In this document: piece after piece, positions 1 to 64,000 of the stretch
Position numbering within the stretch: the first letter of the stretch is position 1
Layout of the letters: each line of letters starts with the position of its first letter
Source of the DNA: Thermodesulfobacteriota bacterium
Lineage (GTDB): Bacteria > Desulfobacterota_D > UBA1144 > Nemesobacterales > JAJCZQ01
Assembly: GCA_965215275.1 (NCBI GenBank)
Contig: OZ244044.1
Location: 832,001-896,000, forward strand
DNA length: 64,000 bases
Reading direction: 5' to 3'
Made by a program: the position numbers and the translations under genes
The notes under the pieces: generated by a model
Told to the model about the DNA's origin: nothing
The model's input: only the letters and a program-made list of their open reading frames with translations
Databases searched by the model: none

Positions 1-439
1 ATCCAAACGTTCCTTCACTTATTACAGACCCTTCAACTTCGGCAGTACTTAACTTACCTTTTTTAATAACTTGCATACGGATCACATCTCCTCCGCTTTG
101 TCTTTTTGACCCTTCCTGCTTTTTTGACCTTCTTTTATAACATCATCAGTTCCACTTCTTATTTTATCCGCTTCATCATTGGTCGATACAACTATCATTG
201 AGGATTTTATTAATCCACCATTTAATGTAAATTATAAAATCATCTCCTAAGTTGAGAACAAATTTAACATTATATTGCTGAATAAGATTAGGAAAGGACA
301 ACCTTGTGTTGTGTGGACTATACAAGTCCTGAAGGATTTGAGAATTTATCAAATTTAAGTAACAGAACTAGTGCCTACTACCGAAACAATAAAGATTGTG
401 TAAAGCAATCTTTATAAATCCCTGAATTTTTTGAAGGGT

Positions 440-817
440 CTATTTTCCTTTGTTATCTACCTCTTCTTCTCCAAACCATTCATTGACTTTGTGTTTGGCC
501 TTGTCTTTCATTTCGTCAGTTATGTATGCAGCAACCGTTGCAACGGCTACAACGATAACCCCGTAATCGTCTATGAGACCACCTGGTAACAAATCTGGAA
601 CGGCATCTACGGGAGAGATGAAGTAACCAAGCGCACCAGTTATGACACTTTTTGCCCAAATTGGTGTTTCAGGAGACTGAAGTGCATAATAAAGTTGAAG
701 TGCCAACTCTACACACTCTCTTCCAGCCTTGATTGCGTATTTTTTAGCCTTACTCCAAAAACCTTCTTTGGAATAGTGCTCCGAATAACCAATTTTAACG
801 TTATCTTTATCGCTCAT
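440..817 (-). CDS. YkvA/DUF1232 family membrane protein, copy 1
   Basis: GALGYFISPVDAVPD..GLIDD motif; likely start MSDKDN at 817. Confidence 0.85.
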   Translation of the reverse strand: MSDKDNVKIGYSEHYSKEGFWSKAKKYAIKAGRECVELALQLYYALQSPETPIWAKSVITGALGYFISPVDAVPDLLPGGLIDDYGVIVVAVATVAAYITDEMKDKAKHKVNEWFGEEEVDNKGK

Positions 818-878
818 AATTATTCTCCACTTTGTAAAATATGGGAATAATATATTTTGAGTAATTAAGAAAATCAAC

Positions 879-993
879 TGAGGATTTCAACAAAGCAATT
901 GCATTAAACCGGGACTTTGCATAAACTTACAATAACCGCGGACTGACTTACGCCGTAACAGGAGTCTATGATAAAGCCATTAAGGATTTCAAC
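879..993 (+). pseudogene. TPR gene fragment (second copy about 1602-1716)
   Basis: Similar to about 5975-6085, sharing aaccgcggactgacttacgccgtaac; contains an in-frame stop. Confidence 0.75.
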
Positions 994-1165
994 TTTACTC
1001 TTTACTGGTAAAGCAGCAACATCAAACTGAAAAATTTCTCTGTATGAATCCTGATGGAAAATGAAAATTTATCAAATTTAAGGAACAAAAACAGTTCCTG
1101 CTACCAAAACAATAAAAATTGTGTCAAGCAATCTTTAGAATTTTTGAAGGGTCTATTTTCCTTTA

Positions 1166-1540
1166 TTATTTTCCTTTATTATTTTCCTCTTCTCCAAACA
1201 ACTCGTTGACTTTGTGTTTGGCTTTGTCTTTCATTTCGTCAGTTATGTATGCAGCAACCGTTGCAACGGCTACAACGATAACCCCGTAATCGTCTATGAG
1301 ACCACCTGGTAACAAATCTGGAACGGCATCTACGGGAGAGATGAAGTAACCAAGCGCACCAGTTATGACACTTTTTGCCCAAATTGGTGTTTCAGGAGAC
1401 TGAAGTGCATAATAAAGTTGAAGTGCCAACTCTACACACTCTCTTCCAGCCTTGATTGCGTATTTTTTAGCCTTACTCCAAAAACCTTCTTTGGAATAGT
1501 GCTCCGAATAACCAATTTTAACGTTATCTTTATCGCTCAT
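1166..1540 (-). CDS. YkvA/DUF1232 family protein, copy 2
   Basis: Nearly identical to copy 1. Confidence 0.85.
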   Translation of the reverse strand: MSDKDNVKIGYSEHYSKEGFWSKAKKYAIKAGRECVELALQLYYALQSPETPIWAKSVITGALGYFISPVDAVPDLLPGGLIDDYGVIVVAVATVAAYITDEMKDKAKHKVNELFGEEENNKGK

Positions 1541-1888
1541 AATTATTCTCCACTTTGTAAAATATGGGAATAATATATTTTGAGTAATTAAGAAAATCAA
1601 CTGAGGATTTCAACAAAGCAATTGCATTAAACCGGGACTTTGCATAAACTTACAATAACCGCGGACTGACTTACGCCGTAACAGGAGTCTATGATAAAGC
1701 CATTAAGGATTTCAACTTTACTCTTTACTGGTAAAGCAGCAACATCAAACTGAAAAATTTCTCTGTATGAATCCTGATGGAAAATGAAAATTTATCAAAT
1801 TTAAGGAACAAAAACAGTTCCTGCTACCAAAACAATAAAAATTGTGTCAAGCAATCTTTAGAATTTTTGAAGGGTCTATTTTCCTTTA

Positions 1889-2341
1889 TTATTTTCCTTT
1901 ATTATTTTCCTCTTCTCCAAACAACTCGTTGACTTTGTGTTTGGCTTTGTCTTTCATTTCGTCAGTTATGCACCCTGCAACCGTTCTAACGGCTAAAACC
2001 AAAACCCCAAAATCATCTGTGAAACCAACAATTGGCGAAAAATCCGGAATGGCATCTAAGGGAAGGATGAAGTAACCAAGTGGACCAGTTATGACAATTT
2101 TTGCCCAATTTGGTGTTTCAGGAGACTGAAGTGCATAATAAAGTTGAAGTGCCAATTCTACACACTTTCTTACAGCTTTGATTGCACATTTTTTTAACTT
2201 ATTCCAAAAACCTTTTTCAGAATAGTGCTTAGAGTAATTTAGCTTACTCCAAAAACTTTTTTCAGAATAGTATTTCGAATAACGTTGAAATGCCCACTTT
2301 ACACATTTTCTTTTAGTAATGTTATCTTCATCGCTCATCAT
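1889..2341 (-). CDS. YkvA/DUF1232 family protein, copy 3 (diverged)
   Basis: GYFILPLDAIPDFSPIVGFTDD; duplicated YSEK.FW motif. Confidence 0.8.
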   Translation of the reverse strand: MMSDEDNITKRKCVKWAFQRYSKYYSEKSFWSKLNYSKHYSEKGFWNKLKKCAIKAVRKCVELALQLYYALQSPETPNWAKIVITGPLGYFILPLDAIPDFSPIVGFTDDFGVLVLAVRTVAGCITDEMKDKAKHKVNELFGEEENNKGK

Positions 2342-2706
2342 TATTCTCCATTTTGTAAAATAATATACTTTTAGTAAGCAAGAAAGGTCAACAGGGGCTT
2401 TGCCTCTGTTAATCCAACTACCTTTTGTATCCAACTATTAAATCTGGATTTTTCCATTCGGTCTTTGTAAGAATTACAGTTAGTTGCATACCTCTTTTGT
2501 TTACAGATAAAGCATACTGCTCTAACAGATTTTTCAGAGTAGAATATTATGAAAGGAATTATATACAAAAATACATTAATCTTTACTTTTGATAGAATAA
2601 GTGCTTTAATAAGAAGTTCAGTGGGTAAAAAATCAACTTACTCAGATTTAACGCTATGAAAAAACCTATAACTCTCAGAAAGCATAAACGCTAAAAACAA
2701 GCAACG

Positions 2707-3568
2707 ATGAAAGGTTCTACCCCCCCCCTACAATCACAGGACGCTCTCAAATAGGGATTACATAAATAAAATCACCTGTGGTGATACTTTAAAACTTATC
2801 CATACTATTGAACCGAAAAGTATCAATCTTATCATAACCAGTCCTCCGTATTTCGGATGCAGAATCTACGGAAATGAAACACTTGGAAGGGAAACTGACC
2901 CCAGAGAATATATAAAAAATATATTAACTTTTACGGATGAATTTAAGCGAGTTTTACATAGTGAAGGCTCATTTTATCTGAACATTGGAGATGTTTATTT
3001 TGGTTCAAAGGGATTTATTAGAAATAAAGGGAAATATGCAAGAAAGACAGACAAACATTATAAAGTTCATAAGATAGTTAAACCTGATGGCAGGTATTTA
3101 CAATACAAACAGCTACTCATGATACCTGAGAGAATCGCCATAGGAATGCAAGAGCAAGGCTGGATATTAAGGAATAAAATAATATGGGAAAAACCCAACC
3201 CCGTACCCAGTTATTCACCTGACAGACGTTACCCTGTTTATGAACATTTCTTTCATTTTGTAAAATCCAGAAAGTATTATTTTGATTTAAAGAAAGCACA
3301 GAAGATTAATCACCATAGGGATGTCATTAGAAATGGAATAGAACCTTTTGGCAGCCATCAAGCCACTTATCCTCTATCTCTTATAAAACCATTCATATAT
3401 ACCACTTCAAAAGAAGGAGATATTGTTCTCGATCCTTTTATGGGAAGCGGTACGACCGCAGTTGCCTGTACAGAGCTTAACAGAAAATTTATAGGGTTTG
3501 AGATCAATCCAGAATTTTGTAAAGAAGCTATGGATAGACTGGAAGAAAATGGAAGATTGTTTTCCTAA
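2707..3568 (+). CDS. N4/N6 DNA methyltransferase (beta class), frameshifted at a C9 tract (2720-2728)
   Basis: The frame of ORF 3119 extends upstream through ITCGD..TSPPYFG and ends with DPFMGSGTT; ATG 2707 joins this frame only if the tract is C8. Confidence 0.85.
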
Positions 3569-3580
3569 TTGGAAATATAG

Positions 3581-4726
3581 ATGCCGTTAATTTCCACTCA
3601 AAAATGTGAGATATTTCAAAATTCCAAAAAAATCGATCTATATTCTTCTTATTTACAATCTATGGCGAGTTTATCCAGATTATTTAGTAATAAGGACGTT
3701 CCTTATTTGCCATATAGAGCAGTTGAAAATATTTTCTGTAAAGCATTTAACGTTGATAATCTTTCCAGAGATGATCTTGCTTACGATGCTAAAGTGGGAA
3801 GTATTGCTTGGGGAATAAAAACCTTCGCTTCTGAATATAAAAAATCACAACAAAAAATATCTGAATTTAATGTTAACAATCAAGAGCTTAAAAAACTTAA
3901 AGGTGAAGAATTAGTTGCTCGTATAGCAGAATTGAGAAATGAAAGAATCATTTTTGCCAATAAAAACTACAAAATCGACAAGGCTTATTATCACTGTGTC
4001 GTGAGGCAGAAAAATGTATTGAAGATTTTTGAAGAACCATACGAGTTTATAGATATTAATAAGATCACAAATATAAGAAGTACCAATCCCAGCATATCTT
4101 TTAAAGATAATAACAATGAATATAGCTTTAATTTTTCTAAAAGTACTCTACTTAAAAAATTCTATACACCAGAAAATACATTAGACATAGATGTAGAAAT
4201 AATTGATTCTCCTTTAGAACTACTAGATGAGATTATTCGTCAGCTATCAGAATTCAGAAAACCCGTACAAGAGAATTTTGTCATATTACCTTTATACTCC
4301 ACTCGTAGTAGAGACCAAAAGACAATTCCAGAGAGAAGTGGTTTAAACCAGTGGAATGCCGGTGGTAGAGAAAGAGACTATGGAGAGGTTTATATTCCCA
4401 TTCCGCAGAACATACATAAAAAATATCCCAATTTCTTCCCCAACAGGAATGTATCTTTTAACTTGATAGTGCCAAGTGGGGAAATATTATCTGCAAAGGT
4501 GTGTCAAGACAATAGCAAGGCATTAATGACAAACCCTAATAATGCTTTAAGTGAATGGATGTTGAGAGATGTGCTGAGGCTACAAGAAGGTGAACTTTTA
4601 ACTTATAAAAAATTATTAACTCTGGGAATAGATAGTATGAAAGTAGTAAAAGTGGACAAAGAAAACTATAAAATTAATTTTTCCAAGATAGGAAGTTATG
4701 AAGAGTTTATAAACCATGAGCGTTAG
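3581..4726 (+). CDS. Restriction endonuclease, NgoFVII-like family
   Basis: SGLNQWNAGGR..EVYIPIP and KALMTNPN motifs; follows the methyltransferase. Confidence 0.75.
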   Translation: MPLISTQKCEIFQNSKKIDLYSSYLQSMASLSRLFSNKDVPYLPYRAVENIFCKAFNVDNLSRDDLAYDAKVGSIAWGIKTFASEYKKSQQKISEFNVNNQELKKLKGEELVARIAELRNERIIFANKNYKIDKAYYHCVVRQKNVLKIFEEPYEFIDINKITNIRSTNPSISFKDNNNEYSFNFSKSTLLKKFYTPENTLDIDVEIIDSPLELLDEIIRQLSEFRKPVQENFVILPLYSTRSRDQKTIPERSGLNQWNAGGRERDYGEVYIPIPQNIHKKYPNFFPNRNVSFNLIVPSGEILSAKVCQDNSKALMTNPNNALSEWMLRDVLRLQEGELLTYKKLLTLGIDSMKVVKVDKENYKINFSKIGSYEEFINHER

Positions 4727-4879
4727 TTAACTCCATTAATTTTGTTTCTGAAAAAATTCCCTGTACGAATCCTGATGGAGAATGAAAATTTATCAATTTT
4801 AAGGAACAAAGACAATTCCTGTTACCGAAACAATAAAGATTGTGTCAAGCAATATAAATCCCTGAATTTTTTGAAGAGT

Positions 4880-5215
4880 CTATTCTCCTTTATTATCTTC
4901 CTTTTCTTCTCCAAACCACTCGTTGACTTTGTCTTTGGCTTTGTTTTTCATTTCGTCAGTTATGTATTTAGCAACCGTTCTACGGGCTAAAACGAGAACC
5001 ACATAATCATCTACGAAGCCAATAATTGGTAAAAAATCGGGAATGACATCTAAGGGAAGAATGAAGTAACCAAGTGCACCATATATAACATTTTTTGCCC
5101 AAATTGGTGTTTCAGGAGACTGAAGTGCATAATAAAGTTGAAGTGCCAATTCTACACACTCTCTTCCAGCCTTGATTGCGTATTTTTTAGCAACATTATC
5201 TCCATCACTCATCAT
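4880..5215 (-). CDS. YkvA/DUF1232 family protein, copy 4
   Basis: GALGYFILPLDVIPDFLPIIGFVDD. Confidence 0.85.
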   Translation of the reverse strand: MMSDGDNVAKKYAIKAGRECVELALQLYYALQSPETPIWAKNVIYGALGYFILPLDVIPDFLPIIGFVDDYVVLVLARRTVAKYITDEMKNKAKDKVNEWFGEEKEDNKGE

Positions 5216-5668
5216 TATTCTCCATTTTGTAAAATATGGAAAATAATATACTTTTAGTAAGGAAGAAAGGTCAACAGGGACTTTGCCTCTGTTGACCCAG
5301 TTACTTTTTTTATCCTACTCTTAAATCTGGATTTCTCCATTCGGTCTTTTTTAAGAATTACAGTTATTTAATACTCTTTTCGTTTACAGATAAAGCATGC
5401 TGCTCTAAAAGATCTTTCAGAGTAGAGTATTATGAATATGTCTAATATAATCTCTAAGCATTTGTAAGATTACAGAGTGAGTACAGACGATACCATGTGT
5501 TTTTTATGTCTACTTCCCTTAAAAACCAAGGGATAGAGTAATTTATTCCATGACCCATATAAAAAACGTCATCAAAATAAGATTAAGATTGAAAATCAGA
5601 CTTTATAAACCATTGGCAATTTTTGTTGTATAATATCCAAGCAAAAACATAACTTCCGGAGAATAAAC

Positions 5669-6379
5669 ATGGACAAACCAAATACTTCGTCAGAACCAAA
5701 AGACGCAGAAGGATACTTTGAACGCGGAAACGATCTTTTGAACAAAGGAGAGGCTTTTAAAGCCATTGATGATTTCAACGAGGCGATCGAATTAAAAAGG
5801 GACTTTGCAGAGGCTTACAACCACTGTGGAATTGCTTACGATAGCGTGGGAAAATACGACAAAGCAGCCGAATACTACGATAAGGCAATTAAAACAAACC
5901 CAGACTATGCCGATGCCTATGCCAACCGCGGGATACTTTACGCAAGGAACAGCAGTCTGAGCAGAGCCGTGGCGGATTTCACCAAGGCAATCGAACTTGA
6001 TCCTGACTTTGCAGAGGCTTACAACAACCGCGGACTGACTTACGCCGTAACGGGAGCCTATGATAAAGCCATTGAGGATTTTAGCAAAACACTCAAATTG
6101 ATACCGGAATATGACGAGGTGTTTAACAACCGAGGGCTTGCGTATCTGGACATGGGTAAACACGATGAAGCCGTTGCAGACTTCACAAGTGCAATCGAAC
6201 TTAAAGCGGACTTCGCCGATGCTTTTTACAATCGAGGTCTGACCTATAAGACCTTGAAGAAGGTCCCACAAGCTCATAACGACCTCCAGGAAGCCTTAAA
6301 ACTGGCAGGCAGGACCGGCAACACTCACCTTGACCAGCTTGCAAGGAGGCAGCTGAGCTCCCTGACCTTATCAGAGTAA
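5669..6379 (+). CDS. Tetratricopeptide repeat protein
   Basis: Repeated 34-aa [16 protein letters not shown] units. Confidence 0.9.
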   Translation: MDKPNTSSEPKDAEGYFERGNDLLNKGEAFKAIDDFNEAIELKRDFAEAYNHCGIAYDSVGKYDKAAEYYDKAIKTNPDYADAYANRGILYARNSSLSRAVADFTKAIELDPDFAEAYNNRGLTYAVTGAYDKAIEDFSKTLKLIPEYDEVFNNRGLAYLDMGKHDEAVADFTSAIELKADFADAFYNRGLTYKTLKKVPQAHNDLQEALKLAGRTGNTHLDQLARRQLSSLTLSE

Positions 6380-6434
6380 AGAAAAAAACTCGTAAGCAAG
6401 CTGACCGTATACCGGCTTGAAATATTAAAAAACC

Positions 6435-7550
6435 CTACTGGCCGTTAATTAACTTCTGTTCAAGAAAGCGTTCGCATATCCGGTAGAACGTCACCATGGA
6501 CTCAACGTCGATCCACTCGTCCTTTGCGTGCACGTTCCCTACAACAGGTCTGGAGATAACAACAGGAATGCTGTACTTGGTAATGAACCTTGCATCACTT
6601 GCACCATCTTCATAAACAAAAGAGGCTCTTTCACCCGTTACTTCTTCTATAACGGACTTGAACACATGGTTCGGTTCAAGTTCCAGCGGTTCGGCAGACA
6701 GGATGTTCTCAATTTTAATACTGTCTCCCAGTATAGATGCAGTTTTCGCCTTTATCTGATCGACGGTATAGGGGGCAGGAAAACGTATATCCAGATTGGC
6801 CTTAGCCTTTGCCGGAACGAGATTGATCGTTGTGTTCGGGGTATTCAGGATGGTGAGAGAACAGGTAGGACGCCAGTTGCCACTGCCTGTCTTCAGCGAA
6901 CTGAAATACCGCTTCAGATCCAGGATCTTCTCGATCAAAGTCTCAACTGCATTCGTTCCAAGCCATGGACGTGCCGCATGACTTGAACGCCCGCTGCACG
7001 AAACGTGAAGGTGCATGACGCCCTTTTCCGCCACCGTGATCTCGTTCAGACTGCCGCCGTCGGGATTGATGGCAAGGCCGCATCTCAGTCCGACCTGGTC
7101 GAACAGGTACCCTATTCCCGATTCCCCTCCCTGCTCTTCATCTGAAGTGATCGCAATACCCAAGGACGACCCCGGGTACTTTTTATGAAAATTTGAAAAC
7201 AGTTCAAGCATAACGGACATTGCACCTTTCATATCCCCGCATCCGGAACCAAATATCTTCCCGCTTTTAACTACCGTGTCGTAAGCTCCTATATCGTTGT
7301 GATCAATAACGTCCAGATGAGAGATAAGCAGAATTTCAGGAGCGGTTATACCATAAGGCATGGCTACCAGCGAGGGAACGCCGACCCAGCGGTGTTCCTT
7401 AACCTCTATGCCGTCAGTTCTTTCCACCTGGGACTTAACGAACCCAAAGCACCGTTCAAGGTCGTCAAGCCGGAGAGACGTGCCGGGGATCGAAACAAGT
7501 TCTCTCGTAAGTGCTATCAGCCGTTCTCTTATATCATCAGTCTTGCTCAT
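6435..7550 (-). CDS. M20/DapE/ArgE family metallo-hydrolase
   Basis: SHLDV, GCGDMKG, SDEE and H..DEW motifs. Confidence 0.85.
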   Translation of the reverse strand: MSKTDDIRERLIALTRELVSIPGTSLRLDDLERCFGFVKSQVERTDGIEVKEHRWVGVPSLVAMPYGITAPEILLISHLDVIDHNDIGAYDTVVKSGKIFGSGCGDMKGAMSVMLELFSNFHKKYPGSSLGIAITSDEEQGGESGIGYLFDQVGLRCGLAINPDGGSLNEITVAEKGVMHLHVSCSGRSSHAARPWLGTNAVETLIEKILDLKRYFSSLKTGSGNWRPTCSLTILNTPNTTINLVPAKAKANLDIRFPAPYTVDQIKAKTASILGDSIKIENILSAEPLELEPNHVFKSVIEEVTGERASFVYEDGASDARFITKYSIPVVISRPVVGNVHAKDEWIDVESMVTFYRICERFLEQKLINGQ

Positions 7551-8889
7551 AATACCATTTCATGGGTAATTTATCCTGAAGACCATTAAGGGTCTCCAGA
7601 CATATCTGCAGATCCTTTCCCAAAAACAGGAACTGACCTTTTGTGACCTTTCTGCCACTGTCCAGATTAAAGTTTATAGGTAAGAACCCCTGGTCCTTTC
7701 CGGGATAGAACAGCACGTCACATTTATCCATGGTCTCAAGCAGCTGCTCTCCACTTATGTGCCTGTTAGTTTCCAGGTTGCTCATGATCCATGCCCCTTC
7801 GGACATGAAATAACGAGCCAGTATGGACGGATAGGTAGCACCGGTCACTCTGGCGTTCACCTCGCATACAAAGACCTCTTCCAGTCCATCTTTGAAAGTA
7901 ACTATAAAATCAACCCCTGCCATACCTCTGTATCCTTGCGAAAAGAGCCACTTACCGACAACGGCAGACTGACGAAGCATCTCATCCCTCAGGTCGGAAC
8001 GAGGTTCTAGATACGGAGGTGGAGAAAGATTGCCCTGATGGATGCTCTGACTGGACAGTATCTGCTCCGTAACGTCATAGATGAAGACGCTGTCTTCACC
8101 AATAAAGACCTGAACGCTTGGTGAGTAAACTTCCCTGATACCGTTAATGCCCGGTTCAAGCCAGCCCTGCACCATACAGCCTCCTTCCCAGAACATGTAT
8201 CCGGGCAGGTTTATATTACGTTCGGACGTATCCACTTTGACCATGCCTACTCCGGAAGCTCCTATCTGGGACTTTACAACGGCGGTCTTATATCCTTTTT
8301 TCTCAAGCGACCTTATACATGGTACAACGCCGTCGTTAGAGGCTGCTATCTCGGTGTCGCATATCGGCATGCTTTTTTCCTTCAGATAGTTGTAAAGTGC
8401 AAGTTTGTTATTGCACAGGCGGCTGGAATCAGTGGTATTGAAGCAGTTCTTACCCAGCTTCAGGGACCATTTTATCAAAGTCTCATCAGTTACGAACCCA
8501 TCAACGGATCCGGCAGGATGCCGGGACACCTTTTCTGCAAACAGTCTGGCTTTATTACTAACCCTGTCCTTATCGACCGAATAAAAATCCTCATAAGACA
8601 ACAGTTCAACGTGCGGAAGCTGTAATTTCAGGTCCTTGCTGAAGTATTTCTGTATCGACCGGGAAGGTTCATTTGCCAGTACCAGCAGATTTTCCTGGCC
8701 TTTATATACAATGTTTATTATCGGCAGCAGCCTGCCACCGTAAGTCTTAACCCCATGGACCGCTTCCTGAAGATGGTTCAGCTTTGCTTTATTTCCAAAA
8801 AAAAGCGACTTCAGATTAACAAAAAATACGACCGACCTGTCCCAGAAGTTCGGCAGTTTTCCCGGATGTACGTTTACATTCAAAGACAA
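7537..8889 (-). CDS. ATP-grasp fold ligase (PGM1-like)
   Basis: VVK...GASGVG, GVDFIV and CEVNARVTGATY motifs. Confidence 0.7.
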   Translation of the reverse strand: MSLNVNVHPGKLPNFWDRSVVFFVNLKSLFFGNKAKLNHLQEAVHGVKTYGGRLLPIINIVYKGQENLLVLANEPSRSIQKYFSKDLKLQLPHVELLSYEDFYSVDKDRVSNKARLFAEKVSRHPAGSVDGFVTDETLIKWSLKLGKNCFNTTDSSRLCNNKLALYNYLKEKSMPICDTEIAASNDGVVPCIRSLEKKGYKTAVVKSQIGASGVGMVKVDTSERNINLPGYMFWEGGCMVQGWLEPGINGIREVYSPSVQVFIGEDSVFIYDVTEQILSSQSIHQGNLSPPPYLEPRSDLRDEMLRQSAVVGKWLFSQGYRGMAGVDFIVTFKDGLEEVFVCEVNARVTGATYPSILARYFMSEGAWIMSNLETNRHISGEQLLETMDKCDVLFYPGKDQGFLPINFNLDSGRKVTKGQFLFLGKDLQICLETLNGLQDKLPMKWYYEQD

Positions 8890-8931
8890 TTAATGCTCCT
8901 GATCAACGACAGGTCGACTTAATATAGTTCT

Positions 8932-9438
8932 CTATAACTTATTCCCGTAAAGGTTCAGATGAAAGACCTCTTCGGGAGCTTTTCTGTACTTGTGGTGCGT
9001 TATCATCCTTTTGTCAAAATAACCAAAAGGCAGAACGGTTAAAACGTTCCATCTGTCGGGTATGTTAAGAGATCGTTTGAGCCCATCAGTTTCAATTCTG
9101 CCTATCCAGCAGGAACCCAGACCCAAGCTCCATGCGACCAGCACCATGTTCTGAACCGCTCTTGTCGTGTCTATTTCGTGCCATTTTGACCCCGGGTCGG
9201 TCAAAACGACCACTCCAAAAGCAGACTGCGATATGAACCGTCCGCTTATACAGTACGGTTCCATCTCTTTTAACTTCTTCTTATCCGTGATCAGAATAAA
9301 CTCCCAAGGCTGATCATTATGAGCACTGGGAGCCAGTCTTCCTGCTTCAAGCACTTTCTGTATGACCTCTGAACTAACTTCCCTGTCGTGATAACTTCTG
9401 ACCGAACTTAATGTTGAAACACACTCGAGAACTTCCAT
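8932..9438 (-). CDS. Nitroreductase family protein
   Basis: SVRSY, APSAHNDQPW and GLGSCW motifs. Confidence 0.9.
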   Translation of the reverse strand: MEVLECVSTLSSVRSYHDREVSSEVIQKVLEAGRLAPSAHNDQPWEFILITDKKKLKEMEPYCISGRFISQSAFGVVVLTDPGSKWHEIDTTRAVQNMVLVAWSLGLGSCWIGRIETDGLKRSLNIPDRWNVLTVLPFGYFDKRMITHHKYRKAPEEVFHLNLYGNKL

Positions 9439-9528
9439 TGATGCCCCTCGCGTTTTAAGTTTTGCAGGTATACTATAAATGATTTAACATATTAGTTAAC
9501 CCTGATTTACTTTTTTAATTGTCGTTTT

Positions 9529-9552
9529 GGGAATTATTAAGAAAAGTTGACA
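9529..9552. mobile_element. IS1595-like terminal sequence bounding the methyltransferase/HNH island
   Basis: gggaattattaagaaaagttgaca resembles the TIR at 37665. Confidence 0.6.
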
Positions 9553-9730
9553 AAATACTATAACTTTCCTTAATCTTGAACTTTTTTAATAGACGGTTTA
9601 CCCTTTGAATTTACAGTTAAAGTAAACCGTTGGTCCAACTGTTCGGTGGAACTGCACTTGTGTCAAGAAGCGACATTACCGCTTTATCTAATTTGTTCCA
9701 CTCTGCTTTTTACTCACTATGTTTCTACTG

Positions 9731-10819
9731 TTATTTTCCTGACTTTCGTCTGTTGCAATCCCTACATAACATCTGACAATTACTCTCTTCTGTCTTTCCG
9801 CCCTCATTCCAAGGAGTTATGTGGTCCCCTTCCATCTGTTTTATATCAAACTTCTTGTTGCACTTAGGACAAACTCCTTCCTGCTTTTGATATACTTTCA
9901 GTTTCATCGAATCTGAAAATGAACGAATATTTAAATACCTCTCATCTCTTGTTAATACATAAGGATATATTCCCTTCTTATTTGTTACATCATCATCTAA
10001 TATCAAATCTTTCATCTCTTCTTCTAATTTATCAGGATCATATTTGTTATTTTTATATGTGTTATAAAGTGTTCCCCAATCCACACCTTTCATTATCGTC
10101 CTCTTTTCTCCTGTAAATGTTGTCTCTATCCAATTTATCACCTTATTAAAATGCTCCCATAATTCTTTAGCATCATTTTTATGTTTAGCCTGATGAGCCA
10201 TATATTCTTCAATTTTGTTATCACTGATCCACTTTATTGCAGTTTGTAGATACTCTTGTCTTATGGGAGATCCGTTCAAGTATTTTCTTCCTATACCATA
10301 AGCAGAACATCCATTTTTACTGAAATATCTTTTAGCATCTGTAACCCAAGACCCTGAATAAACCGCATTTCTCAACTCTTGTTCTGTTAATTTCTCACCC
10401 GCTATGTTGATCGTTCTAAACCAATCCAACTTCTCAGTGTCCGTTCCGCTACAAAAATAAACCATAAGTTTATAGTTCAATATCTGGTTTTGTTTATCGT
10501 CTTTTAAATTGTCAAAATACATACTGTTAAATGAAAAAGTGCCATTTACATATTGACAGATAGATATTGTCCTTTGTTGTCCATCAATTATCTCAAAGTT
10601 ACCATCTTCTTTGTCCGCCCAATACATAACATTAAGCGGAAAATCTTGAGTTATTGTATTTATAACTGCATCTCTCTCTTTCGTATTGTAAATGAACTCC
10701 CGCTGATACGGAGGTCTTATATCCAACTTTCCACCATATCCAAATACTCCATCATTTCCCTTGTCTGTATATCCTTCAGTTAGTTTACGGACTGTAATTT
10801 CTTTGAGTTTGATTTTCAT
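9731..10819 (-). CDS. DUF262 (GmrSD N-terminal/ParB-like) plus HNH endonuclease
   Basis: PPYQR, IDGQQR, F..IN, and C-terminal CPKC..DHI.P...GG.T...NCQMLC..CN. Confidence 0.85.
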   Translation of the reverse strand: MKIKLKEITVRKLTEGYTDKGNDGVFGYGGKLDIRPPYQREFIYNTKERDAVINTITQDFPLNVMYWADKEDGNFEIIDGQQRTISICQYVNGTFSFNSMYFDNLKDDKQNQILNYKLMVYFCSGTDTEKLDWFRTINIAGEKLTEQELRNAVYSGSWVTDAKRYFSKNGCSAYGIGRKYLNGSPIRQEYLQTAIKWISDNKIEEYMAHQAKHKNDAKELWEHFNKVINWIETTFTGEKRTIMKGVDWGTLYNTYKNNKYDPDKLEEEMKDLILDDDVTNKKGIYPYVLTRDERYLNIRSFSDSMKLKVYQKQEGVCPKCNKKFDIKQMEGDHITPWNEGGKTEESNCQMLCRDCNRRKSGK

Positions 10820-10822
10820 AAT

Positions 10823-11830
10823 TTATAACCTTTTATTCTTGATTAAAATGCGGTGGTAAAGATTTTTACCGTTTATCATTGCAGTTGGATTATTGCCAGT
10901 TAAATAAATCCCAGCAGATTCTTTGCTATTTGTTTTTCCCAGTATATCAAACTGGTCAGGATTATATTTATCCAGAAAAGTAATGGGAACACCCATTACC
11001 CCCCCCCCACCATAATCTATTGGGATTTCTTTAACTTTATTTACATTTATTGCATTGTAATTGTCATATTTAGGATATTCTTCAGGAGTATACTTCTTGT
11101 AGAGTATTAAATCCTCGTGGCGTTTAGATATATCAAGATTAGTAAACCAATTAACTCTACCCATACTAAAATATTTCTTACCATTTTCTATCTTCTTTCT
11201 TGACTCTGTTTTTATATCATAATGTTCTTTAACCCCAAACCATTTTGTTCCACCATTATTAACACCTAACCATAATTTATTTTCTTTTATTAACTTAAAT
11301 ATTTCTTTATAAGTTACTGCATTTTGATCCCCTAATATCACAAATTTTTTGTTATATTTTACCAACTGTACGACATATTCCCTGAACAGAGAAAAAGGGG
11401 GATTTGTTACTACAATATCAGCTTGCTTGAGTAATTCTATACACTCTGGACTACGGAAATCTCCATCACCTTTTAAGTAATTTACTTCAACCTCTTCTAT
11501 ATCAGGCTTCCTGTTATTATTCTTATCGCCTGTATATTCAAGGTAAATGCCTTTGTCAGAATTATTCTGACTAAATAAATCTCTTTCCTGGTTTTTATAG
11601 CAAGTGGTAATGAGTTTCTTTAATCCTAAACTTTCAAACTTATAAGAAAAATAATGAAAGAATTGACTGACTGTCGGATCGTCGCAGTTACAGTAAACTA
11701 TCTTATCCTTAAAATGATCTTTGTAATGCTTCAGTTCCGCTTCAACATCTACAAGTTGCGTATAAAACTCATCTTTCTTAGCATTCTTTGCCCTATGTAA
11801 ATTAGCATTCAAACTTTCTGTAGATTTCAT
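10823..11830 (-). CDS. EcoRI-family adenine methyltransferase, copy B (in frame across a G10 tract)
   Basis: KDEFYT, YCNCDDP, GDGDFRS, TNPPFS and GVPITFLDKY. Confidence 0.9.
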   Translation of the reverse strand: MKSTESLNANLHRAKNAKKDEFYTQLVDVEAELKHYKDHFKDKIVYCNCDDPTVSQFFHYFSYKFESLGLKKLITTCYKNQERDLFSQNNSDKGIYLEYTGDKNNNRKPDIEEVEVNYLKGDGDFRSPECIELLKQADIVVTNPPFSLFREYVVQLVKYNKKFVILGDQNAVTYKEIFKLIKENKLWLGVNNGGTKWFGVKEHYDIKTESRKKIENGKKYFSMGRVNWFTNLDISKRHEDLILYKKYTPEEYPKYDNYNAINVNKVKEIPIDYGGGGVMGVPITFLDKYNPDQFDILGKTNSKESAGIYLTGNNPTAMINGKNLYHRILIKNKRL

Positions 11831-11833
11831 TAT

Positions 11834-12864
11834 TTATACCTTTTTATTTCTAATTAAAATCCTAAAATATGGACACTTCCCTTTAATTGACAAATCTTTT
11901 TCATCATTCCCTTTTCTAAACTTTATTATCTCAAACTGCTCTGGATTATATTTGTCCAAAAAACTGATAGGAACACCGACCCCCCCCCATAATTTTTCGG
12001 AATTTCTTTTATTTTATCCACATTTATAGCATCATAGTTATCATAAGCAGGATATTTCTCAGGGTCATATTTTTCATAAAGAATTAAATCCTCATACCTC
12101 TTGCTATGTTCTAAATTAGTAAACCAAACACCAGATGATCTGCCTTTAACGCTACCATCTATTATTCTATATCCACTACCTTCTTTTTTGGTTGCAACTA
12201 ATTCTTCTGCATATTCTTTAGGAATATCAAATAACATATCGGTTCCCATAGACTTATACCCTAACCACAACTTATTTTCCTTAATTAAAGAAAATATCTC
12301 CTTATAAGTTATAGCGTTCATATTACCAATAATGATAAATTTCTTATTATACTCAATCAACTGTGCAACATATTCCCTGAATAGAGAAAAGGGAGGATTA
12401 GTTACTACAATATCGGCTTGCTTGAGTAATTCTATACACTCTGGACTACGGAAATCACCATCACCTTTTAAATAATTTACTTCAACCTCTTCTATATCAG
12501 GTTTCCTGTTATTATTCTTATCGCCTGTGTATTCAAGATAAATGCCTTTGTCAGAATTATTCTGACTAAATAAATCTCTTTCCTGGTTTTTATAGCAAGT
12601 GGTAATGAGTTTCTTTAATCCTAAACTTTCAAACTTATAAGAAAAATAATGAAAGAATTTACTGACTGTCGGATCGTCGCAGTTACAGTAAACTATCTTG
12701 TTTTTGAAATGCTCTTCATAGTGTCGTAACTCTTCCTCAATATATTCAAGCCGAGTATAAAACTCATCTTTCTTTTCCTTTTTTGCTTTATGCAAATGGA
12801 TATTTGATTGTTTTGTAGACTTCACCGCTATGACTCGTTGAATTAGGTTTTTGTAAAGTAACAT
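11834..12864 (-). CDS. EcoRI-family adenine methyltransferase, copy A, frameshifted at G9 (11980-11988)
   Basis: Same motifs as copy B; the C-terminal GVPISFLDKYNPEQF..RILIRNKKV lies in another frame that G10 would restore; start uncertain. Confidence 0.85.
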
Positions 12865-12879
12865 TCTTATGTTGAATGT

Positions 12880-12965
12880 TCAAAATCCACTGTGTCATTT
12901 AGATTCCATAAAATTTACAAATTCCTTTGCTGAATGGTTTATAGTTCCATGCTGAAAATCTTTAC
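12880..12965 (-). pseudogene. IS1595-family transposase remnant
   Basis: Translates FQHGTINHSAKEFVNFM, resembling the H..VNHS..EYV motif. Confidence 0.65.
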
Positions 12966-13131
12966 CACGTAGAAACCTTGACATTCTCTCAGACGTCAAA
13001 TGTTCAATGGTAACGTGAACTGCTAACAGATGAGTACCGGTTCAAGTGAGGTGAGCATCACTTGTAGAGGTGATATTCAGAGATAGTATAAGAAAAAAGA
13101 GTAGCTATAAAAAAGCGGATGATGGAGTGGC

Positions 13132-16941
<3,810 letters not shown>

Positions 16942-16964
16942 TCATCGAAGATCGTCGTCAGGTC

Positions 16965-17522
16965 CTAAGAGACTTTCGGAATGGTTATCCCTTTCTGCCC
17001 CTGATACTTTCCCTTCTTGTCCGCGTAAGAAGTTTCACACTCCTGGTCCGACTCAAAGAACAAGACCTGTGCTATGCCTTCGTTGGCATATATCTTGGCC
17101 GGGATCGGAGTGGTATTTGATATTTCAAGGGTCACAAACCCCTCCCATTCAGGCTCGAACGGCGTGACGTTCACGATGATCCCGCACCGTGCGTACGTTG
17201 ACTTACCGACACAGACGGTGATCGTGCTTCTCGGGATCCTGAAATACTCCACGGTCCTTGCAAGAGCGAAAGAGTTCGGAGGCACTATACAGCAGTCATC
17301 TTCGATCTCGACAAAGGATTTTTCATCAAAGTTCTTAGGGTCCACCATTGAATTGAACACGTTCGTAAAAACCTTGAACTCATTGCTTACCCTTATGTCA
17401 TAGCCATAGGAGGACAGTCCGTAGGAGATCACGCCTTTGCTTATCTGACCTTCAACGAATGGCTCTATCATCTTGTGCTCCTTTGCCATTTTACGTATCC
17501 AGTGGTCGGGTTTAATGCTCAT
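16965..17522 (-). CDS. dcd: dCTP deaminase
   Basis: [25 protein letters not shown]. Confidence 0.95.
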
Positions 17523-17632
17523 GATATCAGTTCCTCATAAAAACTCGTTTTTACGTTCGCTGACCTCTGCTCAGAGGGTCAGAAAGAACGATCATATTGT
17601 AACCAGATCCGAGTTAAATTCCAAATTAACTT

Positions 17633-18676
17633 TTAAGTGTAACTGCCGACGACCTTGTCAATGGACGCTTTGCTGTTTTCCACTTCTTTATAAAAGTTCA
17701 TCAGGTCTATGGCCTTTAAGGTATTCTGCTCATTAAGGTTCGTGTACTTCCTTCTGTCCAGCTTGAAATACTTCTCCTCATACGCATCAGTAACGTACCT
17801 GGCGGACAGCTTAAGGGTCACGACTTTAATACCGTCGTTAATTGCAAGCTTTTCATCATCCGTTAAAAACTTTGCAGTCGATACATACCCTCTGATTATG
17901 GTCCTGAACAACTTGAGGTCGAAAGACATCACACCACCTCTGGATACCATGCACCAGCTTCTCACCATGTCGCCTATGTCATGAACGATCTTGTTCTTCC
18001 CCATTGTATCCAGATCAAGAAGACACAATGCCCTGTGGCAGGTCTCCTCAAACCGTATGTTACTGGCTTTCAGATCACCGTGTATCACCCGGTCGGGAAG
18101 TTCCCTTATCGTCTTTTCCACTTTTTTATATTTGTCCACAATACTCTCGGTCAGCCTGTTCAGCAGTTCGTGCTTGGCGGACACCTTGTTCTTTTTATTG
18201 ACCTTCTCAAGCTGTGCAATTACCTCTCTGGTCCTGTGAACCCTTGGAAGGCTGAACTTGAAATCATAATCCAGTTCTGTAAGAAGATAGTGGAACCTGC
18301 CTATCATAGAGGCGGCCTCATAGGCCTGTTTTGGGTCAAAGCTCTCAAGGGACCTGCCGGGTATATAGGTAAACACCCTCCATATCTCGTCCCCTTCTTC
18401 ATAACCGGACCTTCCATTTTTTGCAGGCAGCAGTTTAGGGGTGAGCTGATCCTTCCCTTCAAGGAATTCCGTAACTTTTTCAATATCTTCAAGAAGTTCA
18501 AAAGGGAACTCGTTATGGAGCCTTTGAACTATGTACCTGTCGTTATTGGTGCGGACCAGATACGTATCGTTGATCAGTCCTTCGTCAATACATTCGACCA
18601 TGGCGAGGTCCTCAAGGCCGAAGTTCTTACAGATCGATGCAAGGCGGTTTTTAGTATTCAGGTCAGCTTGTCTCAT
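17633..18676 (-). CDS. Aminoglycoside phosphotransferase/hexosamine kinase-like protein
   Basis: GLINDTY, IHGDLK..N, DLDT. Confidence 0.8.
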   Translation of the reverse strand: MRQADLNTKNRLASICKNFGLEDLAMVECIDEGLINDTYLVRTNNDRYIVQRLHNEFPFELLEDIEKVTEFLEGKDQLTPKLLPAKNGRSGYEEGDEIWRVFTYIPGRSLESFDPKQAYEAASMIGRFHYLLTELDYDFKFSLPRVHRTREVIAQLEKVNKKNKVSAKHELLNRLTESIVDKYKKVEKTIRELPDRVIHGDLKASNIRFEETCHRALCLLDLDTMGKNKIVHDIGDMVRSWCMVSRGGVMSFDLKLFRTIIRGYVSTAKFLTDDEKLAINDGIKVVTLKLSARYVTDAYEEKYFKLDRRKYTNLNEQNTLKAIDLMNFYKEVENSKASIDKVVGSYT

Positions 18677-18780
18677 CAGAGTCCGGATCGTTGATCATTT
18701 ATTAAATGTATCAGTATAGCACATATTTCTGTAAATGTCAGACAGGAGCGGGAATGTGGTATACTTGGACCTGTCCTGAT

Positions 18781-19398
18781 ATGCCTGAAAATATTTCATA
18801 CCTAGTTCCCTCTGAGACCGTAAGGGCCGAGCAGACGATCAGAAAAAGCAGATTTATAGCGACCGTCGGCCGGGTAAGTACGAAAAAAGAAGCGGAAAGG
18901 TTCATTGACGGCGTTCGCAAGGAATATCCCGATGCTTCACATAACTGCTATGCTTTCATAGTGGGAGACCCTCACGGCTCGGCGGACATAGGGATGGGAG
19001 ATGATGGAGAAGTGCCGGGTACCGCGGCAAAACCGATGATGAACGTCCTGAGGCACAGGAACCTGGGAAACACGGCAGCCGTGGTAACAAGGTACTTCGG
19101 TAAGATAAAGCTCGGTCACGGGGGACTGATAAGGGCTTACACCGGTTCCCTGCAGTTTGCCCTGGATAAGGTCCGGCTTGAAAAAAGAGTCCCTGAGCTC
19201 TCAATAACCATTTCTATAAGCTACGCATATGAAAGCTCCGTAAGGACGGTGCTGAAAAAAATGAACGCTGTCATATCCGAGGTAGCATACGGAGACGACC
19301 TCCTGCTGCACGTAAAGGTCCGGGAACAAAGCTTCCCTGAGATCCAAGAGCAGATCATGAACCTGACGCACGGACGGGCAAAGATCAGAATAAGCTGA
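18781..19398 (+). CDS. yigZ: YigZ/IMPACT family protein
   Basis: KSRFIA, DASHNCYA, DDGEVPGTA, VTRYFG.IKLG.GGL.RAY. Confidence 0.9.
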   Translation: MPENISYLVPSETVRAEQTIRKSRFIATVGRVSTKKEAERFIDGVRKEYPDASHNCYAFIVGDPHGSADIGMGDDGEVPGTAAKPMMNVLRHRNLGNTAAVVTRYFGKIKLGHGGLIRAYTGSLQFALDKVRLEKRVPELSITISISYAYESSVRTVLKKMNAVISEVAYGDDLLLHVKVREQSFPEIQEQIMNLTHGRAKIRIS

Positions 19399-19453
19399 AA
19401 ATAATTTGAGATCAGCCCCATCAAAGACTTGACAACATTTTATGCATAATTAT

Positions 19454-19474
19454 AATTGATAAAAATTCTCAATT
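19454..19474. promoter_or_regulatory. Fur/Zur-box-like inverted repeat
   Basis: aattgataaaaattctcaatt just upstream of a Fur-family gene. Confidence 0.55.
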
Positions 19475-19490
19475 AGGAACCGTTATAACA

Positions 19491-19937
19491 ATGACAGAAT
19501 TTCCATGTGCAAGGGAGCAGAGGGCAAAGGCGCTTTTAAAGGAAAAAGGGCTGAAGTCCACTCCTCAGAGACTTGCAGTTCTGCACGTTCTGCACGAGAG
19601 CACCGGTTATCTGTCCATAAACGATATACTGGAAAAGACAAAGCACTTAACCCCCAGGACCGGACTTGCAACGATATACAGAACGCTTGATATTTTCGTT
19701 GAGATAGGCCTTGCGACCCGGGTTCATTTTCAAAGCGGTTCGAGTTTCTACGTTCATTCGGACCATACACATAACCATCAGATCATATGCACGATATGCA
19801 ACAAGACAATGGACTTTTCTGAATGTCCGTTCGAGGACTACCTTGAGGACCTGTCGTCCAGGAACGGGTTTAAAATGCATAAACATCTTTTTCAGATATA
19901 TGGAGAATGTAACGACTGCGTCGGGGACCAGTGCTGA
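19491..19937 (+). CDS. Fur family regulator, probably Zur
   Basis: TPQR, GLATIYRTL, HNHQIICTIC and CNDC; heads the zinc uptake cluster. Confidence 0.9.
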   Translation: MTEFPCAREQRAKALLKEKGLKSTPQRLAVLHVLHESTGYLSINDILEKTKHLTPRTGLATIYRTLDIFVEIGLATRVHFQSGSSFYVHSDHTHNHQIICTICNKTMDFSECPFEDYLEDLSSRNGFKMHKHLFQIYGECNDCVGDQC

Positions 19938-20698
19938 ACATGAGCGAAATTTTCATAACATCTTCCAGAGAGCTGTATATAATGGGGAGCGTGCTGATAG
20001 TGAGCCTTGCCTCCGTCATCATGATACTCACGCTGTTTGCAAAAGAGAGTAAAAGTTACAACACCATTGTGATCTTAATGGTAAGTCTCGCGGTGGGCGG
20101 AATACTCGGAGAGATATTCATCCATATACTGCCGGAGTCCATGGCTGAACAAGGTACACTTAAGACCGCCGTACTGGTCCTGTTCGGTATTATATCCTTT
20201 TTCGTTCTTGAAAAGTGCTTCCTCTGGAGAAATATGAAAAACAGGACCAAAGTAAAAACGGTTGGACAGATGAGCCTGCTCGCCGACAGTATGTGTAACT
20301 TTATGGACGGGTTTATCATAGGTTCCGCCTACCTGGTCAGTATACCTCTCGGGATCGCCACGACGGTTGCCATCTGTATGCATGAACTCCCTCTTGAAAT
20401 AGGTGAGTTCTTTATCCTTATTAAATCCGGTTTTTCCAAAACACAGGCAATACTGTTCAATCTCGCTTCTGCCTCTACCGCCGTACTGGGTGCCTTTACG
20501 GCAATGTACATCGGACTCAGTCTGAACAAGGCCTCAGATCTGATATTCGCCTTTGTCGCGGGAGCGTACATATACATAGTTGTGTTCGGACTGCTCCCTT
20601 TACTGAAAAACGAATTGAGATTCTCCCGCGTTACCGTGCACTTTCTGGCAATGTGTACCGGTATCGGCATCATGTTCTTAATACAGGAGTTTAAGTAA
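19931..20698 (+). CDS. ZIP family metal transporter
   Basis: HILPE, NFMDG and HELPLEIGEF; several hydrophobic segments. Confidence 0.85.
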   Translation: MLNMSEIFITSSRELYIMGSVLIVSLASVIMILTLFAKESKSYNTIVILMVSLAVGGILGEIFIHILPESMAEQGTLKTAVLVLFGIISFFVLEKCFLWRNMKNRTKVKTVGQMSLLADSMCNFMDGFIIGSAYLVSIPLGIATTVAICMHELPLEIGEFFILIKSGFSKTQAILFNLASASTAVLGAFTAMYIGLSLNKASDLIFAFVAGAYIYIVVFGLLPLLKNELRFSRVTVHFLAMCTGIGIMFLIQEFK

Positions 20699-20701
20699 GT
20701 T

Positions 20702-21007
20702 ATGATAAGGATATTTTTACCCGTACTGGTCACGGTCTTCATTTTTGCCCAAGGTATCCATACCCACGGCCTTTTTCATACTGACAACCAGGAAGTCCAT
20801 ACGTATATAATTACCCAGGACGGTCATGAGCAGGAGCACAGGTTATGCCTGAGCTGCTTATCGAGCGTCCACAGAATCCCTGATAACAGGTCTTCTGAAC
20901 TGCTGCCCGGGAATTTTACTCATTTAAGATACAGTCCAGGGGACTTTATCTGTAACGGCTCCCTTATTTACCAGAATACTGCAACCCGTGCACCTCCGAT
21001 GGTTTAG
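20702..21007 (+). CDS. DUF2946-like peptide with CxxC and C-terminal RAPP
   Basis: Hydrophobic N-terminus, His residues, CLSC, ends TRAPPMV. Confidence 0.65.
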   Translation: MIRIFLPVLVTVFIFAQGIHTHGLFHTDNQEVHTYIITQDGHEQEHRLCLSCLSSVHRIPDNRSSELLPGNFTHLRYSPGDFICNGSLIYQNTATRAPPMV

Positions 21008-21050
21008 TTTTTAGAAAAAAACGATTTACTGATTTTTTTAAAACTAAATC
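21001..21050 (+). promoter_or_regulatory. Long AT-rich hairpin between the RAPP ORF and the receptor ribosome-binding site
   Basis: tttagtttt at 21003 pairs with aaaactaaa at 21040. Confidence 0.5.
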
Positions 21051-21067
21051 TTTACCTGGAGGTAAGA

Positions 21068-22540
21068 ATGTCAATACGAAACTTTTTTCCGTATTTTCTG
21101 ATATTTAATTTACTACTGATCCCCCTCTGTGCTCCCTACTCTTTCGCGGGCACTGGCACGATAGAAGCATTAAAGAACCGGCTGGCAGAGATGGAAACAG
21201 AGATGATCATGATGAAGAGAAAAATTGCTGAACTGGAATTCAGCAACAAAAGACTGGAGAGGCAAAGCAAAGGGGTCACGGCAGATACGCAGGTCTTACC
21301 AGAAGACGTGTACACAGGAACGGTACAGCAGCCCGTCGGGCAGACCTTTCTTGGAAGGGCCTTTCAGACCTTAAATCCAGATATAAGCGTTATAGGACTT
21401 TTTGCCGGTGCTTGGTATTCAGAGGATGAACCACAGGTACTTGCGGAAGGAGACCCGGAAAACACGGGATTTAACGTGCAGGAGGTCGAGTTAGGGTTTC
21501 AGTCCGTAGTTGACCCTTATTTCAAATTCGACAGTTTCATTGGCTTTGGCGAGCACGTTGAGCTGGAAGAGGCATATGCCACAACGATCATGTCCCTGCC
21601 CCTGAACTCACAGTTCAGGACCGGGGTAATGAGAAGCAAGTTCGGCAGGATCAACCAGCAGCACCGTCATAACCAGAGTTTTGTCACTCTGCCACTTCCA
21701 GCCGCGGAGTTCCTTGGAGCACATTTCAACCCGGCATCAGTGGAAGCTAATTTTCTGCTCCCTGTTCCCTGGTACATGGAACTCAGTGCCTCCATGGGCA
21801 GCCCGGAAGTCGAAACGGCCTCTTTCGACCGTGATGAAGACGCGAACAGCTTCAGCAAGTTCCTTTACACTTCATACCTCTCTAATTTCTTTGAAATTGG
21901 AGAATCCTTAAGTGTTTTGATCGGTGGCTCGTTTGCTACCGGACCTAATAACACGGAACCCGGGAACGGGAACAGGACCAATCTGTACGGCGTGGATTTC
22001 TTTGCCAAGTACAGGCCGATAAAATCCGACCCGTATAAGGAACTGCGACTTCAGTCCGAGTTCTTTTACAGAGATGCCGAAACAGAAGGAACTGACAGGC
22101 AGGACTGGGGTTTTTACGCAGAGACGGTTTACAGGTTCGCAAAAAGATGGGATATCGGTGCAAGATATGCACTCACCGATACCGACGATCCGGTAATGAT
22201 GGAAGAAGAGCACGAGGAGCACGAGGAAGAACATGAAGAAGGACATGAGGAAGAAGAGCACGAGGAAGGAGAGCATAACCATAACAATGGTGGAGATGGA
22301 GGACACATGCACATGCACGCCGATGAAGATATGCACGACGGTCACGATCACGGAACGGGAATACTCGGACTTTTTGGAAAGCGTCAGAAGATCTCCACAA
22401 TGCTGACGTTCACTCCCACGGAGTTTTCAAAGATAAGGCTTGAGTATAACTATCTGGACCCGGATTTCGATGAAGAGCAGCATGGCGTATTCCTTCAGTT
22501 CCAGTATGCAATAGGTGCACACGGTGCACATCCGTTTTAA
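21068..22540 (+). CDS. Putative zinc-regulated outer-membrane receptor/porin with His/Glu-rich loop
   Basis: Signal peptide, NPDIS, VDPY, FGRINQQH.H, C-terminal IGAHGAHPF. Confidence 0.75.
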   Translation: MSIRNFFPYFLIFNLLLIPLCAPYSFAGTGTIEALKNRLAEMETEMIMMKRKIAELEFSNKRLERQSKGVTADTQVLPEDVYTGTVQQPVGQTFLGRAFQTLNPDISVIGLFAGAWYSEDEPQVLAEGDPENTGFNVQEVELGFQSVVDPYFKFDSFIGFGEHVELEEAYATTIMSLPLNSQFRTGVMRSKFGRINQQHRHNQSFVTLPLPAAEFLGAHFNPASVEANFLLPVPWYMELSASMGSPEVETASFDRDEDANSFSKFLYTSYLSNFFEIGESLSVLIGGSFATGPNNTEPGNGNRTNLYGVDFFAKYRPIKSDPYKELRLQSEFFYRDAETEGTDRQDWGFYAETVYRFAKRWDIGARYALTDTDDPVMMEEEHEEHEEEHEEGHEEEEHEEGEHNHNNGGDGGHMHMHADEDMHDGHDHGTGILGLFGKRQKISTMLTFTPTEFSKIRLEYNYLDPDFDEEQHGVFLQFQYAIGAHGAHPF

Positions 22541-22556
22541 TAAAATTTAAACAGAG

Positions 22557-23498
22557 GTGAATAACATGAAAACAATTCAGCTTAAATTAATAACAACCAT
22601 ATTAACCATAGGGATCTTTATATCCGCCTTTGGAAACTCGGCTTTTGCAACCATAAAAGTCGTGGCGTCCGTCCCTGACCTCGCTTCGATCGCCAAGGAG
22701 ATAGGGGGAGACAAAGTGAGCGTAAAGAGCATTGCAAAAGGTTATCAGAACCCTCACTACGTTGATGCAAAACCAAGTTACATTCTGGACCTCAACAAGG
22801 CGGACCTGCTGATCTACATGGGACTTGATCTTGAGGTCGGATGGCTTCCCATTCTGGTAACAGGGGCAAGGAACTCGAAGATCAGCTCATCCAATTCAAA
22901 CGGTAACTTTGACACTTCCACCCTTATACCCGTAAAGCTGGACGTTCCAAAGGTCAGGATCGACAGATCGATGGGAGACATACACCCGGGGGGAAATCCA
23001 CACTTTATGCTGGATCCCAGATACGCGATCACAGTGGCCAGGGGTATTGCCGACAGGCTCTCATGGATAGACCCTGAAAACAGTGCGATTTATCGATCAA
23101 ACTGGGTTAATTTCACGAACAGAATGGAAACCAAGATCAAAGAATGGAGATACATGCTCGCTCCTTACCAGGGAACAAAGGTCCTTACCTATCATAAGAC
23201 ATGGACGTACTTTATAGACTGGGCAGGACTTCAGGAAGCCGGGACCATAGAACAAAAACCCGGTATAGCTCCCTCTCCCAAGCACTTGGCATACATAATA
23301 AAACTGGCCAGGTCGTCGGACATAAAGCTGGTGATAAGTTCCTTATATGATCCTAAAAGATCCTCAAAGATCGTTGCGGATAAAGTCGGTATACCATTTA
23401 TACCTCTTCCTTCGCAGGTCGGAGCGGAAAAGAACATAACGGTCTACACGGAACTTATAGACTCCATAGTAAGCAGGCTGATCTCTGCTCTGAAATAA
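22557..23498 (+). CDS. znuA: Metal (Zn) ABC transporter substrate-binding protein
   Basis: NPHY, GNPHFMLDP, YHKTW.YF. Confidence 0.85.
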   Translation: MNNMKTIQLKLITTILTIGIFISAFGNSAFATIKVVASVPDLASIAKEIGGDKVSVKSIAKGYQNPHYVDAKPSYILDLNKADLLIYMGLDLEVGWLPILVTGARNSKISSSNSNGNFDTSTLIPVKLDVPKVRIDRSMGDIHPGGNPHFMLDPRYAITVARGIADRLSWIDPENSAIYRSNWVNFTNRMETKIKEWRYMLAPYQGTKVLTYHKTWTYFIDWAGLQEAGTIEQKPGIAPSPKHLAYIIKLARSSDIKLVISSLYDPKRSSKIVADKVGIPFIPLPSQVGAEKNITVYTELIDSIVSRLISALK

Positions 23499-23621
23499 AA
23501 ATGGAAAGGCACTGTAAACAGAGATCCGAAAGACGATATTGAAAGAGGATAGTGATATGATCAGATCATTCATACTCTGTGCTTTCTGCATGGTCGACCT
23601 GTACATTGAGCATGGTTTATA

Positions 23622-24347
23622 ATGAGCGGGCTCATCAAACTTGAGAACGTATCCATAGGTTTTAACAACGTACCGATAATAGGCGGGATCAACCTCTCTG
23701 TCAGCAGCGGGGATTCGTGGGGGATCATCGGACCCAATGGAGGGGGAAAAACGACACTTCTTAAAACTCTGATCGGCTTTATAAAGCCGGTCAAGGGAAC
23801 CTGCTCGGCCTTAAGCAGTATAAGGTTCGGGTACGTTCCTCAGAAAGAAGAGTTCGACAGTATTTTTCCCCTCTCGGTCAGGGAGTTCATCGCAATGGGC
23901 AGGTACTCACGTGTTCCGTTCGGAAAAATGATAACAAGGCAGGACTGGAAAAAAATAGACGAAGCTATTGACCGGACGGGGGTCTCGCACCTGAAAAAGA
24001 ACATATTCTCCTCCCTTTCCGGAGGTGAATCGCGGCGAGTGCTTATCGCTCGTGCCATAGCAGGCGAGCCCGACGTGCTCGTTCTTGACGAACCCACAGC
24101 ATCGACCGACGGCAAAGGACAGCATCAGATCATGGACCTGATAGAAGATATAAAAAAGAAAAGCAACCTTACGGTGATCATGGTAAACCACCATACCGAA
24201 TCCATCAAGAACCTCGCTCATAAGTTCCTGTTCGTAAACAAGGATGAGAACCTCGTCAGACAATACAGCAGGGATGATCTTCTCAAAGGCAGTACCTTTG
24301 AGGATCTGATGCATGATCAGTCAGACCATGGAGCGATACGAACATGA
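23622..24347 (+). CDS. znuC: Metal ABC transporter ATPase
   Basis: GPNGGGKTT, GYVPQ, LSGGE, LDEP. Confidence 0.85.
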   Translation: MSGLIKLENVSIGFNNVPIIGGINLSVSSGDSWGIIGPNGGGKTTLLKTLIGFIKPVKGTCSALSSIRFGYVPQKEEFDSIFPLSVREFIAMGRYSRVPFGKMITRQDWKKIDEAIDRTGVSHLKKNIFSSLSGGESRRVLIARAIAGEPDVLVLDEPTASTDGKGQHQIMDLIEDIKKKSNLTVIMVNHHTESIKNLAHKFLFVNKDENLVRQYSRDDLLKGSTFEDLMHDQSDHGAIRT

Positions 24348-24448
24348 CAGAACACGTTGGGCAAAAAACATCGTACATATGCGTGCTGCCTGTCGGGAAC
24401 ATGCCTTCATCACTTCATCATGCACGGTAAAAGAGCGCGGGGTGTCCT

Positions 24449-25297
24449 ATGTCGATATTAGCTGAATTCTTTAGCAGTTATTTTCTCTGGCGTGACCCGG
24501 TGATGGTCGCCGCGGTCTCAGGACTGATATGCGGACTGCTTGGCGTTTACGTGGTCTTAAGGCGCATTGTGTTCATAAGTGCCGCACTGGCACAGATATC
24601 CGGTTTCGGGGTAGTACTTATGTTCTTCCTTCAGTCGCTGCTTATCAGTGACCTGACGACTTTCCTGGACCCGTTCATATTCTCCGTGCTTATCACGGTC
24701 CTCTCGGCGATTTTCTTCTCCCTGCAAAGGGATTTTCATCCGGTGTCAATAGAGGGTATCACGGGATTTGTGTTCCTTATATCTTCATCTCTGATAATCG
24801 TTCTCTCGGATAAAATAGTTCACGACAGCCATGAGATCAACGGCATTATTTTTGGAAATGCAGTTGCGGTTTACCCGATGGAGGTCCTGGTGATACTCGG
24901 ACTATCCACCCTGTCACTTATCATAAACGTTGTTTTCTACAAGGATTTCATGTTCATCTCATACGACCCTGAAACGGCAAGGTTGTACAAGTATCCGGTC
25001 AGGATCATCAATCTGCTTTTCTTTACCATGCTTGCGGTCATCATCACGGTCACGACAAAAGCACTGGGTTCGCTTACCGTGTTCTCCCTGCTCGTACTGC
25101 CCGGGCTCTCGGCACTTTACTTAAGCAGGAACATCAAAACCATCTTACTTATTTCCTCGGTCCTCGGGATGCTTTCAGGAGTGCTCGGATACTTCTTTTC
25201 CTTTGTTCTTTCCCTGCCCACAGGAGCCACTATAACCCTTACGGCATCGATCATCTTCATCATTTCTCTGATCAGGAACAAGATCAACGGATGCTGA
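24449..25297 (+). CDS. znuB: Metal ABC transporter permease
   Basis: GLLGVYVVLRR..F...A; ABC-3 permease pattern. Confidence 0.85.
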   Translation: MSILAEFFSSYFLWRDPVMVAAVSGLICGLLGVYVVLRRIVFISAALAQISGFGVVLMFFLQSLLISDLTTFLDPFIFSVLITVLSAIFFSLQRDFHPVSIEGITGFVFLISSSLIIVLSDKIVHDSHEINGIIFGNAVAVYPMEVLVILGLSTLSLIINVVFYKDFMFISYDPETARLYKYPVRIINLLFFTMLAVIITVTTKALGSLTVFSLLVLPGLSALYLSRNIKTILLISSVLGMLSGVLGYFFSFVLSLPTGATITLTASIIFIISLIRNKINGC

Positions 25298-25490
25298 AAA
25301 TAACAGATTGACTGAAGGTTTTGAGGTATTTCCCGGACTGATAAATCAGATATTATCAGATAACCTGACATCATCTCTATTGACATTACCGCTCATTTTG
25401 ATGAAAATCATATGAAGTTTTCGTCAAGATGGATAACCATTTCTGATGGACCTGATCGGCTGTAGAAATTAACATTGGGAACTTATAAAG

Positions 25491-26309
25491 ATGAGTATAA
25501 ATAACGTCGGATCGACCGCACTTGTAACCGCCTGCCTGAGGGCAATAGCGAAAAAACGTGACCTTAAATTATTCAATGACCCTTACGCTGAGTGGTTCGT
25601 CAATGATGAGATAAGATCGAAGGTACAGCTGTTCATGACGCTTTTTCCAGAAAGCAGTGAGACGGTGTGTTACAGATCTTACAAAATGAGCGAGGTCGTT
25701 GACCGCGAGATCAAAAGCGGTATGAAGCAGATCGTTTTACTGGGAGCGGGATTTGATATGAGGGCCGAAATATTTGCAGGCGAAGGTGCCACGTTTTACG
25801 AAGTAGATCAGCCTTCGGTACTGCAGTTCAAACACGAAGTACTCAAAGAACATGGCATTACCCCTTGTGCATCAGTGGCATGTAACTATCTGGAAGTCGA
25901 TCTGAGCGCTGAACTCACAGAGGTCGGTTTTGATGCTGACAAACCGGCACTGTTTATCTGGGAAGGTAACTCCATGTACCTGCCGGCAGATATGATACAT
26001 GACTTCCTGAACCGGCTGCGTGAGCAGGTCCCGAACTTTACCATAGCTTTCGATTATTTTTCCGATAAGTTCGTTGATCGTAAGTCAGGTAACAAACGGC
26101 TGGAGACCCTGGCGGACCTGTTCGAGGAAAAACTCGGCGTTAAATGGTCAACCGGCTTTAGTGATCTGCAGGCATTTAAAGACAAGAACGGTCTCGTGAT
26201 AATTGAAAGCGGAGATATAATGGACGTCGGTAAGCAGATAGCAAAGCCTCTGGCATCTCTTTCCGAAGCCAGAGGGCTGTGGTTTTACTGCGTGCTTAAA
26301 ACACCTTGA
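25491..26309 (+). CDS. SAM-dependent methyltransferase, leucine carboxyl methyltransferase-like
   Basis: TA...A..RA, DPYA, QIVLLGAGFD.RA, EVD, EG..MYL. Confidence 0.85.
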   Translation: MSINNVGSTALVTACLRAIAKKRDLKLFNDPYAEWFVNDEIRSKVQLFMTLFPESSETVCYRSYKMSEVVDREIKSGMKQIVLLGAGFDMRAEIFAGEGATFYEVDQPSVLQFKHEVLKEHGITPCASVACNYLEVDLSAELTEVGFDADKPALFIWEGNSMYLPADMIHDFLNRLREQVPNFTIAFDYFSDKFVDRKSGNKRLETLADLFEEKLGVKWSTGFSDLQAFKDKNGLVIIESGDIMDVGKQIAKPLASLSEARGLWFYCVLKTP

Positions 26310-26449
26310 TCTCCATCTTGAACGGGTATACGGAACTTCACTGACGCATATACCGAGGTAACTACAACTCAGGAATTTTCGGCAGGGACTTGAATTCCGT
26401 TCATATTTCAGGATATTATCATATTTTGAACTGTTTTACGGAGTTTAAA

Positions 26450-26611
26450 ATGGGAAAATCAGACAGCAGAGTACTTATAAAATTAAAGAGCACCGAAAGC
26501 CCTTATATCTATCACACTGATAAGAATAAAAAAAATACCGAGGAAAGACTGGAACTTAAAAAATACGACCCCGTGGTAAAAAAGCACGTGCTTTTTAAGG
26601 AATCCAAGTAA
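26450..26611 (+). CDS. rpmG: 50S ribosomal protein L33 (Cys-free)
   Basis: [26 protein letters not shown]. Confidence 0.95.
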
Positions 26612-26628
26612 TACGGAGAGGTACGCAG

Positions 26629-26871
26629 ATGGCAAAGGTATGCGACTTGACAGGAAAAAAACCACTTGTGGGAAACCATGTTTCACATGCCAATAATAAG
26701 GTGAAACGCCGCCAAAACCCGAATTTACACACAAAGAGGTTCTATATTCCCGAAATCGACAGAACGGTAAAACTAAAGCTATCGAACCGGGCTTTAAGGA
26801 CTATCAATAAAAAAGGTCTTCTGAGCTTCTTAAAGGACGAAGGCATCAGATTAAAGAACATTGCCAGATAA
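26629..26871 (+). CDS. rpmB: 50S ribosomal protein L28
   Basis: MAKVCDLTGK....GNHVSHANNK.KRR..PNL. Confidence 0.95.
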   Translation: MAKVCDLTGKKPLVGNHVSHANNKVKRRQNPNLHTKRFYIPEIDRTVKLKLSNRALRTINKKGLLSFLKDEGIRLKNIAR

Positions 26872-26909
26872 AAACTCTTTGGTAGTAATATATTTTATTA
26901 GATGGCAGC

Positions 26910-27001
26910 AGGCCATTACCTGCTATGAACCAGATTGAGAATGGTGTTGATGAATCAGATGGTAGGCAATAGGTGTAAAATACAAGGCATTGATCAGTTA
27001 A
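26910..27001 (+). pseudogene. IS1595-family transposase C-terminal remnant
   Basis: RPLPAMNQIE..., MVGNR and KYKALIS* resemble R.LDT.DQM...M.GKRL.Y..LI. Confidence 0.55.
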
Positions 27002-27005
27002 AAAG

Positions 27006-27034
27006 TTTACTGATCATTCAGGGTTTGATATAAG
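27006..27034 (+). promoter_or_regulatory. Sigma70-like promoter downstream of the transposase stop (homolog at 50398-50426)
   Basis: tttact-17 nt-tataag; the homolog reads ttgact-17 nt-tataag. Confidence 0.6.
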
Positions 27035-27093
27035 GTTATGCATATGGGGAAGGAGGGTCTTATTATAATTGGTATATATATCAATTAACAACA

Positions 27094-27582
27094 ATGGAAA
27101 AAAAGAATATGAAAAAAAATAAACAACTCAATAAAAAAAGTAAGTTAAATTCTATTGATGTTGCTAACTATTTTTTAACTAAAATAGATGAAACTTCTGG
27201 GGATTTAATCTCTAACTTAAAGCTACAAAAATTAGTTTACTATGCACAAGGATTCAATTTAGCAATGTTCGGTAAACCTTTATTTCACGATACTATTGAA
27301 GCGTGGATGTACGGACCTGTAGTTCCTGTTTTATATGATGAATATAAAAAAAATGGTGATGGTGCGTTACCCTTTCCAAATAATGTAAACCTTGATAAGT
27401 ATAGCTCTCAAACAAAAGAATTATTAGATGAAGTTTATGATGTATATGGTCAGTATTCTGCCTGGGTTCTTAGCGGTTTTACTCATAACGAACCTCCATA
27501 TAAAAATGCCCGGAAAAGAAAAGACAAGACCATTGTTCACAAAGAATTAAAAAACTACTTTATCACACAATTACACGACTAA
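27094..27582 (+). CDS. Panacea (DUF4065/SocA/GepA) antitoxin
   Basis: NLKLQKLVYYAQG, IEAWMYGPV, THNEPP. Confidence 0.9.
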   Translation: MEKKNMKKNKQLNKKSKLNSIDVANYFLTKIDETSGDLISNLKLQKLVYYAQGFNLAMFGKPLFHDTIEAWMYGPVVPVLYDEYKKNGDGALPFPNNVNLDKYSSQTKELLDEVYDVYGQYSAWVLSGFTHNEPPYKNARKRKDKTIVHKELKNYFITQLHD

Positions 27583-27609
27583 TAATCGATCCACCGTAAT
27601 ATACAGTTA

Positions 27610-28023
27610 ATGCCTAAACGGATTTCCAAAAAAAGCGGACAAGCATCAAGAGATATAAAACCGTCTGCAAGTTCGGTTACTAATTATAATGAACGTGAAG
27701 TAGTTTTCTCATTTAAATATCTAAACAATGAATTTAATAATAAATTACAGGATGATGATAGAAAAGCATTATTAAAAACATTACATAAAATTAGCCAATT
27801 AAAATGGAAAGAGGTTCACGGATCACATAGACATGGTTTAGGTTCTGAACTAATAAAAGAAAAGAATGATGAAATAAAAGAGATCGTTCGCAAAAAAGAT
27901 AATATTAAAGATGATTTAAAAGCTATAGCGTTTAGATATAAGGGAAAAAAGAAACCAATGCTTGGATTTAGAAAAGACAATATATTTTTTATTGTTTGTC
28001 TTAACTGTACTTATAAACACTAG
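27610..28023 (+). CDS. Putative RelE-fold toxin partnered with Panacea
   Basis: FSFKYL, HGLGSE, FR....PMLGFR..NIFFIV; directly downstream of the antitoxin. Confidence 0.6.
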   Translation: MPKRISKKSGQASRDIKPSASSVTNYNEREVVFSFKYLNNEFNNKLQDDDRKALLKTLHKISQLKWKEVHGSHRHGLGSELIKEKNDEIKEIVRKKDNIKDDLKAIAFRYKGKKKPMLGFRKDNIFFIVCLNCTYKH

Positions 28024-28063
28024 ACAACTATTTAAACAAAGTACGAGATGATGTGTCGGCAGT

Positions 28064-28660
28064 TTATTCATCTTTAATGATCTTGTCTTTAATACTTTCC
28101 AGGTCGGAAGGTTTTCCATCTGATTCTCTGATATGAGTTATTACTTTTTTACCTTCTTCGATAAACCGTTCCCGCGTCTGATCGTACCCTGTCTTTAAAC
28201 CGTCCGGGATCAGGTCCATGGTCGTGTCATAGATTATCTTAACGTGCGGAAATACCTTCGATTCCTTAAAGGTCGATTCAACGGAAATATTCAGCCAGGA
28301 AATAAGAAGAAAGGCACAGACGGTTCCGATTGCAATTCCCAGCACGCCACCCGCCAGCCTGTTCATCCACCCTAGGCTCAGCTTCCCGACCAGACGAGCT
28401 GCAAACCAGCCAAGCAACTGAACGACAATAAAAACACTGATCGTTAGCGATATAAATCCGACCAGCAGAGCACTTGACATGGTTTCGATGATCTCCTTTT
28501 CCATCAGTATCCTGCCCACTGCGTCGTAGAAAAGTATCCCGCTTGCTATTCCCACGACCACCGCCGCAAGGGAGAAAACCTGATTTATCAGACCACGGCC
28601 AAACCCCAGCAGAAAGAAAAATATCAAAACAGTTAAAATTAAAATATCAAGCCAGTTCAC
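28064..28660 (-). CDS. cvpA: CvpA family (colicin V production) protein
   Basis: MNWLD.....G..RGL; NRLAGGVLG. Confidence 0.85.
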   Translation of the reverse strand: MNWLDILILTVLIFFFLLGFGRGLINQVFSLAAVVVGIASGILFYDAVGRILMEKEIIETMSSALLVGFISLTISVFIVVQLLGWFAARLVGKLSLGWMNRLAGGVLGIAIGTVCAFLLISWLNISVESTFKESKVFPHVKIIYDTTMDLIPDGLKTGYDQTRERFIEEGKKVITHIRESDGKPSDLESIKDKIIKDE

Positions 28661-28873
28661 ATACGCTCCGTATCACTTTCACTCGGAATAATATTACCAC
28701 TTTAAAGATAACTTTTAAACATAAATGTCATTTAGCCGCCATGTTCGTCAGACGGGTCAGAAACCGTAAAAAAGATACTTTGATAACCGGTCAGGAGATA
28801 TCCTCTCCGCTGCCGTTCAGTAAAAGCAAACTTTGACTATATGTGAATGTTTGTATAGTTTAAGGACCATCCT

Positions 28874-29854
28874 ATGAAGTATGAAGAAGTTTTTGAACTT
28901 ATCTCATCCGATCTGGAAGAAGTTGAACGTGAGATACAAGAAAACATAAAGTCCCCCGTGCCTCTGGTAAACAAGATCTCCAGACATCTGCTTGGAAGCG
29001 GTGGAAAGCGCCTGAGGCCTTCGGTCCTTCTGCTGTCCAGCGGGGCATGCGGGTATTCAAACGGCAGAAAGAGGATCAAGTCCGCAGCTGCCATTGAGCT
29101 CATTCACACGGCCACGCTCCTTCACGATGACGTTGTTGATGAAGCAGAAATGCGCAGAGGAAAAGCCTCATCAAACGTTTTATGGCAGAATAAACCGACC
29201 GTGCTCGTGGGAGATTTCATGCTTTCAAAAGCCTTGGGACTAATACAGTCCTGCGGGAACATGGACCTTATCAAGGCCGTCACCGATGCTTCCGCAAAAC
29301 TTGCAGAAGGACAGGTGCTCGAGGTAATGAGCGAAAGCAGGATGATCGACGTTTCCGAAGAGATATGCTTTTCAATAATAGAGATGAAGACTGCCTCACT
29401 GATCGAAAGCTGCAGCAGGATAGGAGGGATACTGGCAGGGTCCGAAAGCAGTTCCATTGAGGCACTGTCGAGTTATGGTATTAATATCGGTACTGCTTTT
29501 CAGCTAATTGACGACGCGTTCGACTACTCATCATCAGAAGAGGTCTGCGGCAAGCAGGTCGGTCAGGACATTCTCGGATATAAAATGACCCTTCCTCTTT
29601 ATTACTCGGTGCAGAAAGCCACAACGGCGGAAAAAAGCAGAGTAGAGGAAGTACTTACAAAAAGCGACCCTGACGAATCTGAAATTAACAAGCTGCGCGA
29701 CCTAGTGAAAAAATACAAAGGCGTTGAAACAACCAAAAAACTGGCGGTAAAGTACGTTGACAAAGCCAAAAGCTCTATCAGCGGTATATCGGACAGCAGG
29801 TATAAAAGCTCTCTTAACTCACTTGCGGATTTCGTTGTAAACAGGGTGCACTAA
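28874..29854 (+). CDS. ispB: Polyprenyl diphosphate synthase
   Basis: GGKRLRP, LLHDDVVD...RRG, AFQLIDD. Confidence 0.85.
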   Translation: MKYEEVFELISSDLEEVEREIQENIKSPVPLVNKISRHLLGSGGKRLRPSVLLLSSGACGYSNGRKRIKSAAAIELIHTATLLHDDVVDEAEMRRGKASSNVLWQNKPTVLVGDFMLSKALGLIQSCGNMDLIKAVTDASAKLAEGQVLEVMSESRMIDVSEEICFSIIEMKTASLIESCSRIGGILAGSESSSIEALSSYGINIGTAFQLIDDAFDYSSSEEVCGKQVGQDILGYKMTLPLYYSVQKATTAEKSRVEEVLTKSDPDESEINKLRDLVKKYKGVETTKKLAVKYVDKAKSSISGISDSRYKSSLNSLADFVVNRVH

Positions 29855-30143
29855 TCCCCGTGAAACTGTTCGGATGGAGTAATTAAGGGAATTTTCCGCT
29901 CAGCTGCCCAGGATCAGAAAACGCTGACCGTAAAAAGCGGCCTCTCATTTAATATTGTATATCCAATGCCCGGCAAGTGCTATCATGGACAGGAACATAC
30001 AGAGATAGAAAACGGCCCCACCCCAGCTGGGTTTTGAAAAAAAATAAGCACCTCCCGTGGTGGAGATCAGGATAAGGAGCATTAACAGAACAAAGTAGGT
30101 TCTTCCTTTCACTTTCAACTACCGCAGATGTTATAAAACTTCA

Positions 30144-30791
30144 TTAAACCAGCCGGACGAACTGCACCAGGATCAACATCTGTTTCTCTGTGCTCTTTCC
30201 CTTCTTTTTAACCAGTGCCAGTTGCTGCGACTGTTTGCCGACCGGTATGATAAGGGAACTTCCGGAACTCTTGAGCTGATCCGTTAAAGCATCCGGTATA
30301 TTTTCCGAAGCCGCGGACACGACTATTGCATCATAAGGGGCACCTTCTGAAAAGCCGCAGCGGCCGTCCCCCGTTTTGAACTCTATATCCCTGTATCCAG
30401 CCAGAGAAAGTGTCTTCCTGGCCTGTTGGGCCAGTTCCTCTATCAGCTCTACCGTATAGACGTCACACCCCATCTCACAGAGAACGGCGGTCTGATAACC
30501 TGAACCAGTTCCGATCTCAAGCACCCTGTCGCCTTTCTTCAGATCCAGCTTCTGAAGCATATAGGCAATTACAAAAGGCTGGGATATCGTCTGTGAATGA
30601 CCTATAGGCAGAGGAACGTCTTTATATGCACTGTCTTTATACCGCTCGGGTACAAAACGGTGTCTTGGCACGGCTGAAAAAGCAGACAGTATACTTTGCT
30701 GAACTATCTCCCTGGCGATCAGCTGCTCATTGACCATCTTTTCTCTCTCTGATCTGAAACTATCAGAGGCGGAACTATCCATAACGTTCAA
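30144..30791 (-). CDS. pcm: Protein-L-isoaspartate O-methyltransferase
   Basis: VPRHRFV, QTISQP, LEIGTGSGYQ. Confidence 0.95.
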   Translation of the reverse strand: MNVMDSSASDSFRSEREKMVNEQLIAREIVQQSILSAFSAVPRHRFVPERYKDSAYKDVPLPIGHSQTISQPFVIAYMLQKLDLKKGDRVLEIGTGSGYQTAVLCEMGCDVYTVELIEELAQQARKTLSLAGYRDIEFKTGDGRCGFSEGAPYDAIVVSAASENIPDALTDQLKSSGSSLIIPVGKQSQQLALVKKKGKSTEKQMLILVQFVRLV

Positions 30792-31602
30792 CGATGATCA
30801 TAGCAAGCTTTCTTTCCCTGCCCCATCTGTAATTATGGAATTCCCCGTTCTTTCTTATCACTCTGTGGCAGGGTATCAGAAAAGAGATTGGATTGCCGGC
30901 AACGGCGTTTGCAACGGCCCGAACGGCCTTTGGACGTTTTATATGATCAGCCAGGTCGCTGTAAGTTACAAGCGACCCACGCGGGATCATCATCAAGGCG
31001 TTCCATACTTTCAACTGAAAAACCGTTCCTTTCAGATGCAGATCAATGCGGGGGGATTTATCGCTGCTTTCAAATATCCTGTTAACGGGCTCCGAGGTAA
31101 CCTTCGTCTGATCCTGCCTGACAGGAGAATTTTTCCATCTGCTCTTAAGATCATCCAGACCTGAAGTCACGTCTTCACCCGAAGCAAAGCTCAGATGGCA
31201 TATACCTTTTTCAGTGATACCGATCAGACACTTGCCAAACCTGGTCGGATGAACTCCATAATATACATCCGGTCCGTTCTTTGACCCGCTGGGTTCACAG
31301 ACAAGGTTAAGTTCATAATCCCGTTCCCTGCCCGGCGACCCTGATTTAAACGGTTCATGAAAGCATCTTCTGGAATCCAGCAGTGTTTTCTGCAGTCTTT
31401 CTCTGGAGACGAGTTTAATGATGCTCTCCGGATCTATATCAGGCAGCACAGAAGACAGTTCATCCGGGTGGTCTTTATCCGTTCCGGTCCTGCATGCCGC
31501 ACTGCTGACCTTGCAAGGGTTTATACGATTACTTATAAGATACGGTATAGCTTTCCTAACTGCTTCGTAATTATCCATCGGTATTACTAAGATAAAGAAC
31601 AA
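30775..31602 (-). CDS. Methylated-DNA-protein-cysteine methyltransferase (Ada/Ogt-like)
   Basis: GTVFQLKVW, RAVANA, IPCHRVI. Confidence 0.9.
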   Translation of the reverse strand: MFFILVIPMDNYEAVRKAIPYLISNRINPCKVSSAACRTGTDKDHPDELSSVLPDIDPESIIKLVSRERLQKTLLDSRRCFHEPFKSGSPGRERDYELNLVCEPSGSKNGPDVYYGVHPTRFGKCLIGITEKGICHLSFASGEDVTSGLDDLKSRWKNSPVRQDQTKVTSEPVNRIFESSDKSPRIDLHLKGTVFQLKVWNALMMIPRGSLVTYSDLADHIKRPKAVRAVANAVAGNPISFLIPCHRVIRKNGEFHNYRWGRERKLAMIIVERYG

Positions 31603-31772
31603 CAGATAATTTTACAAACCTCTGCCCAAAAAACATATGATCTGTCCACAATGGTCATCCCGGAGGCTTTATTCTTCAGGCACGTCTTCACCCTGCCCGT
31701 TATAAATATTTCTGTTAATCGAATTTTCACGTATAATATAAATCTAATCTAATATCTGAAGCCCAAAACATT

Positions 31773-32429
31773 ATGAAGTATAAAGCCGTTGTTTTTGATC
31801 TGGATGGAACGTTAATTGACTCTGTAGCAGACCTTGGAAACGCAGTCAACAGAACGCTCGTTACCCATGATTTTCCTCCGCACGATATAGCCAGATACAG
31901 GGAATTCATAGGCGATGGAGCAGAAACGATGATAAGACGTGCCCTGCCTGAAAACTGCAAGGGGCATGAAACCGTGCAGCAGTGCCTTGCAGAGTTCCTC
32001 GAAGACTATAATGAAAATTTTGACGTTGATACCGTACTGTACGACGGTATCGCGGACCTTCTGGACGTGCTTTCAAGTAAATCGGTAAAACTTTCGATCC
32101 TTACCAACAAGCCTTATAAAATAGCTATTAAGTTCCTGGACTCCATATTATCTCACTGGAACTTTGATATCGTGGTAGGACAGAAGGACGGACTGCCTAA
32201 AAAACCCGACCCTGCCGGGGCGTTCTTTGTATCTGAAAGATTAACCGTTGCCCACGAGAAGATAGTGTATCTGGGCGATTCGGGAATAGACATGCAGACC
32301 GCTGTCTCTGCCGGTATGCTGCCAGTGGGCGTTCTATGGGGATTCAGGAACAGGGACGAACTGCTGAAGAACGGTGCAAAGTATCTGATAAAAAAACCTC
32401 TGGAAATTAACGACCTGGTCACATTCTGA
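31773..32429 (+). CDS. HAD hydrolase, phosphoglycolate phosphatase-like
   Basis: FDLDGTL, TNK, KKPDP, GDS..D. Confidence 0.85.
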   Translation: MKYKAVVFDLDGTLIDSVADLGNAVNRTLVTHDFPPHDIARYREFIGDGAETMIRRALPENCKGHETVQQCLAEFLEDYNENFDVDTVLYDGIADLLDVLSSKSVKLSILTNKPYKIAIKFLDSILSHWNFDIVVGQKDGLPKKPDPAGAFFVSERLTVAHEKIVYLGDSGIDMQTAVSAGMLPVGVLWGFRNRDELLKNGAKYLIKKPLEINDLVTF

Positions 32430-32431
32430 AC

Positions 32432-33589
32432 ATGAAAAACGGAAAGAACCTATCCGATATAAAGCTGGGCATACTGGGCGGGGGACAACTCGGCAAGATG
32501 CTCTGCCTGGCGGCAGGTAACTGGAACCTGAACACCACCGTGCTCGATCCTTCACAGGACTGTCCCGCCTCAACGGTATGCACGGAGTTCATAAAGGGAA
32601 ATTTCAGGGAATACGACCCCGTGAACGCCCTTGGCAAAAAGATAGATACCGTCACGATCGAGATCGAGCACGTGAACGTTGAGGCCCTTCGTTCCCTGAA
32701 GGAACAAGGGACCGACGTCAGACCATCACCGGAAATTATCTCCGTAATTAAAGATAAAGGACTTCAGAAGACCTTTTACCACAAGAACGACCTTCCCACT
32801 GCTGATTTTTCTATATACGAGAGTAAAGCCCAGGTGATGGAAAAGATTCATAAGGGTGAGATCAGGCTGCCATTTGTACAGAAGCTTTGCAGAGATGGTT
32901 ACGACGGAAGAGGGGTTCTGGTCGTCAGTTCTGAAAACAAGCTGAAGGACCTTATGGACCATAGCTGTATTATTGAGGACCTGGTTCATATCGACAAGGA
33001 GTTATCCGTGATCGTTGCCCGAAATAAACTTGAAGAAGTGAAATGCTTCGATCCGGTTGAAATGATCTTTGACCAGGAGGCAAACCTGGTCGATTATCTG
33101 GTAAGCCCCGCGGACATAAGCGGCGACTTATCGCAGAAGGCCCAGGACCTGGCAGAAAGAACGGTAAAGGCATTTGATCTTTACGGAATACTGTCGGTTG
33201 AAATGTTCCTGACCCGAGAGGGTGAGATACTTATCAATGAAGTTGCCCCAAGACCTCACAACAGCGGACATCACAGTATTGAATCGTGCATTACTTCACA
33301 GTACGAACAGCACTTACGGTCGCTTCTGGATCTGCCCCTTGGCAGCACTGATATAAAATCTCCCTCTGTTATGCTTAATGTACTGGGGTCCCGGGGACAC
33401 GAAGGACCGGTCATATATGAAGGATTGAACGACTGTCTGAAAGTTGAAGGGGCCAGCTTTCACCTGTACGGGAAAACAGTAACAAAACCATTCAGAAAAA
33501 TGGGGCATGTGACGATACTGGATACAAATACTGAAAGTGCAATTGATAAAGCACGCTACATTAAACGGAATTTAAAGGTGACGACATGA
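32432..33589 (+). CDS. purK: N5-carboxyaminoimidazole ribonucleotide synthase
   Basis: GGGQLG, GYDGRG, NEVAPRPHNSGH, RKMGH. Confidence 0.95.
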   Translation: MKNGKNLSDIKLGILGGGQLGKMLCLAAGNWNLNTTVLDPSQDCPASTVCTEFIKGNFREYDPVNALGKKIDTVTIEIEHVNVEALRSLKEQGTDVRPSPEIISVIKDKGLQKTFYHKNDLPTADFSIYESKAQVMEKIHKGEIRLPFVQKLCRDGYDGRGVLVVSSENKLKDLMDHSCIIEDLVHIDKELSVIVARNKLEEVKCFDPVEMIFDQEANLVDYLVSPADISGDLSQKAQDLAERTVKAFDLYGILSVEMFLTREGEILINEVAPRPHNSGHHSIESCITSQYEQHLRSLLDLPLGSTDIKSPSVMLNVLGSRGHEGPVIYEGLNDCLKVEGASFHLYGKTVTKPFRKMGHVTILDTNTESAIDKARYIKRNLKVTT

Positions 33590-34080
33590 AAAAAGCATGT
33601 GTTAGCATTGTAATGGGGTCCGACTCGGACCTGGAAGTAATGAAAAAAGCAGGTGAGTTCCTTGACGAAATGGAGGTGCCAAATGAAATTACCATAGTTT
33701 CTGCTCACCGAACCCCTGATCGTCTGTTCAACTTCGCTAAGAACGCCGAAAAAAACGGTATAAAAGTCATAATCGCAGGAGCAGGCGGAGCAGCACATCT
33801 GCCTGGAATGATCGCTTCTATTGCGTCTATTCCGGTGATCGGTGTTCCCATAAAATCCTCAAACTCGATCGATGGATGGGATTCGGTGCTGTCCATCCTG
33901 CAGATGCCGGCAGGTGTGCCGGTGGCAACCGTTGCACTTAACGGAGGAAGGAACGCCGGAATTCTTGCCGCTCAGATACTTGGTGCTTCGGACCAGAAAC
34001 TGAGAGAAAAAATAACGGATTTTAAAAAAAAGCTGTCCGACGATGTTATTGAAAAAGTTAAAAAACTAAAAAAAGATTAA
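33586..34080 (+). CDS. purE: N5-CAIR mutase
   Basis: MGSDSD, SAHRTP, AGAGGAAHLPG. Confidence 0.95.
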   Translation: MKKACVSIVMGSDSDLEVMKKAGEFLDEMEVPNEITIVSAHRTPDRLFNFAKNAEKNGIKVIIAGAGGAAHLPGMIASIASIPVIGVPIKSSNSIDGWDSVLSILQMPAGVPVATVALNGGRNAGILAAQILGASDQKLREKITDFKKKLSDDVIEKVKKLKKD

Positions 34081-34129
34081 AATCATGTTAATATAGCTTA
34101 GTATCTGATCAATTCACCAAGGTTAAATT

Positions 34130-34318
34130 ATGACAGATAAAGAAAAGAAAAACGATGAAAAAACAGAAGAAGAAGTTCTTCTCACCTTCCTTACAAGAGT
34201 TAAAGACGACCAATACGCCCCTGTTGAAAAAAGTTCTTTAAAATATGCAAGACTTTCTGATCTGGACGATCCACATGATCTTACAGAAGAAGAACATTAT
34301 GAATACGGCGTCAGTTAA
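34130..34318 (+). CDS. Small hypothetical protein
   Basis: Open 62-aa ORF after purE; no recognised motif. Confidence 0.45.
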   Translation: MTDKEKKNDEKTEEEVLLTFLTRVKDDQYAPVEKSSLKYARLSDLDDPHDLTEEEHYEYGVS

Positions 34319-34432
34319 TTCACGCTAAGCTGCACTTTAACAAGACGGTTCTATTGAGAATCCGTGTTTGTGGTCACATAAATAATCTGAACAATCATTA
34401 TCGTATTATTAGATTATTTGCAGGAAATCATT

Positions 34433-34936
34433 ATGGCTAAATACAAAGAACTGTCTAAAGATCTATCTGATATAGCAGAGTATTTTATATACCTGTCCAA
34501 CAAGGATGACAGGTATATGACCAGCTTGAAACTGCAAAAGTTAGTTTACTATGCTCAAGCGTGGAACCTGGTATTTAACAATAAGCGATTATTCAAGGAC
34601 ACCATAGAAGCGTGGATACACGGCCCTGCAGTTTATAGCTTATGGAAAGAATATAAAGAGTTCGGATTTGAAAAAATAAGGGTGGATATATCAGATGATT
34701 TTAACTTCTCTGAAAAGACCAAAGAAATACTTGACGAAGTCTGGGACATTTATGGTGGTTTTGACTCAAGGTATTTAGAAGAACTTGTTCATTATGAAAG
34801 ACCCTGGCAGGATGCAAGAGGAAAATTTGACTGTAACGAAACTTCACATGCAAGAATTACTGCTGTATCAATGAAAAAGTATTATCGTAACAGATACAAT
34901 ACAGCAAAGTCAGAAAGGCAGGACCTGAATCGTTAG
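34433..34936 (+). CDS. Panacea (DUF4065) antitoxin without an evident toxin
   Basis: LKLQKLVYYAQAW, IEAWIHGP, H.ERPWQDAR. Confidence 0.9.
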   Translation: MAKYKELSKDLSDIAEYFIYLSNKDDRYMTSLKLQKLVYYAQAWNLVFNNKRLFKDTIEAWIHGPAVYSLWKEYKEFGFEKIRVDISDDFNFSEKTKEILDEVWDIYGGFDSRYLEELVHYERPWQDARGKFDCNETSHARITAVSMKKYYRNRYNTAKSERQDLNR

Positions 34937-35143
34937 AGATCTGTAATAAAAACACAGGATCAGTCTATAAGATCGATATCCTTAAACTTTTTAGATGATA
35001 AGCTGTATTAATTGTTGGAGAATTATATATTTAACTGAACAGAAATAAAATATGGACCTTGTATGTTTATAGTTATTAACTGAGTATGAGACATTGTTTA
35101 TACACTTGACATTCGTTCATAATATAATGTAAAGTAAAAAACC

Positions 35144-37154
35144 ATGAATATGAACATCTTATTTAGAATAATCCCCCCCCCCATCTAAGTTAATAATATC
35201 CTTTTTCTTTCTTCTGTGCCTTGTATCCATTGAGGCATATGGCCAGCTCAATAACTGTGACACCAGTACGACCGCTTTCAATGATCCCTTATACGGCTGT
35301 CAGTGGCATCTGAAAAATACAGGACAGCTCGGGACTGTAACTGCCTCTGGAGAAGATATAAACATAGAAGGGGTATGGGATGATAATGTATTTGGTGCCG
35401 GAATTAACGTGGCGGTGGTAGATGATGGTATGCAAACGGGTCATGAGGACCTTGCTGATAATGTAAATACCAGCCTGAACCACGATTATTCAGGGAACAA
35501 TGACGTATACGACCCTTCAAAAACTCGTGGAACACGTGTATCGGGAGTTATAGCAGGAGCGGGAGATAACAGCCTTGGAGTAAGGGGCACAGCACCGCAG
35601 GCAGGCATCTATAGTTATAATTTAGCTGGTAACTTGAATAACGCTAACGCAAAGGATGCCATGATCCGTAATAGAGATACAACGGCTGTATCCATCAACA
35701 ACTGGGGACCGAATGACCTGCCTCTTCTCAGGGAGACTTCATCAGAGTGGGAGGAAGGAGTGGGAACGGGTATAAGTGAAGGGTTTGGTGGTAAAGGGGT
35801 ATTTTACGTGTGGGCTGCTGGAGATGGCAGCCGCGACCAGGCTAATTTTGATGAGTATTCCAACTACTACGCTGTAACCACCGTATGTTCGGTAGATGGA
35901 GAAGGAAGTAATAGTTCTTTTTCAGAAGAGGGAGTAAATCTTTGGGTATGTGCTCCAGGTGAACGTATAACAACTACTGATAATAACGATAGATATGTTT
36001 TTGATGCAAGAGGGACAGCATATTCAGCAGCGCAGGTTTCAGGTGTGGCGGCACTGATGAGAGAAGTAAACGGTAACCTTAGCTGGAGAGACCTTAAGCT
36101 GATACTTGCAGCTTCAGCTCGTAAGAACGACGCTTCTGACACGGGCTGGGAGACAGGAGCACATAAATATGGTTCTGATTCAGAAAGTTATAATTATAAT
36201 CCCAAATATGGTTTTGGTGTGGTAGATGCTGAAGCAGCAGCAGGACTTGCTGAAAGCTGGACCAATGTTCCAATGATGAGAACTCAGACCGCTTCCTCTG
36301 GGACTATTGATATGGCAATCCCCGACCACAACAATGGAGTAGACGGAGAAGCTACTGCCATACTGACAGTACCAGATACTTCTCTTTCTTTTACAGAGTT
36401 TATAGAGATAGAGCTTAATTTCTCTCACACATACTTTCCGGACCTGAACATACAGATAACCTCTCCTGACGGTACTGTGTCGCAACTTAGTAATAGATAT
36501 ATAGCAGACGCTTTATCATATGTAGTTAGTAATACACTCACCAGGAGCGACTTTGCGTACACAAACAAAACTCATCGTTTTGGTTCAGCCAGACACCTTG
36601 GAGAAGGTCCTGCCGGAGAATGGACTTTGAGAATATCTGACACTGCTAATGGAGATTCAGGGACTTTACACTCATGGAGCATTAAAGCCTATGGACATAG
36701 TACGGCACCAAGCTTTGACGGTGAGACGATAGATGATCAGGAGTATTTTACGGGTACAGCAGTAACAGAAACGCTGCCTGCTGCAACAGGAGGGGATGGA
36801 ACATTAACATACAGTTTAACACCTGCATTACCAACTGGATTGAATTTTAACGCATCTACCCGAGAGATAAGCGGAACACCCACCAGTGTATCATCGTCTG
36901 ATACTTACATGTATACGGTAACAGATGATGATGGGGATATGGCTGAGTTGAGTTTCACGATCAGGGTAGTGAATCGTCCTGCTCCGTTACCACCAAGACA
37001 AACACCAGGTACTGATGCTGGCGGTGGAGGAGGATGTACGATCTCCGATCAGAACGAAGCTGTTCCTGATATGCTCACAGCATTGGCATCTCTGATGCTG
37101 ATACCCTTATCAGTATTGATCAGAAGGAAGATAAGGTCTCAGATAAGTAATTAA
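35144..37154 (+). CDS. Kexin-like S8 subtilase homolog with P-domain, Ig-like domain and C-terminal anchor; frameshifted at C10 (35173-35182); catalytic residues altered
   Basis: DPLYGCQWHL, VVDDG, P-domain G.WTL...D....G.L.SW, GGGGGC plus TM; the signal peptide is in frame only with C9. Confidence 0.8.
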
Positions 37155-37664
37155 TAACTTACTCCTTTCCAGGACACTTAACTATCTGAGATATTTCCGT
37201 CAGATATAATTTCGTTAAAAACATCGTCTTTGTTCATTTGGAATAAGTTACATATACTATTCCCAGTTGTTGCTTGATATTCATGTAAGAATATCAGTAA
37301 CAATCTTTTAAGATTCTCTCTAACCTCAAGTTCACTCCACATAGGGGACCTGTCAGGAACGGGTTTGCGTCTCGATCAGACGTTTAAGTCTTATAACAAA
37401 CGAGGGGTTTCAATCAGCAGTTTCGTTCATTCTTTTGGTATAGTACTTTTTCATAGTATCTGTAGAAATTTCAATACTGCATGTTTCATCTATATCAAGC
37501 CCCATACGTGCCTCCTGCCAAGGTTCCTCATAGTGTGTGAAGTTCTAGGTATCGTGCATCGTAACCGCCATAAGCCGCCCATACATCATCTAAATGAAGT
37601 TTAAATATCCTTTGGCAGATCTTCTGCTGACGGTTCATTAAATGACGTTTCTATTGTTTTAAAA

Positions 37665-38985
37665 GGGAATTATAGTGAATAGTTGACAGAAAGAAAAATT
37701 GATAAACAGGTCAGAAATGGTAGTATTATAGTATGGTTAGAACGATTACAAGAACTGTAAAGGCAGATAGTGTTTTTCATAAAAGGCTGGATGAATTCTT
37801 ACAACAGCTTACCGACCTGTATAACGGAGCTTTATATCACAGATTAAGATCTTATGACTGGTATGAAAAAACTATCTCTAAATACGAACAGTTTAACGAA
37901 CTAACTGAGGTCCGAGAGCAAGACAAGGAATTTGAAAAGTTTAATGTTACAGCTCAAAGGAGCGTTCTGGAAAGACTGGATAATGCATACAGTCCTTATT
38001 TGAACTATTTAAAGAATAAAAAAGCAGGTAAGAAGGTCAGGAAGGTGGGCAGACCAAAATACAAAGGTCCAAACAGACCTGTCAGAAGTTTTGAAACAAA
38101 CAATTATAAAAATATTGAAAAGATCGGCAGAAGAACGTATTTAACGATAAAGGGAGTTGGCAGATTATCTTTCAAAGGTAGTATGCCTGACGGAGTTGTT
38201 TTAAAACAACCTAAAACAACAATAAGGATAGTTAAAACAGCTATAAGAATAAAGATCCAGTTTCTATGTAAGATTACCAGCGAAAAGAAAAGACCTATGG
38301 ACAGGTCCATAGGGATCGATCTTGGAATTATAAACAGAATGGCTTTTTCAGATGGAACTAAAATACCAGGAGTTCGGTTGAATAGAAAGGAACTGAAAAG
38401 AAAGCAGAGAATTGTTTCAAGAGCGGTAAAAGGTTCTGACAGCAGAAAGAAGAAAGTTTTATCGTTAGCAAAGGAATGGGAACGAACTACTGATCGTGAA
38501 AATAATGCTATACACAGATTAACAACAGAGATTGTAAAGAAATGTAATCATATAAAATTGGAAGATTTAAAGATTCAAAATATGGTAAAGAACAGGTACT
38601 TAGCAAAATCCATAACGGAACAGCAATGGGGGAAGATTAAAACACAACTTGACTACAAAGCCGAGATAGCTGGAGGCAGGCTGGTTTTAGTTAAACATCA
38701 TTATACAACAAGAGCTTGTTCTGAATGCGGAAAGGTAAATCCAAAACTGCCTCTGTCTGAAAGAGTATTCAGCTGTATGTATTGCGGTTATTCAGAAGAC
38801 AGGGATATAAATGCAGGTAAAAATATCAATACTCTTAATGAAGGAGACTTCATATCGGGTGGGAATAAGGTAGAAATACTCCCGATGAGTGCTAAGAGTA
38901 TCAGATCAAAAGAGATCGGGGATAGAGGAACTCTGCACTCAGAACAGTACGAGTAGTTGTTTGTCAGCTATTCACTATAATTCCC
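37665..38985 (+). mobile_element. Non-autonomous TIR element with IS1595-like ends carrying only tnpB
   Basis: 24-bp inverted repeats at 37665-37688 and 38962-38985 (23/24 identical); flanks ttttaaaa and ttttaaat. Confidence 0.9.
37733..38956 (+). CDS. tnpB: TnpB family RNA-guided endonuclease
   Basis: GIDLG, LEDL, TTRACSECG..FSCMYCG..EDRDINAGKNI; RuvC D-E-D intact. Confidence 0.92.
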   Translation: MVRTITRTVKADSVFHKRLDEFLQQLTDLYNGALYHRLRSYDWYEKTISKYEQFNELTEVREQDKEFEKFNVTAQRSVLERLDNAYSPYLNYLKNKKAGKKVRKVGRPKYKGPNRPVRSFETNNYKNIEKIGRRTYLTIKGVGRLSFKGSMPDGVVLKQPKTTIRIVKTAIRIKIQFLCKITSEKKRPMDRSIGIDLGIINRMAFSDGTKIPGVRLNRKELKRKQRIVSRAVKGSDSRKKKVLSLAKEWERTTDRENNAIHRLTTEIVKKCNHIKLEDLKIQNMVKNRYLAKSITEQQWGKIKTQLDYKAEIAGGRLVLVKHHYTTRACSECGKVNPKLPLSERVFSCMYCGYSEDRDINAGKNINTLNEGDFISGGNKVEILPMSAKSIRSKEIGDRGTLHSEQYE

Positions 38986-39274
38986 TTTTAAATCCAGAAC
39001 GTTTGTATTTTTTGTACAAACTTCTTACAGCAGGACCATGTATCCATGCTTCGATCGGGGCGTCATACAGTTTTCTGTTAAAAAATACTAAATGCCATGC
39101 TTGGGCATAATATACCAACTTCTGCAGTTTTAAGTTGGTAATGTGTCTGTCAGACTTATTGGACAGGTATATAAAATACTCTGCAATATCGGATAACTCC
39201 TGATATTTAGCCATAATATGTTCTTACAAAATAATCTTATAATACAATAAAGTACGTAACTTCCTTGCTTTAAG

Positions 39275-39658
39275 CTACTGTATTTCAGACTTGTTTTTTT
39301 CTGTTTTGTCTTCCTCGGACATTATCCGCTTAATGGCCTCATTGTACAGCTCTATATATTCCTCAATGCGGTTATGTATGGTTTTCTCCATTGTCTCAAG
39401 TTTGTCCGCATATTTATCGGTAAGTTTTATCTGAAGTTCAGCAAGCTGTCTGAGCTCCTCTTTCGAAGTGTTCTGCTCCAGTACTTCAGTGATAATCTCA
39501 ATAATTTTAGGATACAGATACGGAGCATTGTCCTGCATCTGAGCTTCAAGAGAGGATTCCCAGGTAAAGTACTTGTGCATAGCGAAGTTAAAAGGGTCTA
39601 TCTTCATACTTTTTCTTAGCTCTATTATCTTCTTTATAATATCAGCGGTATCTTTCAT
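39275..39658 (-). CDS. Hypothetical helical protein
   Basis: 127-aa ORF with no recognised motif. Confidence 0.55.
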   Translation of the reverse strand: MKDTADIIKKIIELRKSMKIDPFNFAMHKYFTWESSLEAQMQDNAPYLYPKIIEIITEVLEQNTSKEELRQLAELQIKLTDKYADKLETMEKTIHNRIEEYIELYNEAIKRIMSEEDKTEKNKSEIQ

Positions 39659-39753
39659 TTCATCACCAGCGTTATAAGACTATAAACAATTTAACACTCT
39701 TCTGATACCATACAACCATAAACTAAAAATAATCCGGTTATTCCAGCGACCGG

Positions 39754-42138
39754 TTAATATACGGTCACTTCTGGCTCCTCCGAGGTCAATTTCAACTTTT
39801 TACCCTTGTGAAACAAAGAGACTTCTTCACCTTTGGTCAATCTGTACTTTACTTTCTTTCTTGTGATCTCCACGCTTATCGTGCAACTTCTGAACGTTAC
39901 GGAAAACTTCAATTTCTTTATCTGTGGAGGGATACTGGGGGCAAACCCGAGCGTTCCTCCGTTACTTGTCATTCCGGCAAAACCAAAAACAAACACCATC
40001 CATGTCCCCGCCATAGAAGCGATGTGGCATCCATCTTCAACGTTACCGGACACATCGGCAAGGTCCATCAACGCGGATTGTCCCGCGTACAGGAACGATC
40101 TGTCATGATACCCTATCTTTGAAGCCATTATGCTCTGAATTGGCACTGACAGAGAGGAATCACCCGTTGTGATCGGATCATAGTAGTCAAAGTTTTTCTT
40201 CATATCGTTTTTGGAAAACCTGTGGTTCAGAAGGAACATCGTCAGTACAACGTCAGCCTGTTTTATCACCCTATGTCTGTAGATCACTAACGGGTGAAAG
40301 TTCAGCAGCAGGGGATACTTGTCCACAGGAGTGTTCTCAAAGTCCCATTCCTCCTTGCTGAGAAACTCGTCGTCCTGAGGATGTATCTTCATTTTCTCAT
40401 CATAGGGGATGTACATGCTGTCCACTGCCTTCTTCCAGATATCCAGTTCGGAAACGTCGAATTTCGTCTTATACACAAGGCTTTCAAATATCTCAGGTTC
40501 CGTTCTCTGCATCTTTTCGATGGTTTCTATCGCAAACCTCATATTCTCCTGTGCCATTAAGTTCGTATACAGATTGTTGTTAACCACCGTGTTATATTCA
40601 TCGGGTCCCGTTACGCCATTAATACAGAACTTTCCATTCCTCTTTTTTGAATAAAATCCCAGGTCCGCCCAGAGCCTTGACGTCTCCACCAGCATTTCCG
40701 CACCGTACTCAAAAAGGAAACCATTGTCCCCGGTGGCATTAACGTACTTCTTCAGTGCGTAAATTATATCGGCGTTTATGTGGTACTGAGCGGTGCCCGC
40801 TGCATAGTAAGCAGAGGCTTCTTCGCCGTTTATCGTTCGCCACGGGAACATCGCTCCTTTCTGATTCAGTCTTCTGGCGTATTCCCTTGCCTTATCCAGC
40901 ATGCCGTGGCGAAAGGTCAGAAGGTTCTTTGCTATCTTGGAGTTCGTGTAAACAAGGAAAGGCATAAGGAATATCTCTATATCCCAGAAGTAATGCCCTT
41001 CATACGCCTGTCCGGTAAGTCCCTTGGCAGGAACCCCCGCAGTCTTGACCATTGCGGTCGCCTGACAAATGTTAAACAGATTAAACCTTAACGCCTGCTG
41101 AAGTTGCTCCGTGGACAGGTCGGAATCCGCCCTCGACTTGTAAAGCATGACCTCGACGTCGCTTCTTTTCCAGAAATCATCAAGGTACTTCTGCTGTCCC
41201 TTGAGCAGGTCGTCAAAACCGAACTTCTTCGTTCTGCTGAGTGCCCTTTTTGCCCTGACGGCGAGTTCGTCCGGAGTGTGTGGCGCCGTTATCGTGGTGT
41301 GATAGGTCATGTATTTGGTCAGATCGATAGGTTCTCCCTTCCGGGCGTCGACCATATAGGTAACCTCTCCCCTGTTCTCTTCACATCCGCTTGAGTGAGA
41401 ATACGCACATCTGGTCTCAAGTTCATGATCTATACCCGCTGCAAGTCCCAGGCCGCTGTTCTTTGCAAAATGGCATAATACCAGTCTTGTATCATCCGCA
41501 TAATGCAGTGAGGGCTGAAGGACCCTGTATCCAAACCTTCTTGACAGCCTCGGGTCTGATTTCTTTTTATTTCCGTTGTCCGGACAGATGCTGTTGTTGA
41601 CGATATCAGAGGTTATGACCACCGGTGCATCCGCGTTCAGTACGGTCACGCTGTAGGAGATCGCAGCAAGATGACGATGTTGAAAAGATATGAGCCGTTT
41701 TGATCTGATAAGTACCTTTTTCCCTGAAGCCAGCTGCCATATTACCTCTCTGTCGAGCGTACCGCGCCTCATGTCCAGTACCCGTTCAAACTTCAGAAGT
41801 TTGGCCGTGGGAAGATAAAAAGGCTCGTCATCAACGTAGAGCCTTATTATCTTTGAATCCGTTACGTTTATGATCGTCTGACCGGTCTGGGCAAATCCGT
41901 AGGCTTTCTCACCATAGATTATCGGCCAGGATTCGTAAAATCCATTTACAAAGGTCCCGTTTTCAAAGCAGGGTTTTCCTTCTTCAAAAACGCCTCGCAT
42001 TCCAAGATAGCCGTTGGACATAGAAAATATGGTCTCAGTGCGGTTGAGCAGTTCAGGATAAAACTTCTTCTCTATGATCTTCCAGGGGTCCGGGGGATAG
42101 ATGTGTCTGGGCAGCTCGGTTATTCTTCCATGTATCAT
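39754..42138 (-). CDS. GH65 glycoside phosphorylase (trehalose/maltose/kojibiose type)
   Basis: SNGYLGMRG, KGLTG..YEGHYFWD.E, GPDEY, KQAD, DSSLS. Confidence 0.92.
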   Translation of the reverse strand: MIHGRITELPRHIYPPDPWKIIEKKFYPELLNRTETIFSMSNGYLGMRGVFEEGKPCFENGTFVNGFYESWPIIYGEKAYGFAQTGQTIINVTDSKIIRLYVDDEPFYLPTAKLLKFERVLDMRRGTLDREVIWQLASGKKVLIRSKRLISFQHRHLAAISYSVTVLNADAPVVITSDIVNNSICPDNGNKKKSDPRLSRRFGYRVLQPSLHYADDTRLVLCHFAKNSGLGLAAGIDHELETRCAYSHSSGCEENRGEVTYMVDARKGEPIDLTKYMTYHTTITAPHTPDELAVRAKRALSRTKKFGFDDLLKGQQKYLDDFWKRSDVEVMLYKSRADSDLSTEQLQQALRFNLFNICQATAMVKTAGVPAKGLTGQAYEGHYFWDIEIFLMPFLVYTNSKIAKNLLTFRHGMLDKAREYARRLNQKGAMFPWRTINGEEASAYYAAGTAQYHINADIIYALKKYVNATGDNGFLFEYGAEMLVETSRLWADLGFYSKKRNGKFCINGVTGPDEYNTVVNNNLYTNLMAQENMRFAIETIEKMQRTEPEIFESLVYKTKFDVSELDIWKKAVDSMYIPYDEKMKIHPQDDEFLSKEEWDFENTPVDKYPLLLNFHPLVIYRHRVIKQADVVLTMFLLNHRFSKNDMKKNFDYYDPITTGDSSLSVPIQSIMASKIGYHDRSFLYAGQSALMDLADVSGNVEDGCHIASMAGTWMVFVFGFAGMTSNGGTLGFAPSIPPQIKKLKFSVTFRSCTISVEITRKKVKYRLTKGEEVSLFHKGKKLKLTSEEPEVTVY

Positions 42139-42211
42139 CTCGGTATTCCTTCCAGGTCCGTTAACGTCAGCCTATATTTATAATTCAGTTTTTTCTGATT
42201 TCAAATGATTC

Positions 42212-42964
42212 TTACAAGACGAACTCTCCCAGGTCCTTAACCACCACGTCCGCCCCGTTAGATAACAGTTCACGCTCGTTACCTTTTCTTGCAATACCTA
42301 TTACCAGTCCGAAACTGCCGTTCCTGCCGGCCTGAACGCCCGATATGGCATCCTCTATTACGACCGCCCTGTCCGGTCTGACCTCCAGCTGCTTTGCAGC
42401 CTCAAGGTACGGGTCGGGTGAAGGTTTTCCTTTAAGTCTTTTCTGTGCTGCAGTTTTGCCGTCAACCCTTACGGGAAAAAGACAGGTGATCCCCACAGAA
42501 CTTAAGACAGCTTCGCAGTTACGGCTTGAGGATACGACCGCCGCTTTAATACCCGACCCCGTTATGCTTTTTACAAATCTCAGAGAACTTTGATATACTT
42601 CGACCTTACCGTCCCGTATGGCATCGTTAACCAGCTCGTTCTTTCTGTTCCCAATCCCATAAACGCTATCCTGCGAGGGAGAAAAGTCATGAGAACCTTC
42701 TTCCAGGCTTATATCGCGAGAACTTAAAAAATCCCTTACGCCCTGATACCTCGGCTTGCCATCAACGTAGAGCAGATAGTCCGACTTAATATCAAATGGT
42801 CTGAACTTACTGCCGGTCCTTTCCGCGTGACCTTTTAAAAATTCATCAAAGGTCAGTTTCCAGCAGGAGGCGTGTATCCGTGCAGAGTCCGTTATCACTC
42901 CATCAAGGTCGAACAAAGCCGCGTCAAACTTCTCAGGTGTTACCGGATTTTCAATTTTTGCCAT
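42212..42964 (-). CDS. Beta-phosphoglucomutase-like HAD hydrolase
   Basis: FDLDGVITD, DGKPRY.G, GKPSPD, EDAISGV; adjacent to GH65. Confidence 0.85.
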   Translation of the reverse strand: MAKIENPVTPEKFDAALFDLDGVITDSARIHASCWKLTFDEFLKGHAERTGSKFRPFDIKSDYLLYVDGKPRYQGVRDFLSSRDISLEEGSHDFSPSQDSVYGIGNRKNELVNDAIRDGKVEVYQSSLRFVKSITGSGIKAAVVSSSRNCEAVLSSVGITCLFPVRVDGKTAAQKRLKGKPSPDPYLEAAKQLEVRPDRAVVIEDAISGVQAGRNGSFGLVIGIARKGNERELLSNGADVVVKDLGEFVL

Positions 42965-43280
42965 AAAAATCTTTCTCTGTATTTATACTGAAACGAACGA
43001 GTGGAACGTGTCCCTGTACGAGTCTAATATAGCTGAAATATTCTCATTATACCGCAGTTTTATTCGTTCCTGCCGGTCCGGTCTGCTGGCTCCAGCAGGT
43101 GTCCTGACTTTACAGAACTTATGGGACAAAGTTCTGATCCTTTATCGTATAAAACCCAATGCAGAATTTATATGAGGTTTACTTATTTCACCGATCAGCT
43201 TGCACTCGCTGATCAAATTGTTGTATCATAATAGTCAGTTAACGGACAGGAACGGGTATCGTTCCGGGGAGAAAAAAACT

Positions 43281-44042
43281 ATGAGACTTAAAGATAAAAC
43301 CGCCCTGATAACCGGCGGCAGTGAGGGAATTGGAAGATCAACGGCACTGCTTTTCTGCAGGGAAGGAGCAAAGGTTGGAATTATGTCAAGAACTCCTAAA
43401 AATCTTAAAAAAGTCGTTTCAGAAGCAGAGGGAAAAGGAGAGATAAAGGCATTTACAGGAGACGTTTCAAAAGAAAAGGACGTTAAGAAGACAGTAAATA
43501 AATTCTATAAACAGTTTGGCAAAATCGATATTTTATTCAACAACGCCGGGATCCTCGAAGGTGGAACGGTAGTTACGACCTCAAATGAAGTCTGGGATAA
43601 AACGATGGATATAAACGTAAAAGGCGTCTTTTTAATGAGCAAGTACGTCGTACCCCTGATGGCAAAGCACGGCGGAGGTTCCATAATAAACAACTCAAGC
43701 GTTCTGGGAATAGTGGGAATGGAAGGCTGCATGGCTTATAACGCCTCAAAAGGTGCCGTGCGGCAGATCACACGAAGTATGGCACTTGATCATGCAAAGG
43801 ATGATATAAGGGTAAATTCCATCTGTCCCGGCTACATAAAAACAAAGATGGACGTTGAATTCATGGGGAATCCTCCGGACGCGGAGGAACAGCTTGACAA
43901 GATAGCAGCCGATATGATCCCAATGGTCAGAAGGGCTGAACCGATCGAAGTTGCACAGTCAGTGCTTTTTCTCGCTTCGGACGAATCAAAATACATAACG
44001 GGTTCCGACCTGGTGATCGATGGTGGATGGACGGTCCTGTAA
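43281..44042 (+). CDS. Short-chain dehydrogenase/reductase
   Basis: TGG..GIG, NNAG, YNASKG, IDGG. Confidence 0.9.
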   Translation: MRLKDKTALITGGSEGIGRSTALLFCREGAKVGIMSRTPKNLKKVVSEAEGKGEIKAFTGDVSKEKDVKKTVNKFYKQFGKIDILFNNAGILEGGTVVTTSNEVWDKTMDINVKGVFLMSKYVVPLMAKHGGGSIINNSSVLGIVGMEGCMAYNASKGAVRQITRSMALDHAKDDIRVNSICPGYIKTKMDVEFMGNPPDAEEQLDKIAADMIPMVRRAEPIEVAQSVLFLASDESKYITGSDLVIDGGWTVL

Positions 44043-44179
44043 AGGTATCCGGACTGATTATCGGACCGTGTCTATGCTGAAACGAATTCAGGTTTTAACA
44101 AGAATTAGATAGAAATTATATAACTATTTGGTTTTATCAGTTTTTACAGTATTACCACATATAACCCGATTATACATGT

Positions 44180-44644
44180 TTATCTTCTGTTCTTATCAGT
44201 CTCAAAGTGGCTTTTAGTTATTGCCACTATATAAACTGTTGCTAATTTAGTAAAATAAAATATTCTTTCTGTTTTACCTATTATTAACTCTTCTAATTGA
44301 ACAGATTTGTCCAAACCTTTAAACAATGGAGCATAATCGTTTATCCCTTTCACTTTCTTATTTTTGTTACTTATAAATTCATGAAATGGGTTATCTGAAA
44401 TATACTCTGTTGCTTGTATTTGATTGATTATGTTTGTTATTCTATTTGTTTCCTTTTCAGTAAAGTGGTCTATCTGACTTATTTTGTCATTATGGAATTT
44501 ATCATTATCAACTTGCCAGTATCTAATCTCATTAGGTTTGTTGGTAGGGTAAGCAACAGTTCTAATAATAGATTTTCTATTATTAGCATGAATCTCTTTA
44601 GATAGACTAATTCTGTGTTTTTTTATTACAGATTTTTTAACGAT
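44180..44644 (-). pseudogene. Uncalled ~150-codon open frame (probable Panacea toxin) lacking a canonical start
   Basis: Stop-free frame IVKKSVIKKHRIS..YAPLFKGLDKSVQLEELIIGKTERIFYF..VYIVAITKSHFETDKNRR*. Confidence 0.6.
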
Positions 44645-45140
44645 TTAGATTCTGCCTTTCTATCTTTGCTGTATTGTATCTATTACGATAATACTCTTTC
44701 ATTGATACAGCAGTAATTCTTGCATCTGAAACTTCTTTACAGTCAAGTTTTCCTCTTGCATCCTGCCAAGGTCTTTCGTAATGAGTAAGTTCTTCTAAAT
44801 ACCTTGCGTCAAAACCACCATAAACATCCCAAACTTCGTCAAGTATTTCCTTGGTCTTTTCAGAGAAGTTAAAATTGTTTACTACATTTACTTCTATTCG
44901 TCCAAATTTAAACTTATTGTATTTTTTCCACAAAGCATATACAACTGGGCCGTGTATCCACGCTTCTATAGGGTCTTTGAATAACCGTTTATGGTTAAAT
45001 ACCAGATTCCACGCTTGAGCATAATAAACTAACTTTTGCAGTTTTAAGTTAGTCATATACTTGTCATCCTTGTTGGATAGGTATATAAAGTACTCCGCTA
45101 TATCAGATAATTCTTTAGATAATTTTTTAGATTTAGCCAT
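44637..45140 (-). CDS. Panacea (DUF4065) antitoxin
   Basis: Close paralog of 34433-34936. Confidence 0.9.
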   Translation of the reverse strand: MAKSKKLSKELSDIAEYFIYLSNKDDKYMTNLKLQKLVYYAQAWNLVFNHKRLFKDPIEAWIHGPVVYALWKKYNKFKFGRIEVNVVNNFNFSEKTKEILDEVWDVYGGFDARYLEELTHYERPWQDARGKLDCKEVSDARITAVSMKEYYRNRYNTAKIERQNLNR

Positions 45141-45361
45141 AACAATCTCCTATAAATAATCTCACAATACAATAACAATTATTTAGATTATTTATAGAAT
45201 TATAATAGCAACTGTGAAATTTCTGTCAACCACTTGTTGCGTCAGTTTTACTAAATTAGAAATTTATATATTTAAGTTCATAAACCGAACATTAAAAAAT
45301 TTCATGCGTTCATATTAGTAAAAGGAGTTAAAAAATACTTGTTAATGCTAAAAACAAAATA

Positions 45362-45440
45362 AACATGGCAAATCGGGTTTATTACCATTCAATATCTCTT
45401 CTAATGTTAATATCTGAATTTTAGGAAATGCTCTGTTATT
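45362..45440 (-). pseudogene. C-terminal remnant of a restriction-modification enzyme
   Basis: FPKIQILTLEEILNGNKPDLP resembles the tail of methyltransferase-Mrr fusion proteins. Confidence 0.4.
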
Positions 45441-45679
45441 TGAAAGTATAACTTCTCTTTACAACTCCAATTTCCAAACGAAAACATTTTCACCTCGTCT
45501 TTGCAGAACATTATCACCAAAACCCGTTAAAAATCCCTTAACAGACTATCTTTATTGAAAAGACATCTTATCTGCATCACCTTTCACAATTGAAAAGTAG
45601 TGTTGCCGTACATAAAATAAATCATAAAATGTGGTATTATGATTTTATAGGTTTTGATAAGTAAACAGGTCATATCAAA

Positions 45680-47206
45680 ATGAACAGAACGAGCTTAACA
45701 ACAACCTTGAAGACCTCTCAAGTTCAAAGACCTAAACTAACTCAAGAGGCACAGCTGTTTATAAAACTGATACAGATGAACTCTGTGGAACTTAGCAGTT
45801 ATATAGAAGATCAGCTGGCCGAAAACCCCGTTCTTGAGGAAGCAAATGAAGAGGAAGAAAACCATCTTGATAATAACTTTGGAGAAACGTCGGTCTTTAA
45901 CTCCGATAATTCAGTTGACGACCACAAAGATGACCTGCTCTCTATCTTTTCAAAGATCGAAGAGATAGAAAAAGTAGAAGGTTACCTGACCCACTCGCCT
46001 GATCTCTTTACGGACAATACCGAAGAAGAAACGCCCTGGGAAAGCATGGTTCCAAAATCACAATCCCTGTATGAATACATAAACTGGCAGCTTGACGTAT
46101 CAGACCTCACTGACCACGAACGCAGAATAGCCAGATTGATAATAGGGAACATCAACGAAGATGGATATCTGGAAACAAGTACAGACGACCTGATCGTATT
46201 CTGTGTTACAGATCAGACGATCAAAAAATATAAGAACGGCGTACCGGAGCATATAAGCAAAAAAGATATACTGGACGTTTTGCACAAGGTCCAGACCACT
46301 TTCGACCCCGTGGGAATAGCTTCAACCTCTCTGGAGCAGTGCCTGAAAATACAGGCACGTCAGCTTGGATACACGGACGATTCACTAATGATCAGGATCA
46401 TTGACGATCACCTTGAAGAGATCAGCAGAGATAAATACGAGAAAGTTTCAGAATCCCTTTCAGTGGACGTAAGTGAGATAAAAAAACTCCATAAGGTCAT
46501 ATCAAGTCTGGAATCCAAGCCGGGAAGACCCTTTTACGAAAAAGACGATCAGAAGGTCATCGTACCTGAATTTTTCCTGTATAAGATCAAAGACGAGTTT
46601 CAGATACAGTTCAACAAAACCTTTCCCAAGCTGATAATAAGCAGGTACTACCGCAATCTGCTCAGGGATCAGACAAATTTAAATTCCGATACGAAAAAAT
46701 ATATAAAGGAAAAACTGGATAACGCAAGAAGCGTCCTAAGGTGCTTTGAAGAGCGAGAGACGGTATTAAGAAAAGTGGTTGAACGGATCACGGAAACGCA
46801 AAAAGAATATTTAGAGCTTAAGGAAGAGCATCTGAAACCGTTAAGCCTGAAGGACATTGCAGGATCAGCGGGCGTTCATATATCAACGGTCAGCAGAATA
46901 ACAAGGAACAGGTACATCCAGACCCCGAGGGGGGTCATCGAGTTAAAGGCACTTCTTTCAAGAGGAGTTGATACTCCTGCGGGCAGCAAGGTCTCGTCCG
47001 GGAAGGTCAAATCGATCATTAAAGACCTGATATCGAGAGAAAATCCAGAAAACCCCTTCTCTGACCAGTACATATCAGAAGCTCTCGAGAACAGGAACGT
47101 TAAAGTGTCAAGGAGAACTGTTGCAAAGTACAGAACTATGCTTAAAATACCATCTTCATCAAAAAGAACCAAAAAAACGGAGAACCGATATGAAAGTCAA
47201 GGTTAA
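45680..47206 (+). CDS. rpoN: RNA polymerase sigma-54 factor
   Basis: ENPVLE, EDGYL, DPVG, STVSR, SD..I, RRTVAKYR box. Confidence 0.95.
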   Translation: MNRTSLTTTLKTSQVQRPKLTQEAQLFIKLIQMNSVELSSYIEDQLAENPVLEEANEEEENHLDNNFGETSVFNSDNSVDDHKDDLLSIFSKIEEIEKVEGYLTHSPDLFTDNTEEETPWESMVPKSQSLYEYINWQLDVSDLTDHERRIARLIIGNINEDGYLETSTDDLIVFCVTDQTIKKYKNGVPEHISKKDILDVLHKVQTTFDPVGIASTSLEQCLKIQARQLGYTDDSLMIRIIDDHLEEISRDKYEKVSESLSVDVSEIKKLHKVISSLESKPGRPFYEKDDQKVIVPEFFLYKIKDEFQIQFNKTFPKLIISRYYRNLLRDQTNLNSDTKKYIKEKLDNARSVLRCFEERETVLRKVVERITETQKEYLELKEEHLKPLSLKDIAGSAGVHISTVSRITRNRYIQTPRGVIELKALLSRGVDTPAGSKVSSGKVKSIIKDLISRENPENPFSDQYISEALENRNVKVSRRTVAKYRTMLKIPSSSKRTKKTENRYESQG

Positions 47207-47735
47207 CGTCACAACGAGACATCTGAACGACAGGAACAGGTCCAGTCAGCTGAGAAAGCATGCAATGAAAAAGCTGCCAAGGGTCGAAAGGTATATGAAC
47301 GTTGATTACGAACCGAGCGATATAAAGCTGATACTTGAAACTGAGAACTTCAGGAACATTGCAGAAATAATAGTGAACGACGGGAACTTTAAAACAACGG
47401 CTACCGTTATCGATGAAGATCATTTTGCATCGATCGATAAGGTAGTTGATATAGTGATCAAGCAGTTAAGACGGAACCAGGATAAGGTAAACTCGGGTAA
47501 AAGGAGAAGCTTACGCAATCAGAAAATAAGAAGCCGCGGTGAACAGGAGAGGCATAATATCAGTAAGATCACGGTAGAAAAACTGCCTTTAAAACCAATG
47601 TCCACGGTCGAGGCAAGACTTCAGCTGGATATCTCCAGCCATGACTTCGTTGCGTTCAGGAACAGTGAAGAGAATGGAACGGTCAACGTGCTGTATAAAG
47701 ATAAAAAGTCAGAGATATTTCTCTTAAAACCATAA
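47190..47735 (+). CDS. hpf: Ribosome hibernation promoting factor (long HPF)
   Basis: KQLRR..K, KPMS..EA.LQL, VNVLY; follows rpoN. Confidence 0.85.
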   Translation: MKVKVNVTTRHLNDRNRSSQLRKHAMKKLPRVERYMNVDYEPSDIKLILETENFRNIAEIIVNDGNFKTTATVIDEDHFASIDKVVDIVIKQLRRNQDKVNSGKRRSLRNQKIRSRGEQERHNISKITVEKLPLKPMSTVEARLQLDISSHDFVAFRNSEENGTVNVLYKDKKSEIFLLKP

Positions 47736-47736
47736 T

Positions 47737-48192
47737 ATGAAGATCGCCGAACTGATAAAGGACAATTCAATAATATTAGACCTGCAGGCCACTTCAAAGC
47801 AGCAGGTACTTGAAGAGATCTCGGAATTTACAGCAGGCAGGTCCAACCTGAACCAGGTAAAAATACTGGACGTGCTGAAAGAAAGGGAGAACGTCTGCAG
47901 CACTGCACTTGACGAAGGAGTAGCGGTCCCTCATGGCAAACTGCCGGGTATAAACCGCATCATCTGTACAATCGCAAGAAGCAGTAAGGGAATTGACTTT
48001 GATTCCCTGGATGCAAAACCGACTCATATCTTTATCCTGATGCTTTCTCCGGAAAATTCATCTGGACGTCATATACAGGCCCTTTCCGTAATATCAAGGG
48101 TCTTTAAGAAACTGAGCCTGCGGGAAGGTATACTTAAAGCAGGTTCAGAAGATGAAGTTTATAATTTGATAATAAAGGAAGATGACCAGTAA
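47737..48192 (+). CDS. ptsN: PTS IIA-Ntr protein
   Basis: ERE...ST....GVAVPHGK, IDFDSLD. Confidence 0.9.
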   Translation: MKIAELIKDNSIILDLQATSKQQVLEEISEFTAGRSNLNQVKILDVLKERENVCSTALDEGVAVPHGKLPGINRIICTIARSSKGIDFDSLDAKPTHIFILMLSPENSSGRHIQALSVISRVFKKLSLREGILKAGSEDEVYNLIIKEDDQ

Positions 48193-49108
48193 GCGTAATC
48201 ACGGTCTCACGGTCGGGAAATTCACAGACACGTACCGTGAGAAGCTGCAGATAGAAAATCTGTACAACCAGAGAAAATTAAACAGGAAAACCATACTGTC
48301 CTCAGTACAAAGACTGTATATCAGATCGCTGCAAAAAAGATCGGACGTTGAAGAAAACAGTATTCAGGTACTGGGAAAGACCGTGATCTCTCATATAAAC
48401 GCCCTTTCCAGACCCCGCAGGGAAAAAACCTTTAAATTCCTTTCGGAACAGAAAATAGCTTTTTTCATCCTTTCACAGGATACGGGTACCGACAGGGACA
48501 TTATATCTCACTTTAAGGAATTCGGCCTGCCTCTGCTCGCTTCCAGTATCCCCGTAAATAAGCTGATCACAGAGATCAATAAAATAATAAAGAACGTACT
48601 GGCACCAATGAAGACCTATCATGGCGTGCTTATGGATATAAACCGCCTTGGAGTATTGATACTGGGAAAAAGCGGTATAGGAAAAAGCGAATGTGCACTG
48701 GACCTTATCATAGGAGGGTCCAGGTTAATTGCCGACGACGTGATTGAGATCAGACGAACGCCTCAGTCAAAACTCGTTGGAACCGGCCCAGAAAACATCA
48801 AGTACTTAATGGAGATAAGAGGAATCGGGATCGTCAATATAAAGGACCTGTTCGGTGCCGCCTCGGTTATGGATAAAAGGGAGATAGACATGGTGGTTGA
48901 GCTTGACCACTGGAACACCGACACGGAGTATGAACGACTGGGAACCGAGACCATCTCGTATAATATATTAGACGTGGAAATCCCCTACGTCGTGATCCCT
49001 GTAAGTCCCGGAAGGAACATTGCCACGGTCGTGGAGGTGGCAGTAAGGAACCAGATCCTTAAAAACAGCAAAGAATACTCCGCTATCGAACAGATATGGA
49101 AATATTGA
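48182..49108 (+). CDS. hprK: HPr kinase/phosphorylase
   Basis: HGVL, GKSGIGKSE, ADD, EIRGIG, PGRN. Confidence 0.92.
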   Translation: MTSKRNHGLTVGKFTDTYREKLQIENLYNQRKLNRKTILSSVQRLYIRSLQKRSDVEENSIQVLGKTVISHINALSRPRREKTFKFLSEQKIAFFILSQDTGTDRDIISHFKEFGLPLLASSIPVNKLITEINKIIKNVLAPMKTYHGVLMDINRLGVLILGKSGIGKSECALDLIIGGSRLIADDVIEIRRTPQSKLVGTGPENIKYLMEIRGIGIVNIKDLFGAASVMDKREIDMVVELDHWNTDTEYERLGTETISYNILDVEIPYVVIPVSPGRNIATVVEVAVRNQILKNSKEYSAIEQIWKY

Positions 49109-49947
49109 TCTTAAGTGGACTGTCAGGTTCCGGTAAAAGTACGGCAATAAAGTTCCTGGAGGATATTGGCTACTTCTGCATTGATAATCTTCCAACTCCC
49201 TTAACGACCAAGTTCATAGACTTCTGCAAAGACTCTGATGCTGATTTTACAAAAATAGCACTGGGGATCGATATCAGGATTCAGGACAGAGAAACCTTAA
49301 AGGACTTCCCTAAACTCATTCAACTGATCAAACGGGAGATCGCAAACGTCAAGATCATGTTTCTGGAATCAACGACCGAAGTACTGATAAAAAGGTATAA
49401 AGAGACAAGAAGAAAGCATCCACTGTCCAACGATGGAGATATAGTTGAAAACGTGGAAAAAGAAAGAAAACTGCTTGCGAGAATCAAAGAGGCTTCCAAC
49501 TACTTAATAGACACTTCCGAGTATAACGTTTATGAACTGCGAGATCACATTAACTCTATATTCCTCAATATAGATACGGACAGAGTATCACTTAGCATAA
49601 CGTCCTTTGGCTTCAAGCACGGCTATCCCATAGACGCCGATATAGTCATGGATGCACGGTTCTTACCTAACCCTTACTTTATTGATTCCTTAAAGGACCT
49701 GAACGGTAACGATCCAGAGATAAAGGAGTTCGTGCTGTCACGCAGTGAAACCGGAGATTTTATTGAAAAAATATCCGACTTACTTACGTTTTTAATTCCA
49801 AAGTATAAAAACGTGGGAAAATCTTATGTAAATTTAGCGATCGGTTGCACCGGGGGTAAACACAGGTCCGTTGTAATTGCAAATGTGCTTGCAGAAAGCT
49901 TCAAACATATTGAACCTCTGGTAAAACACAGAGATATTAGTAAATAG
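49096..49947 (+). CDS. rapZ: RNase adapter RapZ/YvcJ
   Basis: GLSGSGKS, IDNLP, SFGFKHG, GCTGGKHRSV. Confidence 0.92.
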   Translation: MEILILSGLSGSGKSTAIKFLEDIGYFCIDNLPTPLTTKFIDFCKDSDADFTKIALGIDIRIQDRETLKDFPKLIQLIKREIANVKIMFLESTTEVLIKRYKETRRKHPLSNDGDIVENVEKERKLLARIKEASNYLIDTSEYNVYELRDHINSIFLNIDTDRVSLSITSFGFKHGYPIDADIVMDARFLPNPYFIDSLKDLNGNDPEIKEFVLSRSETGDFIEKISDLLTFLIPKYKNVGKSYVNLAIGCTGGKHRSVVIANVLAESFKHIEPLVKHRDISK

Positions 49948-50099
49948 GGAATTTTCCTTTTTAGCTGACATACTCCACTTTACTCTTTTTTTTCTTCTTT
50001 GTTATCTTCGTCAATTTCTTCGTCATAAGATCCTGGTTCAAAACAGAAAAACCAACTTTATAGTCACACTGCAGTCCAGAACTTGCTCCTCGTCCCTTA

Positions 50100-50392
50100 A
50101 AGTCATGTTAAAATTGTAGAGTTAGAACTAAAAGTGTATTACAGGAAACTAATATTCCTCTGCTTAAATGGTTATTAGCAGTGTATTTAATAACTACTAA
50201 CTTAAAGGGAGTGCAAATTAGAAGGGGATTTACAGGTAACACAGAAGACAAGCCTGGTTCTTGAATCATGGAATAAGAAAATCATTAAGCAACCAGTCAG
50301 ATACAAAGACGTTAGAACTTATTGAGATTGATTAGACTTGTATGGGCGGTTTAGAAAAGAATAAACACAAATGCGAGGAGTTAATGAGCTGA
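50100..50392 (+). pseudogene. Deleted IS1595-family transposase
   Basis: ETNIPLLKWLLAVYL..NLKG, DLQVTQKT/AWFLNHGIR and IEID*TCMGGLEKNKH, joined to the C-terminus. Confidence 0.85.
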
Positions 50393-50432
50393 AAAGGTTG
50401 ACTAATCATTCATGGTTTGATATAAGTTTATT

Positions 50433-51026
50433 ATGGAACGGAAGGGTCTTAAATGTATAATAGATAGTTTGTTAACTGTTTTTATATTTATATACCTTGT
50501 GCTTGGTATATGTGTTTTTGGTATAGCGACTTATTATAATTATTATGAGGAATTAGAAAAAAATTTAGTTGCGTTTGTATTATTAGCAACGTCAATAGTC
50601 GCTGCTGCATTTTTATTTATCAGAATATATATAGATAACCAATTAAGTATAAAGGAGAAGGAAATGTTGAAAGAATATTCAGACAAGGTTGAAGAAGTTA
50701 AAAAGGATATTACTGAAAGATTGACTTTTCAGTTGTCTTCTCAGTTGTCTTCTCAGTCGGAAGATATGAACAAAAAACTTGCTTCTCAATCGGAAGATAT
50801 GAACAAAAAATTTGCTTCTCAATTGGAAGATATGAACAAAAAACTTGTTTCTCAATCGGAAGATATGAACAAAAAATTTGCTTCTCAATTGGAAGATATG
50901 AACAAAAAACTTGTTTCTCAATCGGAAGATATGAACAAAAAATTTGTTTCTCAATCGGAAGATATAAACGAATTGATTAGAGTTTTCAATGATTTTATTA
51001 AGAGTAAAAGAGAAAATAGCAGTTAG
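50433..51026 (+). CDS. Two-TM membrane protein with an 11-aa repeat coiled coil
   Basis: SQ(S/L)EDMNKK(L/F)(A/V) about six times (33-bp repeats, about 50751-50965). Confidence 0.7.
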   Translation: MERKGLKCIIDSLLTVFIFIYLVLGICVFGIATYYNYYEELEKNLVAFVLLATSIVAAAFLFIRIYIDNQLSIKEKEMLKEYSDKVEEVKKDITERLTFQLSSQLSSQSEDMNKKLASQSEDMNKKFASQLEDMNKKLVSQSEDMNKKFASQLEDMNKKLVSQSEDMNKKFVSQSEDINELIRVFNDFIKSKRENSS

Positions 51027-51215
51027 TAAACAAGGCTAATAAAAACCCAGTAATTATCCTGTTACCTTTTCTCTGATAATTATCAGAGAAGTCTGTATCT
51101 ACTCATCTATTTTGTATATTTATATAGAAGGTAATGATGTTCAAAACCAAAATGCTCATCTCGAAAGAGCAGAATAAATATAGGTAATTACCCTGTTTAG
51201 CTGACATACCCCAAT

Positions 51216-51425
51216 CTACTCTTCTTTTTCTCCTTTGTTATACTCGTCAATTTCTTCGTCATAAAACCTTGGTTCAAAATCCGTTTTACCCATCAGGATC
51301 TTAACAACATCATCAAATACTATTTCATTCATTTCAGGTACTTTGCCTTGCTCTTTATACCTTTCAAATTTACTTTTCTTTGACATTTTGTTGGGATTGC
51401 CAGAAGGATTGATTTTATCTTTCAT
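51216..51425 (-). CDS. Small ORF next to an IS1595-like end
   Basis: FDDVVKIL motif; its 3' part is duplicated at about 49980-50043. Confidence 0.5.
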   Translation of the reverse strand: MKDKINPSGNPNKMSKKSKFERYKEQGKVPEMNEIVFDDVVKILMGKTDFEPRFYDEEIDEYNKGEKEE

Positions 51426-51457
51426 TTCTTTAATTATTTATTCAATAAATAAAACCA

Positions 51458-52408
51458 TTATGTTTTCTTGTCATTAACCATATGTACTAAACCCCTTTGA
51501 CCTTTTTCCAAACATATCTGCAGAACTTGTGTTGTGAAGACTGAATATTTGATTGACCACGGACCTTCTTGTGAATATTTTATGTTCGTTAATGGAACTT
51601 CTTGTAACAATTTAACTGTTTCCGGTCTCATATTAACTAATAAAATATTATTATCAGGAAGTAAATCAGCTATTTTAATATCTTCTATTCTTTCATCAAT
51701 AGCTAAAATACAGTCCCTAATGGTGTTACATTTTGTACTGTTATTGCAATATTTATTCAGTAATTTTTTATATGCAGGTGGAATATATATTACAAACGGT
51801 CCAGAGAGGTTTTCCATCTCTTCCTTCATATTTGATATGTCTTTTATAATACCATCTGGAGTCTTAGCAGAATCTGACCAGTTCTTTTCACCTTCAAATT
51901 TAACCTCACTTCTGTGTGGATGATTTATATAGCTGTAAAATTTTTTGCCTGCATATTCACAAGTCTTGTTGGTAAATAACATCTCTTCTAAGGACTCAAG
52001 TACCTTTTTTGCGGCTCTTTCCGTCTTGGTAGTATCTAATACTAATCCCCTATTTCTGTTAGTTTCCAATTCTCTGGTATTCAAAGAATAAAGTTCTTCA
52101 TCAGTAGGCAGTGGGATGGTGTCCATGTCCCCTAAATTATAAACCAATCCAGCATTCTTAAGATCGTTTATCCCACTTTCTTCGGTTTCCACATCCCTGA
52201 TAACCTTGTCTAATTTTATCCATTCATCCTTTCTTAAATTTGCATTACCAACTTGCTCAACATAGTAGTTCCTAGTATCACTTCTATCTCCACTTCCTTT
52301 ATACACGCTAATATACGCTTTACAATCATCCCCAATCCAAGGACGTAGTTTGTGTAAATATTTAGATTGTATTAACTTATTAACATCTGCAGCTGTTATA
52401 TTCATCAT
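51458..52408 (-). CDS. HK97-fold phage major capsid/encapsulin-like protein, apparently internally shortened
   Basis: LRKDEW..LD, GINDL...GLVYNLG, LDTT..ERAA..V...LEEMLF, YSYINHP.R, GPFVIYIP, NNILLV.M, GLVHM. Confidence 0.75.
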   Translation of the reverse strand: MMNITAADVNKLIQSKYLHKLRPWIGDDCKAYISVYKGSGDRSDTRNYYVEQVGNANLRKDEWIKLDKVIRDVETEESGINDLKNAGLVYNLGDMDTIPLPTDEELYSLNTRELETNRNRGLVLDTTKTERAAKKVLESLEEMLFTNKTCEYAGKKFYSYINHPHRSEVKFEGEKNWSDSAKTPDGIIKDISNMKEEMENLSGPFVIYIPPAYKKLLNKYCNNSTKCNTIRDCILAIDERIEDIKIADLLPDNNILLVNMRPETVKLLQEVPLTNIKYSQEGPWSIKYSVFTTQVLQICLEKGQRGLVHMVNDKKT

Positions 52409-52450
52409 TTTCTTTCTCCTTATCCTTTCTTACATTTTATTTTATTTGTA

Positions 52451-52708
52451 TCAAACATCTAGCTTCAGAAAAGGCATAGTCTTATGACTAGCTTCCTTTG
52501 TATTTACACTTTCGCTAAAATTAAAGTAATACCTATTTTGCTTCAGGCAACCCCTTCTTACGAGATTTTTGTTAATTGATATAAATTGTCTTTCATCTCC
52601 CCACATTAACCTTTCAAAGTGTTTCCTGCATCTCTCTTCCGTATAAAAGTTCTCTGTAAACTCATAAAAACTAATTCTTTGACGGGCTCTTTTTGATAAT
52701 CTACCCAC
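52451..52708 (-). pseudogene. IS1595-family transposase N-terminal fragment
   Basis: ISFYEF...F.TEE.CR.HFE...W, truncated before the Zn ribbon; adjacent to the IR. Confidence 0.75.
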
Positions 52709-52807
52709 AATAGTGTAATCTCTTTTTTTATAAGTAACTACAATACATACGCTACTTAGGGGTTATCAACTAAAAAGGATAATTACCAACAAACAAGAGA
52801 AGAAAAA

Positions 52808-53239
52808 TTGATTGGAATAGTCGTTGTTGCTCATGGAAATTTAGCAGATGAATTAATATCAGCGGTAAAATTCGTTTTATCCCAAGAACCTTCTGTCAAA
52901 TTTGCAGGCGTGTCGTTAGAACAGTCATCCACAGGATCTGACAACTATGAAGAAATAATCGACAACTCTATCAAGTCAGTAGACGAAGGTGGAGGAGTTT
53001 TATTAGTTACTGATATGTTCGGAGGAACTCCTTCCAATATCAGTTTGACGTTCCTGGACAAGAAAAATATCGAGGTAATATCAGGAGTAAACCTCCCAAT
53101 GCTTTTAAAGCTGTCAACACTAAAGAGCAGCGTTAAGATCAAAGAAGCCATCAAGATTGCAGAAAAAGCTGGAAAAGATAATATTATTGTCGCCAGCAAG
53201 CTCTTAAGCAAGAACAAGGAGCAGAACGCAAAGGAATAA
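52808..53239 (+). CDS. PTS mannose/fructose-type IIA component
   Basis: VVAHG, TDMFGGTPSN, GVNLPML. Confidence 0.9.
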   Translation: MIGIVVVAHGNLADELISAVKFVLSQEPSVKFAGVSLEQSSTGSDNYEEIIDNSIKSVDEGGGVLLVTDMFGGTPSNISLTFLDKKNIEVISGVNLPMLLKLSTLKSSVKIKEAIKIAEKAGKDNIIVASKLLSKNKEQNAKE

Positions 53240-53241
53240 AC

Positions 53242-53568
53242 ATGAGAGTTGACGAATACGATAAAGTCGTTGAAAAGTGGAGCGATTATCTGCTCAGGGG
53301 TCCTCTTGAGGGTTATAAACTTGAAATTGACCCTGGTATCTCCAGGGAACTTGCAGCCATTGCTCTTTTCCTGGATATGCAGACCGTTCGTGCATCAGGG
53401 GACGTTGAAGAATTTTACGAAGGATACAGAAAAGCTGCAACCGATGTTTTAGAGTTCATCGGAGTTACTCTTGCTCAGGATGATGAGATGAAAATCATAA
53501 GGATCGACGTTTCCGCTAACACCGCCAACCTGCAGGAACAGTTAAAAGAGCATATCTGGGGGGAATAA
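53242..53568 (+). CDS. Hypothetical protein
   Basis: In operon with the PTS IIA gene; backbone-like composition. Confidence 0.6.
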   Translation: MRVDEYDKVVEKWSDYLLRGPLEGYKLEIDPGISRELAAIALFLDMQTVRASGDVEEFYEGYRKAATDVLEFIGVTLAQDDEMKIIRIDVSANTANLQEQLKEHIWGE

Positions 53569-53610
53569 CATTCCCGCTTCCATATCTTATATCCTTCAAA
53601 GTACTTATCT

Positions 53611-54405
53611 ATGAACGTTCTTGAAAGTTTTGACCTGTTCCTGCTTGATATGGACGGAGTAATATACACGGGCAGCCACCCTGTGCCCGGGTCTGTCGAG
53701 ACGATAAACCATTTATACAGCAAAAATAAAAAGATTATCTTTCTGACAAATAATCCATCTGGTTCAAATACCGAGTATAAGAGAAAGCTAAAGAACATAG
53801 GTATAAAGGCGGACATTAACCAGATAATTACCTCTGCCACGAGCCTCTGTCACTACCTTACGGGGGGCAGGCTCAGGAACATAAACACCAGATCAGCCTA
53901 CGTTATTGGAAGTAAGCATTTAAAAAACTCCGTTGCCAGGACGGGAGTTAAGTCAGTCTCCACTGCCGCAGACAGTGCGAACTATGTTATTATGGGTGGA
54001 CATAAAAATTTTAATTACAGTGAGATCGAGCACGCATCGCGGTTTATAAGAAACGGGGCAAGACTGATCGCCACAAACCGTGACCCTTATTATCCGTCAA
54101 AGGATGGATTTTCCCCGGGAACCGGGGCACTGCTTTCTTCCATAGAAATATCCGGAGGAACAAAAGCACTGATAACGGGTAAACCTGAAAAACATATCTT
54201 TCATCTATCCCTTAAACTTGCAGGGGTCAGAAAAAACAGGGCTGTAATAATTGGAGATAACCTTAAAACAGATATACTTGGAGGTATTAATTACGGTATC
54301 TATACCGTTCTGACCTTAAGCGGGGTAACTGATAAAAAGGAACTACAAAAGAGCAGCATTAAACCGGATAAGGTCATCAAGAGGCTCTCTTCCTTAATAG
54401 ACTGA
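53611..54405 (+). CDS. HAD-IIA (NagD-like) hydrolase
   Basis: DMDGV, LTNN, TNRD, GKP, GDNL.TDI. Confidence 0.9.
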   Translation: MNVLESFDLFLLDMDGVIYTGSHPVPGSVETINHLYSKNKKIIFLTNNPSGSNTEYKRKLKNIGIKADINQIITSATSLCHYLTGGRLRNINTRSAYVIGSKHLKNSVARTGVKSVSTAADSANYVIMGGHKNFNYSEIEHASRFIRNGARLIATNRDPYYPSKDGFSPGTGALLSSIEISGGTKALITGKPEKHIFHLSLKLAGVRKNRAVIIGDNLKTDILGGINYGIYTVLTLSGVTDKKELQKSSIKPDKVIKRLSSLID

Positions 54406-54707
54406 TCTGACATGATAAACAAAGGGAATTATATACTGTTTGCACTAGAGGTGTTTCAGGATTGACTGCTGAATTCACTATTTTAGCTGGTGGTTTAGAA
54501 TTTTTCTTATCCCATCTACGGCACACTACAGGTGGGAAAGAGCGTAACAAACATAGTAGCAGGAAGTAAAGGCAAGTAGAGGTTCAGTTGGTAAAGTTCC
54601 AGTAGTGGGAATTAAAGATAAGAAAACCCAGAAAGTAAAAACTCTCTTCACTGGATCGTGATGAAAAACATAAAGCTGGATCAACCATTATTACATAATG
54701 TTAAAAG

Positions 54708-54947
54708 GTGAGTGCAATGAATAATTCAGAAAACAAAGTTTTAGATCAGGATGTTAAAGACATTGATTCCTCAATTACTTTTCGTTGTAATGAAGAAGGC
54801 GAAGTTGTTATGTCCCTGGATCAGTTCACTTCACTTATGGAAACCCTTTATCTGTTAAAAAGCCCTGCTAATGCGGCACGTTTATCAAAGTCCATAAAAC
54901 AGTATCGTGCGGGCAAAACCAAACGGCATGAATTAATTGATGATTGA
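54708..54947 (+). CDS. yefM: YefM/Phd-type antitoxin
   Basis: VVMSL..F.SLMETLYLLKSPANAARL..SI. Confidence 0.8.
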   Translation: MSAMNNSENKVLDQDVKDIDSSITFRCNEEGEVVMSLDQFTSLMETLYLLKSPANAARLSKSIKQYRAGKTKRHELIDD

Positions 54948-54987
54948 TATTTCATGGACGGACGAAACACGAGAGGAATATCTATAA
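54940..54987 (+). pseudogene. Truncated YoeB/Txe toxin
   Basis: MIDISWTDETREEYL* overlaps the yefM stop. Confidence 0.6.
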
Positions 54988-55067
54988 TTATCCTTGATCC
55001 TTCCAGGGGGTTTACCAGACCTGCCAGTTAAAATTCCAAGCTATATCCTGTTGGTCCAATCATTGGT

Positions 55068-56072
55068 TCAAGGTATGTACAGACCCATTTTTTCGATCAT
55101 TTCCCCCATGTTCTGCTTTGCTGTCTGAACGGCTTTCTGGGTTCCCTGGTAAAGTATCTCTCTTACCTGCTCAGGTTTTGACTCATAGGCTTTTCTTCTC
55201 TCAATGTAAGGTTCCAGCATCTTATTAATGGCCTTTGACAGTTTATTCTTGACCTCAACGTCCCCTACTGTTCCCGACCGGTACCTTTTTTTAAGGTCCT
55301 CGACTTCATCCACGTCCGTGTTAAATGCATCGTGGTAGATAAACACTGGGTTTCCCTCGACCGTCCCAGGTATATCAGCTCTTACACGCTTCGGGTCAGT
55401 AAACATCCCCATTACTTTTTTCTGAACGGATTCAGGGTCGTCAGATATATATATACAGTTATCAAGGCTTTTGCTCATCTTTCTGTTACCGTCAGTACCG
55501 ACCAGCCTTGACGTCTGACTGATCACCGGATCAGGTTCCTCAAAAAATTCACCATACAGATAATTGAACCTTCTGGCGAGTTCCCTTGTCAGTTCAAGGT
55601 GACTCAGCTGATCCTCTCCGATTGGTACCTTGGTAGCTTTGAACATCAGTATATCAGCAGCCATTAATATCGGATACCCGAGCAGGCCTACCGAATAGTT
55701 CTCCCCTACTCCCATATCCTGTATCTTTTCCTTCAAAGTGGGGATCCTTTCCGACCTCGGTACCGTGCAGAACATTGAAAGTATCGTGGACAGCTGAGAT
55801 ATGTAAGGCACCTGAGATTGAACGTAAAAGGTGGACCTTTCAGGGTCCATACCAACGCTCAGCCAGTCCAAGACCATCTGGATAGTGTTCTGCTCAACTT
55901 CTTTGATCTTATCATAATGGGTGGTCAGCATGTGAAGGTCTGCCACAAGAAAAAAGCATTCGTAATCAGTCTGATACTTCACTCTGTTCTCCAGCGACCC
56001 GACAAGGTGACCCAGGTGAAGTCGTCCAGTCGGTCTGTCCCCGGTTACAAGTATTTTCTTATCTGACGACAT
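55068..56072 (-). CDS. trpS: Tryptophan--tRNA ligase
   Basis: TGDRPTG.LHLGH, GYP.L.AADI, KMSKS. Confidence 0.95.
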   Translation of the reverse strand: MSSDKKILVTGDRPTGRLHLGHLVGSLENRVKYQTDYECFFLVADLHMLTTHYDKIKEVEQNTIQMVLDWLSVGMDPERSTFYVQSQVPYISQLSTILSMFCTVPRSERIPTLKEKIQDMGVGENYSVGLLGYPILMAADILMFKATKVPIGEDQLSHLELTRELARRFNYLYGEFFEEPDPVISQTSRLVGTDGNRKMSKSLDNCIYISDDPESVQKKVMGMFTDPKRVRADIPGTVEGNPVFIYHDAFNTDVDEVEDLKKRYRSGTVGDVEVKNKLSKAINKMLEPYIERRKAYESKPEQVREILYQGTQKAVQTAKQNMGEMIEKMGLYIP

Positions 56073-56434
56073 ATCTTCGTTAATTTTCTACCTTCCCTCT
56101 GATATGAACTGGATTACAGTAAAAATGATCAGGATCTTTACGGTACTGGTCGTACATCGGCTGGAAGGAATTCAAGGTTATGGAATTGTAACGGTTTTTG
56201 ATAATTATACAACAGGATATTAAACCTGTTTTTACCAGACCACACACTTGCGATGAAGATCAGTTCCAGACATAAAGTCCCAATATACAACCCTTTATAT
56301 GGGAATTATGTATAAAAAAAAGAAGGGGACTATATACTTTAGTACCCAAAATGAATAATAAATGCCTTACGGCATTTGATATCTTTATATATTAGTATAT
56401 GGATTAAAAAAGTATTTTAAAGGAGAAAATGTAA

Positions 56435-57001
56435 ATGAGTAATGCTAATAAACATAACAAACTTCCTGGTTCGGATTATAATAGTATAATAAAATCTCTT
56501 ATTCGTGCTACTGAGTCAATTCCAGAGTATAATGAATATACAAAAGAAGCGGAGAAAATTTTAGAAAATCCTATACCTATTGGATATGATGTAAAGGAAG
56601 GGTGGAGGCTACATAACTATTTTCAGGATAAAAGAGTTGTTGAAAAAGTGTATGGGATGAATTTTTTAGAACAGTACTATATGAGTGAAGAAAATGGAAC
56701 TTGGATGCCAGGTATGCTGAAAAGAATTGAAGTTATAAAAGATGAATGTCCTGTTATTTATAAAAACCTTAAAGAAGATGGGTATTTATCAGGTTTTATG
56801 TATCTTATTTATTATATTGCTGTTTTTGGAAAGATTAAAAAATCTAAAAGAAATATTAGAAAATCTAAAAGGGATAAGTTTTATAATATATTTGCGACTT
56901 ATGTACATAAGTCTGTAAATGGCGATAAAGAAGATGTAAATATGGAGATAGAAAATCTTATGAATATAATGATGGAGGATGGGTATGGTGGATTAGAGTA
57001 G
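56435..57001 (+). CDS. Hypothetical protein (cassette 1)
   Basis: 188-aa AT-rich ORF with aggag ribosome-binding site; fills the space between repeats 1 and 2. Confidence 0.7.
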   Translation: MSNANKHNKLPGSDYNSIIKSLIRATESIPEYNEYTKEAEKILENPIPIGYDVKEGWRLHNYFQDKRVVEKVYGMNFLEQYYMSEENGTWMPGMLKRIEVIKDECPVIYKNLKEDGYLSGFMYLIYYIAVFGKIKKSKRNIRKSKRDKFYNIFATYVHKSVNGDKEDVNMEIENLMNIMMEDGYGGLE

Positions 57002-57245
57002 GAGATGAGTTATATAATAAAGGAAGGGGACTATATACTTTAGTACCCAAGATAGTTTAATCTTTTGATCTACTTAACTTTTTTCTTTTTTCGTTTTCTT
57101 TTAATTTTCTTTGAGTTCTATGTTTTTTAGATAGTTCTATTTGGGGAGCGAACATTATTTTTATTGCTTCATCAAATGTTGCATCTAACGGGGGAATTAT
57201 CTTTTGCTTTCTACCCATTGTAAAAGCCTTTTTTATTCATACTTT

Positions 57246-57992
57246 TTAAACTTTAATTTTTTTATCTAAAAACGGACTTTGGTATACTCCGCCATTTTCT
57301 CTAATACTTGAAATAAACCAATCCATAACATATTTTACCTCTTTAACCACAGGGTCGATACCTTTTTTCTCAATAAAGTTCTCTCCTACATCTACACCAA
57401 GCACCGGACATCTGCCTACAATTTCATTATCTTCGTTAATATAGGTAAATATCTTATATCCTTTATGTTTACCGTGATATTGTATATCTCTTATATCTTC
57501 TAACTCTTCAACATAAAACTCTTTTGTAGCATCCATGCCATACTTATCTTTAAACTCTTTCTTCACATCTGCCATAGATGGATTATCAAACTCATTTACA
57601 ACATCTAAATTAGTGTTATTCATATATGCCTCCCTAAGATATTTTTTTGCTTTTTTACTACGCTCTATATTATTTTCTTTATCTAATCTTAATATCTCGC
57701 TTTTAAAATATTTCCATTCACTGATCATTTTTTTAACCATATCTTCTCCATCTTGTTTAGATATAGTAGTATTTAGATGGGGATAATTTTCATGTTCAGC
57801 CCGCCTATGTCCACCTTTACCTCGATCATCATATATTATAAACCCCACTGCTTTAAGTCTTTTAATATACTCCCTTACTTTCATTATGGCACTTCCCTCA
57901 TATATCTGCTCAACTAATGTTGGACCACGCTCATAAATCTGTTGAATTCTTGTTAGTTTATTATTTTCTTCCATATTCTTTCCTTTTATCAA
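57246..57992 (-). CDS. Fused HicA-like toxin / HicB-like antitoxin
   Basis: MKVREYIKRLKAVGF....GKGGHR..H then IVGRCPVLG..EVKYVMDWFI...RENG...P. Confidence 0.6.
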   Translation of the reverse strand: MIKGKNMEENNKLTRIQQIYERGPTLVEQIYEGSAIMKVREYIKRLKAVGFIIYDDRGKGGHRRAEHENYPHLNTTISKQDGEDMVKKMISEWKYFKSEILRLDKENNIERSKKAKKYLREAYMNNTNLDVVNEFDNPSMADVKKEFKDKYGMDATKEFYVEELEDIRDIQYHGKHKGYKIFTYINEDNEIVGRCPVLGVDVGENFIEKKGIDPVVKEVKYVMDWFISSIRENGGVYQSPFLDKKIKV

Positions 57993-58023
57993 TTTTCTCT
58001 ATATGATTCAATAACCTTTATCC

Positions 58024-58476
58024 TTATATATAATAGAACAAATCAAAATCAATTAATTTACCAATTATTTTATAAACATTTAATTGCTCTGGATTTTTAT
58101 AATCATACTCGTTTATTTCTTTTTTTAATGTTGCTAAATCCGAGTCTATAACCCACTCATCAACCCGTTCATATTTTTGATGTATATAACTCTCTGTTTC
58201 TCTGTAATTCTCTTTTAATACTTTATACACTATTTTATTAGAACCTAACGGGTCAAATGCAGATTGAATTCTTCTTTCTGGATTTGCTGATATACCTACT
58301 TTAAACCAATCTTTTAACTTTACATTATCGGAATTAACAGCAATATATACATATTTCTTATCTACATAGGATTTACCCTGATCCGTTCTTTCTGGTGGGT
58401 CTGTATGAAACCCTATTTGATCAAAGTTAAACATATTTGAAACATATTTGAAACATATTTGAAACCTCTTTTTCAA
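58024..58476 (-). CDS. GIY-YIG / T5orf172-like nuclease
   Basis: YVYI..FKVGIS.NPERRI..E..IH...EW; start uncertain. Confidence 0.7.
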   Translation of the reverse strand: MKKRFQICFKYVSNMFNFDQIGFHTDPPERTDQGKSYVDKKYVYIAVNSDNVKLKDWFKVGISANPERRIQSAFDPLGSNKIVYKVLKENYRETESYIHQKYERVDEWVIDSDLATLKKEINEYDYKNPEQLNVYKIIGKLIDFDLFYYI

Positions 58477-58698
58477 TCCTTTCTTTAACTAAAGGGGACT
58501 ATATACTTTAGTACCCAAAAAGAATAATCCCTGCATCCTGACGTGATCATTATCATTGTAAGAAAGGAAAGAAAAAGACGTTATACCTGACACTAAAGCA
58601 GAAACAGAAGAAGACGGGACGACAATTCCTGATCAGATGGTGTACACGACAGGAAAACCAATAACGCTGCATGAGGAAATGGCAGTGAGAGAAGTATC

Positions 58699-58741
58699 CT
58701 GCACTCAGAACAGTACGCTCTTTTTTAAAGTATATAAGTCC
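58699..58741 (+). mobile_element. Remnant right end of a TnpB-type element
   Basis: ctgcactcagaacagtacg identical to 38933-38951, followed by the IS-end-like taaagtatataagtcc. Confidence 0.7.
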
Positions 58742-58911
58742 GTTTTTATTTACTATTCTGAAGGAAAATGCTAAACTATTTCAGCAGTAAGGTAATTATA
58801 TTGGGTCATTGAACGCAAATAACACCAGTTACCTGAGGGTTTTCTTGCTGGTTCTGTTCTTTTTGCAATACCCTACCGCCTGCAGGCAAACTCAAAGGCA
58901 ATACCAAAATT

Positions 58912-59916
58912 ATGAACGGTATAGTAACCCTGGATGAATTTATTATACGGAGACAGAGAGATTTTAAGTACTCCACTGGGGAATTTTCAAGATTATTAAG
59001 AGATATAGGCTTTGCCTCCAAGCTGGTTCACAGAGAGGTGAACAAAGCAGGACTCGTCAAAGAAATAATCGGCAAGACCGGAGGGATAAACGTTCAGGGA
59101 GAAGAAGTCCAGAAGCTGGATGAATACGCCAACACCCGGTTCACAGAGGCCTTGAAACTTGGTGAGGAATGTGCAGGTATCTGCACCGAAGAGATGAAAA
59201 ACTTTATTCCTCTTGAAGGTAAGAATTCCAGAAGTTCCAAGTATGTAATCGTTATGGACCCACTTGACGGTTCTTCAAATATCGACGTGAACGTATCCGT
59301 TGGCACGATCTTCGCTCTTTACAGAAGACGGTCCAAAACTGATGAAGTGTGTCAGATAGAGGATTTTTTACAGCCGGGAACAAAACAGGTAGCAGCTGGA
59401 TACATTATCTATGGTTCATCAACGATGCTCGTATATACCGCAGGGCGTGGCGTGAACGGATTTACGCTGGACCCTTCAATAGGAGAGTTCTGCCTGTCTC
59501 ATCCTGATATTAAAATACCTGAAGATGCAAACCTGTATTCGTTCAATTACGGGAATTTCCCGAATTTTTACGAGGACGTAAAACAGTACATAGCAGAATC
59601 ATTTGGTTCTTCTGATAAAAATCCTCGTATCTCATACAGGTACATCGGTTCCATGGTTGCGGACATTCACAGAAACATGCTGAAGGGAGGTATTTTTATG
59701 TACCCTGCCACTTCGGATTCCCCGCAGGGTAAGCTGAGACTTTTATATGAGTGCAATCCCATGGCCTTTATAGTCGAGCAGGCTGGCGGAACAGCGATCA
59801 ACGGCACGGACAGGATACTTGATATAAAACCGACCAAGCTGCATCAAAGAACCCCTTTTTATGCTGGTTCCCGGAACATGGTTGAAAGGGTAAAGAAGTT
59901 CGTAAGCACTGCCTGA
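58912..59916 (+). CDS. fbp: Fructose-1,6-bisphosphatase class 1
   Basis: NVQGE.VQKLD, DPLDGSSN, RYIGSMVAD, KLRLLYE. Confidence 0.95.
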   Translation: MNGIVTLDEFIIRRQRDFKYSTGEFSRLLRDIGFASKLVHREVNKAGLVKEIIGKTGGINVQGEEVQKLDEYANTRFTEALKLGEECAGICTEEMKNFIPLEGKNSRSSKYVIVMDPLDGSSNIDVNVSVGTIFALYRRRSKTDEVCQIEDFLQPGTKQVAAGYIIYGSSTMLVYTAGRGVNGFTLDPSIGEFCLSHPDIKIPEDANLYSFNYGNFPNFYEDVKQYIAESFGSSDKNPRISYRYIGSMVADIHRNMLKGGIFMYPATSDSPQGKLRLLYECNPMAFIVEQAGGTAINGTDRILDIKPTKLHQRTPFYAGSRNMVERVKKFVSTA

Positions 59917-59927
59917 TCTTAAATTCC

Positions 59928-60815
59928 ATGTCAGATAAAACTCTGTTAAGGACAGATTTTAAAAACGTTCCACCACCCGTGAGAGGAAAGGTCAGGGACG
60001 TTTTTCAACTGAACGATAACAGGCTCCTGATCGTTACGACCGACAGGATATCTGCCTATGACCATATTCTTCCAAACGGTATTCCAGATAAAGGTATAGT
60101 GCTGAATAAAATATCGGAATTCTGGTTTTATAAAACAAGGGACATGATAAAAAACCACCTCATATCGACCGATCCCAGGGACTATCCCGCAGAATTCCAG
60201 CCATATACGGAACAGCTGCTGAACAGAAGTATGATGGTGATAAAAACTCGACCGCTTCCCATAGAGTGCGTGGTCAGAGGGTATATTTCAGGTTCGGGAT
60301 GGACAGAATATAAAAACACCGGCAGGATCTGCGGTACTGATCTGCCTTCGGGCTTAACGGAGTCTTCAAAGCTGCAGACCCCTATATTTACTCCATCCAC
60401 AAAAGCCACTGGCGGCCAGCATGATGAAAATATCTCCTACGAAGAAGCCGCGGAGATGATTGGTGAAGACCTGGCAATGCAGGTTCGTGATCTCAGCATT
60501 GAGATATATGTAAAAGCAAGTGAGATCGCCTGTAAAAAAGGCATTATAATTGCAGATACGAAGTTTGAATTCGGCACCGACGCAGGTGGCAAGCTGATGC
60601 TCATAGATGAAGTGCTTACACCAGATTCCTCAAGGTTCTGGCCGAAAGAAGATTACTCTCCCGGAAGACCGCAGAAGAGCTTTGATAAACAGTTCGTAAG
60701 AGATCATTTAAACTCGGTCGGCTGGGACAGAAAACCACCTGCCCCGAAACTTCCCGAAGAAGTGGTAAATAAAACAAAAGAAAAGTACGTATCAATGCTG
60801 AACCTCTTCAGATGA
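59928..60815 (+). CDS. purC: SAICAR synthase
   Basis: GKVRD, TDRISAYD, FTPSTK, DTKFEFG, TPDSSRFW. Confidence 0.95.
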   Translation: MSDKTLLRTDFKNVPPPVRGKVRDVFQLNDNRLLIVTTDRISAYDHILPNGIPDKGIVLNKISEFWFYKTRDMIKNHLISTDPRDYPAEFQPYTEQLLNRSMMVIKTRPLPIECVVRGYISGSGWTEYKNTGRICGTDLPSGLTESSKLQTPIFTPSTKATGGQHDENISYEEAAEMIGEDLAMQVRDLSIEIYVKASEIACKKGIIIADTKFEFGTDAGGKLMLIDEVLTPDSSRFWPKEDYSPGRPQKSFDKQFVRDHLNSVGWDRKPPAPKLPEEVVNKTKEKYVSMLNLFR

Positions 60816-61645
60816 AAAACGGATCAACGATAAGCATTTTAGGATGCGGCTGGCTGGGACTTCCACTGGGAATCTTTCTTTATGAAAAAGGATACAGCGT
60901 CAAAGGTTCCACAACGGATGAGCAGAAGTTAGCATCCATAAAAGAAAGTAACATCAAGCCGTATCTTTTAGTACTGGAACCCGGGATAAACTGCGAAAGG
61001 AAAACGGATTTCTTTGACACTGATGTACTAATCATAAATATACCTCCACCTCGCAGAGAAGACGTGGTGGAATATCACTTTCTGCAGATAAAAAGCCTGA
61101 TAAAAGAATGTATAAATGCCGGGGTAAAGAAAGTCCTGTTCGTAAGTTCCACTTCGGTGTATCCCGAAACGAACAAAGTGGTTTATGAAAGTGAGACGCT
61201 TGCTCCGGGTAAACCTCCAAGTAAATCTTCAGGGACCGCATTAAAACGGGTTGAAAATATGCTTCTGGACGCATCTGCATTTCAGACCACGATCCTCCGC
61301 CTTGCAGGACTTATCGGCTACGACAGAAATCCGAGGAACTTTCTGAAAAAACGAAGGGTCATACATAAAACAGACGCCCCCGTTAACCTGGTGCACAGAG
61401 ATGACTGCATCAATGTGATCTACAGGGTTATTAAAAACAACGTATGGGGAGAGATTTACAATGTGTGTTGTGACAGACATCCAACAAGAGCTGCCTTTTA
61501 CAGGAACGAGGCTGAAAAGGCAAATATGGAAAAGCTCAAGATAGAGTTTAAAGAACCGGTCAGTTATAAGATCGTAAGCAATAAAAAACTGAAAAAAGAA
61601 CTTGGCTACAAGTTTATCTATCCCGACCCTCTGAAACTCAACTAA
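60812..61645 (+). CDS. NAD(P)-binding epimerase/SDR-like protein (YeeZ-like)
   Basis: GCGWLG, SSTSVY, LRLAGL, VNLVH.DD. Confidence 0.85.
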   Translation: MKNGSTISILGCGWLGLPLGIFLYEKGYSVKGSTTDEQKLASIKESNIKPYLLVLEPGINCERKTDFFDTDVLIINIPPPRREDVVEYHFLQIKSLIKECINAGVKKVLFVSSTSVYPETNKVVYESETLAPGKPPSKSSGTALKRVENMLLDASAFQTTILRLAGLIGYDRNPRNFLKKRRVIHKTDAPVNLVHRDDCINVIYRVIKNNVWGEIYNVCCDRHPTRAAFYRNEAEKANMEKLKIEFKEPVSYKIVSNKKLKKELGYKFIYPDPLKLN

Positions 61646-61746
61646 AATAAAGCAAATAACGAAATACTTTTTAAAACTTCACTTGTCAGTATTATAAACT
61701 CTCATATAAAATAAACAGATTAAACGTTTTCAGAGGTTTTCATTCA

Positions 61747-63036
61747 ATGCCAGAACTAAGAATTATCAGAAATTACGTCGGAGTTGAAAACTCGCACGAA
61801 TTAAGTTCATACCTTGACAGAGATGGCTATAAGGCCTTTAAAAAAGCTCTGGACATGGAGCAGGAAGAAATAATCAATACTATTAAAAAATCCGGTCTTA
61901 GGGGCAGAGGAGGAGCAGGATTTCCCACCGGTATGAAATGGAGCTTTATCCCACGGGATGCAGATAAACCCATCTACCTGTGCTGCAACGCCGATGAAAG
62001 CGAACCGGGAAGTTTTAAAGACAGAGAGATACTTGAGCGTGACCCTCACCAGATGATCGAAGGGATAGCGATCGCCTGTTATGCGATCAATTCACACAGA
62101 GGCTACATCTATATACGGGGAGAGATGCCTTACGGGGCAAAAATAATCCAGGGAGCCATTGACGAGGCATACAGAGAAGGCTATCTGGGAAAGAATATAT
62201 TTAACTCGGGATTTGACCTTGACGTTTCCCTGTACAGAGGAGCAGGAGCCTATATATGTGGAGAGGAAACCGGCCTTCTGGAATCAATTGAAGGAAAAAA
62301 CGGTGAACCAAGACCAAAGCCCCCATTTCCTGCACAGATAGGACTTTTCGGTTGTCCGACCATCGTTAACAACGTTGAGACCCTGGCCGCTGTACCTCAC
62401 ATTATAAACAAAGGTCCTGAATGGTTCTCAGCGATTGGAACACCTAAAAACACCGGAACAAAAATTTATGGACTTAGCGGATGTATAAATAATCCCGGAC
62501 TTTTTGAACTGCCGCTTGGAATTACTATAAGAGAGTTGATCGATGAATACGGAAAAGGGGTAACAAAGGGTAAAAAGGTCAAAGCGATCTCTCCCGGTGG
62601 GTCTTCTTCAGCGGTCTTAACGGCTGACGACCTTGATTTGCCACTGGATTTCGATACTATGGCAAAAGCAGGGTCAATGCTTGGAACCGCAGGAGTAACC
62701 GTTATGGACGAATCTGTCTGTATGGTAAGGGTTGCTCATAATTTAGCTCATTTCTACAGAGATGAGTCCTGCGGTCAGTGCGTACAGTGCAGAGAAGGAA
62801 CATGGTGGCTTGAAAAGATGCTGCGCGAGATCGAAAAAGGAAAAGGATCTCTGGAACACATTGATATAATACTCAGTGCCTGTTCCCAGATGAGAGGAAC
62901 AACCATCTGTGCCCTTGCCGACGGATGTGCAATGCCTGTTGAGTCGCTCGTAAGGAATTTCAGGGACGAGTTTGAAGAACACATCAAGCAAGGCAGGTGT
63001 CCCTTTGATGATCCTTATATGGGTGACTGGAATTAG
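61747..63036 (+). CDS. nuoF: NADH-quinone oxidoreductase subunit F
   Basis: GRGGAGFPTG, NADESEPG, GAGAYICGEET, ESCGQC..CREG. Confidence 0.95.
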   Translation: MPELRIIRNYVGVENSHELSSYLDRDGYKAFKKALDMEQEEIINTIKKSGLRGRGGAGFPTGMKWSFIPRDADKPIYLCCNADESEPGSFKDREILERDPHQMIEGIAIACYAINSHRGYIYIRGEMPYGAKIIQGAIDEAYREGYLGKNIFNSGFDLDVSLYRGAGAYICGEETGLLESIEGKNGEPRPKPPFPAQIGLFGCPTIVNNVETLAAVPHIINKGPEWFSAIGTPKNTGTKIYGLSGCINNPGLFELPLGITIRELIDEYGKGVTKGKKVKAISPGGSSSAVLTADDLDLPLDFDTMAKAGSMLGTAGVTVMDESVCMVRVAHNLAHFYRDESCGQCVQCREGTWWLEKMLREIEKGKGSLEHIDIILSACSQMRGTTICALADGCAMPVESLVRNFRDEFEEHIKQGRCPFDDPYMGDWN

Positions 63037-63290
63037 ACGGTTTCATATCTCTTCGGAACTTCTCTTTTTATGATTTTGCAAACCCTTTCACAGGTCCGCT
63101 TTCTACCAACTTTTTTATTGAAGTGTTTTTCACCCGTATTTTTTAAGAAGAGGATTATATACTGCTTGATCTAGAAGCAGAGATTATACAACAAGTATCT
63201 ATCTGCCATTTTACATGATCCGTTTGGCAATTTTGTCAAGCTCTTTATAATTCTCAATTATATATGATATGAACGGAGTTGGATAAACCT

Positions 63291-64000
63291 ATGAGTGATA
63301 AACTACAAGAATTTCAGAACAACGCAGGCAAACTTATTAGAGAGAAAAATTGGGATGAACTAATTTCGGAATGTACTGAAATTATACGATTAGAAACTGA
63401 TGAAACGATAAAAGCACTAATATACAACTACCGTGGCTATGCATACAATGAGAAGGGAGAGTATGACCTTGCAATTGCGGATTATACCGAGTCAATAAAG
63501 TTAAAACCGAGTGCTTCTGCATACAGCAATCGTGGCAGTGCATACAATTGGAAGGGGGATTATGATAGTGCGATCAAAGATTGTACGGAGTCAATAAAGT
63601 TAAAACCAAATGATTCAGCATACAGCAACCGTGGTTGTGCATACACTGGAAAGGGAGATTATGACAGTGCGATCAAAGATTATACCGAGTCAATAAAGTT
63701 AAAACCGAATGCTCCAGCATACAGCAACCGTGGCAGTGCATACAATTGGAAGAGAGATTATGACAGTGCGATCAAAGATTGTACGGAGTCAATAAAGTTA
63801 AAACCGAATGCTCCAGCATACAGCAACCGTGGCAGTGCATATAATGGAAAGGGAGATTATGACAGTGCGATCAAAGATTTTAATGATGCTATAAAATTAG
63901 AACCGAAAAATGCAAGTTTCTACAACAATCGCGGTGCTGTCTATTTTTATAAAGGGGATTATAACCGTGCAATTGAAAATTTTGACAATGCTATAAATTT
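63291..64000 (+). CDS. TPR protein (runs off the window), paralog of the TPR module fused to GyrB
   Basis: Starts [25 protein letters not shown]; 33-aa repeats; not in the ORF track. Confidence 0.9.
   Translation, partial: MSDKLQEFQNNAGKLIREKNWDELISECTEIIRLETDETIKALIYNYRGYAYNEKGEYDLAIADYTESIKLKPSASAYSNRGSAYNWKGDYDSAIKDCTESIKLKPNDSAYSNRGCAYTGKGDYDSAIKDYTESIKLKPNAPAYSNRGSAYNWKRDYDSAIKDCTESIKLKPNAPAYSNRGSAYNGKGDYDSAIKDFNDAIKLEPKNASFYNNRGAVYFYKGDYNRAIENFDNAIN

Follow-up and report, generated by a model that had tools for sequence, protein, structure and literature searches.

The window analyzed here, a stretch of 64,000 nucleotides from contig OZ244044.1 of a Thermodesulfobacteriota bacterium (GCA_965215275.1), carries a mobile element of 1321 bp at positions 37665-38985, in which tnpB is the sole long open reading frame. 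An earlier note, made from the letters of this DNA, had described such a tnpB-only element with the ATG 44 nt after the left repeat, the stop codon 5 nt before the right repeat, and 24-nt terminal inverted repeats identical at 23/24 positions, all of which we recovered (Table 1); the repeat pair of the element ranked first among 30 inverted pairs in the region 36500-40200. The flanking 8-mers, read in the same note as a target-site duplication, match at seven of eight positions, and at the differing base the right copy agrees with an uninterrupted homologue (L109) from a genome of the same genus (G001). The interrupted gene encodes a Panacea antitoxin, and removal of the element plus one 8-mer does rejoin its frame across the junction (RSGFKTIE), as had been claimed, but the rejoined frame stops after residue 94. 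Aligned with L109, the joined flanks are gap-free at the site, and two frameshifts, a 1-nt insertion and a 2-nt deletion, lie further downstream of it; the gene is a pseudogene even without the element. The G001 homologue is not syntenic with the locus and has CT at the offset of the TG listed in Table 1. Contigs from two studies (X2 and X5) bridge both element junctions without differences, and no joint skipping the element was found in the contigs of four of 18 sequencing runs, contigs being prone to drop rare variants. No RNA run was listed among these 18, which carries no information about expression.

Table 1. Features of the tnpB element and its insertion site (positions within the window)
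Feature	Position	Strand	Remarks
Panacea gene 3' remainder, with two further frameshifts	37410..37664	-	three-frame translation and alignment with L109
TG dinucleotide, predicted TAM	37655..37656	+	directly 5' of the left direct repeat; putative TAM role
Left 8-bp target-site duplication	37657..37664	+	7/8 vs. right copy
Left terminal inverted repeat, IS1595 type	37665..37688	+	23/24 vs. right repeat; 13-19/24 vs. ends of 16 IS1595 transposase-bearing copies
Putative sigma-70-like promoter	37699..37726	+	consensus scan, 9/12 matches; 6 nt before the ATG
tnpB, 407 aa	37733..38956	+	RuvC D196/E277/D358 and C4 zinc finger intact
Predicted omegaRNA scaffold	38854..38985	+	overlaps the tnpB 3' end, runs to the right-repeat tip
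First omegaRNA stem (predicted)	38854-38859 with 38881-38886	+	
Predicted pseudoknot strand	38861..38866	+	lies in the first hairpin; complement of 38980-38985, the six terminal bases
Right terminal inverted repeat	38962..38985	+	23/24 vs. left repeat; tip likely doubles as omegaRNA scaffold 3' end
Right 8-bp duplication	38986..38993	+	predicted first eight guide bases; guide about 38986-39001 (putative register)
Panacea (SocA-like) antitoxin gene, 5' part	38986..39214	-	PF13274, 43.5 bits

The protein scored 200 bits against the guided TnpB profile NF040570 (cut-off 100) and 109 bits against NF038280, under its cut-off of 350, and its score falls below the cut-offs of the IS200 and IS607 TnpB profiles. 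The RuvC D/E/D residues, previously reported as intact, are all in place, as are the four cysteines of the zinc finger. The promoter consensus scan found two sites where 0.3 were expected, and the tnpB transcript is likely leaderless. In a plasmid search with TnpB all 4108 matching records were < 60% identical, the identities being 28-31% among the 25 matches listed.

The source genome (G000; 1.99 Mb, one contig) holds 24 TnpB profile matches at 22 loci and 19 full-size TnpB elements, every one of them (19/19) with inverted ends. These belong to family A (8 copies of about 1320 bp, the studied element included), family B (3 copies, about 1295 bp) and family C (8 copies, about 1555 bp), the A and C proteins being about 45-50% identical. 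The same genome contains an internally deleted TnpB derivative of 326 bp with a perfect duplication, a TnpB remnant of 543 bp that retains its ends, and a TnpB copy split by a nested methylase-nuclease cassette. When the two flanks were compared over 18 of the TnpB elements, the match peaked at a length of 8 (mean identity 0.78, exact in 9/18 and imperfect in the other nine), with identities of 0.33-0.47 at the other lengths from 2 to 12. Copies A5 and A6 form a young pair, with a dS of 0.013. With the last 45 codons excluded, dN/dS was 0.15-0.27 in family A (10 pairs) and 0.24-0.45 in family C (7 pairs), and the catalytic residues are retained in nearly all copies; at the codon level, tnpB is under purifying selection. 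Family A copies carry three different end types, left matching right in each, a pattern that suggests either shell swapping or concerted change.

Outside the source genome, homologues were present in 8/40 related genomes, and the named relatives are mostly Ca. Dadabacteria or Thermodesulfobacteriota. Together with a further homologue search these gave 56 related TnpB loci (20 and 36, respectively), and IS1595-type ends were accepted at 40 of them, a count that includes some sites seen twice. At 29 of the 40 the end score was at least 18/24, above the control maximum of 17, and the remaining 11, with lower scores, were accepted via their duplication or a conserved right end. The 16 loci without accepted ends comprise five with no contig room, six with no pair, and five distant TnpBs that lack ends. 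The TnpBs of relatives grouped as family D are 35-43% identical to the studied one. The earlier note had proposed that homologous TnpBs be examined for conserved terminal inverted repeats (TIRs), for 8-bp duplications and for empty sites in related genomes, and in the survey the repeats recur in the source genome and in relatives, length 8 is the optimum for the flanks, and the site of copy A3 is empty in three genomes (G001-G003). Divergence of the intergenic DNA at the empty A3 sites prevents reading either a TG or the 8-mer there.

This survey bears directly on the reading that an IS605-type tnpB element landed once inside a miniature IS1595 element and is inert today. The studied copy does look old: its duplication has a mismatch, its host gene is decayed, and contigs of two studies show identical junctions. 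The 19 elements in three families and the 40 loci elsewhere, at different sites and most with their own duplications, largely refute a single nested insertion. Ordinary IS605 or IS607 ends inside the repeats, named in the earlier note as the outcome that would speak against it, did not turn up either: the 3' alignments contain no IS605-type right-end hairpin nested inside the right repeat, whereas the TIR-less relatives L020, L025, L032 and L038 show an end hairpin that is presumably of IS605 type. We therefore consider the one-off insertion very improbable. How often TnpB was captured was addressed with quick trees, with groups that were named after a tree had been seen; a single clade of TIR-bound TnpBs was rejected (p-AU 5e-37) only if the TIR-less L021 was kept outside, and p-AU was 0.08 when it was included. 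Two independent captures (A+C+D and B+E) appeared in these quick trees, and that claim was dropped.

IS1595 elements have short inverted repeats and an 8-bp AT-rich duplication (PMC8101967, PMC12561309), and the source genome contains 28 IS1595 transposase matches (PF12762), none inside any TnpB element; the three of these matches that were checked all pass NF033547. Sixteen transposase-bearing IS1595 copies have a similar repeat and the same 8-bp optimum of the flanks, exact in seven. The ends of family B match those of T6, a copy with an intact transposase of 326 aa, at 23-24/24 positions, and those of A4 and A7 match T1 at 22/24. For the studied element the best match in the genome is T1 as well (19/24), which is frameshifted, while its ends are 13-17/24 identical to those of copies with intact transposases, so that among the 16 copies compared no intact transposase exceeds 17/24; in G001, an intact IS1595 transposase of 310 aa is bounded by T1-type ends. 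ISNwi is a subgroup of IS1595 defined by end consensus and catalytic-motif spacing.

The earlier note had also proposed looking for a neighbouring IS1595 transposase. IS1595 transposases occur elsewhere in the genome, the nearest match to the studied element lying 39 kb off, but none was found in 66 TnpB loci taken with 1.5-3 kb of flank, a search in which the positive control succeeded in 34/35 cases. No resolvase match (PF00239) was found in the source genome, and its one weak Y1 match, which we take to be REP-associated, lies about 48 kb from the nearest TnpB. The shell is very probably a non-autonomous IS1595-type element: it shares the terminal inverted repeats and the 8-bp duplication with the transposase-bearing copies, and it has tnpB inside where an autonomous member would have its own DDE_Tnp_IS1595 transposase. 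Membership in IS200/IS605 is contradicted by the inverted repeats, the duplication and the absence of a nearby Y1, and membership in IS607, whose elements carry a serine recombinase, by the same repeats and duplication and by the absence of a PF00239 match. Since there are multiple copies, most with their own duplication, the element probably depends on a transposase from another locus, which would mobilise it in trans. The proposal of the earlier note, that a TnpB module between IS1595-family ends was adopted by a DDE transposon family and moves as a non-autonomous unit, is supported by the match of the ends to those of transposase-bearing IS1595 elements in this genome (up to 24/24, B against T6) and by the ends kept at 40 of the 56 homologous loci.

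Cargo is common among the IS1595 elements of this genome (T3, T4, T6, T7 and T8 carry genes such as methylases and nucleases). Short cargo-less elements of IS1595 type were seen as well, counted where they surfaced and not by a genome-wide census. Mobile insertion cassettes and transporter IS, said to have been described by Siguier et al. in 2009, are reportedly non-autonomous IS1595 elements with cargo, and the elements studied here resemble them in their inverted repeats, in the 8-bp AT-rich duplication and in a probable dependence on the transposase of another copy. They differ from them in that the cargo is an RNA-guided nuclease, that its RNA appears to overlap and use the element end, and that the insertion sites are orientation-biased.

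This bias is seen just 5' of the left 8-mer. After strict de-duplication, which kept 20 of 30 sites of the studied TnpB clade, position -9 was a G at 19/20 distinct sites and the dinucleotide was TG at 16/20, against flank backgrounds of 0.23 for G and 0.045 for TG. The mirror position on the right side has C at 8/20 and CA at 4/20, and the comparison of G with mirror C gave 12 vs. 1 discordant sites (p 0.003). Among sites with a duplication of at least 7/8, G was present at 6/6 in family A and at 18/19 in the family D relatives, vs. 0/9 of the transposase-bearing IS1595 controls; without the duplication filter the counts were 31/34 vs. 1/19, two of the controls being doubtful pairs. The controls are few and unmatched to the transposases of the relatives, where only 1/17 IS1595 loci gave a usable end pair. 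The other families have bases of their own: A at 8/8 sites in family C (controls 7/19), TA at 3/3 sites in family B, which is not significant (p 0.08-0.2), and in family E a purine at 7/7 sites, a purine bias only. Both the A in family C and the TA in family B consist of bases that are frequent in this DNA.

A transposase that acts asymmetrically on unequal ends could also produce the TG bias, TnpB then being a passenger or its guide serving another function. The many cargo genes of the IS1595 elements in this genome would fit such a passenger, the first duplicated base tracks the end type, and part of the TG signal may indeed come from the transposase because mirror C, at 8/20, exceeds the background. 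Related ends without tnpB, however, show no G in the duplication-filtered controls, and the elements that have T1-type ends but no tnpB show it at 2/15 ends (scored by eye), both in the same flank. The base moreover differs between TnpB families; purifying selection on tnpB, and a complementarity specific to TnpB right ends that is given below, argue in the same direction. We thus regard asymmetry of the transposase as quite unlikely.

The last ~130 bases of the element are conserved between families A and C, and fold prediction gives all five families a first hairpin in which a short motif stays unpaired if the tip is constrained to remain open. In 29 distinct family D ends, 7/19 predicted pairs show two-sided changes. 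The unpaired motif is complementary to the tip of the right repeat: a 4-nt tip complement lies 90-135 nt upstream in 8/8 elements of family A, 3/3 of B, 8/8 of C, 28/33 of D and 4/7 of E, which amounts to 51/59 TnpB right ends vs. 9/59 left ends in a mirror test and 2/19 IS1595 right ends. Over 45 distinct A, C and D ends, Watson-Crick pairing with the tip holds at -1 in 43, at -2 in 45, at -3 in 44, at -4 in 43 and at -5 in 34, and the pair at -5 fails in 10 of the 45. Only two independent two-sided events occur at these loop-tip pairs, one at -3 (L050/L078, the left repeat being without the change) and one at -5 (C5/C6/C8), and a shuffle p of 0.0002 is overstated as the rows are kin. Near-invariant loop-tip pairs carry little information, because the transposase fixes the tip and the loop motif lies in the coding frame. 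No Rfam match was obtained in 37400-39300 at E up to 1. In TIR-less relatives, where the ends were guessed, a loop match was seen at 1/3 loci.

Family E keeps the complement of -6 to -3 in 7/7 cases while the outer pairs vary, and these are the positions that pair in the omegaRNA of ISDra2, where -5 to -3 pair with -103 to -105 (PMC10097598). Judged by complementarity, the tip of the right repeat likely also forms the 3' end of the omegaRNA scaffold. The family E pairs, confined to -6 to -3, suggest that the scaffold ends with the tip and that the guide begins with the first base of the right duplicate. Taken together, the TG found on one side and the match between loop and tip indicate a TAM that likely lies outside the duplication and a guide that likely begins at the right repeat. 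An alternative register, in which the TAM would extend two bases into the duplication, was ranked second, because family E places the scaffold end at the tip and because the first duplicated base tracks the end type.

The best explanation, which we hold to be probably correct, is that of a tnpB-only IS1595-type element that is likely moved in trans and whose TnpB is predicted to cut the emptied site and so to drive its refilling. What the sequences show directly are the shell, the family of copies, the purifying selection on tnpB, the TG on one side and the complementarity of loop and tip; the steps that follow are inferred. An IS1595 transposase would recognise the ends and insert the element at AT-rich 8-mers. 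The omegaRNA would be transcribed through the right repeat, whose tip would take the role of an IS605 right end and close the pseudoknot; the guide would begin with the first base of the right duplicate and extend into the flank. Excision leaving one 8-mer would put TG directly before a whole guide match (TG, 8-mer, right flank), so that TnpB could cut the empty site and repair from a filled copy could restore the element. A filled site would be safe on both sides: on the left, TG precedes a match of only 7-8 bases, after which the repeat begins, and on the right, it is the repeat tip and not TG that precedes the full match. For comparison, ISDra2 TnpB needs about 12 TAM-proximal matches (PMC10097598). 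Precise excision is plausible by analogy with the IS1595 member ISApl4, for which an inverse-PCR product had the size expected of a circle with one 8-mer (PMC12561309). Copies adjacent to TG would be kept and others lost, which would give the TG bias.

Several points count against this explanation, among them the low end match of the studied copy to copies with intact transposases, the imperfect duplications, the unmatched controls, the raised mirror C and the few two-sided changes at the loop-tip pairs. In addition, a two-base TAM would be shorter than the 5-base TAMs reported in the literature examined (PMC13639567), and a bias of 95% is high for retention alone. Self-targets consisting of TG plus 12 guide bases were absent for 19/19 guides, which is uninformative given that few are expected by chance. 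The near completeness of the bias (19/20) would also fit a reading in which TnpB, or its RNP, steers insertion by binding TG-adjacent DNA, with the transposase then inserting so that the duplication comes right after TG; the bias would in that case arise at insertion and not through later retention. The bias also marks the two young copies A5 and A6, the frameshifted A7 and the 326-bp deleted copy, and it adheres to the TnpB clade across different end types, all of which points the same way. Such coupling is undescribed in the literature examined, as far as the sources were available, and the catalytic residues of tnpB are kept in nearly all copies; the right flanks of the copies, i.e., their guides, are dissimilar, hence the targeting would not be RNA-directed. 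Steering is in our estimate unlikely. Insertion directed by the guide itself was ruled out, the right flanks of the copies being unrelated. A functional fusion, in which the tip serves as pseudoknot strand, the duplication as guide and two bases as TAM, and in which TnpB both refills sites and steers the DDE transposase, may be entertained, with the same low probability that we give to steering.

The arrangement itself is not new in kind, as TnpB between DDE-type inverted ends is published in outline: six DDE-linked TnpB groups (DDE-1 to DDE-6) with inverted terminal repeats were described together with solo TnpBs between the same ends, for which movement in trans was proposed (Altae-Tran 2023, PMC10691335). 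Like those, the elements studied here hold a TnpB between inverted terminal repeats, with its 3' end within 250 bp of the transposon end, and exist as solo copies. The defining feature of the published groups was a transposase no more than 1000 bp away (PMC10691335), whereas no transposase adjoins the TnpBs studied here. DDE-6 corresponds to IS630, and in the parts of that paper available to us IS1595 appears only in the profile list of the supplement; a 2026 review names ISL2, IS630 and IS1031 as DDE partners of TnpB (PMC13565253). In DDE-5, a TA stands 8 bp before the predicted element end (PMC10691335 supplement), an offset shared by our elements, and family B has TA there as well. The studied clade has TG instead, and its TnpB is canonical, whereas DDE-5 is listed where rearranged catalytic sites and plasmids are discussed (PMC10691335); the plasmid matches listed for our TnpB are about 30% identical.

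Compared with ISDra2 (IS605/IS1341-type, PMC10097598), the studied element has the same canonical RuvC and zinc finger, a predicted RNA that spans the tnpB 3' end together with the right end, last bases that would pair with a motif ~100-125 nt upstream, and a predicted guide from the right flank. IS200/IS605 elements have a Y1 TnpA and hairpin ends without inverted repeats or duplication (PMC13565253); here, unlike in ISDra2, both a Y1 TnpA and hairpin ends are missing, the element has inverted repeats together with an 8-bp duplication, and the predicted TAM lies 8 bp from the left end, where the TAM of ISDra2 abuts it. Fanzor1 of eukaryotes offers a parallel, being a TnpB-family nuclease taken up by DDE transposons that have both TIRs and duplications. 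The TAM of Fanzor includes the 5' duplicate, its scaffold includes the 3' duplicate, and the pseudoknot has been lost from Fanzor1 (PMC13565253), whereas the studied element is predicted to keep the pseudoknot, to have its TAM outside the duplication and to use the duplicate as guide. A literature search among papers accessible without subscription returned no paper linking TnpB to IS1595 in its title or in the start of its abstract. The IS1595 partner, the clade-specific two-base motif with its controls and the predicted use of the tip in the RNA go beyond the published text as it was available to us, and may overlap with supplements.

TnpB is rare in prokaryotic DDE transposons, and it was suggested that this is because target-site duplications misfit the rigid recognition of the TAM (PMC13565253). 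If the model proposed here is true, a long and variable duplication was accommodated in a way unlike that of Fanzor, with the pseudoknot kept and closed by the repeat tip, the duplicate used as guide, and the TAM shrunk to the bases just outside the duplication. Because one genome offers three TnpB families that differ in their predicted motifs, together with transposase-bearing controls, the TAM, the guide start and homing are directly testable. A natural TnpB with a two-base TAM, if true, would widen the targeting range of compact editors, and if the functional-fusion reading were true, a nuclease-active TnpB would help to select targets, and such elements would supply compact nucleases that need a TAM of just two bases.

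IS1595-type inverted ends also bound cargo other than tnpB. The stretch at window 9529-11911 (2.4 kb) is delimited by such ends, matching at 18/24 positions, and contains no transposase; carrying an adenine methylase and a nuclease (see table), it is a restriction-modification cassette that, like the TnpB elements, is non-autonomous and has an IS1595-type shell. Elsewhere in the source genome (G000, single contig C1), a 3.7-kb cassette with IS1595-type ends splits a tnpB.

Features in and around IS1595-type elements, and Panacea genes, of the source genome
Feature	Location	Strand	Remark
EcoRI-type adenine methylase	window 10826-11830	-	inside 9529-11911 shell
GmrSD-N/HNH nuclease	window 9734-10819	-	inside 9529-11911 shell
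ORFs of the 3.7-kb cassette	within G000:C1:800769-805179		536-aa ORF, which we take to be cytosine-methylase-like from its methylase motifs; 406-aa ORF
420-446-bp elements	G000:C1:17470-17889, 21513-21955, 1900512-1900957		T1-type ends
Panacea (SocA-like) antitoxin gene	window 27094-27579	+	
Panacea (SocA-like) antitoxin gene	window 34418-34936	+	
S8 peptidase	window 35409-37154	+	P domain, Ig repeat, Gly-rich C-terminal tail; adjoins interrupted Panacea gene
Panacea (SocA-like) antitoxin gene	window 37410-39214	-	interrupted by TnpB element
Panacea (SocA-like) antitoxin gene	window 44640-45140	-	
Fifth Panacea (SocA-like) antitoxin gene	G000:C1:939536-940054		

Short derivatives lacking a full tnpB were also present. 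A 326-bp derivative of family A, the family of the window element, retains only the tnpB 3' end and the predicted omegaRNA (G000:C1:1742862-1743187) and is flanked by a perfect 8-bp duplication preceded by TG; it could be a guide-only element with TnpB supplied in trans. Three elements with inverted repeats like those of T1, the frameshifted transposase-bearing copy, contain no ORF of at least 55 aa and are miniature IS1595 derivatives.

Among the relatives, the TnpB L021 (G019:C4:551-1753) clusters with families B and E; its 3' hairpin is similar, it has no inverted ends, and a ~40-nt repeat comes after it in two copies. It is possibly a domesticated or CRISPR-like derivative.

The Panacea gene interrupted by the window element is one of four such genes inside 18 kb of the window. 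Two family C elements lie back to back with 16 bp between them (G000:C1:1616480-1619604), their left 8-mers directly adjoining each other. In several same-order relatives (L015-L019, L024, L029, L033, L035, L042), the start codon of the next gene falls within or just past the right inverted repeat, so the elements are often located at gene starts, where they may supply that codon; selection for this could shape the site bias.

Follow-up and report, generated by a model that had tools for sequence, protein, structure and literature searches.

Capsid proteins of the HK97 fold, and derivatives of them, have been described outside phage genomes in several settings. Three features are described as conserved in HK97 proteins, the E-loop among them (PMC11664910); capsid assembly and stability depend on the contacts that it makes within and between capsomers (10.1101/626804). 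Ccm, encoded by SaPIbov5 of Staphylococcus aureus, is a capsid homolog that keeps its E-loop, builds the pentamers of small capsids and resides in a self-packaging satellite; it suppresses the helper phage, and alone it forms no capsids (PMC8569155). Virion assembly is also blocked by Tab (PMC10884400). Family 4 (A-domain) encapsulins are truncated, non-shell HK97 derivatives of cellular genomes, about 100 aa long and reduced to the A-domain, which are found mostly in enzyme operons (PMC8346489, PMC11664910). Host domestication of a phage capsid is the route proposed for encapsulins (PMC8987985). Prophage genes retained under purifying selection are already known, capsid genes being, according to one review, usually among those that are lost (PMC13492144, PMC8987985), and so are IS derivatives that carry passenger genes, e.g. 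the non-autonomous MICs and transporter IS, which combine IS ends and a passenger with a reduced transposase (PMC3129680).

The capsid gene discussed here, P0001, lies in a window of 64,000 nucleotides (the whole stretch of DNA that was analysed) from a Thermodesulfobacteriota bacterium. It belongs to the same family, DUF6260 (PF19774), as capsids of the tailed phages MaInes and StAshley of Brevundimonas and Hardycor1 of Halorubrum. Unlike these, it lacks the E-loop, has a short N-terminus and belongs to no functional head module; all that is present of one are broken pieces of the decoration and tail-tube genes next to its paralog. Like Ccm, it is a capsid homolog of (predicted) HK97 fold outside a phage genome, but it sits in no phage-inducible chromosomal island: apart from IS remnants, the 2.84-kb insertion has only the capsid gene and one for a 197-aa protein. 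It resembles Family 4 encapsulins in being a truncated, probably non-shell HK97 derivative in a cellular genome, but it has both A and P domains and no enzyme partner. We rejected assignment to Family 4, given its 316 aa, P domain and spine helix as against an A-domain of about 100 aa, and also assignment to Family 1 (NF041155 18.2 versus 100, PF04454 19.8 versus 24.3). Family 1 encapsulins are nevertheless the nearest solved folds, with weak HMM similarity, from which P0001 differs by its phage ancestry, the missing E-loop and the lack of adjacent cargo. The element around the gene has the IS ends, passenger and reduced transposase of MICs and transporter IS, but it is single and old, its likely target duplication has decayed, and the passenger that it carries codes for a phage structural protein. 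P0001 is most likely kept by the host as a folded capsid subunit that does not build a shell.

Table 1. Features of the insertion that carries P0001 (window positions; positions preceded by C1 lie elsewhere in the same genome).
Feature	Position	Strand	Basis or remark
Likely decayed 8-bp target duplication, left copy	49939..49946		5/8 identical to 52788-52795
Outer IS end	49947..50043	+	Overlaps rapZ stop codon
IS1595 transposase pseudogene, decayed (stops, frameshifts)	50019..50383	+	40-63% to C1:1002122-1003075
197-aa passenger gene	50433..51026	+	N-terminal hydrophobic segments, 33-nt tandem repeats
Inner inverted repeat	51183..51212	+	Within ~97-nt copy of outer end, 83/97 identical to 49947-50043
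69-aa small ORF adjoining other IS end	51216..51425	-	77% over 56 aa to C1:34100-34267
P0001, phage major capsid protein gene of family DUF6260	51458..52408	-	316 aa, predicted HK97 fold, 36-residue in-frame deletion
Deletion junction, D94-I98, in place of 41-residue segment	52115..52129	-	Alignment, intact model, contigs of other studies
Upstream stretch common to paralog locus	52409..52455	-	blastn homology reaches 52455
IS1595-family transposase N-terminal remnant, 85 aa	52451..52708	-	33% over 72 columns, E 8e-12
Terminal inverted repeat, transposase-start end	52758..52787	-	Sequence comparison of ends
Likely decayed 8-bp target duplication, right copy	52788..52795		Pairs with 49939-49946; empty site

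The original prediction described a 316-aa reading frame as a phage major-capsid homolog, and both the frame and the assignment are borne out. P0001 passes the PF19774 (DUF6260) model with 33.2 bits against a curated cut-off of 26.6, it matches PHROG head proteins, and it can be aligned with uncultured phage members of DUF6260, to which it is 35-43% identical. In the Atlas, the clusters nearest to it consist of major capsid proteins, and a genome scan with P0001 yielded 19 loci at 30-43% identity. A Foldseek comparison had been proposed for the fold, which by prediction is of the HK97 type and not a different one. The predicted model of P0001 contains A and P domains and the spine helix, and Foldseek matches it to encapsulins with E 4.5e-17, and also to capsids; its pLDDT of 90 is not counted as evidence of folding, as the model was built on the alignment of intact homologs. 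The wider structural search, for which only the model of an intact homolog was used, finds Family 1 encapsulins as the closest solved structures (Z 25.4, rmsd 2.4 over 276 residues) and HK97 itself at Z 16.2 (rmsd 4.1 over 240 residues).

Judged from their sequences, neither P0001 nor its paralog looks like a working capsid gene. P0001 keeps 68 of the 111 family-conserved positions (43 are lost) and the paralog 72, compared with 102-111 in phage homologs; the two copies also have 5-6 cysteines each versus a viral median of 0. A promoter scan gave 19 sites against 14.3 +/- 4.0 expected by chance, and the terminator scan that accompanied it gave none. No RNA set containing the sequence was listed among public runs, a result that has no bearing on expression.

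The E-loop region had been predicted to be missing, its length being given as roughly 35 residues. According to the alignment and the intact-homolog model, 36 residues are indeed absent. G93 and P99 are 5 residues apart in P0001 and 41 apart in all 67 distinct viral homologs of the alignment (80 loci). No other sequence among the 147 with a full core (153 were examined) is short in this way, and the full segment is present in all 119 further homologs. The missing stretch covers a long hairpin of the intact model, with strands 110-116 and 139-145, that is seen in that model only and is absent from the model of P0001; on the basis of the predicted fold, we identify it as the probable E-loop. A comparison of P0001 with its paralog shows an 87-nt gap at the deletion; the paralog itself is 7 residues short in this loop, P0001 36. 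The loop may have been lost in one step or in two. Both copies have also lost about 13 N-terminal residues, and the paralog a hairpin tip, all of these losses being in frame.

That the deletion is an artefact of assembly is hardly credible. It is true that the protein collection has P0001 from a single contig, but a contig of 1252 nt from another study spans the junction without any difference, and contigs from two further studies agree on it (29 letters on the shorter side), so that this explanation is largely refuted. A metagenome scan with P0001 (6 loci, 24-36% identity) revealed no second deleted form. The deletion is a singleton that allows no dating on its branch, and its date is not fixed because the P0001 contigs from other studies show no differences.

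The proposal that the gene is carried as cargo of an insertion sequence holds, as there are IS1595 ends, with transposase fragments on either side of the capsid gene. The extent of the element is another matter. The original prediction placed its ends at matched inverted repeats, 51183-51212 and 52759-52787. The match is real (23 of 30 bases between 51183-51212 and 52758-52787, including 19 of the first 22), but 51183 is not the outer end and belongs to an inner copy. In all eight relatives compared, rapZ and the PTS IIA gene are only 0-11 nt apart; hence 49947-52787 is one compound insertion. Its site is empty in a genome of the same genus. The whole insertion is 2.84 kb long, and the IS1595 element in which the capsid gene lies is internally deleted. 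By eye, the flanks of its outer ends agree at 5/8 positions and those of the originally proposed inner pair at 4/8, and the outer flanks are likely an old target duplication. The transposase to which we compared the 85-aa remnant is a 312-aa ORF of the same genome that passes NF033547. Intact IS1595 transposases are present elsewhere in this genome, as are relatives of the 69-aa ORF, and the cassette as a whole is there in single copy. The 197-aa passenger is one of 6 paralogs in the genome, which differ in the number of their repeats. The surrounding cargo had been thought to be mostly defence-related. This is not so inside the element, where the capsid gene is accompanied by IS1595 remnants and the 197-aa membrane/coiled-coil gene: PADLOC recognised no defence gene within the insertion, and for the 197-aa product it gave only weak partial ZorA matches, over the coiled-coil.

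Nor is P0001 a lone capsid homolog, as it first appeared to be. A paralog of 339 aa, 47% identical to it and scoring 31.4 bits with PF19774, is encoded 35 kb away, outside the window (G000:C1:919085-920104). The locus G000:C1:918797-920440 is a prophage relic with a broken decoration gene, the intact capsid paralog and a tail-tube fragment. The decoration gene, upstream of the paralog, is truncated and frameshifted, and the tail-tube remnant, 100 nt downstream, has 2 stops in 62 codons; the locus keeps the gene order of an intact phage (decoration-capsid-tail) with the middle cut out. The position of this second copy between broken decoration and tail genes implies that the capsid gene came from a decayed prophage. 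Since about 47 nt upstream of the P0001 start are common to the paralog locus, the IS would have captured the gene from the prophage relic. This common stretch contains a ribosome-binding region rich in purines as well as the final bases of the phage decoration gene (a codon-level match, by eye). The order of events would probably be a prophage relic, capture by IS1595 and insertion at rapZ-manX. An IS1595-like end was seen by eye near C1:918521.

The remainder of a head module is missing. No terminase, portal, protease or encapsulin cargo gene had been noticed nearby, and for the first three this can be extended to the whole genome, where tblastn and HMM searches found none of them. With 1035 phage ORFs as tblastn queries (E<1e-4), the only structural matches were both copies of the capsid gene and a fragment of the decoration gene. 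The terminase HMM had no match in the genome and matched 5/14 controls; the portal and DUF2213 HMMs had none either, but with these the controls were silent too. No cargo gene lies beside either copy, the neighbours of P0001 being IS1595 remnants. The capsid gene was not found in any of the 40 relatives, and a single one of 119 other genomes of the class has a match, with an intact DUF6260 head module. A quick version of the tree, with 55 rows, joins the two copies, on long branches, at 99; we name no donor because their composition differs from that of the other rows.

Are these copies still under selection? The dN/dS between them, a measure that the original prediction had proposed to apply across homologs, is 0.55 (support range about 0.4-0.8) and significantly below 1 (LRT 9.3). 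Neither copy has a stop, in 316 and 339 codons, where neutral simulation expects 8-11 per copy, and in this they contrast with the adjacent tail-tube remnant (Fisher p 0.024). Uniqueness combined with neutral evolution had been named as fatal to the idea; the deletion is unique, but the value of 0.55 and the lack of stops speak against neutrality. Sites conserved in phages are identical between the copies in 67/98 cases and variable sites in 40/103 (p 4e-5), whereas neutral simulation gives 29-43% identity in every site class. On the branch of the deleted copy, 11/70 conserved sites have changed (neutral 38-49%), compared with 12/27 variable sites. The two branches carry 31-34 and 27-30 changes, i.e. 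their rates are equal.

On the other hand, the copies are not under the strong purifying selection of phage capsids. Their identity by codon position is 0.74/0.71/0.68, as against about 0.75/0.83/0.48 in phage pairs (8 sampled from 30 of similar nucleotide identity), and the dN/dS of phage capsids is 0.010-0.039, a rough range given saturated dS. Five core-gene comparisons with relatives gave 0.11-0.22. Among the paralog pairs of this genome (129 fitted, 95 usable, at most six per family) the median is 0.45; 34 of the 95 usable pairs reach at least 0.55, and at least 0.4 is reached by 53 of them and by 16/32 families, duplicated accessory genes often combining a dN/dS of 0.4-1.0 with open frames. 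As 0.55 is common among the duplicates of the genome, the value gives no pointer to defence. As far as their sequences tell, the copies are no working capsid genes, but they are no neutral pseudogenes either. Tandem paralogs of a gene of about 145 aa at window positions 440-5215 show dN/dS between copies of 0.58-1.37.

Several suggestions can be made regarding what P0001 does. For retention by the host count the protected core sites, the open frames and the broken state of the neighbouring phage genes. If the protein is made in the host, selection would hold its folded core and not the shell contacts, with in-frame erosion at the periphery. As E-loop contacts are needed for assembly, the prediction for P0001 is that it closes no shell. 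Our best, though tentative, candidate for the benefit to the host is that P0001 poisons the heads of related phages. It might join the growing capsomer via its A and P domains and take up the E-loop of a neighbour; having none to donate, it could then stall the lattice. Ccm and Tab are precedents for the logic of such head interference by analogy, and not evidence that P0001 works this way. Intact DUF6260 head genes in one of the 119 other class genomes are a point in its favour. A dominant-negative role had been put forward in the original prediction, and nothing supports it directly: no CRISPR spacer gave a link to a phage, the element has no recognisable defence gene, and the constraint does not exceed that on many other duplicates of the genome. 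A poison that co-assembles should need a close target, and the suggestion is weakened because, among the homologs searched, phage capsids reach at most 43% identity. Many invariant residues are gone from P0001, and the deletion has been seen once and has not spread (0/40 relatives, 1/119 class genomes, the latter with an intact module); both count against a decoy. A stronger version, in which the E-loop deletion itself was selected and created a chain-terminating, dominant-negative HK97 capsid as an anti-phage defence in two stages (the losses of 7 and 36 residues), appears distinctly unlikely to us.

Two readings are close rivals of head poisoning. It is possible, although doubtful, that the relic is folded, builds no shell and is kept for a reason other than defence, the loss of the E-loop being tolerated. 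It may have some weak structural or binding role, comparable to Family 4 encapsulins, truncated HK97 proteins which form dimers and not shells (PMC11664910); alternatively, selection may act only against a misfolded or truncated product of an expressed gene. The same constraint data (dN/dS, no stops, protected conserved sites) fit this too, as do a dN/dS typical of the duplicates of this genome, the loss of invariant residues and the number of cysteines. However, neither copy is adjoined by a partner enzyme or cargo gene, and a gene without benefit would be expected to be lost or broken by now, like its phage neighbours. A rather unlikely alternative is that the deletion was a recent knockout, so that P0001 is a pseudogene in waiting and any function is carried by the paralog. 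The deletion is a singleton, undated as the contigs from other studies are identical, and the zero stops confine a neutral phase to roughly the final quarter or third of the branch, which would leave room for such an event. But this loop is also 7 residues shorter in the paralog, which is just as degenerate at conserved sites, the branch rates are equal, and the first hit would more probably be a stop or frameshift than a loop-sized deletion in frame. Very improbable, finally, is an encapsulin-like shell built by the two copies, alone or jointly. Family 1 encapsulins being the closest solved structures to the intact homolog (Z 25.4) agrees with it, but the NF041155 score is 18 where the cut-off is 100, the E-loop, from which both copies have lost residues, is described as universally conserved in encapsulin Families 1-3 (PMC11664910), and what flanks the copies are remnants of phage and IS in place of cargo genes.

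Whatever the benefit is, P0001, as a probably folded, non-shell subunit kept by its host, represents an unusual but real variant of the domestication of prophage genes; the weight of the finding is limited, as P0001 is confined to one species. The literature searched, in which subscription journals are thinly covered, yielded neither a natural capsid without E-loop nor a host-encoded capsid decoy, and DUF6260 appeared there in one unrelated paper. With A and P domains, no E-loop and measurable selection, P0001 is a natural test of a loop-less HK97 subunit, and the two copies show a phage capsid gene midway in its domestication by a host. If P0001 does block head assembly, a host-encoded capsid decoy would join the known defences that act at this step.

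The genome has two CRISPR arrays with different 36-nt repeats, at G000:C1:1988465-1990023 joined to 1-4150 and at 1443417-1444760; none of their 106 spacers has a match longer than 18 bases in the phage loci compared. SocA/Panacea-type antitoxin genes occur at window positions 27094-27582, 34418-34936 and 44637-45140, with a fourth at C1:939530, and the window also contains methyltransferases, outside the element. At 13132-16887 there is a DNA gyrase B with a frame of 1251 aa, in which about 440 extra N-terminal residues consist of TPR repeats. A long subtilase-type family has 62 paralogs in the 2-Mb genome, one of them at window positions 35409-37154. At 56323-58528, a 37-nt repeat resembling an IS end occurs three times around three low-GC ORFs, which have weak HicA-like and T5orf172-like matches.
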